Shown here: in pieces, positions 1 to 64,000 of the stretch
How positions within the stretch are numbered: position 1 is the first letter of the stretch
How the letters are laid out: every line of letters begins with the position of its first letter
Source of the DNA: Escherichia phage MIZ6
Strand: one strand, 5' to 3'
Sequence record: OR192075.1
DNA length: 64,000 bases
The notes under the pieces: generated by a model
The model's database searches: none
What the model was told of the DNA's origin: nothing
What the model saw: the letters and a program-made list of their open reading frames with translations, nothing else
Program-made: the position numbers and the translations under genes

Positions 1-1172
1 ACGGTAAGCATTCGGCACAGGTTCTTTTACGAATGCGCCAGGATAAGTCTGCTTAGGCTGTATCTTGTTCTCTGGTACTACTTTACCCTCAGCTTTCAGA
101 GATCCGAAGATAATAGCATCCCATACTTTCATCGGGTTATAAACATGGTTAAATTTAATCTTTGCATAGAAACATAGGCTATATACCAGATCGATAAATC
201 CGCGCTTTTTATCAATCGCCAGCACACGGTCAACGTCGCCGATGTTATAATCTATGTAAAGTTGATGGTTATCATCACGCAATTTCTTTAACGGACCATC
301 ATAATCAACCTTACCGATTCCTGTCTCATATTCAGCAACATAATCTAATGCATATGTTGGTTGAGTAGTAAAGCTAAATTTCTTGTACAGGTCAATATAA
401 TCAAGGCTTTCGATCCCCATGATCGTAAATGCTTCACGCTCGTTGCCAAAATCATCCTGTGAGATTCTGGATTTAATCTTACCGCACGGGCTTAGACGGT
501 TAGCGGTTCTACTTCCGAACTTATTACTGATACGTTTAATGATATATGGAATATCGAATGTTTCTGTGTTCCAGCCAGTGAAACCAACGGGTCGGTTTTC
601 CTCAAAGAATCGGATGTATTCTAATAGCAATTCATCTTCTGTGTCATAGACGTTATAAACAACGCGCTCTACAATATCAGGTCGAAGAATAGACTTGCTT
701 GCTTCCCAGATTTCACCGTTTTTTCCTTTCAAATCAAATACAAAGAAACGATCATGTACGGAATCATAATGCGTAATTGCATCGATAGGATATTTCGCTT
801 CTTCTGGTTTAGGAAATTCCGGTGCAGTGACCTCGATATCAACCCATGCTACACGGATTTTATTTCGGTCATATCGAATCTCGCCTTTATATGTATCGGA
901 CAGATAGGAGATGATAAAATCATCCATCCCTAGTGCCTCCTGCCCCATTTCTCCCATCTTTTTACGCCATTTGTTGGCCTCGTTCATAGATGGGAATTTT
1001 TTAGCAATGCAAGGCTTGCCATAGATATCTTTATAATTCGTAACCATACCAGGAGCGGCATGATGAAATAAAGTTGGCGTATATTCAACGTAACGCTCTT
1101 GTTCTTGTCCAGCATCATCAATATAACGCTCGTAGATCTTATCACCCACTCGCTCACATGACAGAAAATACA
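1..1172 (-). CDS. 43: DNA polymerase (T4 gp43-like), N-terminal portion; gene runs off the window start
   Basis: Minus-strand translation from ATG at 1172 gives MYFLSCERVGDKIYERYIDDAGQEQERYVEYTPTLFHH..., colinear with the T4 gp43 N-terminus as recalled; sits downstream of regA as in T4. Not in the ORF track because it is edge-truncated. Confidence 0.85.
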
Positions 1173-1255
1173 TAATATAAACTCCTTCACTTACGAAAGA
1201 CACTCATTATAGGGGAATCGACCTAGTTTGTCAATACCCCTATCCCATCAGTATC

Positions 1256-1618
1256 TTAGCGTCCGATCTGATATTTCTCGATCAGCGTCCACTCTTCTTT
1301 CTGTTTGAAAGACAGTACACGGAAATTATTAACTTCGGTAGTTTCAAAATCACTATCAATCAGGGTACACAGATTCCACTGCGCCAGAAGTTTTGCAATG
1401 TTATTACGGCGTAATTCATCTTCCCACGTCATTTTAACACTACGACCATCTAATTTCAACAACTCCTTGAAATGAACGATGTAATAGCGCCCTTTCTTCT
1501 GGAGAATATGACAGGACTGATACAGCGTCTTGTCTCGATTGTTGGCAATGCCGCAGCGGGTTAAAGTTTCCTTAATTTTAAGGAAGTTTTCAGGACTAAT
1601 CAAATTAATTTCAATCAT
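1256..1618 (-). CDS. regA: RegA translational repressor of early genes
   Basis: 120 aa; MIEINLISPENFLKIKETLTRCGIANNRDKTLYQSCHILQKKGRYYIVHFKE closely matches T4 RegA as recalled; lies between gene 62 and gene 43. Confidence 0.9.
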   Translation of the reverse strand: MIEINLISPENFLKIKETLTRCGIANNRDKTLYQSCHILQKKGRYYIVHFKELLKLDGRSVKMTWEDELRRNNIAKLLAQWNLCTLIDSDFETTEVNNFRVLSFKQKEEWTLIEKYQIGR

Positions 1619-1619
1619 T

Positions 1620-2198
1620 TTACCACCTTTCTATAATCTTTTTAAGTCGTTTCCTTTCTGTCTGATTCTTAGTAACACCCGCCAAAAGTTCATCGGTCGC
1701 ATACGGTTTAATGTGCTTCAATAACTTGTCCATATATCCCTTTTCATTAGCCAAATCGAGATAAAACCGGGCGTCATCCATATTTACACAATATGCTTTC
1801 GCCACTGCCATTAAAACCAATTTTTGGTCCAATTCTTCTGTTAGTTTAGCCCATTTACCGTATCGTTTCCCCTTAGAAATACTCTGTAAGAGATAATCAA
1901 AATGCATTTGATCTGGGAGGCCATGACCGATTAAATTCATCACATACGCGCTATATAGACAATCTGCGTGCTGGGAAAGAGCGGTGTTAATCCATCTCTG
2001 GTTATATGCAGAATTGTTTCCCACATTAACGCGCTGTTTATCTAAGGTGATATGATCCATCAGAGCAAATAATGCATTGTCGGTTTTCTCGGTGAATGTG
2101 TCCGCTAGTTCAGACACTTTTTCCCAATCACGAGAGCGCCATGCAATTTCATGCTCGTTTAATTGTGTATCATCTTCACCGAAAAATTGACCTAACAT
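1620..2198 (-). CDS. 62: clamp loader small subunit (gp62-like)
   Basis: 192 aa ORF immediately downstream of gp44 with overlapping stop/start, same size and position as T4 gene 62. Confidence 0.75.
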   Translation of the reverse strand: MLGQFFGEDDTQLNEHEIAWRSRDWEKVSELADTFTEKTDNALFALMDHITLDKQRVNVGNNSAYNQRWINTALSQHADCLYSAYVMNLIGHGLPDQMHFDYLLQSISKGKRYGKWAKLTEELDQKLVLMAVAKAYCVNMDDARFYLDLANEKGYMDKLLKHIKPYATDELLAGVTKNQTERKRLKKIIERW

Positions 2199-3172
2199 TA
2201 TACGAACTCCAATTCAACCATTAATTGCATTAACAAAAAGACAATGTGAATCTCTTTATCAGCCGCGTGCGCAAACATCTGATTATTTTCACCGATAATC
2301 TCAGTGAGACGAATAATAGAAGCTGGCTTAACTTGAGTATACAACTCATTATAAAGTTTCTTGACAAATTGAGCGTATGTATTGGTATATCGCGGTGCAA
2401 GTTTACGTACATTAGCAAACTGTTTAGTTTTAAGTGCTTCCACCACATCGGTTACTTCGGTATTGCTACTTTCGATAACCATGCTCAATACGCCAGCATC
2501 AATTTTACCATGTTTAGCGTAGCGGTCCAAAAGTTTCATTACGCGTCGGAAGTCTGGGAAGTTCTGCTTAACCAGTTCCGCTAATACGCGCATTTCTTCT
2601 ACTGGCACACCTTCTTTATCAAGAATTGCTTTACACCGGACGATCATTTCTTTCATCATGCGAAGCTGATCATCTTTAGTCGGAGATCCAAACGTGATGG
2701 GATCAAATCGAGATCGTAACGCTGGGATAATACCTTCTAGATCGTTTGCTGTGATAATGAATGTCACGTTGTTTGAGTATGCCTCAGAGAAACTACGCAA
2801 GTGTCTTTGAGCGTCAGCCAACCCCGCTCGGTCATACTCATCGATAATAACAACTTTGCCTTTTTCTCGTTTTTCTTCATCGAGTGATACACTCTGCGCA
2901 AAGCGTGTAATCTCATCGCGGATAAAATCAATCTTACAATCTGCGCCGTTAACAAACAGATAATCAACACCCACATCTTCGCAAAGCGCCTTAGCAACGG
3001 TTGTTTTACCAGTACCAGGCGATGGGCTATGCAGGATCATAGAAGGGATTCGGCCTTGCTTAACAATCTGCGCGAAGATCTTTTTATCTGCTTCCGGCAG
3101 AATACATTCAGAAATTGATTTCGGACGGTATTTCTGTTCCCACTGAAACTCATTTTCATTAACACTCAGCAT
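2198..3172 (-). CDS. 44: clamp loader large subunit (gp44-like, AAA+ ATPase)
   Basis: Walker A SPSPGTGKTT, Walker B VVIIDEYD, and long colinear similarity to T4 gp44 (EQKYRP...ILHSPSPGTGKTTVAKALC...DFIR). Start placed at MLSVNENEF by alignment; the ORF track start at 3187 is also possible. Confidence 0.9.
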   Translation of the reverse strand: MLSVNENEFQWEQKYRPKSISECILPEADKKIFAQIVKQGRIPSMILHSPSPGTGKTTVAKALCEDVGVDYLFVNGADCKIDFIRDEITRFAQSVSLDEEKREKGKVVIIDEYDRAGLADAQRHLRSFSEAYSNNVTFIITANDLEGIIPALRSRFDPITFGSPTKDDQLRMMKEMIVRCKAILDKEGVPVEEMRVLAELVKQNFPDFRRVMKLLDRYAKHGKIDAGVLSMVIESSNTEVTDVVEALKTKQFANVRKLAPRYTNTYAQFVKKLYNELYTQVKPASIIRLTEIIGENNQMFAHAADKEIHIVFLLMQLMVELEFV

Positions 3173-3237
3173 ATAATCACCTCTCACAAATTACATCATT
3201 AAAACGGGGAGTATTTACACTCCCCACAAACATTATA

Positions 3238-3927
3238 TTAGTCGGTGTAGCTGGAGTCAAGGTCACACGCGATCATATAAGATACGGTTTCACTTGCCAG
3301 CCATACAGCCTTACGGCGAGTGAAGCTCAGTTTGTAATCGCCGAAGTCAGTAGCAACCAGTTTCATGTTATCTTTACGAATAAAGAAATGGAAGTCTGCG
3401 GTTCCGGTATATTCGCCCATATCAAGACAAAACATCTCATTAGGATTATTTTTGTCAATCTCTTCCCAGCCTTTGATCATCAGACGACCATCAATCGGAA
3501 GAAATTCAAGGCGATCCACTTTAAGCTGATTGCTCATTTTCATAAGCTGTTTCAGATCGTCGTTGCTCAGTTCGTAATCTACATCGCTTGCAGGTGGAGT
3601 AACTCGGCCTTTCGGTGATACGATAGCGGCAGCACTAGCACCAGGATAATTAATTTTCAGACGATCATTAGACACACGAATGTTTCCGGTTCGGTCATCA
3701 ACCGTAATATCTGCTTCATCGCCTACCAGATTCAGAATACCCAGGAAAGAGTTAAGATCATAGATCCCAATTTCGTGTTCCAGTTCTTGATTCAGAGTCG
3801 CTTCACCATATACAACGTTTGTCATGTTTTTGGTGATCAGGACGTTTCCTTTTTTCAGGATGATACCTGGGTTAATCGCGGAAAAGTTTTTCAGGGTAGC
3901 AATGGTTTCTTTAGTCAGTTTCATCAA
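3238..3927 (-). CDS. 45: sliding clamp (gp45-like)
   Basis: 229 aa; MMKLTKETIATLKNFSAINPGIILKKG and IYDLNSFLGILNLV parallel the T4 gp45 N-terminus; upstream of 44/62 as in T4. Confidence 0.9.
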   Translation of the reverse strand: MMKLTKETIATLKNFSAINPGIILKKGNVLITKNMTNVVYGEATLNQELEHEIGIYDLNSFLGILNLVGDEADITVDDRTGNIRVSNDRLKINYPGASAAAIVSPKGRVTPPASDVDYELSNDDLKQLMKMSNQLKVDRLEFLPIDGRLMIKGWEEIDKNNPNEMFCLDMGEYTGTADFHFFIRKDNMKLVATDFGDYKLSFTRRKAVWLASETVSYMIACDLDSSYTD

Positions 3928-3954
3928 ATCACCTTTATCATGTTAATCAATTAA

Positions 3955-4353
3955 TTACGGGTTTACTTCGTGCTCATTTTGAATCTTTAGCATTCTTTCG
4001 ATAAATTTTTTCTCGGCTTCCTTGTCGGATGAGTGAGTATACTTCAATCCAATGTAAGCTGTCAAGTATTGTTGCAGAGCATAGACAGTAACAGGATTCT
4101 TTGCGGTCTTTTTGCCATCGAGATATACCAGATCACCACGAACATCAAACGCAAGTTTACGACGAATCACATCATCAACAAATTTATCTAGGACAAAATA
4201 CCACTCAATACACTCTATCCCGTGACGGTAGTTCATTACATCATTATCTTTGATATAGTCAAACGGAATATGGCATAATTTACTATTTTGTAGGATGAAT
4301 AGCATTTGTTCTTTTAAGCTCATACGTTTCATTCTATCACTTCCCATCAGCAA
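3955..4353 (-). CDS. hypothetical protein, possible RpbA-like (RNA polymerase binding protein A) by position and size
   Basis: 132 aa ORF directly upstream of gene 45, where T4 has rpbA (129 aa); no motif confirmed. Confidence 0.4.
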   Translation of the reverse strand: MLMGSDRMKRMSLKEQMLFILQNSKLCHIPFDYIKDNDVMNYRHGIECIEWYFVLDKFVDDVIRRKLAFDVRGDLVYLDGKKTAKNPVTVYALQQYLTAYIGLKYTHSSDKEAEKKFIERMLKIQNEHEVNP

Positions 4354-4789
4354 TTGCGATCAGACGAGTTACTACTACGCCAGCGGCTTCAATCAGCAAT
4401 TCATCAGTGTCAATCTGATAACCCTTTTCGAGAATATCTTTACCTCGAATAGTTTTAGCGCCTTTAGCAATTGAATCTTCGTAATACTTGCGCATTGCCG
4501 CGATCCATTCTTTTTGCACCATATCATCAATATGAGCATACAGTTCAAAACGTGCTTGCTGCGGGATAACCTTCATTTTAGCTTTCTCGCTTTCCGGCAT
4601 TTGTAGTACCCACGCTTTACGGATCTTGTTCATTGCTCGGTCAAATTCGAGGCTGGTTTTCTTGTTCTGAATGTCTGCTACAGTAATTTTAGCCAGGTTT
4701 GCGGAAGTCGTCATAATATTAATCTCCAAAAATAAAATCAGTATATCACGTTCTAAAGTTTGTTGCAACCCCAGCATCAGGGTAATCAA
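4337..4789 (-). CDS. hypothetical protein
   Basis: 150 aa minus-strand ORF in the 45-46 interval; start uncertain (internal Met possible). Confidence 0.4.
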   Translation of the reverse strand: MITLMLGLQQTLERDILILFLEINIMTTSANLAKITVADIQNKKTSLEFDRAMNKIRKAWVLQMPESEKAKMKVIPQQARFELYAHIDDMVQKEWIAAMRKYYEDSIAKGAKTIRGKDILEKGYQIDTDELLIEAAGVVVTRLIAIADGK

Positions 4790-4976
4790 GTTTATCTAAG
4801 TTGGGGACCAGCATAAACTCATGATGACGACAAGACAACATTTTTGTTATGTCTTCATCGCTGTATATGCTGTTTTTCATATCCCCCATACTAACTACAT
4901 ATTCTTCACCGGAATATAGATTGATTAAGGTATACAATTCTAACTCCGGCTGCGTTACTCTGTCAAATGTTAACAT
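4746..4976 (-). CDS. hypothetical protein
   Basis: 76 aa minus-strand ORF between gene 46 and the previous ORF. Confidence 0.3.
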   Translation of the reverse strand: MLTFDRVTQPELELYTLINLYSGEEYVVSMGDMKNSIYSDEDITKMLSCRHHEFMLVPNLDKLDYPDAGVATNFRT

Positions 4977-6645
4977 TCATTTCAGTGAATCGCCCACGTT
5001 TAACCATCTTGAGATGACGGCTAAAATCATCAGGGTTATGGTCACGATGGCTGATAATATACACGTTATCATCTAACTTGTCAATGATGGAATCAAGTGC
5101 TTTTACGCCTTGAACGTCCGTAGCCCCATCATAAATTTCGTCGAGTACCAACAAAGAAATATTAGTACCAGATACCTTACCAGCAACATCACGCCATGTA
5201 AAGAGCATCGCAAGATCAATACGTGCTTTTTCGCCTTGACTGAATGATGTATACGAAAACGATTCACGCCCCCGTGATTTGATTGTTTCGTTAAACTCTT
5301 CATCTAGCGTAAAGATATAATCCGCTTCCATGATATCAAGATAATATGCAATCCGATCATTGAAATATGGAATATATTTCTTGACGATAGACGCCTTAAC
5401 ACCGGAATCCTTCAACATTTCTGTTACAAATCCACGGTGATATTTTTCAAGAACTAGCTTTGATTTTTCATTAGTAATCTCTACCAGTTCGTGTTCCAGT
5501 TTAGCAAGTTCTTCGGAATTGTCAACCCTTTCTTTTTGTAATTCCTGAATTGCTTTCTGGATCTGCTTAGCACGACCTACAGATGCCGTTAAATTCGCTC
5601 TCTGTGACTCTATAGCGCGTTTAATTTCCAAGACCTTAGTTTGTGCTGTCTGGAAAGAATTGGCCTTCTCTGCGTACTCTACGCGTTTCTCGTCAATCAG
5701 AGACAGTTTATGTTCTGCTTGTGCTTTTTGTTCTCGTACAGCTTGATCATTACCCTGAATGATCGGTTGTGTGCACGTAGGACAGATCCCGCCTTTCTCA
5801 TGCATATGAATAACACGGTCAAAGTTCTGGATCTGTGCACCAATCTGTGCGATAGCCGTATTAATTTTAGCCAATGCCGCGCTAGGATCTTCCGGCATAA
5901 CAACAGCCAATAGCTCATCGGTCAAGCGCGTTTCTTCGGCTTTAAATGCTTTAGCAGATTCTACCTCTTTATCATACATATTCTGTAAACGCTGGAGATT
6001 CTCGGCACTCGCCTTGCTAGCGTCTTCTATGTACTTTTTATGAGTGTTGATTTGTTGCTGAACGTGATTAGCTTTCATTTCCTGCATTTGGATATTCTGG
6101 GTAATCTCGCGCACATACGCTTTATTCAGTTTATCCATTTCGCCTAGTGTAGCAATATCAAGCAAATCCTCGACCAGTTTACGGCGACCCGCTGCCGGAA
6201 GACTCATAAACGGAACATAACCAGCAGTGCCTAAAACAACGATCTGTTTAAAGCTGGCTAGGTTCATGCCTATGATACCTTCAAAATATTCCTGAAAGTC
6301 TTTGGTGCTTGCGCTCTCGTCGATCTTTTGACCGTCTCGATGCACTTCGAATACTTCCGGCTTTTGTCCACGTTTAATATAAAATTCTTTCCCGTCCAGT
6401 TCAAACCAGACTTCGACTAACAGTTTCTTTTTGTTGACGCTGTTAATCAATTGGCCTTTCTTGATACTACGAAACGGTTTACCGAACAACACAAAGCAAA
6501 GCGCCTCAATCATGGTCGATTTACCAGCACCGTTAACACCAGTGATTAGTGTCTTTTTGAATCCGTCTAGCTGAATCTCTACAGGTTCAGCACCCACGCT
6601 CATTATATTTTGATAGCGCAAGGTTTTAAAATTTAACTTTGCCAT
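4963..6645 (-). CDS. 46: recombination endonuclease subunit gp46 (Rad50/SbcC-like ATPase)
   Basis: Walker A GVNGAGKST, signature/D-loop region SQGEKARIDLAMLF...LVLDE; strong colinear similarity to T4 gp46 (NIMSVG...KTLITG...EKYHRG...). Start set at MAKLNF by alignment. Confidence 0.92.
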   Translation of the reverse strand: MAKLNFKTLRYQNIMSVGAEPVEIQLDGFKKTLITGVNGAGKSTMIEALCFVLFGKPFRSIKKGQLINSVNKKKLLVEVWFELDGKEFYIKRGQKPEVFEVHRDGQKIDESASTKDFQEYFEGIIGMNLASFKQIVVLGTAGYVPFMSLPAAGRRKLVEDLLDIATLGEMDKLNKAYVREITQNIQMQEMKANHVQQQINTHKKYIEDASKASAENLQRLQNMYDKEVESAKAFKAEETRLTDELLAVVMPEDPSAALAKINTAIAQIGAQIQNFDRVIHMHEKGGICPTCTQPIIQGNDQAVREQKAQAEHKLSLIDEKRVEYAEKANSFQTAQTKVLEIKRAIESQRANLTASVGRAKQIQKAIQELQKERVDNSEELAKLEHELVEITNEKSKLVLEKYHRGFVTEMLKDSGVKASIVKKYIPYFNDRIAYYLDIMEADYIFTLDEEFNETIKSRGRESFSYTSFSQGEKARIDLAMLFTWRDVAGKVSGTNISLLVLDEIYDGATDVQGVKALDSIIDKLDDNVYIISHRDHNPDDFSRHLKMVKRGRFTEMNVNI

Positions 6646-6889
6646 TAATCCACTCCGCAATCACACATTCCATAATATTAAATGCTAACACATCTTCATC
6701 AATGTTGTAAACACTTGCCGCCTTCACTTTAACTAATGTGTCTCTGCGATCTGGCAACATGATCACATAATCCAGTGTCGCAGGATCATATGTCATAAAG
6801 GGATCAACATAAATCCCTTTATTCAATGCCAGATATTCGCGAAGACCTTCTATAACCCTGTGTCTAAGGTAGGTCATCGATAGAATCAT
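6626..6889 (-). CDS. hypothetical protein (46.1-position)
   Basis: 87 aa ORF between genes 47 and 46. Confidence 0.4.
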   Translation of the reverse strand: MILSMTYLRHRVIEGLREYLALNKGIYVDPFMTYDPATLDYVIMLPDRRDTLVKVKAASVYNIDEDVLAFNIMECVIAEWINGKVKF

Positions 6890-7482
6890 TTTAGTTTATG
6901 TTCCTCTAAAAATTCTTCAATTTCACCTTGCAGGTCTTCCGCTTGCTGTTCCAGAATATCGCGAAATTCACCTACAGTCAAGCGGTAATCACATTTCACC
7001 AGTCGATGCGGGAGAATATACCCTTTATACATTGTCTCTGACGCTTCCAGGAATACCCCACTATGCATGACAGAGATCCAACCTGTTAACGTCAATGGAG
7101 TATTCGGAAAATAATACTTGCTGGATTGTTTCCACTGTACGAAAGCACCATATACAATAGGATTATATTCACCAACCACACTCTTAATAATGGATTCTAC
7201 TTTGTCTTTTACAAAGTCGCCAATGTCCATAGTTATCATCAACTCTTTTGGATGAATAATTTTAAGGTAACGACGATAGCCATCATCATAATACAGCTTA
7301 ACTACTGGTTCACCCCACATAGACGAAATATTCGCTTTCAGATATCCATAAATCGGATTCTTATCATATGATTGTTTTAGCGTGTAGGTATGCAACAGCG
7401 TAATAAAATGTCGCATTACCAGTTTATCTGGATCAGCCGCGACCATAGTCGTATTCATAATATGTTCCTCGTTCAATTTCAT
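6886..7482 (-). CDS. hypothetical protein
   Basis: 198 aa ORF, stop/start overlap with neighbours. Confidence 0.4.
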   Translation of the reverse strand: MKLNEEHIMNTTMVAADPDKLVMRHFITLLHTYTLKQSYDKNPIYGYLKANISSMWGEPVVKLYYDDGYRRYLKIIHPKELMITMDIGDFVKDKVESIIKSVVGEYNPIVYGAFVQWKQSSKYYFPNTPLTLTGWISVMHSGVFLEASETMYKGYILPHRLVKCDYRLTVGEFRDILEQQAEDLQGEIEEFLEEHKLK

Positions 7483-7750
7483 ATTGTTTCAGGTCTTCTA
7501 AAAGTTCATCCACTGCTTGTTTCAGCACATGACGCAGCGTAAAGTAATAGCTTTCATCAAATTCTATTTCCGCGCGAGGAATAGAGCGAAACTTACACTT
7601 AACGGTAGTATCAGTGAGTCGCTTTTCGACCATCATCCGAACTTCTTCATGCTCTTTGGAATACCATACATCAACGGAGATCCCCTTACGTCGAGCAAAC
7701 ATAGGCAATGCCGCATTAAATTCCATGACCTTTTGTGCAAGTGTTTTCAT
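7433..7750 (-). CDS. hypothetical protein
   Basis: 105 aa minus-strand ORF in the 46-47 interval. Confidence 0.35.
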   Translation of the reverse strand: MKTLAQKVMEFNAALPMFARRKGISVDVWYSKEHEEVRMMVEKRLTDTTVKCKFRSIPRAEIEFDESYYFTLRHVLKQAVDELLEDLKQYEIERGTYYEYDYGRG

Positions 7751-8010
7751 CGTACAGACCCCATAGATCCACGCGCAATAACATTCTGAGTAATATCAGC
7801 AACCTTACGGGATACGATGTTTGTTAGCCCCTCTTTGGTGATATGTTCACGATCAAATGGGATTTCGTCATGAGTCCATAAACCATAGTTAGACCGAAAT
7901 GATAGCATATACTGACCATCTCGCACAACCTCAAATACATGGATCTTAGTGAATTTCGATAAACCTTCGTTGATTTCTTTCAGTGCATTAGTAATCATAA
8001 CAACCTCCAA
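7747..8010 (-). CDS. hypothetical protein
   Basis: 87 aa minus-strand ORF directly downstream of gene 47. Confidence 0.35.
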   Translation of the reverse strand: MEVVMITNALKEINEGLSKFTKIHVFEVVRDGQYMLSFRSNYGLWTHDEIPFDREHITKEGLTNIVSRKVADITQNVIARGSMGSVR

Positions 8011-8052
8011 TCAATTTTTAGAGAGTATAACGGGGATTTCTCCCCGCGTCAA

Positions 8053-9078
8053 CTAACTTTTTGCGCTATTTACTTCGGCTAAAAGTTCATCAGAAATACG
8101 CTTGACCGCCGCAAGTTCTTCCGGTTCTAGGTTTTGTTCTTCCAGATATTCATAGACCATCTGAATAGTGCTTTTAACTTCAATAACACCTGTTTCCTGT
8201 GATGCGCTACTCTCCAGCTTATGGACCACTTTTAGCTTGTGTACAACGGCCTCTAACGCGCTTTCTAACTTACTTAACCCATTATCAGCAACCGTTGCGA
8301 TAAGACGCACACTAAGCCCCTTAAAGCGTTCTACATCGATTTTATCATCTGACGGGTAAGTGATACGCACATGATAAGTTTTATCATTCTGGATAAACTC
8401 TTTTTTGTGTGTATCGGTATCGAATACCCAAAAACCACGCGGATCGTTTTCGTCACCAGCCGTTAGTGTGTATGGTGTACCAATATACGTTACGTTACCG
8501 CCATCACTGATAGTATGAAAGTGACCAGAAAACACTTCACGGTATTTCTTGAGGAAGTCCGCGCTATAACCTTCTGATTTTAGCCCTTTATAGAAATAGT
8601 AACCGGACAATTCCCAATGGCCTACACAATATTCGCTGAATGAGTTTTGAATAAACTCTAAAATCTCTGATTTATTGTCATCACAAAACCACGGGAACAG
8701 ATCAAATGATACACCATCAAAGGTGACTGTTTCCGGCTTATCGATAACTTTAATACAATCATACTGGCTTAACACTTCACGCGGTGCGTTAGGCTGGATC
8801 TTGTTTCGTTTAAACATATCATGGTTCCCGACCGTGATATAACAAGTAATACCAGCCTCTTCCAGTAACGGGATGACCTTAGTGCGGTTAAATTTCATGG
8901 TTTCATGGGTAATTGCTTTTCGGCAATCAAACCAATCCCCTGTTTGAATCCATGTCTTAATATTATGCTCTTTGGAGTATTCAACCGCCTTCTTGATGGT
9001 ATCAAGAATATACTCATGCACCCACGGATCATCGCCACCGATACCAGTATGCAGATCACCTAAAAGCAAAATTTTCAT
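8053..9078 (-). CDS. 47: recombination endonuclease subunit gp47 (Mre11/SbcD-like phosphoesterase)
   Basis: 341 aa; N-terminal MKILLLGDLHTG metallophosphoesterase motif, GDWFD, GNHD; size and position match T4 gene 47. Confidence 0.9.
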   Translation of the reverse strand: MKILLLGDLHTGIGGDDPWVHEYILDTIKKAVEYSKEHNIKTWIQTGDWFDCRKAITHETMKFNRTKVIPLLEEAGITCYITVGNHDMFKRNKIQPNAPREVLSQYDCIKVIDKPETVTFDGVSFDLFPWFCDDNKSEILEFIQNSFSEYCVGHWELSGYYFYKGLKSEGYSADFLKKYREVFSGHFHTISDGGNVTYIGTPYTLTAGDENDPRGFWVFDTDTHKKEFIQNDKTYHVRITYPSDDKIDVERFKGLSVRLIATVADNGLSKLESALEAVVHKLKVVHKLESSASQETGVIEVKSTIQMVYEYLEEQNLEPEELAAVKRISDELLAEVNSAKS

Positions 9079-9168
9079 AGTCTCTTCCTCTCTTCGTTTT
9101 CGATGCTCTCACTATATCACAGAAAAATAAAAAGGGAAACCCCTTTCAGAGTCTCCCTTATAAAGCCA

Positions 9169-9456
9169 TTACAGCATACTTAATACAGTTTGCCGTGTAC
9201 TAATCCACATAGCAGAAAGCAGTTCTGGCGTGTGTGGCTGTTTGTAGATATCACGTAACTTTCCGATAGCGTAGATATACGCATCGCGGTTATCATCGAT
9301 GATAGCTTGTTCAGCCCACCGCTTAAGGCGTGCAATCTCTCGCGAGTTCTTACGCAAGATCTTTTCCGCTTTCTTAGCGGCTTTAGCCTCTAGTTCTGCT
9401 TGTACTTTGTCTACTTCATTCACTGCAATCTGGTCATGCTGTTCATTGCAAGTCAT
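9169..9456 (-). CDS. hypothetical protein
   Basis: 95 aa ORF between genes 55 and 47. Confidence 0.35.
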   Translation of the reverse strand: MTCNEQHDQIAVNEVDKVQAELEAKAAKKAEKILRKNSREIARLKRWAEQAIIDDNRDAYIYAIGKLRDIYKQPHTPELLSAMWISTRQTVLSML

Positions 9457-9457
9457 A

Positions 9458-9691
9458 TTATTTTACCTCTGGGATATAATCAATTATTAAAGAAAATTCA
9501 TCTTCTGATACATTATAGCTATGTGAGATTGTACCCGTAAAGACCTCAAGATCCGGTGATTTGATATTGCACGGATCGATAATCACCGGAACGCCGCAAT
9601 CTCTCAAAAATAATTTGGCGAAATACGGCACGAGGTCAGTTTCAAACTCTGCTTCTTCCAGCAAACGGGAAATGTTAATTTTCAATCTCAT
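9458..9691 (-). CDS. hypothetical protein
   Basis: 77 aa ORF overlapping the gene 55 stop. Confidence 0.35.
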
Positions 9692-10208
9692 AAAATTGGT
9701 CCAAGCTAGGCAATTCCTCGGTCAATACATCTTCAACCTTTGGCGCTTTCGGTTTATTGACCGATTCCTCGTAGTTGTTGATTTTATCGTAAATGTCCTG
9801 TATGAATGCCTCATCAGCAATCTGGCACATATCAGCGTCGCGTTCGTCATATACATGATGCACAAAATATTTGTATTTTGCGGCTGTCGCTGTTCTTTCT
9901 TTTTTAATGCGCTGTACAAAAGCATTAAAGCACGCTTGCGTGATGTAAGCATGAGGATTTTTATACTTTGTCTCGTCAAAATTAATCAAACCCTTGACCG
10001 CCGCTTCGATTCCGTCGTCGATCATTTCTTCGCGCCATGTTTGACTATAACCAGAAAAGTTAAAACGACGTGATAGATTTTTAGAGATTTGCATAATTGC
10101 TAGGCCGATTTGATCGCTCATTGGAACTTGCCGACCTTCTGCTGCAATTTGTTGTTTCCAACGGCAAATTTCTTCGTAAAGCTCTTTATTGTTTACATAA
10201 TCAGACAC
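9675..10208 (-). CDS. 55: late-transcription sigma factor gp55
   Basis: 177 aa; YVNNKEL...IGLAIM...[10 protein letters not shown]...[25 protein letters not shown]...IQDIYDK almost colinear with T4 gp55 as recalled. Confidence 0.92.
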
Positions 10209-10248
10209 TTCGCACCCTCGCTATTATTTAGGAAATAACCCTTTCGGG

Positions 10249-11718
10249 CTATTCCCCATTACCATTATACTTTCTTTGCTTAGTTATCCACACTCTAACC
10301 ATCTCTACGGATTCACCGTCAGACGGATCAAGAGTTTTTCCTTTTTTCTTCATGCGGTACTTAAATCCGTTAAATCTTGCATTCTCTTGCTCGTTAAAGT
10401 CGAACATCTTTTTAAATGATTTTCGCCCTTTACGCTCACCGCATTCTAGCGGAATCATTCGGTCTGTTATTACATTGGCATTAGGCAGAAACGTTTTTAG
10501 ATAATCCACCAACGCCCAATCAGGAACATATAGATTAACATTCTCCTTGCTCTCGTTGTCTCTCAGGTTACAACGCAAACATAATTGAAATGCTGGTTCC
10601 AGATAATCAGACACATGACGCGCTTTCAAAAACTCGTTTGTTGGGAGATCACAACTATTAGCAAGACCTTTTAAAATATCAATCTCCCATCGTTGAGGGT
10701 TAAAGCTGAACATCACAGCAACATTTTTATGATGAATGTAAGAGTTAAGACCATAAGATCCGTAAGGTATCCGCTCACCAATACCATTTGTGCACGCTTC
10801 ACGGTCCCGATTCACGGTATAAATGAAGTCATCACCACATTCATTTTTAACCATATCAACAAGACGTTCAAAGGTATTGTTTGTTTCTGACTGGTGACGC
10901 GACCATCGTTCGGAGTCCGTCATAAGGATGATGTTAACTCTATCTGTATTTTTATACTCTTTGAAATATAGTCTGGATTCTAGCGCACTCGGAACAAAAT
11001 CGCAATTTGCATAGTATCGTAGATACTTCCCACTATATGTATCAAAGAGATTTGCACATGCTATCGTAACCTTTTTAAAGTCTCCCCACGTACCGTGTTT
11101 GTTATCGTTCAAGAAAACAATTTTCGACCCATTCTTCCGGTGTCCTTCGTTATGTTTTACCATAACGTTGATTTTCTTCTCTAATAACGCCTCATAAAGC
11201 CCTCTAAGAGAAGAATCGATCATATCAGTACCATCCTTTGCACTTTCTATCTTTTCTTTGATAGCGGCCTTCTCAGAGTCTTTTAGAACTAAGTTCTGTA
11301 GGCATTCCGATTCGTCGGCGATTGGTTCGCAATGCTTCGTGATAAGTTCAAGATTAGACTTAAACGGATACTCATTAAATTCAACCAGTTGAGGAACTTC
11401 ATCAATGTAAAGAGCATATTCACCAAACATTTTTGAACGTTCCATATTAGATAACGCTGTATGTGTAATGAATATCACATCAGCACCATCTTTAACTGAT
11501 TGCATTATAGACGCTTGCACTGTCTTAAGGCTTCTTAGTCTTGTGCTATCAATCAAGACAGCACGACCGCCCATTCTTTTAAACTTATTGTAAGATTGTT
11601 CACTTAAAACACGAGATGGCGAAGCAATAACCGCTTTTTCTTTTGTCTCTAGGACGTGGGAAAGTATAGCATCAGTTTTCCCCGCCGCTGGCAATGCGAT
11701 TAATGTTTCAATCTTCAT
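10249..11718 (-). CDS. P-loop NTPase of unknown function (helicase-like N-terminal motifs, Cys-containing C-terminal half)
   Basis: 489 aa; deviant Walker A LPAAGKT near the N-terminus, ASPSRVL (motif Ia-like), hhhhDE at YIDEVPQ; C-terminal half has no recognisable domain. No T4 counterpart recognised; lies between gene 55 and nrdH. Confidence 0.55.
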   Translation of the reverse strand: MKIETLIALPAAGKTDAILSHVLETKEKAVIASPSRVLSEQSYNKFKRMGGRAVLIDSTRLRSLKTVQASIMQSVKDGADVIFITHTALSNMERSKMFGEYALYIDEVPQLVEFNEYPFKSNLELITKHCEPIADESECLQNLVLKDSEKAAIKEKIESAKDGTDMIDSSLRGLYEALLEKKINVMVKHNEGHRKNGSKIVFLNDNKHGTWGDFKKVTIACANLFDTYSGKYLRYYANCDFVPSALESRLYFKEYKNTDRVNIILMTDSERWSRHQSETNNTFERLVDMVKNECGDDFIYTVNRDREACTNGIGERIPYGSYGLNSYIHHKNVAVMFSFNPQRWEIDILKGLANSCDLPTNEFLKARHVSDYLEPAFQLCLRCNLRDNESKENVNLYVPDWALVDYLKTFLPNANVITDRMIPLECGERKGRKSFKKMFDFNEQENARFNGFKYRMKKKGKTLDPSDGESVEMVRVWITKQRKYNGNGE

Positions 11719-12023
11719 TAGAAACCCTTACGTCGTGCTTTCTGGCATTTCTTGATCATTTTATCAGAAATTTCGCGCTTAGGTGCAATCTCTTTCACAC
11801 CGAAAGCACTAATGCCAAATTCAGAGAGAATATATTCAACTAACAATTCACGCACACGCGCTTTACCGATATTCACGCCGTTATTTTTCAGATATGTCTG
11901 GCCTTCGACTTGCATCAGATCTAAATCAGCGTCGGTAATATTGATTTCTTCCATGCGCCCAAATCGAGAGTAAACCATGTGTGCGATTGTATTGTGTACT
12001 AACATAATATATTCCTCACTCAA
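11718..12023 (-). CDS. hypothetical protein
   Basis: 101 aa; its stop overlaps the start of the NTPase gene (translational coupling). Confidence 0.4.
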   Translation of the reverse strand: MSEEYIMLVHNTIAHMVYSRFGRMEEINITDADLDLMQVEGQTYLKNNGVNIGKARVRELLVEYILSEFGISAFGVKEIAPKREISDKMIKKCQKARRKGF

Positions 12024-12026
12024 GAA

Positions 12027-12134
12027 TTACTTAATGATACTTACTTTACCAGATCCGTGACAATGAGCGCAACACCCATCACCACGCAATCCTGTTCCGT
12101 TACAGTGTTTACACTTCTTCAACGGTAAAGCCAT
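12027..12134 (-). CDS. candidate small Cys-rich peptide (35 aa, zinc-ribbon-like)
   Basis: Hand-translated minus-strand ORF MALPLKKCKHCNGTGLRGDGCCAHCHGSGKVSIIK in the 150-bp gap between nrdH and the next gene; below the ORF-track size cutoff; weak RBS. Confidence 0.25.
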   Translation of the reverse strand: MALPLKKCKHCNGTGLRGDGCCAHCHGSGKVSIIK

Positions 12135-12174
12135 TATAACAAATAAAGCAATAATGAACACCGAAACTAAATTC

Positions 12175-12444
12175 TCAATAATCATAAATCGCCCTCAGTT
12201 CTTTATAGCCTCCAATGTGCTCGTTGTTAATGAATATCTGGGGGTATACAAACCGGAGGCTCTTTGAGTTCAGCCTCCCCGCCAGTTCTTCAATCATATC
12301 ACGGTCGGGAATAATGTCAACCCCGACCTGCTTGAATACTGGTTTAAGTGTATACGGAATACCCAGATCATCCAGTAGCTTCATTGCACTAATACAACCA
12401 TAACAATGATAAGCCTCTTTCGGTATGCCGTATATCTCGATCAT
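12175..12444 (-). CDS. nrdH: glutaredoxin-like protein (NrdH-type)
   Basis: 89 aa; CYGC redox motif near the N-terminus and C-terminal YPQIFINNEHIGGY typical of the glutaredoxin/thioredoxin fold. Confidence 0.7.
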   Translation of the reverse strand: MIEIYGIPKEAYHCYGCISAMKLLDDLGIPYTLKPVFKQVGVDIIPDRDMIEELAGRLNSKSLRFVYPQIFINNEHIGGYKELRAIYDY

Positions 12445-12941
12445 TTCTCAGCCTTTAATCTTTCTAGTTCTTCTTCCAGTTCCTTGATCCGTTGGTCACG
12501 TTCAAAGTCACGTTGTAGCTTAGTGGCAAATACCCGCTTAAACTGATTGTAATCATCGATTTTAAACACTTCTTCTTCGCCATAGCGACGTACAGAAACT
12601 TCGTAGTTATTGAAGAATTGTTGCATCATTGCTTCGGATGATAGTTCTGCTGATACTACTTTAAAATATTGATCTTCTGTAGGCGAAAACCAATTACAAG
12701 CATAAAGATAAACCTTTTCATTGTCTGGGCACTGGTAAGCCTTACCATCGATTTCAATCACAGAAACATATTCAGGTATAGTAGATGAATCAATAGCTAA
12801 GACTTTAAACTGACGGTCCCCGATAAACTCAGAGATCACACGATTCGCATCACTGGTTGCAAAGGCTTTACGCGCTTGTTCGCTTTTCCACTGATAGGTC
12901 ATACCAACAACAAACATATTACCAACCTCGCTCTTTACCAA
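12441..12941 (-). CDS. repeat-domain family protein (single domain, coiled-coil tail)
   Basis: 166 aa; shares the GxTYxWK...F(K/T)V..(I/V)(E/D)..G...F(F/K)xV pattern with the neighbouring paralogues; C-terminal ELEEELERLKAEK. Confidence 0.5.
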   Translation of the reverse strand: MVKSEVGNMFVVGMTYQWKSEQARKAFATSDANRVISEFIGDRQFKVLAIDSSTIPEYVSVIEIDGKAYQCPDNEKVYLYACNWFSPTEDQYFKVVSAELSSEAMMQQFFNNYEVSVRRYGEEEVFKIDDYNQFKRVFATKLQRDFERDQRIKELEEELERLKAEK

Positions 12942-13743
12942 TCAAAAATTCAACTTCACGACGTTTAATGTCTTCTTGAAGGTCTTTAATCTTCTGGCGA
13001 TCTTGCATGATTTCGTCCATTTTGTCAAGTGCTGCAATAAAATCATCGAAACGTTCAAAGGTTTTACCTTCATTTGCTTCGCCAAATTTAACCATAGTCA
13101 GACCGTAACGACTACTAAACAGACGTTTCAACTGTCCAACGATCTTAGAATCAGTGGTTATAACTTCCAATTCTTCTACTTCTTGAAAGAATTTTCTATC
13201 AGAATCAATAAACCAGCTAGTTCCTTTATGGTTGCTATCTTCGGTTGCACTCATTAGAGTATGGTCTTTACCATCAATTTCAATTACATCAATTTGCCCA
13301 CATGGACGAACATTTTTAACAGTAAAAGGTCTATAATTTATTGCTCGTGCAATAACATAATTAAGGTTAGATACGTTTTCAGCATAATGGCAGAAGTCGG
13401 TCATAGCATTCGCATCTTTCCAAGTATAAGTTTTACCAACTTCCCATTTCTGGGGAACTTCTTCAACTTCACGAAAGAATTTTCTATCGAATGGACTAAA
13501 GAAATATGTTGCCGTCCAAATGTCTTTTCCTGTAGCAGTTTTCGCCGTATGATAAACACCGTCTAGCTCTATTGCATTAATCCAACCATTACCCTCGATC
13601 TCGATGATGGTAAATGGCTTGTCACCAATAGCTGCACTAATATCGCTATTAAGTGGAGAAAGAACACCTTCTCCGTTAGTAATAAACTCAGTTTTAGCGT
13701 TTACATCTTTCCAGGTGTAAGTTTTACCAATTTCCCATTTCAT
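12919..13743 (-). CDS. repeat-domain family protein with internal tandem duplication
   Basis: 274 aa; MKWEIGKTYTWKDVNAKTEF...FFREVEEV followed by KWEVGKTYTWKDANAMTDF...FFQEVEEL, i.e. two copies of the same roughly 98-aa domain. Confidence 0.5.
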   Translation of the reverse strand: MKWEIGKTYTWKDVNAKTEFITNGEGVLSPLNSDISAAIGDKPFTIIEIEGNGWINAIELDGVYHTAKTATGKDIWTATYFFSPFDRKFFREVEEVPQKWEVGKTYTWKDANAMTDFCHYAENVSNLNYVIARAINYRPFTVKNVRPCGQIDVIEIDGKDHTLMSATEDSNHKGTSWFIDSDRKFFQEVEELEVITTDSKIVGQLKRLFSSRYGLTMVKFGEANEGKTFERFDDFIAALDKMDEIMQDRQKIKDLQEDIKRREVEFLIGKERGW

Positions 13744-13755
13744 AATATATTCCCC

Positions 13756-14241
13756 TTAACCGATTTTATCAAGTTCGTTTAATGCTTTCTCTGCTTCCTG
13801 TATAGCTTGCACCCTTTCCGGCATTTTGTCAAGAAAATCTTTCAACTCTTCAAAACTGGAGATATGACGCAAGGCATTAGCACCGATAGCCGCATGTGAT
13901 TTGCATTCAAAGCGAATTTTATAATTATCCATAGCCAATTTGAGAAGATCAATTAGATCATATTCACGACCAGGCAATAAAACTTCTTTGAAGCACGCTC
14001 GGTCGCCATCGGAAAACCATATATTATCGCCAACATCGATAGAACTAATATAATCCCCTTCGTGATTATAGATTGAACGTACATTACCCCAACGGTCTAC
14101 AGTAGCGACAGTAAATGGTTTATCTAGATATGTAAACACACCATCAATATTAGGTTTTTGTTCGTAACGCCAACAATCACGCAAAATACGCTTTTCGTAC
14201 TCACCAACCAACTTATATGTCTTCCCTTCTTCCCATTTCAT
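13756..14241 (-). CDS. repeat-domain family protein
   Basis: Starts MKWEEGKTYKL (internal Met of the listed ORF); same domain pattern; C-terminal helical tail. Confidence 0.45.
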   Translation of the reverse strand: MKWEEGKTYKLVGEYEKRILRDCWRYEQKPNIDGVFTYLDKPFTVATVDRWGNVRSIYNHEGDYISSIDVGDNIWFSDGDRACFKEVLLPGREYDLIDLLKLAMDNYKIRFECKSHAAIGANALRHISSFEELKDFLDKMPERVQAIQEAEKALNELDKIG

Positions 14242-14245
14242 AATA

Positions 14246-14773
14246 TCATCTCTCATTTTTGATATGTGATTCTAATTGGATCATACGGTCGCGCGTTTGC
14301 TTATATTCTCGGATAGCACCGATCCGGCTAGGCATACCATCCAGTACGCTCTTAATCCCTTCTAGGGTAGTGATTTTAGCAATACTATTATGCAATCCCA
14401 TCTTATCGATTAACTGAATGTCGTAGGCTTCCATAAGCAGACCCAGACGTTCTAAAGTTAGGTCTTCTTCTTTTTCTTCCGATTCTGGAATCTTAGGTTC
14501 AATAGTAACTTCGGTAAAGAAACGACGCTCGCCCGACCAAAACCACACACCGGAACAGCCAATAGGGGATTCTTTTAACGTCATAGAGTCGTAACCGCTG
14601 CCGATAATAGTAATTTCTCTAACATCACCATCATCGTCAATGTCTTCTACCCTAAACGGGCGACCAGCCAACAAGTCAACAATACATCTGTTAATAGACG
14701 ACGAAAATTTAGTCAGTTCGGCTTTCGACGCTTCGCATTCAATCTTGTAAGTTTTACCAACTTCCCATTCCAT
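14246..14773 (-). CDS. repeat-domain family protein
   Basis: Starts MEWEVGKTYKI; same domain pattern, acidic linker, helical tail. Confidence 0.45.
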   Translation of the reverse strand: MEWEVGKTYKIECEASKAELTKFSSSINRCIVDLLAGRPFRVEDIDDDGDVREITIIGSGYDSMTLKESPIGCSGVWFWSGERRFFTEVTIEPKIPESEEKEEDLTLERLGLLMEAYDIQLIDKMGLHNSIAKITTLEGIKSVLDGMPSRIGAIREYKQTRDRMIQLESHIKNER

Positions 14774-14783
14774 AATAATCACC

Positions 14784-15293
14784 TCAAATAATTTTCACTG
14801 GAATACTATTAACAATCTTGTATTGTACTTGATTGTCAGACCCCCGCCACGGCTTCTTCGTTGGCATATCTTTAATATAACGACCATCGATGAACATGTC
14901 AACTGATTCTACAATTTTTCTTTGCTCATCATTCAATTGGTCAAGGGTATAACCAGACCATAGCCAAATATCTTTATTTGGCATCCATGATTTTACTTCA
15001 TCGATGATCCGCTGTACACCCTTTAAATTGCGTTTATACAGTGGATCGCCACCTAAGAATGTTAGCCCCTGAATAAAATCAGGTCTAAGCAGATCCAGAA
15101 TCAATCCCATTGTATCATCGGTGAATGGTTCCCCGTTCTTAGGATTGAGTATACTGGAATTAAAGCAACCATCACATGCGTGTGAACATCCGGTAACGTA
15201 AAGGGAGACTCTCACTCCCTCACCGTTAACCATATCACAATCTTTAATATCGGCATAGCGTAGTTTGCCGTATGTATCAGAACTCATATTCAA
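14784..15293 (-). CDS. nrdG: anaerobic ribonucleotide reductase activating protein (radical SAM)
   Basis: 169 aa; radical-SAM cysteine triad CSHACDGC with GGDPL glycine-rich motif; same locus as T4 nrdG. Confidence 0.85.
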   Translation of the reverse strand: MNMSSDTYGKLRYADIKDCDMVNGEGVRVSLYVTGCSHACDGCFNSSILNPKNGEPFTDDTMGLILDLLRPDFIQGLTFLGGDPLYKRNLKGVQRIIDEVKSWMPNKDIWLWSGYTLDQLNDEQRKIVESVDMFIDGRYIKDMPTKKPWRGSDNQVQYKIVNSIPVKII

Positions 15294-15429
15294 TTACCCC
15301 GAACTCGTTTACAATCTGCGCTTTATAGTAACCACCGCGAGATGCTAATAGATAAGCTGGGCTTAGGTATTCGTATTCACGGATTTCTACTTGTGCGTTT
15401 TCAGTTTCCCAAATCAGTAAAGTCCACAT
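15277..15429 (-). CDS. small hypothetical protein
   Basis: Start reassigned to the Met preceded by GGAGAATCAAAT, downstream of the promoter at 15472-15500; the listed 75-aa ORF would read through that promoter. Confidence 0.35.
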   Translation of the reverse strand: MWTLLIWETENAQVEIREYEYLSPAYLLASRGGYYKAQIVNEFGVIEYEF

Positions 15430-15471
15430 ATTTGATTCTCCTGTAAAGTTGTATCTCGTCTTGATGAATAT

Positions 15472-15500
15472 AGTATAGGGGATCTCGCGATCCCCGTCAA
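15472..15500 (-). promoter_or_regulatory. early-type sigma70 promoter with palindromic spacer
   Basis: Minus-strand TTGACG, 17-bp spacer GGGATCGCGAGATCCCC (perfect palindrome), TATACT; RBS GGAGAATCAAAT follows. Confidence 0.55.
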
Positions 15501-15504
15501 GCAT

Positions 15505-16053
15505 TTATTTTAAATTTTTTCGAATGTATTCAGACCATTCCTTCCCTGTCATTTCGGACCCGTTCTGGAAACTGAAATATTCATACGGCATCGAGTCAAG
15601 ATAAAACAGGATCATACATCGCGCCATATAATACCAATCACGATTAAAGTAAACTACGTTATCACCAGTACCATCAACCCCTTTATCATAACCATCGCGG
15701 GTACGGGCGACCCATTGAATAGTATCATTTTTCTCGCGGATCGTAACAGGTTCCCAATATCCAGCACATCCAGCATGACCACACGAACAAGTCAGGAAAT
15801 ATTGACCTTTTGCTTTGTTGTCATCCCATTCACGATGGATTGGTTCGATCTCGTGAAACAGTGCTAAGCAATCATGATTATGCAACACTGGCTTACCATC
15901 AATCAATGCATGGAATGTATACAAACGACCAGTAGACAAATAGCTATCCTCACGCTCAACCAGTTCAATAGCAATCTTTTTAGCTCGTTCTTTGTGTCGT
16001 TGTGCTTTACGCTTACGGTTTAATGATTTCATATTCACCTCACACATTATCAA
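15505..16053 (-). CDS. hypothetical protein (Cys/His-rich segment LTCSCGHAGCAGYW)
   Basis: 182 aa ORF between nrdD and nrdG (the locus where T4 carries mobE); basic N-terminus. Confidence 0.4.
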   Translation of the reverse strand: MIMCEVNMKSLNRKRKAQRHKERAKKIAIELVEREDSYLSTGRLYTFHALIDGKPVLHNHDCLALFHEIEPIHREWDDNKAKGQYFLTCSCGHAGCAGYWEPVTIREKNDTIQWVARTRDGYDKGVDGTGDNVVYFNRDWYYMARCMILFYLDSMPYEYFSFQNGSEMTGKEWSEYIRKNLK

Positions 16054-16460
16054 AGGTCGCGATATAGTACATTATGAAAATGAGAACTTGCATTACCAAT
16101 ATTGTAGATAATAAATTCTTCATCCGGCGCTTGCGCTACAAATTGAGTATGAGCAACCGCCACAACCTTAAAAATACGATCCGTGATCTTGTGTTTAATT
16201 TCTGCTCCTACTTCCATAGGAACATATTCATGTGTTTCTGTTTCAGTCGCAAAACAGCCATCTTCTTCATAAGCACGAACAAATCGATCGCAATCAGTAC
16301 GCTTAACAAATTCAAGAGTATATAATTCTCGTGAATTGTCGGTATAGACCAACACAGAATTATTCTGATAGCGAATCACATACAGGTTATTATCATCGTC
16401 AATTACGCAAAAGCTACGGATTTGTGTTCCTTCGCCTTTACTCCAGCAGATATTAACCAC
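16050..16460 (-). CDS. hypothetical protein
   Basis: 136 aa ORF, stop overlaps the next start. Confidence 0.4.
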   Translation of the reverse strand: MVNICWSKGEGTQIRSFCVIDDDNNLYVIRYQNNSVLVYTDNSRELYTLEFVKRTDCDRFVRAYEEDGCFATETETHEYVPMEVGAEIKHKITDRIFKVVAVAHTQFVAQAPDEEFIIYNIGNASSHFHNVLYRDL

Positions 16461-16594
16461 CGTTCCTCTAATAAAAAACTTTCCTTTAAATTAAAACTAG
16501 ACAATGTGCTAGCGTGCATTTTCACAACAACACCATCGCCAATTTCCAGTTTACGAAGTTTAACTTCTTTGCTCAGTACACAAAACATCATCAT
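16403..16594 (-). CDS. small hypothetical protein
   Basis: 63 aa ORF immediately downstream of the promoter at 16624-16652 and an RBS. Confidence 0.3.
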   Translation of the reverse strand: MMMFCVLSKEVKLRKLEIGDGVVVKMHASTLSSFNLKESFLLEERWLISAGVKAKEHKSVAFA

Positions 16595-16623
16595 GTTGTC
16601 CTCTCGTTGTTTTCGATGTGAGC

Positions 16624-16652
16624 ATTATACATTAGCTAATCATGTTGTCAAC
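16624..16652 (-). promoter_or_regulatory. early-type sigma70 promoter
   Basis: Minus-strand TTGACA, 17 bp, TATAAT, then CACATCGAAAAC leader and RBS. Confidence 0.6.
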
Positions 16653-16654
16653 AC

Positions 16655-16688
16655 CCCAAAACGAAAAAGCCGACCCTTTCGGATCGGC
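16655..16688 (-). terminator. rho-independent terminator after nrdD
   Basis: Minus-strand hairpin AGCCGATCCgaaaGGGTCGGCT followed by TTTTTCGTTTT. Confidence 0.6.
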
Positions 16689-16694
16689 TGAAAA

Positions 16695-18557
16695 TTACAT
16701 GTGCTTAACGCGGTTTACCATCTCGGAGTGTTTCCCGTGGTTGAATGGACGCAGATCAACAGATCCAAGATATCCACTAACGCGACGGATAACATTCATC
16801 TTTTCCAGATTGTCATTGCCGCAATCAGGGCAAACAAAACCAGACTCGGTCGCTCTCATTTCCTTAGTAGATCCGCATACATGACATACATCAGAAGGAG
16901 TATTAACACCGAAGTAGTGCAATTTATCCATTGCATAGTCTACTACAGTTTCAAGACCTTTCAGGTTGTTTTTCATGTCTGGGAACTCAACATAAGAGAT
17001 CATGCCCCCGGACGCCAGCCAGTGATAATCTTTCTCAAAGTCGATTTTCTCAAATGGAGTGACTTTCCGGTCTACGTCAAGGTGGAATGAGTTGGTGTAC
17101 CAGTCTTTATCGGTAGCACCCTTAACAATACCAAATTGCTCTCGGTCCAGTCGATTAAATCGATAGCAAAGGCTCTCGGCTGGCGTACCGTAAAGACTAA
17201 ACCCAAGTCCAGTTTCGTCCTTCCATTTTTCAGTATAATGACGCAAGATCTTAAGAATATGTTTACCGTATCGCTGCGCAACTTCCGAATCAAACGGATG
17301 AACACCAAACAGGACGCTCAATACCTCATGTAAACCAATATATCCAAGAGAGATACTAGCGCGACCATCTTTCAGAACTTCCAAAATTTCATCGTTTTGA
17401 TGAATACGGAAAAATGCACCTTCGGTATACAGTACAGGAGCAACATTGGCTTTAGCCCCTTTTAAAGCGTCTACGCGACTCATGAGCGCATCAAAGCAAA
17501 TAGGCATACGATTAGCTAGCTCTTGTTCGAATAGCTCAATTCTGCGCATTACAGACTCTTTACCAGCACGACGAGCGGCAATAAGGGCAATACGCGGAAG
17601 ATTCAGAGTCACAACACCTAAGTTATTACGTCCGTCTAATACTTCCTCGCCTTTCTCATTATGCCACACACCCAGGAAGCTACGACAACCCATCGGGCTA
17701 ACCGGAACACTAGATCCGGTGATACTACGGTTATTCTTTGCAGAGATATAATCAGGGTAAAGACGCTTACTAGAACATTCCAATGCAAGTTGCTTAATGT
17801 CGTAGTTCGGATCTTCCGGTTTAAGGTTTAATCCTTCTTCTAAGAACATCACCAGCTTAGGAAACACCGGAGTGATACCATCTTTACCTAAACCTTTAGT
17901 TCGAACTTTCAGGATCGCTTTCTGAATCAGTTTTTCTTCCCAGCTAGTACCCATACCAAATGTTAAAGTCACAAAAGGTGTTTGACCGTTGGTGGAGAAC
18001 AAAGTGTTGATTTCATATTCCAACGCTTGATACCCGTCTAGCGTTTCTTTTTCTGTCTTCTCTTGTGCATAGAGAGTATCAGCTTTGATTCCGTAGGTTT
18101 CGGCATCAGCAAGGTGTTTATAATATGTTTTCTCAACGTATGGAGCTAACACCTGATCGATGTTTGCAATTGTGGTCCCGCCATATTGATGACTTGCCAC
18201 CTGTGCGATAATTTGAGCGGTTACAGCACAAGCAACACCGATCGATTTAGGACTTTCGATTTGTGCGCTACCCAATTTAAAACCATTCTCTAGCATGTCT
18301 TTTAGATTAACAAGACAGCAGTTAGTAAACGGCATAGCGGGTGCATAATCCATATCATGATAATGAATATCACCGTCTACATGCGCTTTATAGATGTGCT
18401 CAGGTAACACGGTTTTAGCAATCTGTTTAGACACAGCGCCAGCAATCAGATCTCGACGTGTCGGGAATGTTCGCGCGTCTTTGTTCGCGTTCTCTTTGCT
18501 TACTTCGTTTTCTTTACCCGTTGCGATCTCTGTAATGTCTTTGATTAGTTTTTCCAT
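16695..18557 (-). CDS. nrdD: anaerobic ribonucleoside-triphosphate reductase
   Basis: 620 aa; C-terminal glycyl-radical motif RRVSGYLG and Zn-ribbon CHVCG...CPDCG; size and position as T4 nrdD. Confidence 0.92.
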   Translation of the reverse strand: MEKLIKDITEIATGKENEVSKENANKDARTFPTRRDLIAGAVSKQIAKTVLPEHIYKAHVDGDIHYHDMDYAPAMPFTNCCLVNLKDMLENGFKLGSAQIESPKSIGVACAVTAQIIAQVASHQYGGTTIANIDQVLAPYVEKTYYKHLADAETYGIKADTLYAQEKTEKETLDGYQALEYEINTLFSTNGQTPFVTLTFGMGTSWEEKLIQKAILKVRTKGLGKDGITPVFPKLVMFLEEGLNLKPEDPNYDIKQLALECSSKRLYPDYISAKNNRSITGSSVPVSPMGCRSFLGVWHNEKGEEVLDGRNNLGVVTLNLPRIALIAARRAGKESVMRRIELFEQELANRMPICFDALMSRVDALKGAKANVAPVLYTEGAFFRIHQNDEILEVLKDGRASISLGYIGLHEVLSVLFGVHPFDSEVAQRYGKHILKILRHYTEKWKDETGLGFSLYGTPAESLCYRFNRLDREQFGIVKGATDKDWYTNSFHLDVDRKVTPFEKIDFEKDYHWLASGGMISYVEFPDMKNNLKGLETVVDYAMDKLHYFGVNTPSDVCHVCGSTKEMRATESGFVCPDCGNDNLEKMNVIRRVSGYLGSVDLRPFNHGKHSEMVNRVKHM

Positions 18558-18602
18558 TGTATCACCTATGAAAAAGCGGGATTTTCTCCCGCTCGTTGAT
18601 AG

Positions 18603-19097
18603 TTATTTTACCAGTTCTGCTAATTCTTTTTCTTTAGCTTCCAGTTCAGCCTTAAGCTGTTTAATCTCTTGTCGCTTCTTATTAGCGGCTTCTTGCTTAC
18701 TATTTCGGATAACCTGATCTAGATACAACTCCCAATCCTGAATATTTTTGATAATATAACCGTCAACATTAATTGGTCGGATATTTAGTACAGCTTCCAG
18801 TTTAGTCGCAAAAACTTTAATTGCTGGGGTGAAGTATTCATATTCGTTATCTTCAAACCAATAACCTAGACTTGCATTATCAATACGAAGACGAAGTTCA
18901 AGATCAAGGTCTTTATCTTCGGTGTAAAGATCTTTCACCTGACCCAGCGAACTAACAACAACTTTAAAACGAATTTTATCTACACCACCAAACACATCAG
19001 TAAGTATACCAGCAATTGAGCTATTAGCGCAAGATTGGTCGCTGAATGCGTCAAGGTTTTCTTTAGTTACAGTATACCAAACATCTTGTACCCACAT
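18603..19097 (-). CDS. hypothetical protein with C-terminal coiled coil
   Basis: 164 aa; has its own promoter at 19128-19155; C-terminus KQLKAELEAKEKELAELVK. Confidence 0.4.
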   Translation of the reverse strand: MWVQDVWYTVTKENLDAFSDQSCANSSIAGILTDVFGGVDKIRFKVVVSSLGQVKDLYTEDKDLDLELRLRIDNASLGYWFEDNEYEYFTPAIKVFATKLEAVLNIRPINVDGYIIKNIQDWELYLDQVIRNSKQEAANKKRQEIKQLKAELEAKEKELAELVK

Positions 19098-19127
19098 AAT
19101 ATAATCCTCTCGTTGTTAAGTGGGAGT

Positions 19128-19155
19128 ATTATAGCATACTCCCTTCGCATGTCAA
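19128..19155 (-). promoter_or_regulatory. early-type sigma70 promoter with hairpin around the -10
   Basis: Minus-strand TTGACA, 16 bp, TATAAT; -10 lies within inverted repeat GGGAGTAT...ATACTCCC. Confidence 0.55.
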
Positions 19156-20330
19156 GCACTAACTTTTTTCTTTATTGCTTTCACCTTCTGGCGAATTGCT
19201 CGAATCTCTTCGATCTCTTTTTCAGTATCTTTAACAATTTCTTTGCGATTCTGAATATCTTTATCGAGATTATCATCAAGTTTAGGCAGCATGTCAATCA
19301 AGAACTTTTTAAGGTCTTTCAGGTTGCGAATAACAGTACCTTCACCCATTACCGCCACGCCTACACCATCCGGCAGATCACCAAACAGCTTAACCAGTTC
19401 AGACAGATGATCATGATCTTCTAGTGCTTCTTCTGATTCAGATGGCAGTTCAACAAAGTTATAACGTTCATCATTGCTGATCAGGTGATACCAGCAAAGC
19501 CCAAAAGATTTAGGAGTATATTCTACACCACCAACTTCAACTGCGTCAACACTTCCGAAAGAATCTACTTTAGTTACCTTAAATCCATGTTCCAGCGTTT
19601 TAATAATTTCAATAACATGACTGGATACGGTTTCAGTATTAAACCAATGAGGCAAATTATGTGGATTTGGCTTGTATCGTTCGCCTACTTTAAATCTCTG
19701 ACCACGCTCTTGCATACGGACATATTCAACTCGCGTGATTTCCGCGAAGTATTCAAATTCGCTACCGTCAAACAAGCAATTCCATTGATCACAAAAACGA
19801 TCCGCCTTGACGGTTTCACCTTTCGCGGTGATCATGGTAGCTGATCCGTGCAATTCTTCTTCAACCAAAAAGCCATATTCGACAAAATCAACAAGTTTCA
19901 TGGCTTCTTTGTGCTCTGGGTCATGCTCTCCCCAGAATCGCTTAAATTCTTGCAAACCTTCTGGTGTAAACGAATAACATTTACCTTTTTCAAAGTAAGT
20001 CGGCATTGCATCCTCTTTCTTGTTCATCGCTTCGTATGCCTCTTTTGAGATGCGTTTAAAGTATTTACGCTCATCGTGCATAATCATAGTAGCCCAATAA
20101 TAAACGATATCCTCAGCGGAATAAACTACATCTCCAGCTTCAATAGTAATAACATGACCGTTGTCATCTTTTTCTAATACTTTAAAGCCCTTTTCGACGA
20201 TTTCAGCAACCCGAATATGACCACGGCGCGAAGCATCGGTCAGAATAATTGAATAGCGAGAAAAGTCTAGAAACTCATCTTTACCACCTTCACGGAATGC
20301 ATAGTAATGACCTTCAAAGAATTTAGCCAT
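19152..20330 (-). CDS. repeat-domain family protein (about three domain copies)
   Basis: 392 aa; recurring ERKYFKRISKE / FEYFAEITRVEY / ERYNFVELPSE segments and GFKVL/GFKVT cores as in the 12441-14782 family; own promoter at 20362-20390. Confidence 0.5.
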   Translation of the reverse strand: MAKFFEGHYYAFREGGKDEFLDFSRYSIILTDASRRGHIRVAEIVEKGFKVLEKDDNGHVITIEAGDVVYSAEDIVYYWATMIMHDERKYFKRISKEAYEAMNKKEDAMPTYFEKGKCYSFTPEGLQEFKRFWGEHDPEHKEAMKLVDFVEYGFLVEEELHGSATMITAKGETVKADRFCDQWNCLFDGSEFEYFAEITRVEYVRMQERGQRFKVGERYKPNPHNLPHWFNTETVSSHVIEIIKTLEHGFKVTKVDSFGSVDAVEVGGVEYTPKSFGLCWYHLISNDERYNFVELPSESEEALEDHDHLSELVKLFGDLPDGVGVAVMGEGTVIRNLKDLKKFLIDMLPKLDDNLDKDIQNRKEIVKDTEKEIEEIRAIRQKVKAIKKKVSA

Positions 20331-20361
20331 AATATAATCCTCTAGTTGTTTAAATGGGAGT

Positions 20362-20390
20362 ATCTTACTACTCCCGTTTCATCATGTCAA
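20362..20390 (-). promoter_or_regulatory. early-type sigma70 promoter with hairpin around the -10
   Basis: Minus-strand TTGACA, 17 bp, TAAGAT inside GGGAGTAGTAAGATACTCCC. Confidence 0.5.
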
Positions 20391-20393
20391 GCG

Positions 20394-20954
20394 TTAAAGT
20401 GACTTTTGGATCTCTTTCAGTTCAGCTACTTTATCGGCGCTGAATTTAGCGTAGGTATCATGTCGAATAATTTCACTTTCAAGAAAGGTTTCCAGCCGAG
20501 ATCTATTTTCAATAAGGAACTCTTTCAGGTCTTCCGCGTTCTTGATAAAGATTTTATTGTCAGTAATGTCATCTTCAATCGCAAAGGAGATAGAGCGAAC
20601 TTTACCAAACAAGTTAATCAGATCTTCCAGCGATTCTTCTTTCTTAACTGGTTTCATTTCTTCAAACTGCTTTTTAGTGATGCGTTTAAAGTATTTGCGC
20701 TCGTTTGCAGCAATCAGAACAGATGCACCTTCATACCCATGAGTTTCTACCAGATACACACGCCCCATCGCATCAACAGTGAGAACTTTAAAGCCGTTAC
20801 AAAGCACGTCATACAAGAACTTATTATGTTGCGGACATCGTTTGATAAATTCTGCGGCTGTTTCTGCACTACGGAAAGTATAGTAACGACCTCGTTCAAA
20901 AACAGCATCATTTGAAGACTTAGCCGGATACAATTTATACGTTTTCTGTACCAT
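20394..20954 (-). CDS. repeat-domain family protein
   Basis: Starts MVQKTYKL after RBS AGAGGAT; contains NGFKVLTVD...ERKYFKRITKKQF. Confidence 0.45.
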   Translation of the reverse strand: MVQKTYKLYPAKSSNDAVFERGRYYTFRSAETAAEFIKRCPQHNKFLYDVLCNGFKVLTVDAMGRVYLVETHGYEGASVLIAANERKYFKRITKKQFEEMKPVKKEESLEDLINLFGKVRSISFAIEDDITDNKIFIKNAEDLKEFLIENRSRLETFLESEIIRHDTYAKFSADKVAELKEIQKSL

Positions 20955-20968
20955 AATATAATCCTCTA

Positions 20969-21241
20969 TCATTTCACTAATTGAACAGCACGAAACAGAA
21001 TGCGGTCACACGGAAGAAGCATAAATTCCCAACGCGGATCAAAGTCTTTAGCGGTATATGTTTTCCCATCAACCGAGATTTCACTTACATAACCAATAGG
21101 TGACACTTTAAGAACAGTAAACCCATTCTTGATGACTTCGTAGGTATCTTTCAATCCTTCGTAGTCATCCTCTAGGAAGTCTTTACGTGCTTGCTCAGAT
21201 TTAAAAACATAGGCAACACCGGATTTAAACATCTTACGCAT
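20969..21241 (-). CDS. repeat-domain family protein (short)
   Basis: Starts MRKMFKSG after GGAGAATCAACA; KSEQARKDF shared with the 12441 protein; own promoter at 21273-21301. Confidence 0.45.
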   Translation of the reverse strand: MRKMFKSGVAYVFKSEQARKDFLEDDYEGLKDTYEVIKNGFTVLKVSPIGYVSEISVDGKTYTAKDFDPRWEFMLLPCDRILFRAVQLVK

Positions 21242-21272
21242 TGTTGATTCTCCTTCTTGATTAGATGGGAGT

Positions 21273-21301
21273 ATTTTACTACTCCCATTTCTTATTGTCA
21301 A
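21273..21301 (-). promoter_or_regulatory. early-type sigma70 promoter with hairpin around the -10
   Basis: Minus-strand TTGACA, 17 bp, TAAAAT inside ATGGGAGTAGTAAAATACTCCCAT. Confidence 0.5.
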
Positions 21302-21304
21302 CTA

Positions 21305-21778
21305 CTATCTTAATCTTTGTATAAATTGTTTCTTATACTTCTTCGTGATCTCTTCTCGTGTATCAGCGTCGCAGTAATCGAAACCTTCTGCGTCCATAAT
21401 AGCAACCATCTCCGCGCGTGTCAAGCGTGAAAATCGTTTTACTTTATCAACAGCATATTGAGGATGTAAATGATTGTTGGTGTAGTCTCCTTTGATGTAA
21501 TTAACATAGTTTGTAGCCCAAACAACGAAATCAGCACCTAAAGCACCAACACCAAACCGTTTAAAGTCTCCGGTCAACGATCCTTCTAGGCGGTTGCAAC
21601 ACGAATGAAGCAATCCCCTTACGCGGCCTTGCCCTTTACCATCTAGATCGTGGTCGTGGTCAAGATGGTTTTTGCTCATATCCTCAAAAAGTGGCAATTG
21701 ACAAAGGGGGCAAATGCCCCCCTGTTTTTCGAATAGTTCTTGTTTGTACTCTTTAGCACTCTTAGCAGTCAGTAACAT
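21305..21778 (-). CDS. 49: endonuclease VII (Holliday junction resolvase, gp49)
   Basis: MLLTAKSAKEYKQELFEKQGGICPLCQ...NHLDHDHDL...RVRGLL parallels T4 endo VII including the Zn-binding cysteines; start set at MLLT with GGAGGG RBS. Confidence 0.88.
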   Translation of the reverse strand: MLLTAKSAKEYKQELFEKQGGICPLCQLPLFEDMSKNHLDHDHDLDGKGQGRVRGLLHSCCNRLEGSLTGDFKRFGVGALGADFVVWATNYVNYIKGDYTNNHLHPQYAVDKVKRFSRLTRAEMVAIMDAEGFDYCDADTREEITKKYKKQFIQRLR

Positions 21779-21802
21779 AAATTCACCCTCCAAAGAAGGT
21801 AT

Positions 21803-22084
21803 TTAACCATTAATCTTGTTTTTGACTACAAAGGATCGGAACTCATCAAAGCCACCGATATAATCACCATCATAGAAAATCTGCGGCATGGTGGCAATAA
21901 CTTCTACCCCTGCGCGATCCTGAATGTCGGCAATGATAGAATCAATCTTTACCGGACGACCGTTTTCGTCCACACCATCATTGACAGGAATATAGATGTA
22001 AGGGATCTTACGCGATTCACAAAGGCGCTTTGCATTCTGGCAATACTTACAGTTGTAACCTTCAAAACCAAAAATTTCTACCAT
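21803..22084 (-). CDS. nrdC: glutaredoxin/thioredoxin-like protein (NrdC-like)
   Basis: CKYCQNAKRL redox motif and TMPQIFYDGDYIGGFDEF parallel T4 NrdC; start set at MVEIFG with GAGG RBS. Confidence 0.75.
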   Translation of the reverse strand: MVEIFGFEGYNCKYCQNAKRLCESRKIPYIYIPVNDGVDENGRPVKIDSIIADIQDRAGVEVIATMPQIFYDGDYIGGFDEFRSFVVKNKING

Positions 22085-22092
22085 GTTGTACC

Positions 22093-22905
22093 TCAATCTA
22101 CGTTAGTTACATAAACTTCTTGTGTATCAGAAGACTTACCACCTGAACGATCTAGGCAATAGGTCTTATTCAACAGGACGCAGTTTAAATCATTCCGCTT
22201 GATAAAGTCAAGAAGATGATCATTTACCTTTCCCTTATGATGTGTGACATTACTGATACCAAACTGAAAACCACGCGCCATAATAGATTCTACCCACTGA
22301 TAGAATTTAATCTCTTCCTCGTCACTCCAGAACTTATTATATTCCGCAGAAGTGATAAGGTACGGCGGGTCCAAATAAACGAAATCACCTGGCAAGATCT
22401 CGATCTCGTCATAACGACCAGACGTAAAACTGATTCGACCGTCTTTGTTTTCTTCCTTAAAATTCAGGACACGCTCTACCGCGTTTTCGTTAAAAGTCCG
22501 GCGACCAAAATTAGCATTAAATTCGCCCTTCCGGTTATGGCGGTTAAGGTTGCTAAAACTGTGCTGAATCAACACAAACAGCGATAGCGGATCTGGATTC
22601 TCGTTATACTTCTTACGGAATGCCATGTAAGCATCTTTATCATCGCGAGACAAACCATTTTCGGCAATAATCCGCTTGATCGTAGAAACCGGATCAGGAC
22701 ACTCGTCAATGGCCTTGTAAGCATCAATTAAGCGGTGATCATAGTCATTAGCCAGAACATCCCCTTCGACGTACAGAGACACGCTCAAACCGCCACAAAA
22801 GGCATCGACAAAGCGGTTATAGTGCTTAGGGAAATATTTACTAACACCGGGCAATAACTTTTCCTTATTGCCCGTATAGGGAATTAAACCTAATGCTTTC
22901 TTCAT
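22093..22905 (-). CDS. dam: DNA adenine methyltransferase (Dam, GATC-type N6-adenine MTase)
   Basis: 270 aa; YTGNK, RFVDAFCGGLSVSL (SAM motif), DFVYLDPPYLITSAEYNKFWSDEEE; strongly colinear with T4 Dam as recalled. Confidence 0.92.
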   Translation of the reverse strand: MKKALGLIPYTGNKEKLLPGVSKYFPKHYNRFVDAFCGGLSVSLYVEGDVLANDYDHRLIDAYKAIDECPDPVSTIKRIIAENGLSRDDKDAYMAFRKKYNENPDPLSLFVLIQHSFSNLNRHNRKGEFNANFGRRTFNENAVERVLNFKEENKDGRISFTSGRYDEIEILPGDFVYLDPPYLITSAEYNKFWSDEEEIKFYQWVESIMARGFQFGISNVTHHKGKVNDHLLDFIKRNDLNCVLLNKTYCLDRSGGKSSDTQEVYVTNVD

Positions 22906-23336
22906 TATCCCTTCCTCAAATAAGTTCGTTCAATCTCTACCAGTTCGAAAAATTCTTGCCAATCACACGGAAAGTTACAGTTTCCAAAATGGTCTTCGTT
23001 ATAGAGTTCTTTACCGGATGGCAACTTAATATCTGTTACAGTATACCAACCGCAACAATCGCAATCACCCTCAGCAACAGAAACCTTCGTAGGAATTTGC
23101 ATCATTGCCAGATAGGTTGGCACGTCAGACTGTTCAAAGATCATGTAACCTTCATGGTCAAACGAGACAAAATTGTCATCACCCAAAAAAGGAATGTAAT
23201 GGTCATAATCGGTTACATGTTGACCGTGTAATTCCCATTCTACAATTTTAACATTACCACTAAACTTTATACCCATAATTTCAACAAGAAAATGAGTATC
23301 GTCAATGTAAATCTTACTAGGGGTTGGATAAACCAT
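22905..23336 (-). CDS. hypothetical protein (Cys cluster CDCCGW)
   Basis: 143 aa ORF with stop/start overlap with dam. Confidence 0.4.
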   Translation of the reverse strand: MVYPTPSKIYIDDTHFLVEIMGIKFSGNVKIVEWELHGQHVTDYDHYIPFLGDDNFVSFDHEGYMIFEQSDVPTYLAMMQIPTKVSVAEGDCDCCGWYTVTDIKLPSGKELYNEDHFGNCNFPCDWQEFFELVEIERTYLRKG

Positions 23337-23346
23337 TATATAATCC

Positions 23347-23643
23347 TCATATCTCAGAGAATAGAATCTCTGTTAGCTTCACTGACTGCTCTCTGAATGT
23401 TAGCGTATACTCGAAAGGAAAGTCAACACCCAACTTCAAAAGAGAATAGCCTACCGCCTCTTTATGCTTATCGGTTATGGCGATCCTAACCAATTCCCGT
23501 TGAATCTCTTTAGGCGGTGAATGGATAGTAACACGGGTATCATGTAATGTCCAATCACCATTTCGAATTAAGATTAACGGTTTATCATCATTGAAGATCA
23601 CCGACCCCTTTCCGGTCGGTGAATGTTTTATATTAATCATCAA
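23347..23643 (-). CDS. hypothetical protein
   Basis: 98 aa ORF in a tight array. Confidence 0.35.
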   Translation of the reverse strand: MMINIKHSPTGKGSVIFNDDKPLILIRNGDWTLHDTRVTIHSPPKEIQRELVRIAITDKHKEAVGYSLLKLGVDFPFEYTLTFREQSVKLTEILFSEI

Positions 23644-23854
23644 ATTCTAAGAAATATTCTGGAACGATATAACCGTTAAAGTCATTGCACTTATAAAAAT
23701 GTGGTGCATTTAATGCTGGATGAGCATTAGTAAAGAGTTTACCCTCTAGAAACAGAATGTAATTAATCGGTCTAATACCGACAGAATCAGGATCTAAACC
23801 TTTTTCTTTCAGTTCAGCCAGCGTTAAAACTCGTCCAGATCGTAACTTAGCCAT
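23633..23854 (-). CDS. hypothetical protein
   Basis: 73 aa ORF in a tight array. Confidence 0.35.
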   Translation of the reverse strand: MAKLRSGRVLTLAELKEKGLDPDSVGIRPINYILFLEGKLFTNAHPALNAPHFYKCNDFNGYIVPEYFLEFDD

Positions 23855-24140
23855 GATTTACCCCAAATTCATCAAGATTATGTCGCAGCATTTCAGAGTA
23901 TTTTTCTACTTCCTTAATCTTAGTGTGGATCTCCACGATCTCATCTTCACTATCAGAAAGTTTAATGGCAATTGCTAGCGTGCTTTTACCAGCTTTCATA
24001 GTCTCTTTACGTTCAACCAATAGATCCGCGTGTTTCAATAGTAATTCTTCACGTTGAACATAAGCGACGGTCAAAGCATCATCAGCGATTTCTAAAGCAT
24101 TTTCAGCGACACCAACAACCATTTTACGAGTAGACAGCAT
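23847..24140 (-). CDS. hypothetical protein
   Basis: 97 aa ORF in a tight array. Confidence 0.35.
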   Translation of the reverse strand: MLSTRKMVVGVAENALEIADDALTVAYVQREELLLKHADLLVERKETMKAGKSTLAIAIKLSDSEDEIVEIHTKIKEVEKYSEMLRHNLDEFGVNHG

Positions 24141-24154
24141 AAATTCACCTCACA

Positions 24155-24463
24155 TTATTTCACGTTAACGCCGTCATCAATCCAGCCGACGCTATTTGGT
24201 TTAACAGTTTTACCATAGGATGCATACTTAATCAAGCATGGTTTAACATCATTATCAAATCTTCCTAAACGTACTCCCAAATCAGGAATATCCATGTATG
24301 CGGCTTTATACCCCCATGTGCCGTATTCAGAATCAATCTCAACCGGACGGCCTTTAAAAGCATACACTACACCGTGACGGTCAACGATAACATAGCGATA
24401 ACCAGCCGGAAGATACACAGTTTCGCCGTAAACTTTAACTGGAGTAGCAGAAGAGATAAACAT
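24155..24463 (-). CDS. hypothetical protein
   Basis: Start reassigned to MFISSATPV after RBS GAGGATTATATT, downstream of the promoter at 24498-24526. Confidence 0.4.
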   Translation of the reverse strand: MFISSATPVKVYGETVYLPAGYRYVIVDRHGVVYAFKGRPVEIDSEYGTWGYKAAYMDIPDLGVRLGRFDNDVKPCLIKYASYGKTVKPNSVGWIDDGVNVK

Positions 24464-24497
24464 AATATAATCCTCACATCGTTCATTTGATGCGGTC

Positions 24498-24526
24498 ATT
24501 ATATGATAACCGCATTTTCATGTCAA
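24498..24526 (-). promoter_or_regulatory. early-type sigma70 promoter with hairpin around the -10
   Basis: Minus-strand TTGACA, 17 bp, TATAAT; inverted repeat TGCGGT...ACCGCA encloses the -10. Confidence 0.55.
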
Positions 24527-24532
24527 CAGTTT

Positions 24533-24871
24533 TTAAAAATCTTCTTCCGGTTTATATCGACCGTCATCGACTGGTTTTGGACTGAATCCGGTATGTTTGC
24601 GCGGCTTCGCTTCCGGTTTCCCCGCGATCGATAGTCCAAGCCATTTAAGAAGTTTGTATGAGTAAGCGATGATCACAACCACCCACGTTAAAGGCCATAC
24701 AATAGAACAAATGGCATATGCTCCGGTATCGACCTCTTTGGTGTCCTTATCGAATCTGGCATACAAGCAAATTATAAGATATGTGATCATTGCACCAGTA
24801 GGCCAAATATAAAGCACATTAACAATATCTTGTGTTGTCACGTTATCCTCCTTACATGTCTTGCAGTGCAT
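24533..24871 (-). CDS. predicted small membrane protein
   Basis: Two hydrophobic stretches (ITYLIICLYA, IVWPLTWVVVIIAY); start uncertain, internal Met chosen to avoid overlap with the upstream gene. Confidence 0.35.
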   Translation of the reverse strand: MHCKTCKEDNVTTQDIVNVLYIWPTGAMITYLIICLYARFDKDTKEVDTGAYAICSIVWPLTWVVVIIAYSYKLLKWLGLSIAGKPEAKPRKHTGFSPKPVDDGRYKPEEDF

Positions 24872-25130
24872 AAAAGCATTTTTCTTCGTAGTCATAGAAA
24901 ATGTCAAAGTATGCTTTTTCTACATACTCACCATTGATCCAAGCGGCAGTAACAATCAGAGTGGTCCAGTTAGATCCGCTCTCAACGGTAAAGGTTTTAA
25001 TACCCAGCTTCGCTGCCAAGTCACGAGCAAACTGATCGCAACCACGGCAGGAAGTGATATTGGAAGTTTTGATTTTAAAGCCACCGCGAGTTTTAGAAAT
25101 TTCTACTTTAGCGAAAGACAGGTTGCTCAT
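24852..25130 (-). CDS. hypothetical protein
   Basis: Start reassigned to MSNLSFAKV after GGAGAATCAAA; promoter at 25173-25201. Confidence 0.4.
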   Translation of the reverse strand: MSNLSFAKVEISKTRGGFKIKTSNITSCRGCDQFARDLAAKLGIKTFTVESGSNWTTLIVTAAWINGEYVEKAYFDIFYDYEEKCFYALQDM

Positions 25131-25172
25131 TTTGATTCTCCTTAAGAAAGTGTGTTTCGTTTTGATGTGTGT

Positions 25173-25201
25173 AGTATAGGGGATCACCGATCCCCTGTCA
25201 A
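25173..25201 (-). promoter_or_regulatory. early-type sigma70 promoter with palindromic spacer
   Basis: Minus-strand TTGACA, GGGGATCGGTGATCCCC (17 bp), TATACT. Confidence 0.55.
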
Positions 25202-25210
25202 CAACTTTTT

Positions 25211-25474
25211 TTATGATTTTAGTGAATTAACCACTACATCAAAATGATGTACAGAGTACACCTTACGAAACACATACTCATCGTGTTTAGGAATAGCGCC
25301 TAACCGCTTTATTTCGCTCGCTGACACGATAAACCGTTTATCCGGTGCATTTACCTTATATGCTTCAACAACGCACGGAAAACGCGTTTTAGCGAGTTCG
25401 GGATAGTTTTCTGACTCCATCAGGACAATGAATACCCTGTTACATTGATTGTAGAATCCTGTTTTTGATTTCAT
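25211..25474 (-). CDS. hypothetical protein
   Basis: ORF-track entry 25211..25540 overlaps the upstream gene by about 100 nt; start tentatively moved to an internal Met. Confidence 0.3.
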   Translation of the reverse strand: MKSKTGFYNQCNRVFIVLMESENYPELAKTRFPCVVEAYKVNAPDKRFIVSASEIKRLGAIPKHDEYVFRKVYSVHHFDVVVNSLKS

Positions 25475-25781
25475 CAAGTTTTCTTCTCTGTACAATTCGT
25501 GCAATCTTCCTTTCATGATTTCGTTGGTTCTTGTCTTCACAGTTTACCCATTCAACAAGATCTTTACCCAACTCGAAAGCCCATTCTCGGTCTTGCTTTA
25601 CGTTTTGTAGGTATGGACTTTCTGACACTCTACGAAGTGATGTTGTCGTAACAAGAATGATCTCAGGAATGGTCGGATGTTCTTTTCCATATACAATAGG
25701 ACGCGAGTCACTATCAATACCTTGTAAGAAGGTGTATCCTGAATCACTTAGAATCATATACTTTTTCATTTCACACATCAC
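25440..25781 (-). CDS. hypothetical protein
   Basis: 113 aa minus-strand ORF. Confidence 0.35.
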   Translation of the reverse strand: MMCEMKKYMILSDSGYTFLQGIDSDSRPIVYGKEHPTIPEIILVTTTSLRRVSESPYLQNVKQDREWAFELGKDLVEWVNCEDKNQRNHERKIARIVQRRKLDEIKNRILQSM

Positions 25782-26035
25782 AGTTTCCTCAACCAGTTAT
25801 TAAAGCGAGCAAACCATGACGCTTTTCGTGCTTCTTTTACTTTATGTGCACGAAAACCACTGAAACACCATTCATAATCATCACCGAAACATGATTCAAC
25901 AGGAACACCCGCATTTCGTAGTTCTCTGGTCTTTATCATGAATCCTTGACATAAGGGGCGACCTTCAACAATGATAGGAAGTTTAACTTTTTCCATGAAA
26001 GTATACCCAGCACGGTCAATAATTTCAATTTTCAT
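25778..26035 (-). CDS. hypothetical protein
   Basis: 85 aa minus-strand ORF, coupled to neighbours. Confidence 0.35.
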   Translation of the reverse strand: MKIEIIDRAGYTFMEKVKLPIIVEGRPLCQGFMIKTRELRNAGVPVESCFGDDYEWCFSGFRAHKVKEARKASWFARFNNWLRKL

Positions 26036-26280
26036 TTTACATTATCTCCATAGATCTTTCCATCAATATCAATTTCACCAGCGCGAACATCTAGGATAAG
26101 ATGCGGTAGGTGTATGCAGTTTTCCCACCCTACGCGCTTCATTTCTGAAACAGTGACGTAAGCCCACCCGTTCGCTGTAATAAAGTCTACTTCAACCTTG
26201 AGAGGAAAGCAAGACTTTTCTATGTCTTCGAATCCGATAATGTGTTTTGTCGTTGAATATGGAATATATCCGATGATCAT
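26032..26280 (-). CDS. hypothetical protein
   Basis: 82 aa minus-strand ORF. Confidence 0.35.
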   Translation of the reverse strand: MIIGYIPYSTTKHIIGFEDIEKSCFPLKVEVDFITANGWAYVTVSEMKRVGWENCIHLPHLILDVRAGEIDIDGKIYGDNVK

Positions 26281-26738
26281 TTTGTGATCTCCTTATACTC
26301 AACACACCATAAGCGGGTAGCCCATGATAAACGCTCATAACGCTGGCAGAAATCGGACCATAGATATTGTGTACCGTCTTGCATGGTTGAAATATGCGTT
26401 TTCTCACCTACTTTCACGAAAGAAGTATTCGATTTTGTGATCTCGACCGGAGTATATCCGAAAGCGGGTTCCAAGTCAACATCTGAACTAAATGCCAATT
26501 TAACAGAATTTGTTTTTCTGACCGCTGTCCGGTTTCCTTCTGGGTACAACACAGCAGGTTTAGCGCCTAAGCGGATAAACTCAGTATTTTTAATGAACAG
26601 AATATCATGATAACCGTCATATTCCGACACTTCCATAGTAACAGGAAAATTGATATGTGCTAAACCTGGTAGATCTCGCATATCATGAAATGTAGCCATA
26701 ATCTTTTTCATTCTATATTCCTCACTCTTCTGTTTCAT
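26277..26738 (-). CDS. hypothetical protein
   Basis: 153 aa minus-strand ORF. Confidence 0.4.
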   Translation of the reverse strand: MKQKSEEYRMKKIMATFHDMRDLPGLAHINFPVTMEVSEYDGYHDILFIKNTEFIRLGAKPAVLYPEGNRTAVRKTNSVKLAFSSDVDLEPAFGYTPVEITKSNTSFVKVGEKTHISTMQDGTQYLWSDFCQRYERLSWATRLWCVEYKEITK

Positions 26739-26919
26739 TTCTTTTATATGGTACTATAACAGGATTAATACAGCAAGCACCAATTACGTTATGAGCACCA
26801 CAATTTAAACATTTATAGTCATGGAACTTATTAAGGAATCGACCAAACTCATAACCGACTAGCGCCGCATGTACTTGAGTCTCGATCTCATCCATATCAG
26901 CCAATGTTTTAACCTTCAT
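26722..26919 (-). CDS. small Cys-containing protein (CLNCGAHNVIGACC)
   Basis: 65 aa minus-strand ORF. Confidence 0.3.
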   Translation of the reverse strand: MKVKTLADMDEIETQVHAALVGYEFGRFLNKFHDYKCLNCGAHNVIGACCINPVIVPYKRNETEE

Positions 26920-26929
26920 AATATAATCC

Positions 26930-27220
26930 TCAAATTGTAGTTTTGCGAAGATGGTTATTACATGCTTTTAATGCATCATTCGCGGTGTCATAGCGAGTAT
27001 TATCATAGCACCAATAACCATCTGTCAACCGATAAATTAATCCATCCTTTTTAGCTTCTATGAAAGATAACTCTTTGAAAGTTTCTACTTTCTTTGCTGA
27101 TACTCCACGGTCACGGCGTTTATAGAGTTTAGCTAAAATGCGTTCAGCTTGTTCCTCTTTATCACCTGACAGATCCCAGATGATGTTTCGGATATGCTTG
27201 ATTAATTGTTCAGTGGTCAT
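26930..27220 (-). CDS. hypothetical protein
   Basis: 96 aa; own promoter at 27249-27276 and RBS GGAGAATCAAAG. Confidence 0.4.
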   Translation of the reverse strand: MTTEQLIKHIRNIIWDLSGDKEEQAERILAKLYKRRDRGVSAKKVETFKELSFIEAKKDGLIYRLTDGYWCYDNTRYDTANDALKACNNHLRKTTI

Positions 27221-27248
27221 CTTTGATTCTCCTTAGTTGGTATGCGTG

Positions 27249-27276
27249 CATTATAGCATTGTGATTATCTTTGTCA
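27249..27276 (-). promoter_or_regulatory. early-type sigma70 promoter
   Basis: Minus-strand TTGACA, 16 bp, TATAAT; preceded by a terminator. Confidence 0.55.
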
Positions 27277-27281
27277 ACACC

Positions 27282-27314
27282 CAAAAACAAAAAAGGCTAC
27301 CCCGAAGGATAGCC
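27282..27314 (-). terminator. rho-independent terminator after the glycine-rich protein gene
   Basis: Minus-strand hairpin GGGCTATCCttcgGGGTAGCC followed by TTTTTTGTTTTT. Confidence 0.6.
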
Positions 27315-27321
27315 CATAAAA

Positions 27322-28107
27322 TTACACGCGAGCACCGTAGATCGTGCCTACTTTATCCCAGCGAGGGGCATTACCAGTAACAGCTTTACCCGCAGCACCA
27401 CCAGAGTGAACAGTTCCTCCAGTACCACCTTTAATATATGAAGATTTGCCAGCAGCTCCCAAATCTCCACCATCTCCTCCATAATGAACCCCAGAAACAG
27501 TGCCTTTACCTGGGGCAGAAATTGTACCAGCAGATGCTGCCGCTGCGCCGCCTCCTGCCGCACCCGCAGCACCAAATGGACGGCCTCCACCGCCGCCAAA
27601 TTTCATATCCATTTGAGGGAAAGGATTGTATCTAGCACCAGCACCGCCACCACCGCCACCACCAATAATACCATTATTGTTTATTCTTAAACGAGTTCCA
27701 ATTCCGTTATTTATTGCATTTCCTCCTGCTCCACCAGCAGAGTTACTTCCGCCATTTCCTCCACGACCTAATACATGAACACCAGAGTTAATAATGAGTG
27801 TTACATATTCGTTTGTCAGTGAGCTAGGGAAATCAAGACAAGGAACGCCAGTAGATTGGGAAACAATATTACCCGTGATAGTAATTACTACCGGAGTAGA
27901 TCCTTGTGCTTTCATCCAGTTAATAAGAGTGTCTTTATTGTAAGAGTTACTAGCACCAATGCTATAATGAATCTCTTTAGAGCGTCCGACCATTGCCGAC
28001 ATATACGCCGGACGACCTAAGCGAACAGCTTGCATTGCGGCGCTCATCCACCGTTGACCAGTCTCGGACACAGCAGATGATCCTACCCATCCAGAAGATA
28101 TTGCCAT
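27322..28107 (-). CDS. glycine-rich protein (about 110-aa N-terminal globular part, then about 150 aa of Gly/Ala/Asn-rich low-complexity sequence)
   Basis: 261 aa; runs of GGNGGSNSAGGAGGN, GGGGGGGAGA, FGGGGGRPFGAAGAAGGGAAAA; not a collagen G-X-Y pattern; RBS GAGGAAATTTT; followed by a terminator. Confidence 0.5.
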   Translation of the reverse strand: MAISSGWVGSSAVSETGQRWMSAAMQAVRLGRPAYMSAMVGRSKEIHYSIGASNSYNKDTLINWMKAQGSTPVVITITGNIVSQSTGVPCLDFPSSLTNEYVTLIINSGVHVLGRGGNGGSNSAGGAGGNAINNGIGTRLRINNNGIIGGGGGGGAGARYNPFPQMDMKFGGGGGRPFGAAGAAGGGAAAASAGTISAPGKGTVSGVHYGGDGGDLGAAGKSSYIKGGTGGTVHSGGAAGKAVTGNAPRWDKVGTIYGARV

Positions 28108-28120
28108 AAAATTTCCTCAC

Positions 28121-28143
28121 AAGAAAAGCCCCAATTAAGGGGC
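28121..28143 (-). terminator. terminator-like hairpin (possible attenuator) just upstream of the glycine-rich protein gene
   Basis: Minus-strand GCCCCttaattGGGGC followed by TTTTCTT; lies between two genes with no promoter after it. Confidence 0.35.
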
Positions 28144-28161
28144 ATTGATTGATAATATTAC

Positions 28162-28383
28162 TTAGATGACCTCTGCTTCACCATTCAGGAAGAAAGACCA
28201 TGTTTTGTTAGGATAGCGAAGCGCCCATGATTCAGCGGTTTTAACACCAGATTCGAACAATTGACGGCTGGTTACTTTAGCCATACCATCTTCGATGGCA
28301 ACGTTTTCAATAATCATCGGGTACTTAGCGCCACGCATGAAACCGAAGCCAGCGGAAGATTTGATAATTTTAACCGTTGCCAT
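28162..28383 (-). CDS. hypothetical protein
   Basis: 73 aa; promoter at 28425-28453 and RBS GGAGAATCAAAA. Confidence 0.4.
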   Translation of the reverse strand: MATVKIIKSSAGFGFMRGAKYPMIIENVAIEDGMAKVTSRQLFESGVKTAESWALRYPNKTWSFFLNGEAEVI

Positions 28384-28424
28384 TTTTGATTCTCCTAGAA
28401 AGTGTATCTCGTTTCGATGTGTGT

Positions 28425-28453
28425 ATTATGCAATAACACCGGAACGCTGTCAA
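28425..28453 (-). promoter_or_regulatory. early-type sigma70 promoter
   Basis: Minus-strand TTGACA, 17 bp, CATAAT, then ACACACATCGAAACGAG leader. Confidence 0.5.
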
Positions 28454-28471
28454 CACTTTCTAAGAAAAATT

Positions 28472-28756
28472 TTAAACTAATCGAATGTAGCCCAAAATTT
28501 CAGCATTTTTAGCCAGATCTAAAATTTCCCATTCAAGATCGCCGTAGTCATAATTTGCAACCATCAACTGACCATTTTTCATGCAGCAATCATGAGAGAA
28601 AATTTGCCCCGCATAAACTACGATAGTAATAAACTTTCCTGATTCTGGCGGTGTGGAAGACAAAGCGACCATATGACCATTCAGCTTAGTCACCAGTGAT
28701 GGAACAATAAAATTCGGGCTTACCTGAATACCGTTAAATTCGTTTGTGTCTTTCAT
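28472..28756 (-). CDS. hypothetical protein
   Basis: 94 aa minus-strand ORF. Confidence 0.35.
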   Translation of the reverse strand: MKDTNEFNGIQVSPNFIVPSLVTKLNGHMVALSSTPPESGKFITIVVYAGQIFSHDCCMKNGQLMVANYDYGDLEWEILDLAKNAEILGYIRLV

Positions 28757-29103
28757 GCCAGACCTCGCAAAACACTAATAGCATAATCATGCTGGTTATT
28801 CATAATATCAATTGCATTGTGATAACGAGCTAAACCATCAAGGATAAATTCTTGTTTATCCTGTTTCAGTTTGGTATCACGCGCAGCCATAAGAGCATCA
28901 AGAACAGGTCCAAAGTGATTATCTAATTCATCTTCGGTTGCAATGTTTCCTATTGCCTCGTCGATCCGTGATTCTAATGCTTGCTTTTCGTTGATCACTT
29001 GCTGGGTATATTCCAACACATCAAGAATATCGCGGGTAACGTCGCCATGATAAGGTATCCCCGCATGAAGATGATCGATTAATCGCTGAATATCAATGTT
29101 CAT
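28753..29103 (-). CDS. hypothetical protein
   Basis: 116 aa minus-strand ORF. Confidence 0.35.
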   Translation of the reverse strand: MNIDIQRLIDHLHAGIPYHGDVTRDILDVLEYTQQVINEKQALESRIDEAIGNIATEDELDNHFGPVLDALMAARDTKLKQDKQEFILDGLARYHNAIDIMNNQHDYAISVLRGLA

Positions 29104-29438
29104 TTGTAACCCTCCTCTGAAAGCACATCCCAGATCGTTGCGTCAAGATGCATTAAATTCCACATAATAGAGTCATAACTACCGAAGCCAGAAGTAAAAA
29201 TTACATCACACTGGCGATATGTCTTATGAAAATCGGTGGCTGTCTCTGCATCAATCGGCATATCGTCACCGGAAAGCACCAGACATTTAAGAATCATAAC
29301 TCTGTTAGCCGTTGGCGCTTGCTTAGTCTTTTCAGCATATTTTTCGATGATCCGTTTTGCCTTTTCTTCTTTGATACGTCCAGACCAAATCCGGTTTCGG
29401 TATTGATTCATAATAATTTCAATCACATCATTTTGCAT
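29100..29438 (-). CDS. hypothetical protein
   Basis: 112 aa minus-strand ORF. Confidence 0.35.
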   Translation of the reverse strand: MQNDVIEIIMNQYRNRIWSGRIKEEKAKRIIEKYAEKTKQAPTANRVMILKCLVLSGDDMPIDAETATDFHKTYRQCDVIFTSGFGSYDSIMWNLMHLDATIWDVLSEEGYK

Positions 29439-29637
29439 TCTTCACGGTCTCCATAATTGTTTTGTAAGCCAGTTTAAGATGATCACCGAAAAACTTTGCG
29501 GTGTTACCCTTCGGATCGCGGAGCATGGTTTCTACGATCTCATCGGTAGTAACAATTTCTCCTTTCTTTGCTGCATGTTCTACCATATACTTCAAAGTTT
29601 CTTCGGAAGCAAGTGCTGCCGCTACTGGATTAATCAT
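29428..29637 (-). CDS. hypothetical protein
   Basis: 69 aa; promoter at 29667-29695, RBS GGAGAATCAAAATG. Confidence 0.4.
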   Translation of the reverse strand: MINPVAAALASEETLKYMVEHAAKKGEIVTTDEIVETMLRDPKGNTAKFFGDHLKLAYKTIMETVKNAK

Positions 29638-29666
29638 TTTGATTCTCCTTTGTTGTCGATGTGTGC

Positions 29667-29695
29667 ATTATGCTATACCCTATTCCGGTTGTCAA
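29667..29695 (-). promoter_or_regulatory. early-type sigma70 promoter
   Basis: Minus-strand TTGACA, 17 bp, CATAAT, leader CACATCGACAACAAAGGAG. Confidence 0.5.
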
Positions 29696-29700
29696 CACCT

Positions 29701-29735
29701 AAAAACGAAAAAGCCACCCTTTCGGATGGCTTTTT
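29701..29735 (-). terminator. rho-independent terminator (possibly bidirectional)
   Basis: Hairpin GCCACCCtttcGGATGGC flanked by an A-run on one side and a T-run on the other. Confidence 0.55.
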
Positions 29736-29965
29736 GATTATATTTTATTCACGTCCATTTGTATAGTAGTGTTTGAATCGACCTTTGCTAAACTAGTTAA
29801 ACATAGTAACCAATTCACCATCCCTTTCCAATGATAACACTTCCTCGTCTTAGACGGGTCTTCTGATTCGGCAGTAATTGAACACGCGAAAGTATGAGGA
29901 AGCCAAATAGTTGTGTTGATGCTAGTATTCTTTTACTTCTGGTATGTATCCCAATGTGACTAACA

Positions 29966-30361
29966 TTAAGCCAATCGAGTGAGTTTATAAATTGTTTTAA
30001 AGCATAGAGCTTTGATATCGTCTAAAACGCTCTGTAACGAGCTATCAACATCATTATAAATCTCACTAGCCATTTGCGTTAACTCTTGCAAATAGGCAAT
30101 TTCGCTCATCTCCTTGCGGACGACCAACGTTGGCCGATAACGACCAGTGATCCCAATATTGGTTTCAGTGAAATCATCAACCAATTCTTGCATTTCAAGA
30201 TAGAACTCTTCTAGAGCCTTATGTTTTGCATAAGATCCAGGACCAGTTACCCCAAAATGCGCAGAATGCATATAAGTAACACTCATCAGACATTCACCGA
30301 TAAAGCGGTCAACTTTATTATCTTTTCCATCTTCGGACGTCTTTCGAAAATCACTGAATTT
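29966..30361 (-). CDS. hypothetical protein (rI.-1-position)
   Basis: Start set at MKFSDFRK; the longer listed ORF would overlap rI. Immediately downstream of rI, as T4 rI.-1. Confidence 0.4.
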   Translation of the reverse strand, partial: KFSDFRKTSEDGKDNKVDRFIGECLMSVTYMHSAHFGVTGPGSYAKHKALEEFYLEMQELVDDFTETNIGITGRYRPTLVVRKEMSEIAYLQELTQMASEIYNDVDSSLQSVLDDIKALCFKTIYKLTRLA

Positions 30362-30653
30362 CATGTTCTCGATTCTCCATATTATGCAACATAACAAACT
30401 GTTGTGCGGCATATTCCCCCATAATAAAACACTGCTTAGAATCCATACATTTACTACGAGCATACATCTTCATAATATGGGCATGAAATTTCTGGCTGGT
30501 TTCAATGGAAGGAGATATTTTGTTTACATATACTATCATTGCACCGTCGAAATAATCAGTAAAGTCACCAGTTGGATCATATTGATCAGCACTGACACTT
30601 CCGACCGCAGTCAAGCATATTGCCGCTGTTAGAGTTTTACGAATAAATGACAT
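30351..30653 (-). CDS. rI: lysis inhibition regulator RI-like periplasmic protein
   Basis: 100 aa; N-terminal signal-anchor (LTAAICLTAVGSVSA), two cysteines in RSKCMDSKQCF; size and position (adjacent to tk) as T4 rI. Confidence 0.6.
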   Translation of the reverse strand: MSFIRKTLTAAICLTAVGSVSADQYDPTGDFTDYFDGAMIVYVNKISPSIETSQKFHAHIMKMYARSKCMDSKQCFIMGEYAAQQFVMLHNMENREHEIQ

Positions 30654-30721
30654 AAGTCATTCCCCCAGATTAAAAATATTCAGTTATATTTATAATCTGG
30701 GGCTTTATTTATGATTAACTC

Positions 30722-31318
30722 TTATTTGGTAGTACCGTCAATAAAATGTTTACGGCACACAGAGACATATTTATCCTCTGCACCAACTTCTATTTGAGCA
30801 CCATCGCGAATAACATTACCCTCTTTATCTACACGAAGGACCATTGTTGCTTTCTTGCCACAATGACAAATACCCTTCATTTCGACCAGTTTATCAGCAA
30901 ATGCCATTAATGCCGCAGATCCTTCAAATAGATTGCCCTGAAAGTCGGTGCGAAGGCCATAGCACAGTACAGGGATATTTGCATCATCGACAAGCGCACA
31001 CAAGCCTAAAACATGCTCTTTAGTCATAAATTGGGCTTCATCTACAAATACAGCATCAGGACGCCATCGATCCGGTCTACGCTTACCTAACGATTCACGA
31101 TAAACCAAATCGAAAAGATCATCCGATTCAGTGAAGGTGATCGCTGGAGCACTTAGGCCAATTCGGGAAACAACTTCACTTTCTGAATCTCGATTATCAA
31201 TCGCTGGCTTAAGAATTAATACTCGCATATCACGTTCGGTATAGTTATAAGCACTTTGTAACAGAGAAGTTGATTTGCCAGCGTTCATAGATGCATAGTA
31301 GAAATATAGTTGCGCCAT
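30722..31318 (-). CDS. tk: thymidine kinase
   Basis: 198 aa; P-loop MNAGKST, VFVDEAQF, C-terminal Zn motif CHCGKKA...CRKH typical of type II thymidine kinases. Confidence 0.9.
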   Translation of the reverse strand: MAQLYFYYASMNAGKSTSLLQSAYNYTERDMRVLILKPAIDNRDSESEVVSRIGLSAPAITFTESDDLFDLVYRESLGKRRPDRWRPDAVFVDEAQFMTKEHVLGLCALVDDANIPVLCYGLRTDFQGNLFEGSAALMAFADKLVEMKGICHCGKKATMVLRVDKEGNVIRDGAQIEVGAEDKYVSVCRKHFIDGTTK

Positions 31319-31611
31319 TAATTAATCTCCAAAAATCCAGCAAGACCTAAACCGATATAAGTCCAGATACAAAGGAAAAAGAAGCAAACACCCATAGCAA
31401 AGATAAATCCGCGTAGTGTCTTTGGATAACCTACCCAATATTCCCGACCATCTTCTAACCGGATCAGCTTATTTCCTTGAGAGTCCATATCAATTACAAC
31501 ATGTTTATTTCTGGATTGTAACAGATATTGCTTGACAATCTCAATACCCGCCATAATAACAATAACGAAATTGAAAGTCCACATAACAAGGTTAATGGTA
31601 GTCTCAAGCAT
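31318..31611 (-). CDS. predicted membrane protein
   Basis: 97 aa with two hydrophobic segments; overlaps the tk start. Confidence 0.4.
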   Translation of the reverse strand: MLETTINLVMWTFNFVIVIMAGIEIVKQYLLQSRNKHVVIDMDSQGNKLIRLEDGREYWVGYPKTLRGFIFAMGVCFFFLCIWTYIGLGLAGFLEIN

Positions 31612-31846
31612 TTTCTATAACCTCCACCCAATCAGGTGTTTCCTGAAAGACTCCTTCGCCTTCATGATGGTCGCAACCTTTATTGCTGCAATACATCCAC
31701 CAATCCCACATTCCCCACGGTAAACGCTGCATATCGTCGTTACAGCAAGTGAAGATGATAGGCCAACCACATCTAACACATCGGCAGTTTTCTTTCATGT
31801 GAGCGGTATTAGGCTTCTTCATAGATGACTCCAATATAATCGACAT
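31604..31846 (-). CDS. Cys-rich small protein (putative zinc-binding)
   Basis: 80 aa; CRCVRCGW...CCNDD...CSNKGCDHHEGEG. Confidence 0.4.
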   Translation of the reverse strand: MSIILESSMKKPNTAHMKENCRCVRCGWPIIFTCCNDDMQRLPWGMWDWWMYCSNKGCDHHEGEGVFQETPDWVEVIENA

Positions 31847-32049
31847 TTACATTTAGGGCAATGCGGTTCTTTAATATAATACCCGTCTGTCTTTGGAACA
31901 CTAACAGGAGCGGTTTTTATATTGTATTCGGTGAAACAACGAAAACAAGTTACGTTTTCTACAGACTGACGTTTCACCCAATCACCGGAATATAGATCAT
32001 TTTTATTTGTCATATTCAACCACCACAATGTTAATGTCTGGAGTAGCAA
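31819..32049 (-). CDS. Cys-rich small protein (zinc-ribbon-like)
   Basis: 76 aa; CFRCF...CPKCKC. Confidence 0.35.
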   Translation of the reverse strand: MLLQTLTLWWLNMTNKNDLYSGDWVKRQSVENVTCFRCFTEYNIKTAPVSVPKTDGYYIKEPHCPKCKCRLYWSHL

Positions 32050-32458
32050 TATTAATGATCTCTTCTACACATTCCCACTCAAGGCCACCGATACCGCAAC
32101 CGATTTTAGGAATATAGAAAGGCTGTGTAGCACCTTCAAAAACATCATTGAGAGTCTCAAATCCTTTCAGGATAGCACCATATTCAGCATTTGGACCCGG
32201 TCGGAATTGGGTATAGAGATTCACCCCGCACCAGTTATAACCATTAACTTGATGCGTCCAGACACTAAACCCACCCAGCTTTTCGACCTTACCGCGAGAA
32301 GTTTGCTTGTCAATCTCTAACGCTTGCGGGAACTCTTTCGCGATCTTTGCAGCAATACCAGCGCCCATAGTATGAAAACAATTACAACCATGAATTAAAT
32401 GACCGTTTCCTTGTTTAAACAGGGCGATGAGATCGCCCTTTACAGTATCAATAATCAT
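32003..32458 (-). CDS. macro domain protein, TARG1/OARD1/DarG-like (putative ADP-ribose hydrolase)
   Basis: 151 aa; GDLIALFKQGNGHLIHGCNCFHTMGAGIAAKIAKEFP and PKIGCGIGGLEWECV match the diagnostic motifs of the TARG1/OARD1 macro subfamily as recalled. Confidence 0.7.
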   Translation of the reverse strand: MIIDTVKGDLIALFKQGNGHLIHGCNCFHTMGAGIAAKIAKEFPQALEIDKQTSRGKVEKLGGFSVWTHQVNGYNWCGVNLYTQFRPGPNAEYGAILKGFETLNDVFEGATQPFYIPKIGCGIGGLEWECVEEIINIATPDINIVVVEYDK

Positions 32459-32473
32459 AATATAAACCTCTCA

Positions 32474-32833
32474 TTAGTCACGGGAAGACAACCCAGCCAT
32501 AAAACGGCTTAACAGTGTGTCGCGATAAGCAAAGCATAATTGCTTATCAGGAGCAGTATCACACAAGTTGCGTTTTGTTTTAGCAAAGCTGGCAATACTC
32601 AGATCCCATGCTCGATTTTTTCGTTTTTCGTCTCGACCTTGTTTGTATGCTTCATCAAGTTCGAGCGCGATAAAATCACTACACATGTTATCATCATCAC
32701 AGAAAGTTTTAATGATCTTTTTGTTGATCTCAAATCCTTTGTATTCAAACTTTGGATAAGGGCGCTCATTACTAGCAAGCGCACCAGCCGAGAACATCAT
32801 AGCAATCATAGCAATTATTGTCAACTTTTTCAT
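32474..32833 (-). CDS. secreted/periplasmic small protein
   Basis: 119 aa with N-terminal signal peptide MKKLTIIAMIAMMFSAGALA and several cysteines. Confidence 0.45.
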   Translation of the reverse strand: MKKLTIIAMIAMMFSAGALASNERPYPKFEYKGFEINKKIIKTFCDDDNMCSDFIALELDEAYKQGRDEKRKNRAWDLSIASFAKTKRNLCDTAPDKQLCFAYRDTLLSRFMAGLSSRD

Positions 32834-32840
32834 ATATTCC

Positions 32841-33431
32841 TCAATAGCGTTTAGTCTTAAGAATGCCTTTACTCTTTAGATGGTTAGCCTTTTTTAGTAC
32901 GTCATCAGCATAACCCAACCCGGCTTTATAGTTCCATCCAGCATTGTAAGAAGCTAGCGCGAGTCGGATATTACCGTTTCGAATATCCAGCCAGTATGCT
33001 AACTCATCCATCGCGTAGAATGCAGAAACCTCGCGATTCATGATAAAGTTGATAGTCTGGCGATCACTCATTTTAACACCGCGCTTTGCATTTTTCGCTT
33101 TCACCGTTTTAAGGTAATTTTGAAATAATCCATAAGCATGATGATTTTTCTTTGGTGCTAAGTTTGCACCCGCGCTTGATTCTTGCCATGCGATACCCGC
33201 CAGGATGTGACCTAAACCCTTTCCGTTATAGCGAATATTCGGATGGTACTTTTTCAACTTACCACTTTTCTCAAATTGCTCGCCGTATTGATAGGCGAAA
33301 TGTAAATTATCTAGTTGGTGTGCTGTAAAGTTGTCTATCGGCGCTTTTTTGATCGGTGCGCTAGTCGATGCGTGTGTAGCACCAACGGCTAGTGACAGAC
33401 TCAATACTATCGCTTTTAGAACTTTTAACAT
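32841..33431 (-). CDS. lytic transglycosylase (Slt-domain), secreted
   Basis: 196 aa; signal peptide; AWQESSAG ... GLFQ ... ASYNAGW catalytic-domain motifs of family 1 lytic transglycosylases. Confidence 0.7.
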   Translation of the reverse strand: MLKVLKAIVLSLSLAVGATHASTSAPIKKAPIDNFTAHQLDNLHFAYQYGEQFEKSGKLKKYHPNIRYNGKGLGHILAGIAWQESSAGANLAPKKNHHAYGLFQNYLKTVKAKNAKRGVKMSDRQTINFIMNREVSAFYAMDELAYWLDIRNGNIRLALASYNAGWNYKAGLGYADDVLKKANHLKSKGILKTKRY

Positions 33432-33517
33432 TAATTTCTCCTGTTTGGCTTAACTTTCTGATTTCATAATATAGCCCTATCACCAGAAAGTCAAGCATTA
33501 TTTTTAACCAATTTCCA

Positions 33518-33940
33518 TTATTGGTCTACCTTCAAAACAACCGCCGACATTTTACCCGCCAGTCGTTTTGGATTCTCTATAATCATTCGGCAGCATAGAC
33601 CGTGATACGGCTTACCCTCTTCTATTAGATCTACTGTCATCCCGATCCACATGTTACCGTCAGTAATTTCTAATCGATTAGGTCGGTCTTCCATTTTCAG
33701 GAAGTCGAAGATCTCCGGCAAACGAGTTTCTATCTTATTGAATAGTTCCATTGTCTTATGTTCATCGATATGACGATCGGTTAGACGGTCGATCATATGC
33801 GGACTAAAGCGAATGAAAATATACTCACCATAACCATCATTCAAGCACTTTTCTTTGATCTGCGCATTGGTTTTGCGCATTTCGGTTTCGAAGAATCTAC
33901 GCAGCTTACTACGGCGAACATGTACGTTAATTGTTTCCAT
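33518..33940 (-). CDS. regB: RegB site-specific endoribonuclease
   Basis: METINVHVRRSKLRRFFETE...PNRLEITDGNMWIGMTV...CCRMIIENPKRLAGKMSAVVLK parallels T4 RegB as recalled; start set at METINV. Confidence 0.85.
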   Translation of the reverse strand: METINVHVRRSKLRRFFETEMRKTNAQIKEKCLNDGYGEYIFIRFSPHMIDRLTDRHIDEHKTMELFNKIETRLPEIFDFLKMEDRPNRLEITDGNMWIGMTVDLIEEGKPYHGLCCRMIIENPKRLAGKMSAVVLKVDQ

Positions 33941-33944
33941 TTTA

Positions 33945-34280
33945 TTATCCTTTCTTAAACAAATTGCGAAGCCAGTATACAAACGGGATTTCTTTAAACT
34001 TGAATTTCTCTATAGTTAATTCTTTAGTAGCAAGATGAATACCATAAGCATCATGTGTCACGATATGCCATTTTCTATAGTCCAAATGTGAACAACCGTC
34101 TGGATCTAGGTTAATAAGAGTTTCTCGCTCACTAGGATTATTTTTCCACAATTTTGTAATAGGATCGCACATAATTCGACCTAGCGTACCATGAATAATC
34201 TCACAACGGTAAAGTTTTCCAGCAGTGAGATAGGCGCACCCGTCATAGTCGGTATAAACAAACACTTCTTTAACACTCAT
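33945..34280 (-). CDS. hypothetical protein
   Basis: Start set at MSVKEVFVY after AGGAGTATTAAA; promoter at 34309-34337. Confidence 0.4.
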   Translation of the reverse strand: MSVKEVFVYTDYDGCAYLTAGKLYRCEIIHGTLGRIMCDPITKLWKNNPSERETLINLDPDGCSHLDYRKWHIVTHDAYGIHLATKELTIEKFKFKEIPFVYWLRNLFKKG

Positions 34281-34308
34281 TTTAATACTCCTTTGTTTCG
34301 ATGGGGGT

Positions 34309-34337
34309 ATATTACTACCCCCGTTTTGTTGTGTCAA
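34309..34337 (-). promoter_or_regulatory. early-type sigma70 promoter with hairpin around the -10
   Basis: Minus-strand TTGACA, 17 bp, TAATAT inside GGGGGTAGTAATATACCCCC; leader CATCGAAAC. Confidence 0.5.
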
Positions 34338-34598
34338 CTACTTTTTCAAGATTTTTTTAATTGCGTTCCAAAGACCTTTATTCTCAGGTTGTTTTGGTTC
34401 TTCGATCAGTGTCCATGTTCGACCGTCTAAGTGTGCACAATTTTTAAGACAAATAAAAATCTGATGTCCCTTATCATCACGGATATAACCACTATTCGCA
34501 AATCTTTCATGTGGTGTATATTCATACAGTGTATTTGGTGTAATATACTTGCGGTTACTATAAGGTGTCATCACATACATCATGGTACTAACTCCCAT
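34338..34598 (-). CDS. hypothetical protein (tandem paralogue A)
   Basis: 86 aa; shares YxxTPxxxY...GYIxDDxG...CAHL with the next ORF. Confidence 0.4.
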   Translation of the reverse strand: MGVSTMMYVMTPYSNRKYITPNTLYEYTPHERFANSGYIRDDKGHQIFICLKNCAHLDGRTWTLIEEPKQPENKGLWNAIKKILKK

Positions 34599-34774
34599 TT
34601 ATCACCGCGAAGATGAGCACATCCACCATCAAGAAGGATCGTAATACGAACACCCGCATCATCTTCAATATACCCGATAGTCGGTGGATGTTCGTCGTCT
34701 CGTGCCGGGGTAAAATCATACATCTTTCCAGGCGTAATATCTTGTCCTTTATTGCTATTGGTATAAACTTGCAT
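34580..34774 (-). CDS. hypothetical protein (tandem paralogue B)
   Basis: 64 aa; ITPGKMYDFTP...IGYIEDDAGVRI...GGCAHLRGDKWEL mirrors the downstream paralogue. Confidence 0.4.
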   Translation of the reverse strand: MQVYTNSNKGQDITPGKMYDFTPARDDEHPPTIGYIEDDAGVRITILLDGGCAHLRGDKWELVP

Positions 34775-34795
34775 TTTCTTAATCTCCTATATTAA

Positions 34796-35494
34796 CTAAC
34801 CACGGGTATAGTGTTCCAGAACAACTGTCAGATGAATATATTCTAATAGATCTTTCCAAAAGTCAACATCTGGTTCTTCCGGCATACCGTTTTTCTTTGC
34901 CTCTTCACGCGCGAGTTTAACACGCTCGTAGAGATCTTTCAATTCTTCCCGCACATTATCAAAGGTTCTTTCTCCTAACTTACACGCTAAAATAGAAGAA
35001 CGTCGCGCGAGCGGGAATTGTAGATCACCAGTTTGATAGATTTCAAGTAGCTGATAACCAACACGCAGAGCATGAGAAAGATCTTTCCAGTTACTGAAAT
35101 ACTTTTCAGATTTTGCTACCTGCTTTTTGAGATAACCAGACAAACCCCACATCCCAACATGATAGAATTTATCGCGATGTGTTCGGATGTATTCCCATTC
35201 TCTGGAGGATTCAATCAACATGTTACTAGGAGCGTGCACCATGTCAATAGCGCCGATATCGCCTTTACATGCCAGATTGATAAACCGTTTTAGACTGAAC
35301 ATATTAACGTCAATGTCGTCTTTGGTGTTCTTGATCCCTTGACCGCTAGTGCTTTGATCATAGTGTTCTTTCATCGATCCTAAGATAATTTCTTTCGCAG
35401 TCGGAACAAAGATACCACGATAATCTTTATCGGAGTTTTCAGTATCAAGGCCGTATAAGTGAGATCCGAAGACCATTTTAACCATTGTATGCAT
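34796..35494 (-). CDS. nucleotidyltransferase (Pol-beta superfamily, MNT-like)
   Basis: 232 aa; N-terminal VFGSHLYGLDTENSDKDYRGIF fits the GS...D.D signature of Pol-beta-type NTases; remainder helical. Confidence 0.55.
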   Translation of the reverse strand: MHTMVKMVFGSHLYGLDTENSDKDYRGIFVPTAKEIILGSMKEHYDQSTSGQGIKNTKDDIDVNMFSLKRFINLACKGDIGAIDMVHAPSNMLIESSREWEYIRTHRDKFYHVGMWGLSGYLKKQVAKSEKYFSNWKDLSHALRVGYQLLEIYQTGDLQFPLARRSSILACKLGERTFDNVREELKDLYERVKLAREEAKKNGMPEEPDVDFWKDLLEYIHLTVVLEHYTRG

Positions 35495-35538
35495 AATTAA
35501 ACCCTCAATTGATTAAGAGATTACATCATAACATCATA

Positions 35539-35570
35539 AAAAGAAAAAGCCAACCCTTTTCGGATTGGCT
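35539..35570 (-). terminator. rho-independent terminator after grcA
   Basis: Minus-strand hairpin AGCCAATCCgaaaaGGGTTGGCT followed by TTTTTCTTTTT. Confidence 0.55.
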
Positions 35571-35580
35571 TGATGAAAAA

Positions 35581-35997
35581 TTAGAGAGATTCGGTAAAGG
35601 TACGCGCGATAACGTCACGCTGCTGGTCTGGAGTCAGACTATTGAAGCGCACTGCGTAACCAGAAACGCGAATTGTAAGCTGCGGGTACTTCTCAGGATG
35701 TTCAACAGCGTCCAGCAACATTTCTCGTAACAATACGTTAACATTCAAATGCTGACCACCTTCGACAACCGGAGCACCATTATCTACAATCACCGGACGG
35801 AAGCTAGTTGTGTGCAGTGCCAGCGAATCGACGTCTTCTGCGGTGATCACATGGTCTTCTGCGAAAGTTTTACTAACAATTACTTTAGCGCCGATCAGGG
35901 CTTTCGGTTCGGATACCAGAATCATAGGCGCGAAATGTCCACCGATAATAGTACCTTTATGCTCACCTTTCATGATTTGAATTGCTTTAAATTCCAT
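35581..35997 (-). CDS. grcA: autonomous glycyl radical cofactor (GrcA/YfiD-like)
   Basis: 138 aa; C-terminus [59 protein letters not shown] is near-identical to enterobacterial GrcA as recalled, including the glycyl-radical RVSGYAV motif. Confidence 0.85.
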
Positions 35998-36132
35998 AAA
36001 TCACCTCTTATAGATCAGGACGTTCGTCATTAATTTTACCAACCAAAACACCATAGAGTTTATCAGGTTGGACTTTACGATTCTTTTTAATTGTAGCACG
36101 AAATCGACGAGCTACGCTATCTTTATTTTTCA

Positions 36133-36618
36133 TTAGTTGATACCTAAGCCAATGAAAATAGGTTGGTCTTCTACATTACCCATCCCAACACTAAGTCGAT
36201 TTACTTCTAAAAACTGCAATACGCTGTCAGTAAATCCGCGCATGGTAGTATCTAGGATAAAAATTGTTTTGTCAAGACTACGACCTCGCCATGTGATCGG
36301 ATTCAGGAAAGTTCGGATCGACGTACAATCTACATTTGAAATATTTACATTTTCACCGCGACCGCGATCTCGGATCGTTTTGGCATGTTCCCGCGTCGTT
36401 GAAACGATAAAGACACTATAGCCTTTTCTCGTATAATGGTCATATAACTTGATTGTAGCGTCTGTATGCCCTGTCTGACGTCCTAAATTGATTGAGACAA
36501 TGGAATCTAGGTCATCAGCAAAATTGCGTCGCTTACGACGTTCTATGATGCCATTTACGGCAGATACACACGCAGCATAAATCAAATCTTTACTTTCTAA
36601 TTTTACATCAATATTCAT
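36133..36618 (-). CDS. hypothetical protein
   Basis: 161 aa ORF downstream of the endolysin. Confidence 0.4.
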   Translation of the reverse strand: MNIDVKLESKDLIYAACVSAVNGIIERRKRRNFADDLDSIVSINLGRQTGHTDATIKLYDHYTRKGYSVFIVSTTREHAKTIRDRGRGENVNISNVDCTSIRTFLNPITWRGRSLDKTIFILDTTMRGFTDSVLQFLEVNRLSVGMGNVEDQPIFIGLGIN

Positions 36619-36680
36619 GGTAAAGTCTCCAGTGAACGGGGAGAGATCCTTAGATTGTCTCCCCGTTGATGGTTAATATT

Positions 36681-44127: not shown

Positions 44128-44718
44128 TTACTTTCTAAAAGCAGGGTGCATAGCTTTAATACCTTCCACCCTCTGACGATCCGCCGCCTGAATTGCTGGG
44201 CGAGGAACGATCAGTTGACCATCACGTTCAATGCTCATTGTTTTAAAGGGAAGAATTGCAGTACACACCAGAGATTCATGCATATCATCGGTGTATGTTA
44301 ACTCAAGTTCCCCCAATTGTGAACACCAACAACCATAAAAGTTAAAAGTGCACACAATGTTACGTCGTTCGTTGTCCATCATGTGAACTTGAACGGCTTC
44401 CGGCATTGAATCCTTCCACGCAGTGGAGTTACCGTTATTGTAGTCTACTATAGAAAGCATCCATGTGTAAAGGTTTAGATAGCTTTCCAAATGCTCATCG
44501 ACAATAAACCGGACTACCAACGGGTCAAACTCCACATGACTAGACGGATAATCAGCGACCGCCAAACCATATTGACCAGCAACTTGCTTAGTCGGTGGAA
44601 TGGTTATAGCCGGAAGTGTAACACCTTGAGCATTTAAAGTAAAGCCTTTTGTTAGTTGTCCATCTGGAATATTGATCTGCCAGTTGCTAGGGTTAGCATA
44701 GTTAAAGAGATTAGACAT
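44128..44718 (-). CDS. 3: tail completion/sheath stabiliser protein (gp3-like) by position
   Basis: 196 aa ORF between gene 1 and gene 2 as in T4; no independent motif. Confidence 0.5.
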   Translation of the reverse strand: MSNLFNYANPSNWQINIPDGQLTKGFTLNAQGVTLPAITIPPTKQVAGQYGLAVADYPSSHVEFDPLVVRFIVDEHLESYLNLYTWMLSIVDYNNGNSTAWKDSMPEAVQVHMMDNERRNIVCTFNFYGCWCSQLGELELTYTDDMHESLVCTAILPFKTMSIERDGQLIVPRPAIQAADRQRVEGIKAMHPAFRK

Positions 44719-44908
44719 TACTGATTCCTCAAATGAAAATATTTATTAACAATTGTCGCTTTGCGACGTGCCGTAGGCACTGACTACTTTTTAACCGAAA
44801 CAAATTTTTTATTATTCTAAAGATCTTTCTTCGTTTTGGTTATGTTTTAACCAATAACTATATTTTTATACAGTAATAAATAAAACGGGTACTATACGAG
44901 GACTTCTT

Positions 44909-45163
44909 ATGACAGAAGACATTTTGTTAAAACTCTATGATCGTCTGGATAACGAATTAGCAACATTGCGGGGTGAAGTTCTCTATTTGTCTAAATGCAA
45001 TACAGATCTGCTTAAGCAGATTGCAGAAAGGGATGATCAAATAAAATCCCTTTCAGGTGCATTACGTGATCGCGACAAGGCATTAGAGATTTTACAGCGT
45101 GTTACCAATAAGGAAGAATTAAAAGACTTCTTACATGGTTATGCTCATGCCATCGATCTATAA
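44909..45163 (+). CDS. hypothetical coiled-coil protein encoded on the opposite strand
   Basis: 84 aa plus-strand ORF in an otherwise minus-strand block; RBS CGAGGA 8 nt upstream; TAATAAATA motif upstream. Confidence 0.4.
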   Translation: MTEDILLKLYDRLDNELATLRGEVLYLSKCNTDLLKQIAERDDQIKSLSGALRDRDKALEILQRVTNKEELKDFLHGYAHAIDL

Positions 45164-45193
45164 TAAAAAAGCCCGTCAATGACGGGCTTAATC

Positions 45194-46015
45194 TTATGCA
45201 TCCTTCCAAACTTTCCTTGCGTCGTATTTCTTGCCTTTTGACATAAACTGATATGTAGGCATATAGATAATATTGCTCCAGTCTTTCGGGCTAATCTCAA
45301 CAAGTTTTGTTTTAATGTGTCCCGGTAGATATGCTTTGATCATGTGGTCACTACCACGCATACCTTTTACATCGCTCCATTTGATTTTTAAGCGTGTTTT
45401 ATTGCTCAAGGTAGGAGTAGATGCATATTGCTTTAAAAGTGCCTCTAAAAACTGCTGACGGGCTTTAGGCGTTACATAGTGTAAGTTAAGACCCAGCATT
45501 ACAGTATTACCCGCCTTTGTCTTAGAATCACCCAGACAAATGATCAGCGGGAAAACATCCCAATATGGCAAAGTGTCTTTATACTTCGCATCATACATAA
45601 AGGTATAGATTCGCCCTACTTGCGGTTTTACAATCTGGTGTCCCTTTATTCCCGCTTTTATTGTTTTAGTAAACCACTCCTGTGATTTTTCTTTAGGACG
45701 ACTCTTTGATACAGCACGCATAGACGCACGAAAATCATTAATCATCATCATTGCGCGTTGCTGCTTATTGAGACCCTTTGCACTTTTCCCTTTTAGTTTT
45801 TCAACTTCTATTGCTGTTTTAATTTCGCTGGCATAACGAGACATACTTTTAGTGAAAGTCGCATAGGCTATTCCCTTAGAATCTGCAAATGCTTTAGCTG
45901 TCATTCCTTTGGCTTTTGTTTTCGCAAATTCTACACCCAATTCGACCCACTGTTTAGACTTTCTTTTTTGGGGAGACGGCTTTTCGTCTTCGGTGATTAT
46001 TTCAAATACGCTCAT
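45194..46015 (-). CDS. 2: DNA end protector protein (gp2-like) by position and size
   Basis: 273 aa basic protein between gp3 and gp4, matching the size of T4 gp2 (274 aa). Confidence 0.6.
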   Translation of the reverse strand: MSVFEIITEDEKPSPQKRKSKQWVELGVEFAKTKAKGMTAKAFADSKGIAYATFTKSMSRYASEIKTAIEVEKLKGKSAKGLNKQQRAMMMINDFRASMRAVSKSRPKEKSQEWFTKTIKAGIKGHQIVKPQVGRIYTFMYDAKYKDTLPYWDVFPLIICLGDSKTKAGNTVMLGLNLHYVTPKARQQFLEALLKQYASTPTLSNKTRLKIKWSDVKGMRGSDHMIKAYLPGHIKTKLVEISPKDWSNIIYMPTYQFMSKGKKYDARKVWKDA

Positions 46016-46026
46016 AATATTATCCT

Positions 46027-46500
46027 CTATTTGTTAAGCCCTTTAAAGCCAAACACTTTCTTTAATGCATGTTCGGTTATGATCTTAAACTCCATGTTAT
46101 GCTTTTGGCATAATTTCACGGCAGCTAACCATTTTTCAGTATTTTTTGTGTATGTCCATACTTCATGCATATATCGTTGCTTTGTCTTCGCGGTCATTCT
46201 TTTTGGCTTTTCCGGTGGCCTTGTCTCTTTAGCTGGTTTAACTTCCCATAAATGCTCCTTGCCATCATCAAACTTAACGTAAAAATCCATAAAGTATCTG
46301 TGTCTTTTTCCGTCGGTTGATGACTCATAAGGAATTACTACGGTCTCAGATCCCCATTTTGCAACTCTAGGATTGCGGTCTAAAAATTTCATTATATGTA
46401 ATTCCCAACTTGACCTGTAGACGATTTTTTTCAGGTCGCCTTTATACTTCTCAGGATTTTCAGGTCTATATTTACCCTTATATGTGTTGCAATTACCCAT
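46027..46500 (-). CDS. 4: head completion protein (gp4-like)
   Basis: 157 aa; GNCNTYKGKYRPENPEKYKGD...IVYRSSWE...VVIPYES...HRYFMDF...EVKP...KWLAAVKLCQKHNMEFKIITE parallels T4 gp4 as recalled. Confidence 0.75.
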   Translation of the reverse strand: MGNCNTYKGKYRPENPEKYKGDLKKIVYRSSWELHIMKFLDRNPRVAKWGSETVVIPYESSTDGKRHRYFMDFYVKFDDGKEHLWEVKPAKETRPPEKPKRMTAKTKQRYMHEVWTYTKNTEKWLAAVKLCQKHNMEFKIITEHALKKVFGFKGLNK

Positions 46501-47195
46501 TATACCACCTTCTTCTTGCAGTTGTCACCATGCCATCTAACATAATTTCCCTGATTGGCTGTTTTTCCACAATGAGGACAGGTGAAATACGGACGGGACT
46601 TTGACAATTCACTATATTTTTGTTTCATTTCTGGTGTGTTATGAATACGTTTCCATTTCTCTACGTTTTCTTGTGACAACTTTCTACCCTTACCCGCTTT
46701 AGAGATGTTGTCTCTCCATTCTTGTGTAATTTCTCTTGACGCAATATTTCTTTTATGTTCTTCTGTAAACACTCTACCTTTTAATGAAGCAGATAATTTC
46801 TGTCGATGTTCCTCAGACAATTTAATTCCTTTTCTCTTTCCTTTAGTTGCTTCTGATATTCTGCGTCTAGTCTCTTCGGATCTTTTTCTTCCTGTATGAA
46901 ATTTTCTTGAAGTCTCGACCGCAAGTTTTCTTACCCACTCAAATTGTTTATTGTTATAGTTGGTAGACCCCATCAATATTTTCGCCGCATGTACAACTCC
47001 GTGATGTGTTGGATGCATTTTTGCTAAAAGTTGATGAGCAACAAAATGTTCAGACCCCGTTAACTCCACTATATTTTCTGGACTATCATCGCCTCCCATA
47101 CAACGAGGAATAATATGATGTTTTTCTTTATATCCTTCAAGCGTTCTATGCTTTGCGCGTTCAATTAATCGATCATAATGTTTTTGATAGTCCAT
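46500..47195 (-). mobile_element. free-standing HNH homing endonuclease with NUMOD3 DNA-binding repeats (Mob-like)
   Basis: 231 aa; HNH core EKHHIIPRCMGGDDSPENIVELTGSEHFVAH followed by at least four repeats of G(R/I)K.SEE(T/H)(R/K).(K/R)IS; C-terminal Zn finger CPHCG...C; inserted between gene 4 and gene 53. Confidence 0.8.
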
Positions 47196-47210
47196 TTTAG
47201 CACCCTTTAT

Positions 47211-47218
47211 TATAAATA
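47211..47218 (+). promoter_or_regulatory. T4-type late promoter for gene 53
   Basis: Exact TATAAATA 33 nt upstream of the gene 53 ATG; embedded between inverted repeats AGCACCC (47199-47205) and GGGTGCT (47241-47247). Confidence 0.55.
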
Positions 47219-47250
47219 CATAATACTATTTATCAATTGAGGGTGCTAAA

Positions 47251-47805
47251 ATGCTCTTTTCTTTCTTCCCTGCCATTGAATACAACGGCAAGATGATTAC
47301 TGACATTGTGCGCAATTACCGCGCATATTTCAACGCAATAATTTCTGATTATAACATACAAACATATTACATTCAAGGGAGTCCACGACCGGAACAAGTT
47401 GCATATGAAGTATACGGAAACCAACAACTTTATTGGATCTTGCTGATGCTTAATGACGTATACGATCCGTTCCATGACTGGATCACCGATCAAGAGACAG
47501 CATATGAATCAGCCGAACAGCGATATGCAAATGTAGGAGGAAATCAAGTATTATACCACGTTGATATTGACGGAAACAAGTATTGGAATCTTACCGAATA
47601 TCCGAAAGGATCAAGCAATTGGTATGATAAAGGGGATATTCATCATCGTCATTTGCAGTTTCAAGGTGCACTATCGGCAGTAGACACACTGGAAGATGCG
47701 ATCCTCCGTAATGAGGAACGACGCAAGATCAAGATCATAGATCCTACACAAATTAAACAATTTATTAATGCATTCATTCGAGAAATGGAAAAGGCTGATG
47801 TGTAA
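47251..47805 (+). CDS. 53: baseplate wedge protein gp53
   Basis: 184 aa; MLFSFFPAIEY...YYIQGSPRPEQVAYEVYGNQQLYWILLMLNDVYDPFHDWIT...NVGGNQVLYHVD parallels T4 gp53. Confidence 0.92.
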   Translation: MLFSFFPAIEYNGKMITDIVRNYRAYFNAIISDYNIQTYYIQGSPRPEQVAYEVYGNQQLYWILLMLNDVYDPFHDWITDQETAYESAEQRYANVGGNQVLYHVDIDGNKYWNLTEYPKGSSNWYDKGDIHHRHLQFQGALSAVDTLEDAILRNEERRKIKIIDPTQIKQFINAFIREMEKADV

Positions 47806-47816
47806 GGTGATTAATT

Positions 47817-49616
47817 ATGCTAATGTTTAATAACTCCGTTAAATGGTTTACCGGAATTGTAGAAAACAGGGAAGACCCATTAATGCTGGGGCGTGTTCAG
47901 GTTAGGATTCATGGTATACATCCCTCGCTATCCGCACACGGTGACATTCAAGGTCTTCCAACCGAAGATCTATTATGGATTACGCCAGTACAAGATATTA
48001 CAAGCGCGGCGATCTCCGGTATAGGTCAAAGCCCTACTGGTATTGTTGAAGGTTCAATGGTATTTGGTTTGGCTTTAGATGAACGTTATTTAAACTGCGT
48101 TATTCTGGGTACTATTGCCGGACAATATACAGAGAAACCACTCACTACAGAGGGTTTTTGTGACCCTTCTGGTGCATATCCTCGTTATATTGGTAATGAT
48201 GTTAATATTCTTGCTCGTGGCGGTATTAACCCAGAAACCGGACAAACAACAAAACCTGATAGTGTCTATATTCGAGATGAAAACACTGGAGTTGCAGTAA
48301 ATCCAGACGACGAGCCATTAGACCAAATTCCGGTTGATGATAATCCTGATTTTACAATAGAAAAAATGCTGCGGGGCGATGAGGGATATCGCGAGAAATG
48401 GTATCTTGATTCAGAAGGATATCCGACAATAGGCATCGGGCATTTGATCATTTATAAGAAAACCAGTGATCTTGGTATTATCAATAATGAACTTTCTAAG
48501 CTGGTAGGGCGTGAAGTTACAAACGGAAGACTTACCGCCGAAGAAGTTAGTAAAGTATTTGCCGACGATATAGAAAAGACTCGTCGTGATATGCGCAAAC
48601 ATCCACGAATTGCACCTGTCTATAATAAATGTAATGCCTCTCGTCGCATGGCATTAGAAAATATGGCGTTTCAAATGGGTGTTGGTGGATTGGGTAAATT
48701 TAAGAATAGTCTTGCTGCGATGTTAGCGGAAGAATGGAAACAAGCCTATGATGGATTACGTCAATCTGTATGGGCTAACCAAACTCCAGGACGCTCCAGC
48801 CGTGTTTCTAAAATTATTTTAACTGGTAACTTAGAATCATATGGCGTAATTGCTCCAAAGAAAGAGGAATCAATTTCTGATGATCCGCGAGCACGTTTAA
48901 GAAATGCCCGTATTGCGGCCTATAAGACGCAGAGAGCAGAAGAAGACCCAGAAGCACCGTTTACCCCACAAGACACACGAATCATGTTTAAAGAGCCTAA
49001 GAGTTCGTATTCTGCAAGGTATCCATATAACCATGTGTACGAGTCAGAGAGCGGTCATATTATCGAGATTGATGATACTCCTTCTCATGAGCGATATCAT
49101 CGTAAACATCCTTCTGGTACATTTGAAGAAACCAGACCGGACGGAACGAGGGTAGAAAAGATTGAAGGCGATGATTATCTGATCGTTAAACAAGGCCGGA
49201 AAGTAAACGTCAAGGGTAATTTGCAAGTTGTTGTTGAAGGTGACGCGCAAGTTTATTATATGGGTAATGTGATGCAAACCGTTGATGGTAACGTCACTGA
49301 ATTTATTCGTGGCAATGTTAATCAGACCGTTGAAGGTACTGCTAACATGCATGTTGTTGGTGATGTTATCGCACAGCTTGACGCTAATTTGACGGCTAAC
49401 GTCAAGGGTAATGCTGAATTAATGATCGAGGGTAACACTACCGAAACAATTAAAGGTAACTATGATTTAACCGTTGAGGGTAATTTTAATATGACAGTCA
49501 ATGGCACTAAATCAGATCAGGTTAATGGTGACTGGTCCCGTAATTGTGGTGCAAGCGTTAAAGATATTGCATCTGGTACAGTTAAAATTGATGGTAGCCG
49601 TATTGATCTTGGGTGA
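47817..49616 (+). CDS. 5: baseplate central spike with lysozyme domain (gp5)
   Basis: 599 aa; central T4-lysozyme-like domain (EKMLRGDEGYREKWYLDSEGYPTIGIGHL...MAFQMGVGGLGKF...VWANQTPGRSSRV) and C-terminal beta-helix repeats (VxGN...). Confidence 0.92.
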   Translation: MLMFNNSVKWFTGIVENREDPLMLGRVQVRIHGIHPSLSAHGDIQGLPTEDLLWITPVQDITSAAISGIGQSPTGIVEGSMVFGLALDERYLNCVILGTIAGQYTEKPLTTEGFCDPSGAYPRYIGNDVNILARGGINPETGQTTKPDSVYIRDENTGVAVNPDDEPLDQIPVDDNPDFTIEKMLRGDEGYREKWYLDSEGYPTIGIGHLIIYKKTSDLGIINNELSKLVGREVTNGRLTAEEVSKVFADDIEKTRRDMRKHPRIAPVYNKCNASRRMALENMAFQMGVGGLGKFKNSLAAMLAEEWKQAYDGLRQSVWANQTPGRSSRVSKIILTGNLESYGVIAPKKEESISDDPRARLRNARIAAYKTQRAEEDPEAPFTPQDTRIMFKEPKSSYSARYPYNHVYESESGHIIEIDDTPSHERYHRKHPSGTFEETRPDGTRVEKIEGDDYLIVKQGRKVNVKGNLQVVVEGDAQVYYMGNVMQTVDGNVTEFIRGNVNQTVEGTANMHVVGDVIAQLDANLTANVKGNAELMIEGNTTETIKGNYDLTVEGNFNMTVNGTKSDQVNGDWSRNCGASVKDIASGTVKIDGSRIDLG

Positions 49617-49624
49617 GGTAACTA

Positions 49625-50191
49625 ATGGTTGAAATTCTTCCGATGAGTTCAAAATTGGAGGATATCAGCGAGCGAGAAATCTTTGAGGTGGTGTTCTCTT
49701 ATAAAGCAACGCCACCGGATGCAAATACCACATACACGATTAAAGAGTTTAAGATCAGCGAGTATCGCCCTAATAAGGGCGTTACCGTTGAAGAAACTAA
49801 AATATCTGGTGAGTATCGGGATAGTTTTTCGCTTGGCGCGGATTCTCTTAAATATATAACGAAAGATAGAATTAAAAAATCTGCCGGAAGTTTTGATGAT
49901 TTACCAGATCCAACTACCGCAGATCTATATTATTTTAACGCTCCTACACGTCTACAGGAGGTTTATACTTATAAAGTCACCCTAACCTATATCCAATCTG
50001 TTTCAGAGTCTTCTGGTGGTTCTGGTGAAGGAAATAGTGGTGGTTCCAATAGCCGAGAGGGTGCTGGTGAAACTAATCCGCCTCCGGTAGTAACCGAACA
50101 CACAATAGAGAAAGTTTATACTCAAACCGTTTTTGGAAATTGGGATGTGTGGGCGCAGCAACTAAGAGATTATGTACATAGGGGTGTTTAA
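49625..50191 (+). CDS. hypothetical baseplate-associated protein (gene 5.1-position)
   Basis: 188 aa ORF between gene 5 and the PAAR gene; Gly/Ser-rich segment [20 protein letters not shown]. Confidence 0.4.
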
Positions 50192-50484
50192 TGGCTGGAT
50201 TATCCTACGATAACGCTAAAACTACAGGGCACGGAAACTACCCACCTACGGTAATTAATGCAACTCAATCTAAGGTATTTGTTGAGGGTATCCCTGTATT
50301 AGTCGAAGGAGACCCAATTACACCACACACAAAAACAACAAAGCCTTATGATACACACGGGGGAACTACGGTCGCCAGTACCCCGAAAGTATTTGTTACC
50401 GGAAAGAAAGCAATTCAAATGGCAGATCGTATTAGCTGTGGCGATACCGTCGCTATGGCATCACCGAAGGTATTCATAAAATGA
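50191..50484 (+). CDS. 5.4: PAAR-repeat spike tip protein (gp5.4-like)
   Basis: 97 aa; PAAR-like repeats ([18 protein letters not shown]; [21 protein letters not shown]). Confidence 0.75.
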
Positions 50485-52385
50485 CAAAGCAAAAGATTAC
50501 ACAAATTCCTGATATTTTTAATGCTGCTACATTCGATGAAATTAAAAGCGCATTAACAGACTGGATGAGAAACCAGGAAGAATTTAAAGATTTTGATTTT
50601 AATGGTGCTGGTATTAACGTATTGATGGACTTGCTCGCATATAACACTCTGTATATTCAGCAATTCGCTAACGCCGCGCTATATGAATCTTTTATCAGAA
50701 CGGCAATTAAGCGTAGTTCAGTTGTTCAAGCCGCGCAAGATTTAGGATATTTGCCAGCAAGTAAAACTAGTGCATCGACTACAATTATGTTGCACGTAAC
50801 ACATCCGCGAAATCCGGCAAGTATTCGAATCCCACGAGGAACTAAATTTATTGCAAGTGTGGATCGCCAGACTTCTTACCCGTTTGTGACTACAGAAGAC
50901 GTTGTGAGCGTTTTAGGTTCAAATGGTTTATATACGCCTATGCTTAAAGTCGCACAAGGTCGTATTGTTCGTACAGAAATGTTATTTGATCCGAAGAAAC
51001 AAATTCTGATCCGCGATCCTGATATTGACCGCGCTCAGGTTAAGTTGTGGGTAGATGGTGCTGAATGGAAAGACTGGACGCGAGAAAGTATTGTTAATGC
51101 AACTGGCGCTAGTAATATTTTCTATATGCGTGAAACCGTAGACGGACATACTGAAATTTTCTTTGGTGAGGGTGAATCAACTTTATCTGCCGCTGGCGGT
51201 GCACTGGAAGCAAATTATATTGGTGGACTTAAGCCGTCAACTGGTGCTAATATTGTTATCGAATATATCAGCACTAAAGGCGCGGAAGCAAACGGTTCAG
51301 TTAATTTCACATACGCGGATACATTGGCATCAATTTCTATTGTTAAAATTATTGAGAATCCGACAAATGATCGTGATTATGTCGGTGCAGATGGTGGTGG
51401 TGATCCTGAATCAATCGAACGTATCCGTGAACTTGCTCCGGTAATGCGTGAATCTCAGCGTCGTTGTGTGACTGCTTCCGACTATGAGGCTTTTGTGTCT
51501 AGCCGTTTTGGTAGTATTGTTCAGGCGGTACAATGTTTCACCGACCGAGAAAAACCGGGTTATGCTTTTGTTGCTGTTAAGCCTAAATCTGGCTTGCGCT
51601 TGACAACCGTTCAAAAAGAAGATATGCGGGATTATCTGGCAAAATATAACCTTGCCCCTATCACGCCGAGCATCATTGACCCTAACTATCTGTATATTAA
51701 ACAGAATATTAAAGTTTCCTATTCAATCAACGACTTGTCAGAATCAGAGCAGTGGTTGCGCGGTGCGGTTATTGATCAGATTGATGCATATTATACCGAC
51801 GAAGTGGAAATTTTTAACCAGACCTTTAGTAAGTCTAAAATGCTTGCGCGTATTGACAAAGCTGATGTATCTGTGATAGGTTCTAGTGCAGAAATCGAGA
51901 TGGTGCGAGAGATCGACAACTTCTATAAAGCACCGATGGCTGGAATCAAGTTTTTAAACCAGTATAAGAGCGGAATCAAGTCTAGTTCATTCAACTTCGA
52001 AAAGGACGACAAGCAATATCCAATCCATTATGTAAGTACAGAAATGAACAAAGAATCCGGTTTAGCTAAATTGCTGGTTGGACCTTTCCCTGTTGATTCT
52101 ACAATCGCTTTACCGCACTATTCCGGCACTGATTTTGATAAAGAGGTTATTGACGGGGCGGACCTATACTTTGAGGTTGGAGAGGTTCAGCATTATGACG
52201 ACCTTATTTCATGGGATCTGGGTAAACTGAATATCAATAGCGATCGCTTTACTGGTTCATATATTGAGTTGACAGCTAAACCGATTGCTGATAACATCTT
52301 TACTAAAGACGGTTCTTTGATCGTGTTTGAAAACGATCTCCGTCCTCAGTACACAACTATTAGTCTGGAGGCAATTGCTCAATGA
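50481..52385 (+). CDS. 6: baseplate wedge protein gp6
   Basis: 634 aa; [28 protein letters not shown]...[17 protein letters not shown]...[18 protein letters not shown]...[17 protein letters not shown]...[12 protein letters not shown] colinear with T4 gp6. Confidence 0.93.
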
Positions 52386-55300
52386 TTAAAGCGCCTAGTG
52401 TAACTAGCTTGACAATAGAAAAATTGTCTGCTAATCAGGCGTATATCACATGGGATGACGTAGGCGAAAACTTCTTTTATTTTGTGGAGTTAGCCGAAAC
52501 CAGAACACGAGACGGGGAGATCATCCCCGTCGATGAGTTAAGCTGGGTAAACCTGGGATATACTGCCGAACAAAACTGGTTTGAGGATAAAAACCTTTTT
52601 CCAGAATATTATTACAAGTTTCGTGTAGCAGTAGCCGCAGAAGGATTTGAACAAAGTAAATGGGTTGAGACAGAAGAGTTTCAGACATTTAAAACAAACG
52701 CATATAATTTTTCTATGATGCGAGAGTTCAACCTTGCAAACGAGTTTATAAAGGAAAAATTTACATACGATAATCGAGAGTATGTCAAGTTTAATACTGA
52801 CCTGATTCAAGCATCATTGATGAAGGAAGATTTTGTCTTTAGTCCTGAATATGCAAACATGACAAATATCTCAAACTACATTGTAGTTGATGAGAACTTT
52901 CATGAAATACAGGACCACATAGAAAAAGTTTGTACTGATATAAACCGCACTATGTTAGCGGAAATGAACGGTGTTTTGTACCTTTTCGAACGGTTCCAGC
53001 CGATCGTGAAAGTGTCAAATGATAAAGGCCAATCATGGAAAGCATACAAGGCTTTTAATGACCGTGTAGGCAATCCGGTTTCCCGTACATGCGTTTATCA
53101 GTCTAAAACCACTACTTACGTTTTAGGATATGATCGAATCTTTTACGGACGACAAGCGAGCGATACTCGATGGAGCGCGGACGATGTTCGATTTAGTGAT
53201 GATACGATCACTTTTGCAAAGGTCGGTGACGAAAACGATTTAGGCTTTGACGTTGAGGTCTTTGGTGTATTTTCCAGATTAACAGGTGATACCACAAAAT
53301 ACGCCGAAGCTATGGCGTGTAGTGATGACTATTTGTGGGTTGGTGCTAAAGATGTTATTCGCAGGATTCGTCTTAAGAATACTCCTGTTGATACCGTACA
53401 GGGTTCGCCTACGTTTGGAGAAAAAATATTCGATCCTGATGTTATCCGAGTAACAGGAAATGATAAAGCTGTCATTCAGAAAATGGATGTGATCGACGGT
53501 AAATTGCTTGTATTTGTTACGGGTGAAGTTAAACAGCTTTATCAAGATCCAACTAAACCAGAAAACGTTGTTCCGTCAGATGATGCTGGTGTATACTTAA
53601 TAGGGAGTGATGGTCTGTCTTTTCAGAGAGTATTTGGCAACACTCCGCAGGAAAGGGAATATATTCAGCATGGGTTCAGTAATATGTCAACCAATGGTGA
53701 TGAGGTGTTCATAAGCCATTATAATCATCACTTCGAAAGCATTTTACCTGATCCAGAAACTGCCGAGAAATATGAATTGGGCGAAGCTGTAAAATATTCT
53801 CAGGAGCCAACTTATCTAACTGATAAGAAAATACATCAAACTACTTTCAGAGCAAGTTATGATGATTTGCGTATTTGGGAGTTAGGACCGCAAGCGTATT
53901 ATAACGAGGCTGATTATACATGGATGCGTCGAAACGGTGTCCGTGTGTGGATCACAAATGATAATCGCCCGTTGGTTGTTTATCCAGAGGTTATCTATAC
54001 TCAAGAAGTTGATACGTCTGGCATTCTTGACCAAAATAGGGTCAACCGAGAAGTTTATGATAAAGGGACCGTGACCTGTTATCTTAACAATGTTAAATTT
54101 GAAGGATTCAAACAATATGCATCCGGTGTAATGTTCCATAAAAACACAGGAGAGATCATAGGATTCTATCAATTTAATTATCGTGTTCGTGATCAGGTTG
54201 GTGTATATTGGAAACCTACAAATGTAGCATTTGTTGCTGAATTGCAAAATCAGGTTCGAGAGGTTCCCTGGGTTCCGGTTCACTACGATCGAGAGCAAGA
54301 TCCAGATTTGCGGCCTTTACTGAATAAGATGACCCCTGATAGCTTTTTACTTGAGAACGAAAATTTCAGAAAATTCTCTGAATATTATCTGCAATTCTTA
54401 AGCGATGGTTCAGGAACATATTATAATAAACTAAAAAATCTGATTAAAAACAAATATCCACGCGAGAAAGATGCATATGAGTATCTTTGGTCAGAGATGA
54501 ACAAACGAAACATCTATGCAGATAAAAACAAGCGAGATGCGGTAGTAAGATTCTTTGAATCCCGCAAATCAGATTTTTATTCCACTAAGGGCGTGGAGGC
54601 TTCTTATAAGTTCTTGTTTAAGTTACTTTATAATGAAGATGTGGAAATTGAGGTTGAATCACAAGCCGGACTAGAGTATGATATTGTTGTTAGTTCAACG
54701 AACATTGACGAGGATATCGTAGGTCGCACGATTTATACTCCAACCGGACGGGCTAACGTGACGTATCTTGAAAGGGAATATGAAGGTGGTCGCCTACGCT
54801 GGCGAGTAACCATTCATAACCTGATCGGGCGGTTCGAAGAAGGTCAAGTGATCAAATCAGAGAAAACAGCGTTTGAAGGGATGATCCTTGTTGGTGTACG
54901 TGGTAAAGAGTTGTTGAGTAGTTCAATCGACTATATCAACCGCTCACGAAGCCAATACACCATGAAGATTAAAAGTGCATTGCCAGTTTCGCGCTATGCA
55001 AATGATGTAATGCGATTCGTTCATCCTGTCGGCTTTGGGTTTATCGGTGTTACCCTGCTTACAATGTTCATTAACAGCGGGTTAAGCATGAAGCACACCG
55101 AGACTATAATTCAATCTCTGAAAAATTATAAGTTTGACAGCGGATTGCCTAGCGTGTATCCTGATCGGGTGGCAGACCTTGACGTTGACGGAAACATTAA
55201 GAAAGACCCGCTTACCGGAAAAGCATTATATTTGACTTCACCTTTAATTGGTGAAGAATTTCCGGTTCCTCCTGAATATGATCAGGAGAACAGCGAATTG

Positions 55301-55468
55301 TTCCACGGACTTAAAGCAAGCGAACGAAGATTTGCAATGAGTCCACTGTTTGACCAGTCGGCGGTAACATTCTCTATGTTCCGTGAACTTGTAGATAAAC
55401 GGTTGAAGGATAATATAGGGAATCCACGCGATCCGAAGAATCCGACACAGAGGAAAATTAATGGCTAA
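52382..55468 (+). CDS. 7: baseplate wedge initiator gp7
   Basis: 1028 aa (T4 gp7 is about 1032 aa), between gp6 and gp8 with overlapping stop/start. Confidence 0.8.
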   Translation: MIKAPSVTSLTIEKLSANQAYITWDDVGENFFYFVELAETRTRDGEIIPVDELSWVNLGYTAEQNWFEDKNLFPEYYYKFRVAVAAEGFEQSKWVETEEFQTFKTNAYNFSMMREFNLANEFIKEKFTYDNREYVKFNTDLIQASLMKEDFVFSPEYANMTNISNYIVVDENFHEIQDHIEKVCTDINRTMLAEMNGVLYLFERFQPIVKVSNDKGQSWKAYKAFNDRVGNPVSRTCVYQSKTTTYVLGYDRIFYGRQASDTRWSADDVRFSDDTITFAKVGDENDLGFDVEVFGVFSRLTGDTTKYAEAMACSDDYLWVGAKDVIRRIRLKNTPVDTVQGSPTFGEKIFDPDVIRVTGNDKAVIQKMDVIDGKLLVFVTGEVKQLYQDPTKPENVVPSDDAGVYLIGSDGLSFQRVFGNTPQEREYIQHGFSNMSTNGDEVFISHYNHHFESILPDPETAEKYELGEAVKYSQEPTYLTDKKIHQTTFRASYDDLRIWELGPQAYYNEADYTWMRRNGVRVWITNDNRPLVVYPEVIYTQEVDTSGILDQNRVNREVYDKGTVTCYLNNVKFEGFKQYASGVMFHKNTGEIIGFYQFNYRVRDQVGVYWKPTNVAFVAELQNQVREVPWVPVHYDREQDPDLRPLLNKMTPDSFLLENENFRKFSEYYLQFLSDGSGTYYNKLKNLIKNKYPREKDAYEYLWSEMNKRNIYADKNKRDAVVRFFESRKSDFYSTKGVEASYKFLFKLLYNEDVEIEVESQAGLEYDIVVSSTNIDEDIVGRTIYTPTGRANVTYLEREYEGGRLRWRVTIHNLIGRFEEGQVIKSEKTAFEGMILVGVRGKELLSSSIDYINRSRSQYTMKIKSALPVSRYANDVMRFVHPVGFGFIGVTLLTMFINSGLSMKHTETIIQSLKNYKFDSGLPSVYPDRVADLDVDGNIKKDPLTGKALYLTSPLIGEEFPVPPEYDQENSELFHGLKASERRFAMSPLFDQSAVTFSMFRELVDKRLKDNIGNPRDPKNPTQRKING

Positions 55469-56456
55469 TGAAAATAGTGTGATCTATCGCTCAATCATTA
55501 CTAGTAAATTCAGAACGGAAAAACTTCTGAATTTCTATAATTCTGTAGGCGATGAGGCAAATCAAATTACAATTTATGGAACGTTTGGACGTTCGGAGCC
55601 GTGGTCAGAAAACGAAAAAGAGGTGGGCTTTGCCCCACCTTATCCGACCGATTCAACGGCTGGTGTTGTTGACATGTGGACCCATATGATGGGGGCGGTT
55701 AAGATTAACAAATCACTTCTTGATGCGGTTATCCCTCGTAAAGATTGGGGTGATACCGGACAGGATAACCCGCGCACATTCTTTATCAATGACATTGTTG
55801 TTGTCAACTCAGCACCATATAACAGAACTGATGTTGGTAGCGGCTGGATGGTGTATCGCGTAACCGATGTTCCTGATCGCGGTTACTGCTCGATTTCAAG
55901 CATTGACGCTAAAGTAGAGTGTTTGAAGTTGGGCGGAAAGTGGACCCCCACTCATGAATCAATTGCGCCACCTGTAGGAAAGGGCGATTCTATTGATATG
56001 GGTGATGGGTATCGTTGGGAATATCTGTACACAATTCCACCTGATGCGGCGATCAACCGTTGCACCAATGAACATATTGTTGTACCGTTCCCCGATGAAC
56101 TGCGACAAGATCCGGCGCGTTGGGGTTATGACAATGTGATCACCTGGTATAATGACTATAATCTGCTTTATCGGCTGAAAGTAGTAACTTTGCGTTTTCA
56201 GGCTTATATGGACTCTGCGCAATTCCCAACTACCGCGTTAGTGGGTAATACTGGTTTCCGTCAGTTAAGCATTATCCTTAACCCATTGGAAAAGAAAGCA
56301 CGCCCTAGCGATCCAGACGTTAAAGCGGTCAAAGATAAGTACCGACCGCAAGACTTAGAGCCACACTCAGGCGAAATGATCTACATGGAAAACCGACAAC
56401 CTATCGTTCGGTCATTAGATCAAACAGAACTTGTTTCTGTATTGTTTGAGTTCTAA
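55461..56456 (+). CDS. 8: baseplate wedge protein gp8
   Basis: 331 aa (T4 gp8 is about 334 aa), downstream of gp7 with overlap. Confidence 0.8.
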   Translation: MANENSVIYRSIITSKFRTEKLLNFYNSVGDEANQITIYGTFGRSEPWSENEKEVGFAPPYPTDSTAGVVDMWTHMMGAVKINKSLLDAVIPRKDWGDTGQDNPRTFFINDIVVVNSAPYNRTDVGSGWMVYRVTDVPDRGYCSISSIDAKVECLKLGGKWTPTHESIAPPVGKGDSIDMGDGYRWEYLYTIPPDAAINRCTNEHIVVPFPDELRQDPARWGYDNVITWYNDYNLLYRLKVVTLRFQAYMDSAQFPTTALVGNTGFRQLSIILNPLEKKARPSDPDVKAVKDKYRPQDLEPHSGEMIYMENRQPIVRSLDQTELVSVLFEF

Positions 56457-56469
56457 GTGTATGATTTAA

Positions 56470-56496
56470 AAGCCAATTCGAGAGAGTTGGCTTTTT
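56470..56496 (+). terminator. rho-independent terminator after gene 8
   Basis: Hairpin AAGCCAA-ttcgagagag-TTGGCTT followed by TTTTT. Confidence 0.55.
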
Positions 56497-56508
56497 CTAT
56501 TTTGGGTG

Positions 56509-56536
56509 TTGACAATCTTGTCTGATAAGGTATAAT
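56509..56536 (+). promoter_or_regulatory. sigma70-type (early-type) promoter driving the inserted MTase cassette
   Basis: TTGACA, 16 bp spacer, TATAAT; GGAGGA RBS and ATG at 56566 about 30 nt downstream. Confidence 0.65.
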
Positions 56537-56565
56537 GATCACATCTAAACAACGGAGGATAAATT

Positions 56566-56823
56566 ATGGCACGTCGTAAATTTACAGATAATTGTGAAGC
56601 AATTCAGGTATCCCCTTGCGGTTGGGATGTGATCGCGAACGGTGAAAAGATCGGAGAGATCATCGATCATACTCATTCATCACTAGCCGATTACACCGAT
56701 GAACTATGGGAGGGTATCAACTTCATGAATGACACTAAACGATTCAAGACTATCGACGAAGCTATCTATTTTGTGTATAATCCAACTTTCGGTATGTGGG
56801 GTAATAGAAAATGGCACGCGTAA
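56566..56823 (+). CDS. hypothetical protein (cassette gene 1)
   Basis: 85 aa, starts MARRKF; first gene after the consensus promoter; stop overlaps the next start. Confidence 0.5.
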   Translation: MARRKFTDNCEAIQVSPCGWDVIANGEKIGEIIDHTHSSLADYTDELWEGINFMNDTKRFKTIDEAIYFVYNPTFGMWGNRKWHA

Positions 56824-57143
56824 ATATTAAATTGCATTACACAATGAATAAAGCTAAGTTCCCAATGCAAAAGCATTACTATGGTCTACGTGCACAAGAT
56901 CCTAAACTCTATGGTACTCATTGGTTTTGTAAACATGATAACCAATGGCACACATACGAAGAAATGCACGAGATGATGAAACAGGGTATTGAATTTAGTT
57001 ATTCTAATTATGACCATCGTATAACTTGCATTCGAAAATTGAAACGATGGATTCGTAAGAATCCGCAATTTAAAAACTTTGTGTTCTTTATGTCTCATGT
57101 TTATTTGGGACATAGCGTTACCGTCACAGCAAAGGTTAAATAA
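56811..57143 (+). CDS. hypothetical protein (cassette gene 2)
   Basis: 110 aa, starts MARVNI; His/Cys/Trp-rich (HWFCKHDNQWH); coupled to the flanking genes. Confidence 0.5.
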   Translation: MARVNIKLHYTMNKAKFPMQKHYYGLRAQDPKLYGTHWFCKHDNQWHTYEEMHEMMKQGIEFSYSNYDHRITCIRKLKRWIRKNPQFKNFVFFMSHVYLGHSVTVTAKVK

Positions 57144-57982
57144 TGGCACGACTTTCTAAACAAGAACAAAAATTACACGATCGGGTGATGGAGTTGATTA
57201 ATTCAGATCGCCCATTGACATATGAAGAAAAAGAATTTTGCTATAATAACTATCATGGCGATGGTCTAGGCGGTTCAGGTGCATTCTTTACCCCAGAAGG
57301 GCTTGCATGGGATTTTACCATCGATGCACATTGCACAGGAAAAGTATTAGATCTTTGTGCTGGGATCGGTCGCTTATCTTTTTGTATGTTACATCGTTGT
57401 AAGCCAGAAAAGATCGTATGCGTCGAACTCAATCCAGAATTTGCGCGGATTGGCAAGAGACTATTACCGGAGGCAGAATGGATCACCAGCGATGTATTCG
57501 AATTTGAGTCAAACGAAAAATTCGATGTGGTGATCAGCAATCCACCTTTCGGGAAAATCAATACAACCAACACAAAGGATGTATTTGAGTACACTGGCGG
57601 CGAATTTGAATTTAAGGTTATGACATTAGGCCAGAAGTTTGCCGATGTTGGCTATTTTATTGTTCCTGTGGGTTCCGCTGGTTTTGCTTATTCCGGCAGA
57701 CCTTATTATGACGGGACCATGAAGTCTAATAAATATCTAAAATGGAGCAAACAAACTGGTTTGGTGACTTATGCCGGATGTGGGATCGATACATCAATCT
57801 ATCGCGATGAATGGCACAGTACCAACGTTTTAACAGAAGTGGTTGAGGTTCGGTATTACGAGAAAGAAGCCGTAGAAGCGCCTAAATCACGCCCTAACGA
57901 ACAAATAGAAGAAAGTAAGGAGATTACCTTACCGAAACAGGAAAGCGAGTCTGGGACGCTCTCAGATTTGTTTGACATTTAA
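57143..57982 (+). CDS. SAM-dependent methyltransferase with amino-methyltransferase NPPF motif (cassette gene 3)
   Basis: 279 aa; motif I VLDLCAGIGRLS and motif IV VVISNPPFG in the order typical of N6-adenine/N4-cytosine and related amino-MTases; substrate (DNA, RNA or protein) cannot be decided from sequence. Confidence 0.7.
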   Translation: MARLSKQEQKLHDRVMELINSDRPLTYEEKEFCYNNYHGDGLGGSGAFFTPEGLAWDFTIDAHCTGKVLDLCAGIGRLSFCMLHRCKPEKIVCVELNPEFARIGKRLLPEAEWITSDVFEFESNEKFDVVISNPPFGKINTTNTKDVFEYTGGEFEFKVMTLGQKFADVGYFIVPVGSAGFAYSGRPYYDGTMKSNKYLKWSKQTGLVTYAGCGIDTSIYRDEWHSTNVLTEVVEVRYYEKEAVEAPKSRPNEQIEESKEITLPKQESESGTLSDLFDI

Positions 57983-57987
57983 TTATA

Positions 57988-58013
57988 AGCCGTCCTTGTG
58001 GGCGGCTTTTTTT
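57988..58013 (+). terminator. rho-independent terminator after the MTase cassette
   Basis: Hairpin AGCCGtccttgtgggCGGCT followed by TTTTTTT. Confidence 0.5.
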
Positions 58014-58023
58014 GTATGTATTT

Positions 58024-58031
58024 TATAAATA
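58024..58031 (+). promoter_or_regulatory. T4-type late promoter for gene 9
   Basis: Exact TATAAATA about 28 nt upstream of the gene 9 ATG, with GAGGA RBS between. Confidence 0.6.
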
Positions 58032-58058
58032 ATACATCATAACATGAGGAATTAAACA

Positions 58059-58913
58059 ATGGCACAAGTTCCAAAGAAAAGAATAGACACAGGTACTGTC
58101 GGCAATCCATCGACTGGCGATATCTTATATGATGGCGGCAATAAAATTAACGATAACTTTGATTCAATATATGACGCATTTGCTGATCAGCGGTTTAAAG
58201 ACGTAGACCACGGCGTGGGAAGAATGGTTATTCATGCAACCGGATACTATCAGAAGCATCCACGTCAAAGCTACGCTGGTTCCGCTGTTGAGATTGGGAG
58301 TCTACACGATATCGATACAACTCAAGGCGCACTTATTGCTATTCTACCTAAAGCAAAGGTCGGTGAGGGTGTTGTATTCATAAATAGTAACGGTAGCCTT
58401 TCAACGACGACACCGCTCAATATTCGAACTCAAGCAGGTGATTCTATTAGCGGTTATTCCGGTGATGCTACAATAACACAACCATTTTCAAAAGTCACTG
58501 TTTGGTGTACTGCCGTTGAAGGTAGTCGCGTAACATGGCGATTGGGTATCGAAAGTATGTTTACCGATACAACAACGCCATTAGATAAAACAGTTAACGT
58601 AACTGGAGTAGCAACAAACGTTGCTATTGCCGCAAAAACAGAATACGTTTCCATCAAATTATTAACTACCGCTAGCAATACATCCGGTTCAAAAATGCGT
58701 TCAAGTGAAACGCTACTGATGATTGATTCTAAAGCCGGAAAAGTTTATGCGACGGAATATGCAGTTTTGCAGAAGACAGAAGATGAACTATACACGGTTC
58801 GTTATTTCATCGGTTCCGGCGATAAAGTATATGCAGAGTATAAGGCTACTGGCGAAAATATTCGTTTAGCAGTTAAAGCCGTAGACACTATTAAAATCGG
58901 GGTTGCTACATGA
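58059..58913 (+). CDS. 9: baseplate wedge / long tail fibre connector gp9
   Basis: 284 aa; KKRIDTGTVGNPSTGDILYDGGNKINDNFDSIYDAF...IHATGYYQKH...HDIDT...VFINSNGS...IESMF...KIGVA parallels T4 gp9. Confidence 0.92.
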   Translation: MAQVPKKRIDTGTVGNPSTGDILYDGGNKINDNFDSIYDAFADQRFKDVDHGVGRMVIHATGYYQKHPRQSYAGSAVEIGSLHDIDTTQGALIAILPKAKVGEGVVFINSNGSLSTTTPLNIRTQAGDSISGYSGDATITQPFSKVTVWCTAVEGSRVTWRLGIESMFTDTTTPLDKTVNVTGVATNVAIAAKTEYVSIKLLTTASNTSGSKMRSSETLLMIDSKAGKVYATEYAVLQKTEDELYTVRYFIGSGDKVYAEYKATGENIRLAVKAVDTIKIGVAT

Positions 58914-60712
58914 AACAATTAATTAATATCGGTAACGTTGTTGATGACGGTACAGGTGATTATCTAAGAAAAGGCGGTCAAAAGATTAATGACAACTTTT
59001 CTGAACTTTATACTAAGCTGGGGGATGGTGATATCCCTCATGCATCCGGCGCGTGGAAAACTCACACACAACCAGTATTAAAACCAAATTTTGGTGATGC
59101 ATGGGCGATTAATACAACGAACAACGCTGTTTCTGTTGAATTGCCTAAAGGAAGCGCGAGTGATTATAATAAAACAATTAAACTTCGTGATGTTTGGCGC
59201 TCATGGGCTGCACATAACGTAACGTTGAAGCCAGCACAAGGTGATACCATTAAGGGATCTCCAATCGACCGTGAGTTGTATAAAGATTTCATGGATGTTG
59301 AATTGGTTTATTGTGCGCCCGGACGTTGGGAATATGTCGAAAATAAACGAGTAGATACTATCACCACTTCCGATTTAAGCACAGTCGCTAAGGAAGTTTA
59401 TATTGCAACCGAAGGACAAACAGACTTCCCTAATGTGTTTGGTTCCAATACTTACAATATTCGAAATGTTGAAGTGTATTATCGCGGTAACTTGCTTTAT
59501 TATGGCAAGGATTTAACCGATGATTCTAACTATGGTTCAATCGGTGAAAACGGTGATATTGTTCCTCTGGACGGTAAAAGCATTAAATTACGCTTCCCTT
59601 GTTCGGCGGGTGATACCATTCAAATCATCACTTATATGGACGGTATCGCATCCTTCCGGTCAAGCTATATTACTCATACAATCCGCGTTTATGAAACAGG
59701 AATGACCACTTTGGAATCCATCCCTGGTGAAGTTTGGGTCGGTGAACTTGCTAATAAGAAAGAGTTTACTAATGCTGAATTAGGCGTAAGTAAGCGAGAT
59801 CTTATTAATCCAAATTCATTTGAATTGCTGATCAACGGCACACAAATGATTAAAGCGGGTGATGCGGATTTACCTTCCTTTATTTGTGAAGGTGCTGACG
59901 GTGAAACGGAAGAAACCTGCGTACTTGCTGGCGGTCAATGGGTGGAATCTGGTGAAGATTATTCATTAATGTTTGACGAAAACAGCGTGGTGACTGGTAT
60001 TAAATTATCTAAAGCACTAGATAACAGAGACACTATCACAATTCGCTGGTTTAATAATGATATCGGAACATTAATGGAATGGGACGGTGTAGGCGGTATT
60101 AAAGAAAAAGCAGATAAAATCTATCTTAATAACGAAGATGAAGTTACTCTGACAAATCGAATTGAATATACCGATTTCCAGAATCCAAGCCAAGCAACTA
60201 AACGCCCAATGGAAGATTATACAGGTCGTGTGATGGATATATATTCCATCTTTGATATTTTCCATCCTATAGGCACAATTTATGAAAACGCGCATAACCC
60301 AGCTAACCCGGCGACATATATGGGAATTGGTACATGGGTACGTTATGCGGAAGGAGAATTTCTGGCTGGTTGGTCTTCTGACGCAAGCGATCAAAACTTC
60401 GCACTAAACAACAACGATCTTGATACACATGGTCAACCTACACACACCGCAGGTGGTAACGGTGGTGATGTTGCATACCAGATCAAGAAAAATATGATTC
60501 CTGAATTACAGAGCAACGATCGAGTTCTTGTAAAAGATGATAACGGAAATATTATTATCGGTGGTTGTCAGGTAGACCCTGATGCAGTAGGTCCAGCGTT
60601 TACCAAATATCGAGAAGATAATGTTAAGGTTAATCAGGGAAATACCGATCCATCAATGATGGGTATTCTTCCTCCATACAGAACTGTCTATCGTTGGCTA
60701 AGGGTAGGTTAA
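58910..60712 (+). CDS. 10: baseplate wedge / short tail fibre attachment gp10
   Basis: 600 aa; MKQLINIGNVVDDGTGDYLRKGGQKINDNFSELY...ELVYCAPGRWEYV...FALNNNDLD...YRWLRVG colinear with T4 gp10. Confidence 0.95.
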   Translation: MKQLINIGNVVDDGTGDYLRKGGQKINDNFSELYTKLGDGDIPHASGAWKTHTQPVLKPNFGDAWAINTTNNAVSVELPKGSASDYNKTIKLRDVWRSWAAHNVTLKPAQGDTIKGSPIDRELYKDFMDVELVYCAPGRWEYVENKRVDTITTSDLSTVAKEVYIATEGQTDFPNVFGSNTYNIRNVEVYYRGNLLYYGKDLTDDSNYGSIGENGDIVPLDGKSIKLRFPCSAGDTIQIITYMDGIASFRSSYITHTIRVYETGMTTLESIPGEVWVGELANKKEFTNAELGVSKRDLINPNSFELLINGTQMIKAGDADLPSFICEGADGETEETCVLAGGQWVESGEDYSLMFDENSVVTGIKLSKALDNRDTITIRWFNNDIGTLMEWDGVGGIKEKADKIYLNNEDEVTLTNRIEYTDFQNPSQATKRPMEDYTGRVMDIYSIFDIFHPIGTIYENAHNPANPATYMGIGTWVRYAEGEFLAGWSSDASDQNFALNNNDLDTHGQPTHTAGGNGGDVAYQIKKNMIPELQSNDRVLVKDDNGNIIIGGCQVDPDAVGPAFTKYREDNVKVNQGNTDPSMMGILPPYRTVYRWLRVG

Positions 60713-60713
60713 T

Positions 60714-61358
60714 ATGATTTCTAAAACACGTTCAAAAGCTAGTGTATTTTCCAGCGATGCGGCGTTTATTTCATACGATCCAGGATCGAAAGATCCTGTT
60801 ATCGGTGGTTCTCGTCCAATTGGTGGCGTTAATGTCGATCAATCAAGAAAAGGTTCCTATGTAAACAACGTTCAATCTGCAATTGATGACCTTTATTCAT
60901 TGTCAATGATCCGAATTGGTGATGTGTTGGTTACAACCAACTCAACTCCACCACAAGCCGCAGGACAGATTGAAACTCTGTCATTTTCTGGTTCTGTTAA
61001 CAATCAACATAATCCAGACGCAAACAAAGTATTAATTGATGTTTTGGGTTATCCATTTATTGTTGATGTTGGGTCTTCCGGCGTTTCTCTATGTGAGAAA
61101 GTAACGGAAAAATTTACCGAACTAATGAATAAAAACATTATGTTCAAAGAAGTAAAAAGAAAAGGAAGTAGCAACGACCAATTAGAAATTCATTATATCG
61201 ATTCTCTTGAACACCCACCAACCGATATTAACAAGTACGGAATTACAATCACAGGAAATGTTGATTCTCCTGCTCGTGTTGGTTATGGTTCATGGTCTCG
61301 AATGGGTACAGAAGAGAAATTTGGAACTACCCTATATTATTTCAAACGTATTGCATAA
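60714..61358 (+). CDS. 11: baseplate wedge / tail pin gp11
   Basis: 214 aa; size and position as T4 gp11, following gp10 with a 1-nt gap. Confidence 0.85.
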   Translation: MISKTRSKASVFSSDAAFISYDPGSKDPVIGGSRPIGGVNVDQSRKGSYVNNVQSAIDDLYSLSMIRIGDVLVTTNSTPPQAAGQIETLSFSGSVNNQHNPDANKVLIDVLGYPFIVDVGSSGVSLCEKVTEKFTELMNKNIMFKEVKRKGSSNDQLEIHYIDSLEHPPTDINKYGITITGNVDSPARVGYGSWSRMGTEEKFGTTLYYFKRIA

Positions 61359-61369
61359 GGTGATGTATA

Positions 61370-62770
61370 ATGGCAAACAATACTATTAACCATGTAAAAG
61401 ACGATGCTCAATACGTCAAGTTTAACCCTGTAAATGATTGGCCTCAAAGCATTACCAACGTACAAGCGGCTTTAGCCGCTATTAATGGCTTTGCCGTAAA
61501 TGGATTACCGGACGCTACGGAAGATACAGCCGGGGTCGCTGCAATCGCAACTCAGGAAGAAGTAAACGACGGCACTGTAGACAATAAGATCGTGACTCCA
61601 AAAACACTAGCTGTTAAAATGTCACGTCCAGATGCTACAAAAGAAGTAAAAGGCATTACCCGATTTGCCACGATGGAAGAATCGCTGCAAGAGAGCAACG
61701 AGAACATGGCAATCGGTCCAGACACACTAAACCATTACTTCACCACTAAAAAGGCGTCAGAGAGCGTTCAGGGGACTATTAAGATATGTTCTCTTGAGGC
61801 AGCAAAGATTGGCAGCGATGACACAATGGCAGTAACACCGAAAAAGATGCACACTGCTATTGCACAGATTGTGCCGGGATTAATTCCAGATCAAAACACA
61901 GCAACCGAAAGCGCACAGGGTTTAGTTCAGTTAGCAACTAATGCGCAGGTTTTACAAGGCCAGATTCGAGAAGGTTTTGCAATTAGCCCTTATGCATTTG
62001 CAAATGCTCGCGCCAATGAGAATCAGGCGGGTACTGTTAAGATCGCCAGCCAGTCACAGATGAATGCTGGTTCAGATGATACTGTAGTTGTTTCTGCTAA
62101 GAAGTTTGCAAGCACTAAGGCAACAACGTCTCAATACGGCATTGTTAAACTACGAGACACCGTAGGAAGTGAGGCTAACGCTGCACTATCAGCAAATGCT
62201 AAGGTTCTTCCTAGCACTGGCGGTACGGTAAGCGGAAACGTCTATAAAGGTTCAAACTCAGACGGCAACCAGTTTGTTACTAAAAATGAATTAGCGAATC
62301 ACGCAATGCCAATTGGTGGTATTATCCTTTCTGGATTCAATGCCGATCGAGGTGACTTTCTGATCTGTAATGGTCGTTCACTGAATAAAAATCAATATCC
62401 GCAATTATTTTCTGCGATTGGTTATACCTTTGGTGGTTCAGGTGACAATTTTAATATTCCTGATATGCGCGGTTTAGTTGCTCGTGGTTGCGATCATGGA
62501 AGAAACCTTGATCCAGGTCGTCGATTTGGTTCTTATCAAGAAGATGCTATGCAGAGAATTACTGGTAAATTCCCTGTAGCTGACCGCTGGCGCGGTTGGT
62601 ATGGTGGCGCATTTACTGCACAGCGCGGTCAATGGAGCACGAACTATAAAAACGGTGGTGGTGATGATTGGGGTTCTACTGTTAACTTTGATTCAGGAAG
62701 ATCCGTAAGAACGGCTAACGAGACTCGCGTCAAGAGTCTGGCATTAAACTATATCATAAGGGTGCGCTAA
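61370..62770 (+). CDS. 12: short tail fibre gp12
   Basis: 466 aa; MANNTINHVKDDAQYVKFNPV...ITNVQAALAAING...VNGLPDA...PDMRGLVARG...LNYIIRV parallels T4 gp12 N- and C-terminal regions; middle region shorter than T4. Confidence 0.9.
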   Translation: MANNTINHVKDDAQYVKFNPVNDWPQSITNVQAALAAINGFAVNGLPDATEDTAGVAAIATQEEVNDGTVDNKIVTPKTLAVKMSRPDATKEVKGITRFATMEESLQESNENMAIGPDTLNHYFTTKKASESVQGTIKICSLEAAKIGSDDTMAVTPKKMHTAIAQIVPGLIPDQNTATESAQGLVQLATNAQVLQGQIREGFAISPYAFANARANENQAGTVKIASQSQMNAGSDDTVVVSAKKFASTKATTSQYGIVKLRDTVGSEANAALSANAKVLPSTGGTVSGNVYKGSNSDGNQFVTKNELANHAMPIGGIILSGFNADRGDFLICNGRSLNKNQYPQLFSAIGYTFGGSGDNFNIPDMRGLVARGCDHGRNLDPGRRFGSYQEDAMQRITGKFPVADRWRGWYGGAFTAQRGQWSTNYKNGGGDDWGSTVNFDSGRSVRTANETRVKSLALNYIIRVR

Positions 62771-64000
62771 TGATTGAACAATTAAACATCCACGAGATCC
62801 CACATGTTGACGGTGTACCAAGCGAAGGACAGCACCGTATTAACTGGATCAAGAATGGCGAATGTTTAAGCGCAGCAACGACACAGACTGGCAATGACGG
62901 GACGCTTAACCGCGCCCCTGTTGCAATTCAAGAAAACGTTGCACGCGTAAACGAAAACGCAAAATCAACCGTCGCTAAAGTTAACGAGGTTGTAACGGCG
63001 GTTAACGATATTAAAACAACTTTAGGGGTAATTTCTGACGGAAGTATCATTGATGTGGTTAACCAGACTGTCGCAAAAGTTGAATCCGTCGAAGATAACT
63101 TAGGAGAAACAGCAAGAACTCTACAAACAACGGTAGACGCTGTATCAGAACTTAACATCAAGATTGGTGATCGCCCCGCTGCCGATCCTAGCACAAGAAC
63201 AATCTATGATGACATTTCTTTCATCAAACAAGAAATGGGTTCTTATCCTAACTTTAATATCAATGGTTCCCCTGATGCTGGCAGTTCCGGTTCTGGCATC
63301 AAATACCGAGTTATTCAGAATACCGCAGCATTAAATGACCACGGTCGCCGAATCATTCAGCTTGAAAACGACTGGCAAGATTCTGACGTAGGCGAGTTAA
63401 CAAAACAAGTTAACAAAATGCGCAGTGAGATCGGCGACACGTCTCTTGCAACACAAGAAAATGTGTATGTTCGTCTCCGCACCAACGCAAGAAACATTGC
63501 TAACTTATCAAACGAAGTTCTAGAAGTCAAGAAAGCAATTTTGTTTGATTCAATCCCTGATATCGGGACTAAAGTCACTACGCTGGGAACTAATTATGAA
63601 CGTCTAAACAATGATGTTAATGGTGTAGATTCCGGTATTCGTCCTCGTCTTCTGGCTGTCGAGAATAAGATCGGAACGCCTCAATCGGCTGGAAGCATTG
63701 ACTATCGATTAACCAACACAGAGCGAGAATTTTTAGATCTTAAACAGGTTGTTGGTGTAAGCGGTGCTGACGGTTTGCGCGGTGAAGTTGTTCGACTTTC
63801 CAATGAGATTGGCACTGACAGCGATCGACATACTCTAGCCGGACGTCTTAAAGTTGTAGAAAACACTCAGGGTCGGTTAGAAGCAAGCGTACAGGACATG
63901 GAACAGATTGTAGGTGATCGCGAATCAGGTTTGACCGCTGGCGTTATTAAACTATCAAGTGATATCTATGGCGATGATGGTTCAGAAGATCCATTTACTC
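62770..64000 (+). CDS. wac: fibritin (wac, whisker/neck fibre), 5' part; gene runs off the window end
   Basis: Open frame from ATG at 62770 (overlapping the gp12 stop) to the window end; heptad-rich coiled-coil segments (NENAKSTVAKVNEVVTAVNDIKTTL...); position after gene 12 as in T4. Not in the ORF track because it is edge-truncated. Confidence 0.8.
   Translation, partial: MIEQLNIHEIPHVDGVPSEGQHRINWIKNGECLSAATTQTGNDGTLNRAPVAIQENVARVNENAKSTVAKVNEVVTAVNDIKTTLGVISDGSIIDVVNQTVAKVESVEDNLGETARTLQTTVDAVSELNIKIGDRPAADPSTRTIYDDISFIKQEMGSYPNFNINGSPDAGSSGSGIKYRVIQNTAALNDHGRRIIQLENDWQDSDVGELTKQVNKMRSEIGDTSLATQENVYVRLRTNARNIANLSNEVLEVKKAILFDSIPDIGTKVTTLGTNYERLNNDVNGVDSGIRPRLLAVENKIGTPQSAGSIDYRLTNTEREFLDLKQVVGVSGADGLRGEVVRLSNEIGTDSDRHTLAGRLKVVENTQGRLEASVQDMEQIVGDRESGLTAGVIKLSSDIYGDDGSEDPFT

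Follow-up and report, generated by a model that had tools for sequence, protein, structure and literature searches.

The window analysed here, a 64,000-nucleotide stretch of the Escherichia phage MIZ6 genome (OR192075.1), comes from a Krischvirus (RB49-like) and is 100% identical to phage MIZ2. It carries a minus-strand unit in which a small macrodomain gene is flanked by vs and by two mini-protein genes that precede thymidine kinase. The features of this locus, in the order of transcription, are as follows.

35547-35571: upstream terminator matching the one at 29708..29735
33518..33982, minus strand: regB endoribonuclease (Pfam REGB_T4, E 2e-48)
32841..33431, minus strand: vs.1, SLT-domain protein (Pfam SLT; 52.5% identity to T4 Vs.1)
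32474..32833, minus strand: vs, valyl-tRNA synthetase modifier (phrog_1256, E 2e-33; RB49/MIZ2 annotation), the upstream synteny anchor
32796..32824, minus strand: sigma-70-like promoter match (TTGACA-17-TATGAT with TG, 11/12), a consensus match only
32467..32472, minus strand: Shine-Dalgarno sequence GAGAGG, read from the sequence, 8 nt 5' of the tk.4 ATG
32003..32458, minus strand: tk.4/adfM-like gene, encoding a 151-aa stand-alone Gln-type macrodomain protein with a short post-Gln loop
32381..32383, minus strand: codon for Asn26, the invariant macrodomain Asn (SCO6735 N27, DarG N22)
32207..32209, minus strand: codon for Gln84 (CAA), at the position of TARG1 K84, DarG K80 and SCO6735 Q85
31819..32013, minus strand: Zn1, 64-aa zinc-ribbon mini-protein (Pfam PF23903 'Phage zinc binding domain', E 1.8e-23)
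31604..31822, minus strand: Zn2, 72-aa Cys/Trp-rich zinc-binding mini-protein (Pfam PF23895 'Phage zinc binding domain', E 5.6e-34)
31318..31611, minus strand: predicted membrane protein of 97 aa (phrog_16027), between Zn2 and tk
30722..31318, minus strand: tk, thymidine kinase (Pfam TK, E 1e-51), the downstream synteny anchor
29708..29735, minus strand: strong hairpin resembling an intrinsic terminator, at the end of the unit beyond tk

The tk.4-like reading frame is genuine, with an ATG start and 151 codons followed by a stop, and its translation includes GDL..., HGCNCFHTMGAGIAAKIAKEFP and PKIGCGIGGLEWECV, the motifs from which the initial annotation had recognized a macrodomain of the TARG1/DarG type. 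The vs stop codon and the tk.4 start are separated by 15 nt, and the Shine-Dalgarno sequence sits in this interval; transcription of tk.4 and of the genes that follow it might start from the sigma-70-like match, which is located inside vs at its 5' end. The two Cys-rich zinc-ribbon mini-proteins that the initial annotation had also described are real members of Pfam zinc-binding families, but it had placed them upstream; because the operon runs on the minus strand, both lie downstream of the macrodomain gene in the direction of transcription. The likely start of Zn1 is the ATG at 32013, which gives an 11-nt overlap with the 3' end of tk.4, and that of Zn2 is the ATG at 31822, where the Zn1 stop and the Zn2 start overlap as ATGA.

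Assignment of the protein to the TARG1/DarG-like macrodomains is borne out by both sequence and structure prediction. With 27.5 bits, the match to the Pfam Macro model (PF01661; E 3e-6) exceeds the gathering score of 22, and PHROG 335, which carries the database label 'phosphatase', matches over the full length (E 5.8e-63), both well beyond chance expectation; homologs are encoded in 2,734 phage records. An AlphaFold (AF2) model, predicted with the T4 row left out of the alignment, has a pLDDT of 97.2 and the three-layer alpha/beta order of secondary structure. Foldseek searches with this model find over 200 matches among PDB macrodomains at E<=1e-3, with ranks 1-18 occupied by TARG1, Poa1p, and DarG. 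The best of these is TARG1 (E 2e-10, TM 0.76-0.82, 28-30% identity), and Taq DarG (TM 0.80), Mtb DarG, Poa1p, and SCO6735 are further top matches. Single-sequence searches of the PDB find Mtb DarG (2.5e-7) and TARG1 (5e-6), whereas profile searches find BT1257 (3e-15), TARG1 (4e-14), SCO6735 (1e-13), and DarG (2.5e-13). Overall, profile E-values range from 1e-11 to 1e-15 for proteins of the TARG1, DarG, SCO6735, and Poa1p types compared with ~6e-3 for coronavirus Mac1. From sequence and predicted structure, we are confident that the tk.4-like product is a macrodomain of the ALC1-like/TARG1-like class.

Despite this class membership, the catalytic dyad of TARG1 is absent. Pairwise, profile, and multiple alignments all place Gln84 at the position of Lys84 and Gly124 at that of Asp125, and the DarG lysine, Lys80, is likewise missing, with the DarG sequence 'PTKK' aligning with 'YTQF'. 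Four concordant sequence and profile alignments, together with the position of Gln84 at the end of a predicted strand (residues 74-84), indicate that this residue is the equivalent of the catalytic lysine. Gln84 belongs to an invariant N80-x-Y82-T83-Q84 motif. A glutamine occupies the lysine position in T4 AdfM and altogether in 126 of the 128 members of the phage family, and the equivalent of Asn26 is kept in all 128. The initial annotation had held that loss of the Lys/Asp equivalents would refute its reading; the two residues are indeed replaced, but the criterion itself is invalid, since T4 AdfM shows both replacements too and SCO6735, a macrodomain of the Gln type, actively hydrolyzes dT-ADPr on DNA.

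SCO6735 provides a mechanistic parallel for such a site, and in the alignments Q84 and N26 fall on its Q85 and N27. In this ALC1-class protein (PDB 5E3B), glutamine also replaces the catalytic lysine and is locked by an asparagine, within H-x-C-N and N-x-x-x-Q motifs like those of the phage protein; the Q85A variant is inactive and N27S nearly so (PMC9411070). SCO6735 removes dT-ADPr from DNA and protects against DarT, and both it and TARG1 cleave protein as well as DNA substrates (PMC9411070). The two proteins differ in that SCO6735 is cellular, shares only ~23% identity with the phage protein, and has a longer post-Gln loop of 12-13 residues. In addition, its DNA-positioning Lys34 corresponds to Ala33 here, and Tyr and Ile stand at the positions of D50 and Y82, which are invariant in the phage family. 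Because the Tk.4 lineage does without the catalytic lysine of DarG and TARG1, its chemistry is to be modeled on SCO6735, and for the same reason, catalytic-dead controls should target Gln84 and Asn26 rather than a lysine.

Human TARG1/OARD1 (PDB 4J5R), which likewise cleaves dT-ADPr, is the best structural match but uses the Lys84/Asp125 dyad. The DarG2 macrodomains (Thermus aquaticus, 5M31/5M3E; Mycobacterium tuberculosis, 5M3I) share the fold (TM 0.75-0.80), provide the best single-sequence match in the PDB, and presumably act on the same substrate. They differ, however, in having Lys80 where the phage protein has Gln84, and they carry a DarT-binding domain at the C terminus and are encoded beside darT, two features absent here. 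With the NCBIfam DarG model the phage protein reaches 48.7 bits, where the cut-off is 250, and the match covers only model positions 2-141 of 338, short of a DarG2 assignment, and the genes next to tk.4 are vs and the zinc-ribbon ORFs, with no darT among them. A phage stand-alone macrodomain that counters DarTG2 and also falls in PHROG 335 is the Chimallivirus AdfM (PhiKZ gp104), which, unlike the MIZ6 protein, is imported into the phage nucleus (PMC13309987). It is only 23% identical (hhalign E 1e-10), has the DarG-like 'FPTK' Lys type (N23/K78), and reaches 133 bits with the DarG model, where the tk.4-like protein reaches 49; by sequence, the PhiKZ-type AdfM seems to have been acquired independently.

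T4 has the identical gene order, regB-vs.1-vs-tk.4-...-tk, and its Tk.4 shares 43% identity with the MIZ6 protein over 153 aa (E 2e-44). Both are stand-alone macrodomains of ~150 aa encoded between vs and tk, with an N-x-Y-T-Q motif and a short QF-x-PGPN loop. The vs/tk context recurs in 22 T4-like contigs, and a neighbor-joining tree, calculated with no support values, places the protein with T4 inside the T4-like tk-context clade. On the combined evidence of sequence and gene order, the gene is the Krischvirus syntenic ortholog of T4 tk.4 (adfM). The differences are those of genus (Tequatrovirus for T4), of an identity that is only 43%, and of the genes between tk.4 and tk, which are tk.3, tk.2, and tk.1 in T4 and the unrelated zinc-ribbon ORFs here; Zn1 and Zn2 were ruled out as orthologs of tk.3 and tk.2 (BLASTP E 2.2 and 17). 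Vequintavirus macrodomains are closer to the tk.4-like protein than T4 is, at about 68-70% identity. In these phages, a macrodomain gene of 70% identity is followed after ~250 nt by a 78%-identical copy of Zn1, and the pairing of Zn1 with the macrodomain gene that MIZ6 and the Vequintaviruses share is real. Several T4-like contigs have Zn2 on the downstream side of tk.4. Neither ORF is an obligate partner of the macrodomain family, as Zn1 or Zn2 is present in a minority of 85 macrodomain loci and Zn2 in T4-like contexts only.

In T4, tk.4 was the only gene to score significantly when the phage was screened by transposon mutagenesis on DarTG2, and it was renamed AdfM, for anti-DarT factor Macrodomain; a clean tk.4 knockout renders the phage DarTG2-sensitive (bioRxiv 10.1101/2025.11.20.689424). 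The evidence is genetic only, and the authors write that enzymatic removal 'seems likely' (bioRxiv 10.1101/2025.11.20.689424). Beyond this preprint, our literature search on tk.4 turned up genome-comparison papers only. The MIZ6 phage resembles T4 further in encoding a homolog of the anti-DarT1 factor AdfN/NADAR (38% identity, E 2e-24), and a search of the phage for AdfA (T4 61.2) gave no homolog at E<=0.01. The suggestion in the initial annotation of a phage counter-defense against DarTG is thus essentially right, in that genetic work shows the T4 ortholog to protect T4 from DarTG2, and the DarTG2 hypothesis is not new, having already been published for that ortholog.

We consider it likely, from sequence and by analogy, that the Krischvirus Tk.4/AdfM ortholog strips ADP-ribose off phage DNA by SCO6735-type chemistry and in this way acts against DarTG2. 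The protein would be made early in infection from the long minus-strand regB-vs.1-vs-tk.4-...-tk unit. Its substrate would be the ADP-ribose that the host toxin DarT2 places on thymidine, in TNTC motifs of single-stranded phage DNA. The macrodomain would bind this ADP-ribose and hydrolyze the bond between ribose C1'' and thymine; release of ADP-ribose would restore replicable DNA and neutralize DarTG2, making the protein an 'orphan antitoxin'. The Lys-based mechanism of TARG1 and DarG is probably not used, and an SCO6735-type mechanism is more likely, in which Gln84, held by the invariant Asn26, would position the distal ribose through its ring oxygen while a bound water does the chemistry. 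The present analysis supplies the fold, the family, the orthology and synteny, the Lys-to-Gln and Asp-to-Gly replacements, and the absence of NARP1 partner genes, and published work supplies the tk.4 knockout and the SCO6735 chemistry; that the Krischvirus protein resembles T4 Tk.4 and SCO6735 in activity, substrate, and mechanism is what we infer by analogy.

A second function, which the initial annotation did not take into account, is documented in the same phage family. Vibrio phage Gary Adpp, a member of that family, dephosphorylates ADPR-1P, as LC-MS has shown (bioRxiv 10.64898/2026.01.28.702374). Its Pontus homolog (94.9% identical to Gary Adpp) shares its core motifs with the tk.4-like protein at 31-33% identity. 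H-x-C-N, D50, N-x-Y-T-Q, and G-x-G-x-G-G, the active-site signature that includes the glutamine, recur in both the tk.4-like protein and Adpp, so substrate specificity cannot be read off the catalytic residues and gene context is required to exclude an Adpp role. The MIZ6 protein might accordingly be mainly an ADPR-1''-phosphate phosphatase (Adpp-like or classical A1pp) that converts ADPR-1''-P from RES-type NADases (aRES) or tRNA-splicing-type reactions to ADPR, as the annotators' 'phosphatase' label (PHROG 335) would have it; Poa1p, the yeast ADPR-1''-P phosphatase, is also among the best structural matches. Adpp is useful, however, only as a feeder of the NAD+-salvage pathway NARP1 (Adps and Namat), and neither partner gene is found here, in contrast to Gary Adpp, which lies between Adps and Namat: when two divergent pairs of Adps and Namat were run by tblastn across the 163.7-kb genome, the best E was 0.74 or worse, and neither gene is annotated.

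The loop that follows the glutamine also separates the two groups. It is long and basic (11-16 aa) in all 23 NARP1-linked macrodomains, with a basic/aromatic character in Gary Adpp, whereas the tk.4-like protein has 8 aa, the short type seen in 18 of 22 tk-context proteins and none of the 23 NARP1-linked ones (Fisher p 4e-9, for sequences that share ancestry and are phylogenetically non-independent). The long-loop criterion (>=11 aa, basic) is an empirical signature derived in this analysis and not one taken from the literature. In the neighbor-joining tree, the protein clusters with T4 AdfM and with no NARP1-linked member, and it is on average 44.7% identical to tk-context proteins versus 34.8% to NARP1-linked ones. 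The DarG HMM score was tried as a discriminator of AdfM from Adpp and discarded, the two being about equal (49 and 45.5 bits). An Adpp/NARP1-AP function as the primary role, which we weighed after NARP1-embedded homologs turned up, was rejected on account of the missing Adps and Namat genes and the different type of loop, and we regard a mainly phosphatase function as unlikely.

The shared catalytic signature of Tk.4-type and Adpp-type proteins is also compatible with a promiscuous ribose-C1'' hydrolase that would act on thymidine-ADPr DNA, ADPR-1''-P, and perhaps O-acetyl-ADPR or ADP-ribosylated RNA, one enzyme thereby opposing several NAD-based defenses. The dual protein and DNA substrates of TARG1 and SCO6735 fit such breadth, as does the in vitro dephosphorylation of ADPR-1P by viral macrodomains. 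The clean split of loop types by genomic context nevertheless favors specialization, and the T4 screens described report tk.4 as a hit for DarTG2 only; we regard promiscuity as unlikely.

Two further readings depart from removal of ADP-ribose placed by DarT2. Catalytically dead SCO6735, DarG, and TARG1 still block DarT in vitro (PMC9411070), and the phage protein could neutralize DarT2 mainly by stoichiometric binding of the toxin or of its ssDNA substrate, without catalysis. The C-terminal DarT-binding domain of DarG is missing, however, with DarG models matching only positions about 2-141 of 329-338, and the ADP-ribose-pocket residues and the Gln/Asn pair are near-absolutely kept across 128 diverse phage proteins, which points to selection for catalysis. 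We hold a mainly binding-based action to be very unlikely, although binding may contribute, as SCO6735 and DarG also inhibit DarT by contacting it directly. Alternatively, the protein might reverse or tune ADP-ribosylation of host proteins or RNA by the phage's own Alt-like or Mod-like transferases, since genes for an Alt-like ART, another ART, and an 'RNA polymerase ADP-ribosylase' are present in the genome. T4 Alt, ModA, and ModB modify arginine, however, and this linkage is not known to be cleaved by TARG1-class macrodomains. The macrodomain family also occurs in quite different gene contexts in Vequintavirus, Saclayvirus, and Thalassavirus, and the need for T4 tk.4 is reported as conditional on DarTG2, so that we judge a role on the phage's own modifications very unlikely.

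Our preferred reading of Tk.4 as an anti-DarTG2 DNA hydrolase can be widened, as a speculative and rather doubtful extension, to the whole Tk.4/Adpp family. A single Gln-based scaffold for hydrolysis of ribose-C1'' leaving groups, Lys-independent in mechanism and thus unlike DarG, would have its substrate set mainly by the post-Gln loop, short and Pro-rich in AdfM for thymine on ssDNA and long and basic in Adpp for phosphate on free ADPR. Zn1 and the macrodomain gene would then form a mobile two-gene module shared with the Vequintaviruses, in which the zinc ribbon may be needed for DNA targeting.

The findings on the tk.4-like gene do not overturn current understanding. If the proposal is true, the anti-DarTG2 function of T4 tk.4 would reach the RB49-like phages and, by homology, a family found in ~2,700 phage genomes, most of whose genes are still labeled 'phosphatase' or 'hypothetical'. 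The PHROG/RefSeq 'phosphatase' label merges at least three experimentally distinct activities, namely those of the Lys-type AdfM, the Gln-type Tk.4/AdfM, and Adpp, and two of these three can be told apart simply, by gene context together with the loop behind the glutamine.

The minus-strand ORF at 32003..32458 starts with ATG and encodes a 151-aa protein whose translation contains the macro motifs quoted in the initial annotation. Escherichia phages MIZ2 and MIZ3 match the region at 100% identity and RB49 (Krischvirus, Straboviridae) at 98.9%; in RB49 the macro gene carries the annotation tk.4. The window corresponds to MIZ2 96002-160001, and the whole MIZ2 genome was assembled for searches. 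Transcription on this strand runs through regB, vs.1 (SLT domain), vs, tk.4, two zinc-binding mini-ORFs, a gene for a 97-aa membrane protein, and tk, a unit of closely packed ORFs whose stop and start codons overlap. The following signals accompany it:

35571->35547 and 29735->29708, minus strand: strong terminator-like hairpins by consensus match, at both ends of the regB-tk unit
32796-32824, minus strand: near-consensus sigma-70-like promoter, TTGACA-17-TATGAT with extended -10 TG (11/12), by consensus match only
8 nt before the macro-gene ATG, minus strand: Shine-Dalgarno GAGAGG, read from the sequence, in the 15-nt gap after the preceding gene's stop codon

The promoter match sits within the vs coding sequence, at its 5' end and about 340 nt upstream of tk.4, and could yield a separate early transcript for tk.4 and the genes downstream. 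Three small tandem ORFs in the same region (33945-34774, minus strand; 130, 86, and 64 aa) are mutual paralogues (43% and 27% identity) with invariant C54, H56, L57, and W62 (C-[AS]-H-L ... W motif). They have no match in Pfam and constitute an uncharacterised family of small domains that has expanded in the interval from regB to an RlaP-like gene. The latter (34796-35494, minus strand; 232 aa) matches Pfam RlaP, the RNA repair pathway DNA polymerase beta family nucleotidyltransferase, with E 3e-14 and sits roughly where T4 has the nrdC.11 'nucleotidyltransferase'.

The two mini-ORFs next to tk.4 match Pfam zinc-binding domains (PF23903 and PF23895). Although they are real zinc-binding-domain proteins of the same unit, as initially annotated, they lie downstream of the macro gene rather than immediately upstream, given the operon's minus-strand orientation. 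Neither is related to T4 tk.3 or tk.2. The first of them, Zn1 (64 aa), has a 78%-identical counterpart in Vequintaviruses, about 250 nt 3' of a macro gene with 70% identity to the one here; these phages otherwise share nothing of the tk.4 context. The macro protein itself is about 68-70% identical to the Vequintavirus macros (rV5-like; I29, Bas59) but only 43-53% identical to other T4-like Tk.4 proteins. The loci compared for the Zn1 and macro pair were:

31819-32458, minus strand: the pair in the window
L002:3001-3902 and L011:6001-6902: the pair in two sampled loci

These similarities suggest that the two genes form a mini-module exchanged horizontally between Krischvirus and Vequintavirus. 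The macro/zinc-ribbon association is sparse across the whole macro family, so a functional link is not established.

Among macrodomains, the macro protein belongs to the ALC1/TARG1-like class, whose features it has. It scores 27.5 bits against Pfam Macro (gathering threshold 22), and its whole length matches PHROG 335 (E 5.8e-63). By tblastn, 2,734 of 50,697 phage records contain a homologue. An AlphaFold2 model built from a 57-sequence alignment (pLDDT 97.2, pTM 0.91) has TARG1 as its best Foldseek match in the PDB (E 2e-10, TM 0.76-0.82); Poa1p, Thermosipho DarTG, BT1257, and SCO6735 are other leading matches, and the T. aquaticus and M. tuberculosis DarG macrodomains reach TM 0.80. A single-sequence search places M. 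tuberculosis DarG first (2.5e-7), and the family profile finds BT1257 (3e-15), TARG1 (4e-14), SCO6735 (1e-13), and DarG (2.5e-13). The structural and sequence searches agree, and the original assignment to the TARG1/DarG class was correct.

For the initial annotation, lack of the catalytic Lys and Asp would have refuted its proposal; both are in fact absent, with Gln84 and Gly124 in their places. Gln84 stands opposite TARG1 K84 and DarG K80 in four alignments (pairwise phmmer, profile hmmsearch, MAFFT multiple alignment, and hhalign against PhiKZ gp104), and Gly124 opposite TARG1 D125 in the three that include TARG1 (phmmer, hmmsearch, and MAFFT). Lacking the Lys-Asp dyad, the macro protein is not TARG1; lacking the Lys and a DarT-binding domain, it is not DarG, and it scores 48.7 bits against NCBIfam DarG (cut-off 250). 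T4 Tk.4 likewise has NLYTQF, the Lys position is Gln in 126 of 128 non-identical phage family members, and N26, N80, and Y82 are invariant among them; the Tk.4 lineage is Gln-type, not Lys-type. There is a precedent in Streptomyces SCO6735, which has Gln85 at the catalytic-Lys position, strips thymidine-linked ADP-ribose off DNA, and shields cells from DarT (PMC9411070). Its activity is abolished by Q85A and nearly abolished by N27S, N27 being the Asn that locks the Gln, and the proposed mechanism is water-mediated and Lys-independent (PMC9411070). Q84 and N26 of the macro protein align with SCO6735 Q85 and N27, and in its checkable features the predicted active site is of this Gln type. Given this precedent, the missing Lys and Asp weaken the claim that the protein is a TARG1 or DarG, not the claim that it works like one. 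Asp50 and Tyr82 (codons 32309-32311 and 32213-32215) are invariant in 85/85 members of an L-INS-i alignment, whereas TARG1, DarG, SCO6735, and BT1257 have Leu/Tyr and Ile/Pro there; at the sequence level, both residues are specific to the phage family.

T4 tk.4 likewise lies between vs and tk, and its product is 43% identical to the macro protein (E 2e-44), which has the testable features of the T4 Tk.4/AdfM orthologous group. The proposal that a phage macro hydrolase counters DarTG was essentially right, and the literature was already ahead of it. In a November 2025 preprint (HIDEN-SEQ), tk.4 was the sole significant hit of a T4 transposon library on a DarTG2 host, a clean knockout was DarTG2-sensitive, and the gene was renamed adfM; this evidence is genetic, with enzymatic ADP-ribose removal put forward as likely (10.1101/2025.11.20.689424). 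In independent work, biochemical assays showed that a chimallivirus macrodomain also named AdfM, PhiKZ gp104, removes DarT2 modifications (PMC13309987). It is a distinct lineage from the Tk.4-type macros: its identity to the family is 23% (hhalign E 1e-10), it is of the Lys type with a DarG-like 'FPTK', and it scores 133 bits against the PADLOC DarG model versus 49 for the macro protein. Outside the window, adjoining DNA ligase, MIZ2 OR167178.1 40237-40716 encodes a homologue of T4 30.3/AdfN (NADAR, anti-DarTG1; 38% identity, E 2e-24); no AdfA (61.2) homologue was detected in the phage genome. Like T4, the phage appears to be armed against both DarT1 and DarT2.

We infer that the macro protein is probably a Gln84/Asn26-type remover of DarT2-attached ADP-ribose from single-stranded phage DNA. 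Produced from the pre-replicative regB-tk unit, it would bind ADP-ribose that DarT2 has put on thymidine; Asn26 would hold Gln84, Gln84 would orient the distal ribose, and cleavage of the C1''-N bond would be driven by a bound water, freeing ADP-ribose and leaving the DNA replicable once more. We think it unlikely that the protein is instead a genuinely promiscuous C1'' hydrolase, and highly improbable that it acts mainly by stoichiometric DarT inhibition. Three ART genes in the phage genome speak for reversal of the phage's own Alt/Mod ADP-ribosylation, a role we nonetheless rate as very unlikely. Outside the window, MIZ2 carries an Alt-like gene, a second ART, and an 'RNA polymerase ADP-ribosylase' (26511-29465, 87620-88123). 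Presumably the phage both writes ADP-ribosylation and erases it.

In Acinetobacter phage Aci05 (L003:904-4474) and Vibrio phage Pontus (L004:3132-6195), the macro gene overlaps the genes of the NARP1 pair, Adps and Namat, whose annotations read ribose-phosphate pyrophosphokinase and nicotinamide phosphoribosyltransferase. A further 21 IMG/VR loci (e.g. L081, L114, L148, L170) have a macro homologue inside an Adps+Namat operon, often with overlapping stop and start codons. A January 2026 preprint identified the NARP1-operon macro, tested from Vibrio phage Gary, as the ADPR-1''-phosphate phosphatase Adpp, which enables NARP1 to defeat aRES, a RES-type NADase defence (10.64898/2026.01.28.702374). 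The Pontus macro is 94.9% identical to Gary Adpp and 31-33% identical to the window protein, with common core motifs that include the Gln. With Adpp in the same family, the 'phosphatase' database label is not baseless, and a primary Adpp-like role therefore needed testing. We consider that role quite unlikely: two divergent Adps/Namat query pairs gave a best E of only 0.74 across the whole MIZ2 genome, and an ADPR-1''-P phosphatase without NARP1 has no known pay-off. Two IMG/VR scans yielded 128 unique family members, among which the loop after the conserved Gln spans 11-16 residues with a mean of 3 basic residues in 23/23 NARP1-linked proteins (basic/aromatic, e.g. QYHWHAHK, QYKYGRNHKDG), versus an 8-residue QF-x-PGPN loop in 18/22 tk-context proteins, the window protein, and T4 AdfM; that of TARG1 and DarG is equally short. 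Loop type follows context (Fisher p 4e-9, for sequences that are not phylogenetically independent). In a neighbour-joining tree without support values, the macro protein falls in a T4-like clade with T4 AdfM and the NARP1-linked members are scattered elsewhere; its mean identity is 44.7% to tk-context and 34.8% to NARP1-linked proteins. With no NARP1 and a short loop, the macro protein is not an Adpp/NARP1-AP component, and the long basic/aromatic loop, which no tk-context protein has, is a possible signature of Adpp-type as against Tk.4/AdfM-type proteins.

Overall, PHROG 335, labelled 'phosphatase', lumps three experimentally distinct activities: PhiKZ AdfM (a Lys-type DNA ADP-ribosylglycohydrolase), T4 Tk.4/AdfM (Gln-type), and Adpp. 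As a guide to function, the automatic label carried by thousands of phage genes is thus unreliable, and gene context together with the post-Gln loop separates AdfM(Tk.4)-type from Adpp-type proteins.

Follow-up and report, generated by a model that had tools for sequence, protein, structure and literature searches.

T4-type phages are rich in free-standing genes for HNH endonucleases. For MobE of phage T4, an HNH-dependent nick at nt 122-126 of T2 nrdB, the gene downstream of mobE, is accompanied by high-frequency inheritance and by recombination points within the first 189 nt of nrdB, and mobE itself lacks a promoter, depends on translational coupling to nrdA before it, and is attenuated by an internal terminator (PMC2790892). 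Intronless homing by the T4 enzymes SegG and SegF involves a cut in a conserved neighboring gene, co-conversion of flanking markers, and polymorphisms of the carrier that give immunity (PMC2988022).

The locus described here lies within a window of 64 kb (64,000 nucleotides) from Escherichia phage MIZ6. Bases 45900-47900 are 100% identical to the Escherichia phages MIZ2 and MIZ3 and 98-99% identical to three further Krischvirus phages (RB49-like Straboviridae). The genes of the region and the segment that sets it apart are as follows.

45194-46015, minus strand: gene 2
46027..46500, minus strand: gene 4, intact, for a head completion / head closure protein of 157 aa, by the Phi1 annotation
46383..46500, minus strand: re-coded 5' end of gene 4, which travels with the endonuclease gene (43/118 nt differ)
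46500..47195, minus strand: free-standing endonuclease gene of the MobE family, 231 aa, by ORF, NUMOD3, PHROG 655, and T6 MobE
55 nt: intergenic region between the endonuclease gene and gene 53
47251..47805, plus strand: gene 53 (baseplate wedge subunit), by Pfam Phage_gp53 at 1.4e-58
47817-49616, plus strand: gene 5

A sequence-only reading of this DNA had placed a free-standing HNH/NUMOD3 homing-endonuclease gene at the point where transcription switches between genes 4 and 53. The ORF, the NUMOD3 match, PHROG 655, and the similarity to T6 MobE all bear this out, and the neighbors are those it had named, gp4 at 46027-46500 on the minus strand and gp53 at 47251-47805 on the plus strand. As a gene, the endonuclease adds little: it is an ordinary addition to the known MobE-type free-standing HNH genes, and the GenBank annotation of phage MIZ2 already labels it “homing endonuclease.” Comparison with relatives extends the picture beyond the gene. 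The segment 46383-47192 is very probably a mobile cassette in which a MobE-family free-standing HNH gene is combined with the re-coded first 118 nt of gene 4.

The protein has three recognizable parts.

47034..47126, minus strand: HNH catalytic core, residues 24-54 (E-K-HH-IIPRCMGG...N...LT..EH..AH), by alignment, profile, and model
46593..46898, minus strand: NUMOD3-type repeat region, residues 100-201, with four clear and two degenerate units, by PF07460, motif count, and model
46515..46589, minus strand: C-terminal zinc module, C-x2-C ... W-H-x3-C, residues 203-227, by its invariant ligands

The ORF matches PHROG 655 (“homing endonuclease”) at 2e-64, and the Pfam NUMOD3 model (PF07460) scores above its gathering cut-off (29.6 bits versus 20.4, E 6.7e-7). 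With the single sequence, the Pfam HNH models match below cut-off (E 0.012-0.07). Membership in the HNH class is nevertheless assigned from PHROG 655, from full-length similarity to T6 MobE (tblastn, 40.9% identity over 99% of the query, E 6e-36), and from a family profile in which residues 21-50 align with the HNH motif of McrA (6ghc, E 2e-4); the same profile also matches the HNH motif of a group II intron maturase (E 0.005). All three parts are preserved in the endonuclease: the invariant residues of the HNH motif, the NUMOD3 repeats, and a zinc module of C2HC type. Invariant in the core among 54 homologues are H26, H27, P30, G35, N41, E49, and H50, so that the characteristic order of a histidine general base, an asparagine, and a metal-binding histidine is present as H26/H27, N41, and H50, together with H54, all invariant or nearly so in this set. 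The motif S/T-x-E-x2-3-[KR]-x-[IL]-S occurs in units at residues 106, 127, 144, and 187. The earlier count of at least four NUMOD3 repeats is thus roughly right, with four units that fit the motif and two that are degenerate, and the Pfam model itself scores one or two of them. This repeat region presumably binds DNA. In the zinc module, C206, C209, H222, and C226 are invariant among the 54 homologues, and at the profile level the module weakly resembles the zinc ribbon of eL43 and a finger of CTCF. An AlphaFold model (pLDDT 90.9) places strands at residues 24-27 and 42-45 and a helix at 47-60, as a predicted ββα core (residues 24-60), followed by six short helices over the NUMOD3 region and a small ββα zinc module at the C terminus. 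Fold searches with the whole model return HNH domains weakly.

The boundaries of the cassette emerge from the 59 Krischvirus records that match the region. The endonuclease ORF is found in five (MIZ2, MIZ3, PTE-Eco09, ELT4, and Brandy), and the alignments of the other 54 have a gap of exactly 695 bp in its place. The gene had been proposed to be mobile rather than an old, fixed gene with an intact orthologue in all relatives, and its absence from 54 of 59 close relatives is consistent with that proposal. Comparison of the gene 4/53 junction with endonuclease-free relatives also locates the insertion site. In non-carriers, the ATG of gene 4 occupies the exact place of the endonuclease ATG in carriers; the 55-nt intergenic region is identical in the two groups and the sequences diverge after ATGG, so that the right boundary lies at the start codon. 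Gene 53 is untouched by the insertion, the right flank being the same in carriers and non-carriers.

The left boundary is of a different kind. Between carriers and non-carriers, 43 positions differ within nt 1-118 of gene 4 and only one within the next 356 nt. The codon changes in this 118-nt tract comprise 14 synonymous and 11 non-synonymous ones. At 97.5% identity or better, this allele is found in the five carriers only, the next best match among 50,697 phage records being 78% identical. As the left junction thus falls inside gene 4, not at the end of the ORF, the mobile unit runs from about 46383 to 47192. By these comparisons, 46383..46500 appears to be a co-conversion tract and is probably also an immunity allele, although in principle it could be an older polymorphism merely recombined along with the endonuclease gene. 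The replacement of the first 118 nt of gene 4 had been overlooked in the earlier reading. No donor of the cassette was found: the nearest relative of the endonuclease beyond the five carriers is 62% identical, and a protein search of 5.8 billion sequences returned nothing between that value and the 90%-identity cluster of the query.

A mechanism for the spread of the cassette can be proposed by analogy with T4 MobE. In a mixed infection, the enzyme would nick or cut gene 4 of an endonuclease-free genome roughly 90-120 nt downstream of the start of the gene; during recombinational repair, the carrier genome would serve as template for both the endonuclease gene and the neighboring first part of gene 4; and the 43 substitutions of the carrier would render its own gene 4 uncuttable. 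The activity of the enzyme, the choice between a nick and a double-strand break, and the target site are all suggested by this analogy. A tract that ends sharply at 118 nt serves as a pointer to the expected position of the cut and makes the target site directly testable.

Another aspect of the insertion concerns the expression signals of the genes it separates, which are concentrated around the junction.

46504..46511, minus strand: new Shine-Dalgarno (SD) sequence for gene 4, AAGGTGGT, in the last endonuclease codons, read from the sequence
47193..47206: left arm of an inverted repeat, with the start codon of the minus-strand gene and the spacer and SD before it (this gene is the endonuclease gene in the window and gene 4 in endonuclease-free relatives)
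47211..47218, plus strand: late promoter of T4 type for gene 53, an exact TATAAATA 33 nt ahead of the ATG
47227..47234, minus strand: late-promoter-like GATAAATA, 7/8 match, 32 nt before the endonuclease ATG, at a spacing that mirrors the one seen for gene 53
47240..47253: right arm of the inverted repeat, with SD, spacer, and ATG of gene 53

The late promoter predicted earlier for gene 53 is credible from its sequence and spacing. The exact TATAAATA at 47211-47218 on the plus strand is one of four copies in the window, all 28-34 nt upstream of a same-strand ORF start, and the octamer is depleted there, both in exact form (4 observed versus 6.1 expected) and with one mismatch (84 versus 135.5). 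Its minus-strand counterpart GATAAATA is presumed to be the promoter of an operon of the endonuclease gene, gene 4, and gene 2. Within 46500-47195, the sole one-mismatch match to TATAAATA on the minus strand is TATAAAGA (47125-47132), which lies within the endonuclease ORF, some 625 nt ahead of the gene 4 ATG; no element of this type occurs there at the 28-34 nt spacing, and no terminator-like site is found within the endonuclease gene. The pair of late promoters, together with the lack of an internal promoter at the proper spacing and of a terminator, suggests that the endonuclease gene is the first cistron of a late operon with genes 4 and 2. Because its ORF starts where the naive gene 4 starts, the endonuclease gene would use the late promoter of gene 4 (GATAAATA), its leader, and its ribosome-binding site (RBS), and so appears to have taken over the promoter, RBS, and start position of that gene. 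The ATG of gene 4 in turn overlaps the endonuclease stop codon (TAATG). Now second in the operon, gene 4 is probably translated from AAGGTGGT inside the endonuclease gene, for which the predicted anti-SD duplex is -8.6 kcal/mol versus -4.5 for the native gene 4 site that now serves the endonuclease gene.

Other candidate signals at the two starts were considered. A sigma-70-type 11/12 match on the minus strand (47236 to 47209), which would place a start about 7 nt before the AUG, was judged a by-product of the AT-rich late promoter; a second sigma-70-type match, 46528 to 46499, overlaps the gene 4 ATG. A hairpin that would hide the endonuclease AUG, formed by a 10-bp inverted repeat (47079-47088 / 47185-47194) present in the minimum-energy fold, was treated as chance. 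The z-score of that fold is -1.4, the endonuclease SD and AUG are no less accessible than in codon-shuffled controls, and no pairing is consistent across 12 homologues. A search of 45000-48000 against Rfam gave no family with E up to 1.

The symmetry of the junction itself had been described as 7-bp inverted repeats around the promoter. The repeat is real, but its length was under-called: the arms CATTTTAGCACCCT (47193-47206) and AGGGTGCTAAAATG (47240-47253) form a perfect 14-bp inverted repeat that spans both start codons and extends to 19 nt at 89%. It is the longest perfect inverted repeat in the 64-kb window with a loop of at most 80 nt, and only one other reaches 12 bp. A 61-nt stretch with both arms is found base for base in RB49, Phi1, W115, UPWr_E1, and G2494, all of which are without the endonuclease gene, so that the repeat predates the insertion. 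It is a native feature, in which the translation starts of two divergent late genes mirror each other on either side of a pair of crossing late promoters. T4, VR7, Mineola, and TG1 likewise have a palindromic region between genes 4 and 53, built from two inverted modules of late promoter, leader, and SD, and the TG1 palindrome at that place is perfect over 16 bp.

Hairpins that sequester an RBS and contain a late promoter, so that late transcripts remain translatable, are known for e, soc, gene 49, and I-TevI of T4. The palindrome at the gene 4/53 junction may likewise act as a regulatory RNA hairpin, in which read-through transcripts would fold and mask the downstream RBS and AUG while late transcripts, starting in the loop, would be translatable. 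Such a role is compatible with the mobile cassette, as an endonuclease gene at the gene 4 start would inherit the gate, but it is considered unlikely. If both arms are in one RNA, the predicted folds are strong on either strand (-28.4 and -27.9 kcal/mol, z -7.6 and -7.0). Late transcription is predicted to begin near 47224 (plus strand) and 47221 (minus strand), in both cases inside the loop, so that each late mRNA would have one arm only, and the predicted late leaders are unstructured (z -0.75 and +1.14). The rank of the repeat as the longest perfect one in 64 kb and its retention in 8/9 Krischvirus loci also favor a gate, as does the longer TG1 palindrome at the same position. Against this, divergent genes with similar SDs and ATGs yield an inverted repeat automatically, and only the identity of the arms through the 5-nt non-SD spacer CTAAA goes further; in T4, VR7, and Mineola, it is chiefly the promoter and SD elements that are symmetric. 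Further weakening the case, no read-through promoter was identified for the region, one arm of ELT4 has a C-to-A change that the other arm does not compensate, and there is no covariation within the genus.

Less probable still is that the endonuclease has recently become immobilized or inactive and is kept since its deletion would remove the RBS of gene 4 and upset the late operon. Gene 4 now relies on an RBS within the endonuclease gene, decayed copies are known elsewhere, and T4 has mob genes of undetermined activity (PMC2988022, Table 1). Every catalytic and zinc-ligand residue is intact, however, and all five copies are full length. The decayed copy in question, that of PM2, fits the life cycle expected of such elements.

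The view that the ORF is an old resident gene, deleted in most Krischvirus lineages and with no active homing, is more improbable again. Presence and absence alone give no direction, and the GC content of the gene (36.9%) is near that of gene 4 (37.1%). In 54 genomes, however, independent deletions would have had to excise exactly the ORF and also to bring back a gene 4 start of the RB49 type. In other genera, too, related endonuclease genes are present at this position in some phages and absent from others. Moreover, the carriers are not grouped by their flanks. Those of MIZ2 are nearest to the non-carriers RB49 and W115 (5-8 / 9-14 mismatches) and more distant from the carriers ELT4 and Brandy (10-11 / 31-39 mismatches), and those of Brandy are nearest to UPWr_E1, a non-carrier; yet the carriers differ less in the cassette (98.6-99.8% identity) than in their flanks. 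Carriers that do not cluster by flanks but share a near-identical cassette form the pattern that would be expected of lateral spread by gene conversion, and not of an old gene lost 54 times.

That the inverted repeat is a homing-site remnant, as the sequence-only reading had entertained, or a target-site duplication from the insertion can be rejected with near certainty. In its favor, the repeat abuts the endonuclease start codon; against it, the same 61-nt region with both arms is present in five endonuclease-free relatives and homing via double-strand-break repair creates no duplications (PMC2988022).

The proposed mobile cassette of the window has counterparts well beyond Krischvirus. In all 12 other phage lineages examined, a relative of the endonuclease (44-62% identity) lies directly upstream of gene 4; this position is shared by Tegunavirus, Gaprivervirus, Tulanevirus, Jiaodavirus, a Clarke-type Klebsiella phage, Gualtarvirus, Mosugukvirus, and five metagenomic contigs. 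The phage homologues (44-61% identity) are those of Yersinia TG1, Escherichia UPEC07, Aeromonas 25, Klebsiella KP182, 15882-3-1, Clarke_MM3, Providencia phage PSTRCR_121, and Pectobacterium phage PM2; the five metagenomic relatives (45-62%) are likewise immediately upstream of gene 4. In Aeromonas phage 25, the endonuclease gene is still upstream of gene 4, although its other neighbor is gene 5.1, not gene 53. Such genes are polymorphic among Jiaodavirus-type phages (present in 36/149 records), where comparison of the carriers KP182 and 15882-3-1 with the non-carrier Mineola shows gene 4 to be diverged in its first 150-165 nt only. For the Gaprivervirus pair UPEC07 and VR7, the conversion tract is not delimitable, as 93 mismatches are spread across the whole of gene 4.

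The locus is a general hot spot, with elements of other types nearby as well: Yersinia phage P8 has a GIY-YIG gene separating genes 4 and 2, and in VR7, UPEC07, and PSTRCR_121 gene 2 is followed by MobB-like genes. The right junction varies, being located at the start codon in the window and after the promoter pair, with the element's own SD, in 15882-3-1, and UPEC07 has an TATAAATA of its own. A late-type promoter precedes the endonuclease gene in every case examined.

Several sister cassettes have a gene 4 with a +1 frameshift and an endonuclease ORF that extends over its first 11 nt. The carriers of this frameshift (TG1, KP182, 15882-3-1, PM2, and two metagenomic contigs) share a conserved one-base insertion after a TTT codon, within a site of the layout GGGA[AG]-NNN-UUU-[CU].

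A broader proposal, offered tentatively and somewhat doubtful as it stands, is that gene 4-dedicated MobE-like nickases exist throughout the Straboviridae, with cis immunity via a re-coded gene 4 5' end and, in the sisters, either +1 frameshifting or a two-polypeptide head-completion protein, the window representing the form with 43 substitutions only. If true, this would amount to endonuclease-driven recoding of an essential virion gene. A practical annotation problem is apparent in any case, as gene 4 is repeatedly annotated as truncated or split in relatives with such an endonuclease. No paper on a gene 4-associated endonuclease gene or a frameshifted gene 4 was found in the literature.

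The value of the locus lies in its being a clean natural example, with boundaries exact to the base and a co-converted tract that ends sharply at 118 nt. To this are added the probable capture of the gene 4 expression signals, by which an essential gene would have become translationally dependent on a selfish one, and the retention by this lineage of gene 4 as its likely target across many genera.

Comparison with known systems illustrates which of these features are shared and which are particular to this locus. With the RBS-sequestering hairpins of T4 e, soc, 49, and I-TevI and of Aeh1 mobE, the junction shares arms that would pair over SD and AUG with a late promoter between them; it differs in being a symmetric structure shared by two divergent genes, with no known read-through transcript, and a hairpin over the endonuclease's own RBS is unsupported in the window. 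The SegG/SegF systems follow the same logic as that proposed for the window gene, but these are free-standing endonucleases of the GIY-YIG type, whereas the window enzyme is HNH.

The closest homologues (52-61% identity) are the annotated HNH genes upstream of gene 4 in phage 25 (PHG25p128nc), TG1, phiR1-RT (g148), KpV477, KP182, and UPEC07, which have the same position and domain order as the window gene; the Aeromonas phage 25 record notes that PHG25p128nc is “not conserved in 44RR.” Several of these relatives have a frameshifted gene 4, whereas that of the window is intact.

With MobE of T4 and T6, the likeness comprises homology over the full length (40.9% identity, E 6e-36, for T6), an N-terminal HNH, NUMOD3 repeats, and a C-terminal CxxC...WHxxxC in both, and a free-standing state with patchy distribution. 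Both genes lie directly upstream of a conserved gene with a converted 5' end, the tract in the window ending at nt 118 of gene 4, and show a TAATG-type stop/start overlap with a neighbor. The target locus differs, being nrdA/nrdB for MobE and the gene 4/53 junction here. Expression would differ as well: the window gene is predicted to be the first cistron behind a late promoter, with a resident RBS and no terminator-like site, and here it is the essential downstream gene that would be coupled to the endonuclease gene.

The product of gene 4, the head completion protein gp4 (window 46027-46500 (-)), has a strong Pfam match to the N-terminal domain of TnsA-like endonucleases (E 4e-21) and also matches PHROGs annotated as endonucleases, so that a restriction-endonuclease-like fold appears, at the level of domain matches, to be present in a protein named for head closure. 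A third allele of gene 4 is carried by the endonuclease-free Krischvirus phages G2494, JEP8, Whisky, KMB43, ELT3 and FL04 (the L014 group). It has one extra codon and has the short stretches RPENPEKY and SSWELHI in common with the endonuclease-linked allele. The 5' end of gene 4 is thus a hot spot of local polymorphism.

The neighborhood also holds other endonuclease genes. In Yersinia phage P8, genes 4 and 2 are separated by a seg-like endonuclease gene of the GIY-YIG type (locus L020, 1432-2079), and its NUMOD3 repeats and C-terminal CxxC...WHxxxC zinc module are common to the HNH genes that precede gene 4; the P8 gene pairs a different nuclease head with the same presumed DNA-binding tail at a neighboring site. 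MobB-like genes annotated as "putative mobile endonuclease" follow gene 2 in UPEC07, PSTRCR_121 and VR7 (loci L006, L010 and L019). Within the block of genes 53, 4, 2 and 3, endonuclease genes are inserted at up to three different sites. Pectobacterium phage PM2 (locus L028, 1501-2031) has the gene 4-associated endonuclease gene in decayed form: an ORF for the N-terminal 129 aa comes first, the middle has been deleted, and the zinc module is encoded after it in a different frame. The frameshifted gene 4 allele is still joined to the remnant.

The late-promoter octamer was counted across the whole window and in dinucleotide shuffles. Exact copies of the late-promoter octamer TATAAATA are rarer than expected (4 versus 6.1), and its one-mismatch variants are also depleted (84 versus 135.5 +/- 12), a pattern that would fit selection against late promoters arising by chance. 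Within the late-promoter region between gene 53 and the endonuclease gene, a near-consensus sigma-70-type promoter (11/12; TTGATA, 16-nt spacer, TATAAT) at window 47209-47236 (-) is directed at the endonuclease gene and gene 4, with a predicted transcription start only ~7 nt before the AUG. Relatives that have no endonuclease gene share this match, since their sequence here is the same.

Elsewhere in the window, a small ORF of 84 aa (44909-45163 (+)), a "hypothetical protein" in relatives, lies among the minus-strand late genes; in Phi1 and PTE-Eco09 its position is taken by another gene. Between this ORF and the end of gene 2 is a strong terminator-like hairpin (45169-45189; 9 bp, 6 GC). Besides the gene 4/53 palindrome, only one perfect inverted repeat in the whole window has arms of 12 bp or more and a loop of at most 80 nt: TGATAAAGCTGT (53461-53544, 60-nt loop).

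Outside the window, six endonuclease-associated alleles of gene 4 carry one extra base at the same position, directly 3' of a TTT codon.

Gene 4 alleles with the extra base
TG1 (locus L005), ~2583
KP182 (locus L008), 2486-2936
15882-3-1 (locus L018), 1657-2107
PM2 (locus L028), 2032-2482
L022, a metagenomic contig
L023, a metagenomic contig

The gene is in frame in all nine alleles from phages that have no endonuclease gene upstream of gene 4 (Fisher p = 0.046). The alleles have gp4 N-termini in common, which suggests that the frameshift is carried along by the spreading cassette and has not arisen repeatedly. The frameshifted loci are annotated either as a pair of "head closure" CDS or as a truncated protein of 117 aa. 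In the six alleles the site reads ...TGGGA[AG]-NNN-TTT-[C/T]-(GTN)ATG...; the 0 frame meets a stop 7-10 codons past it, and the rest of normal gp4 is read in the +1 frame. In its SD-like element, 3-nt spacer and slippery codon, the layout is similar to the +1 frameshift site of prfB. A split gene, in which translation restarts at the AUG close by, is an equally good fit.
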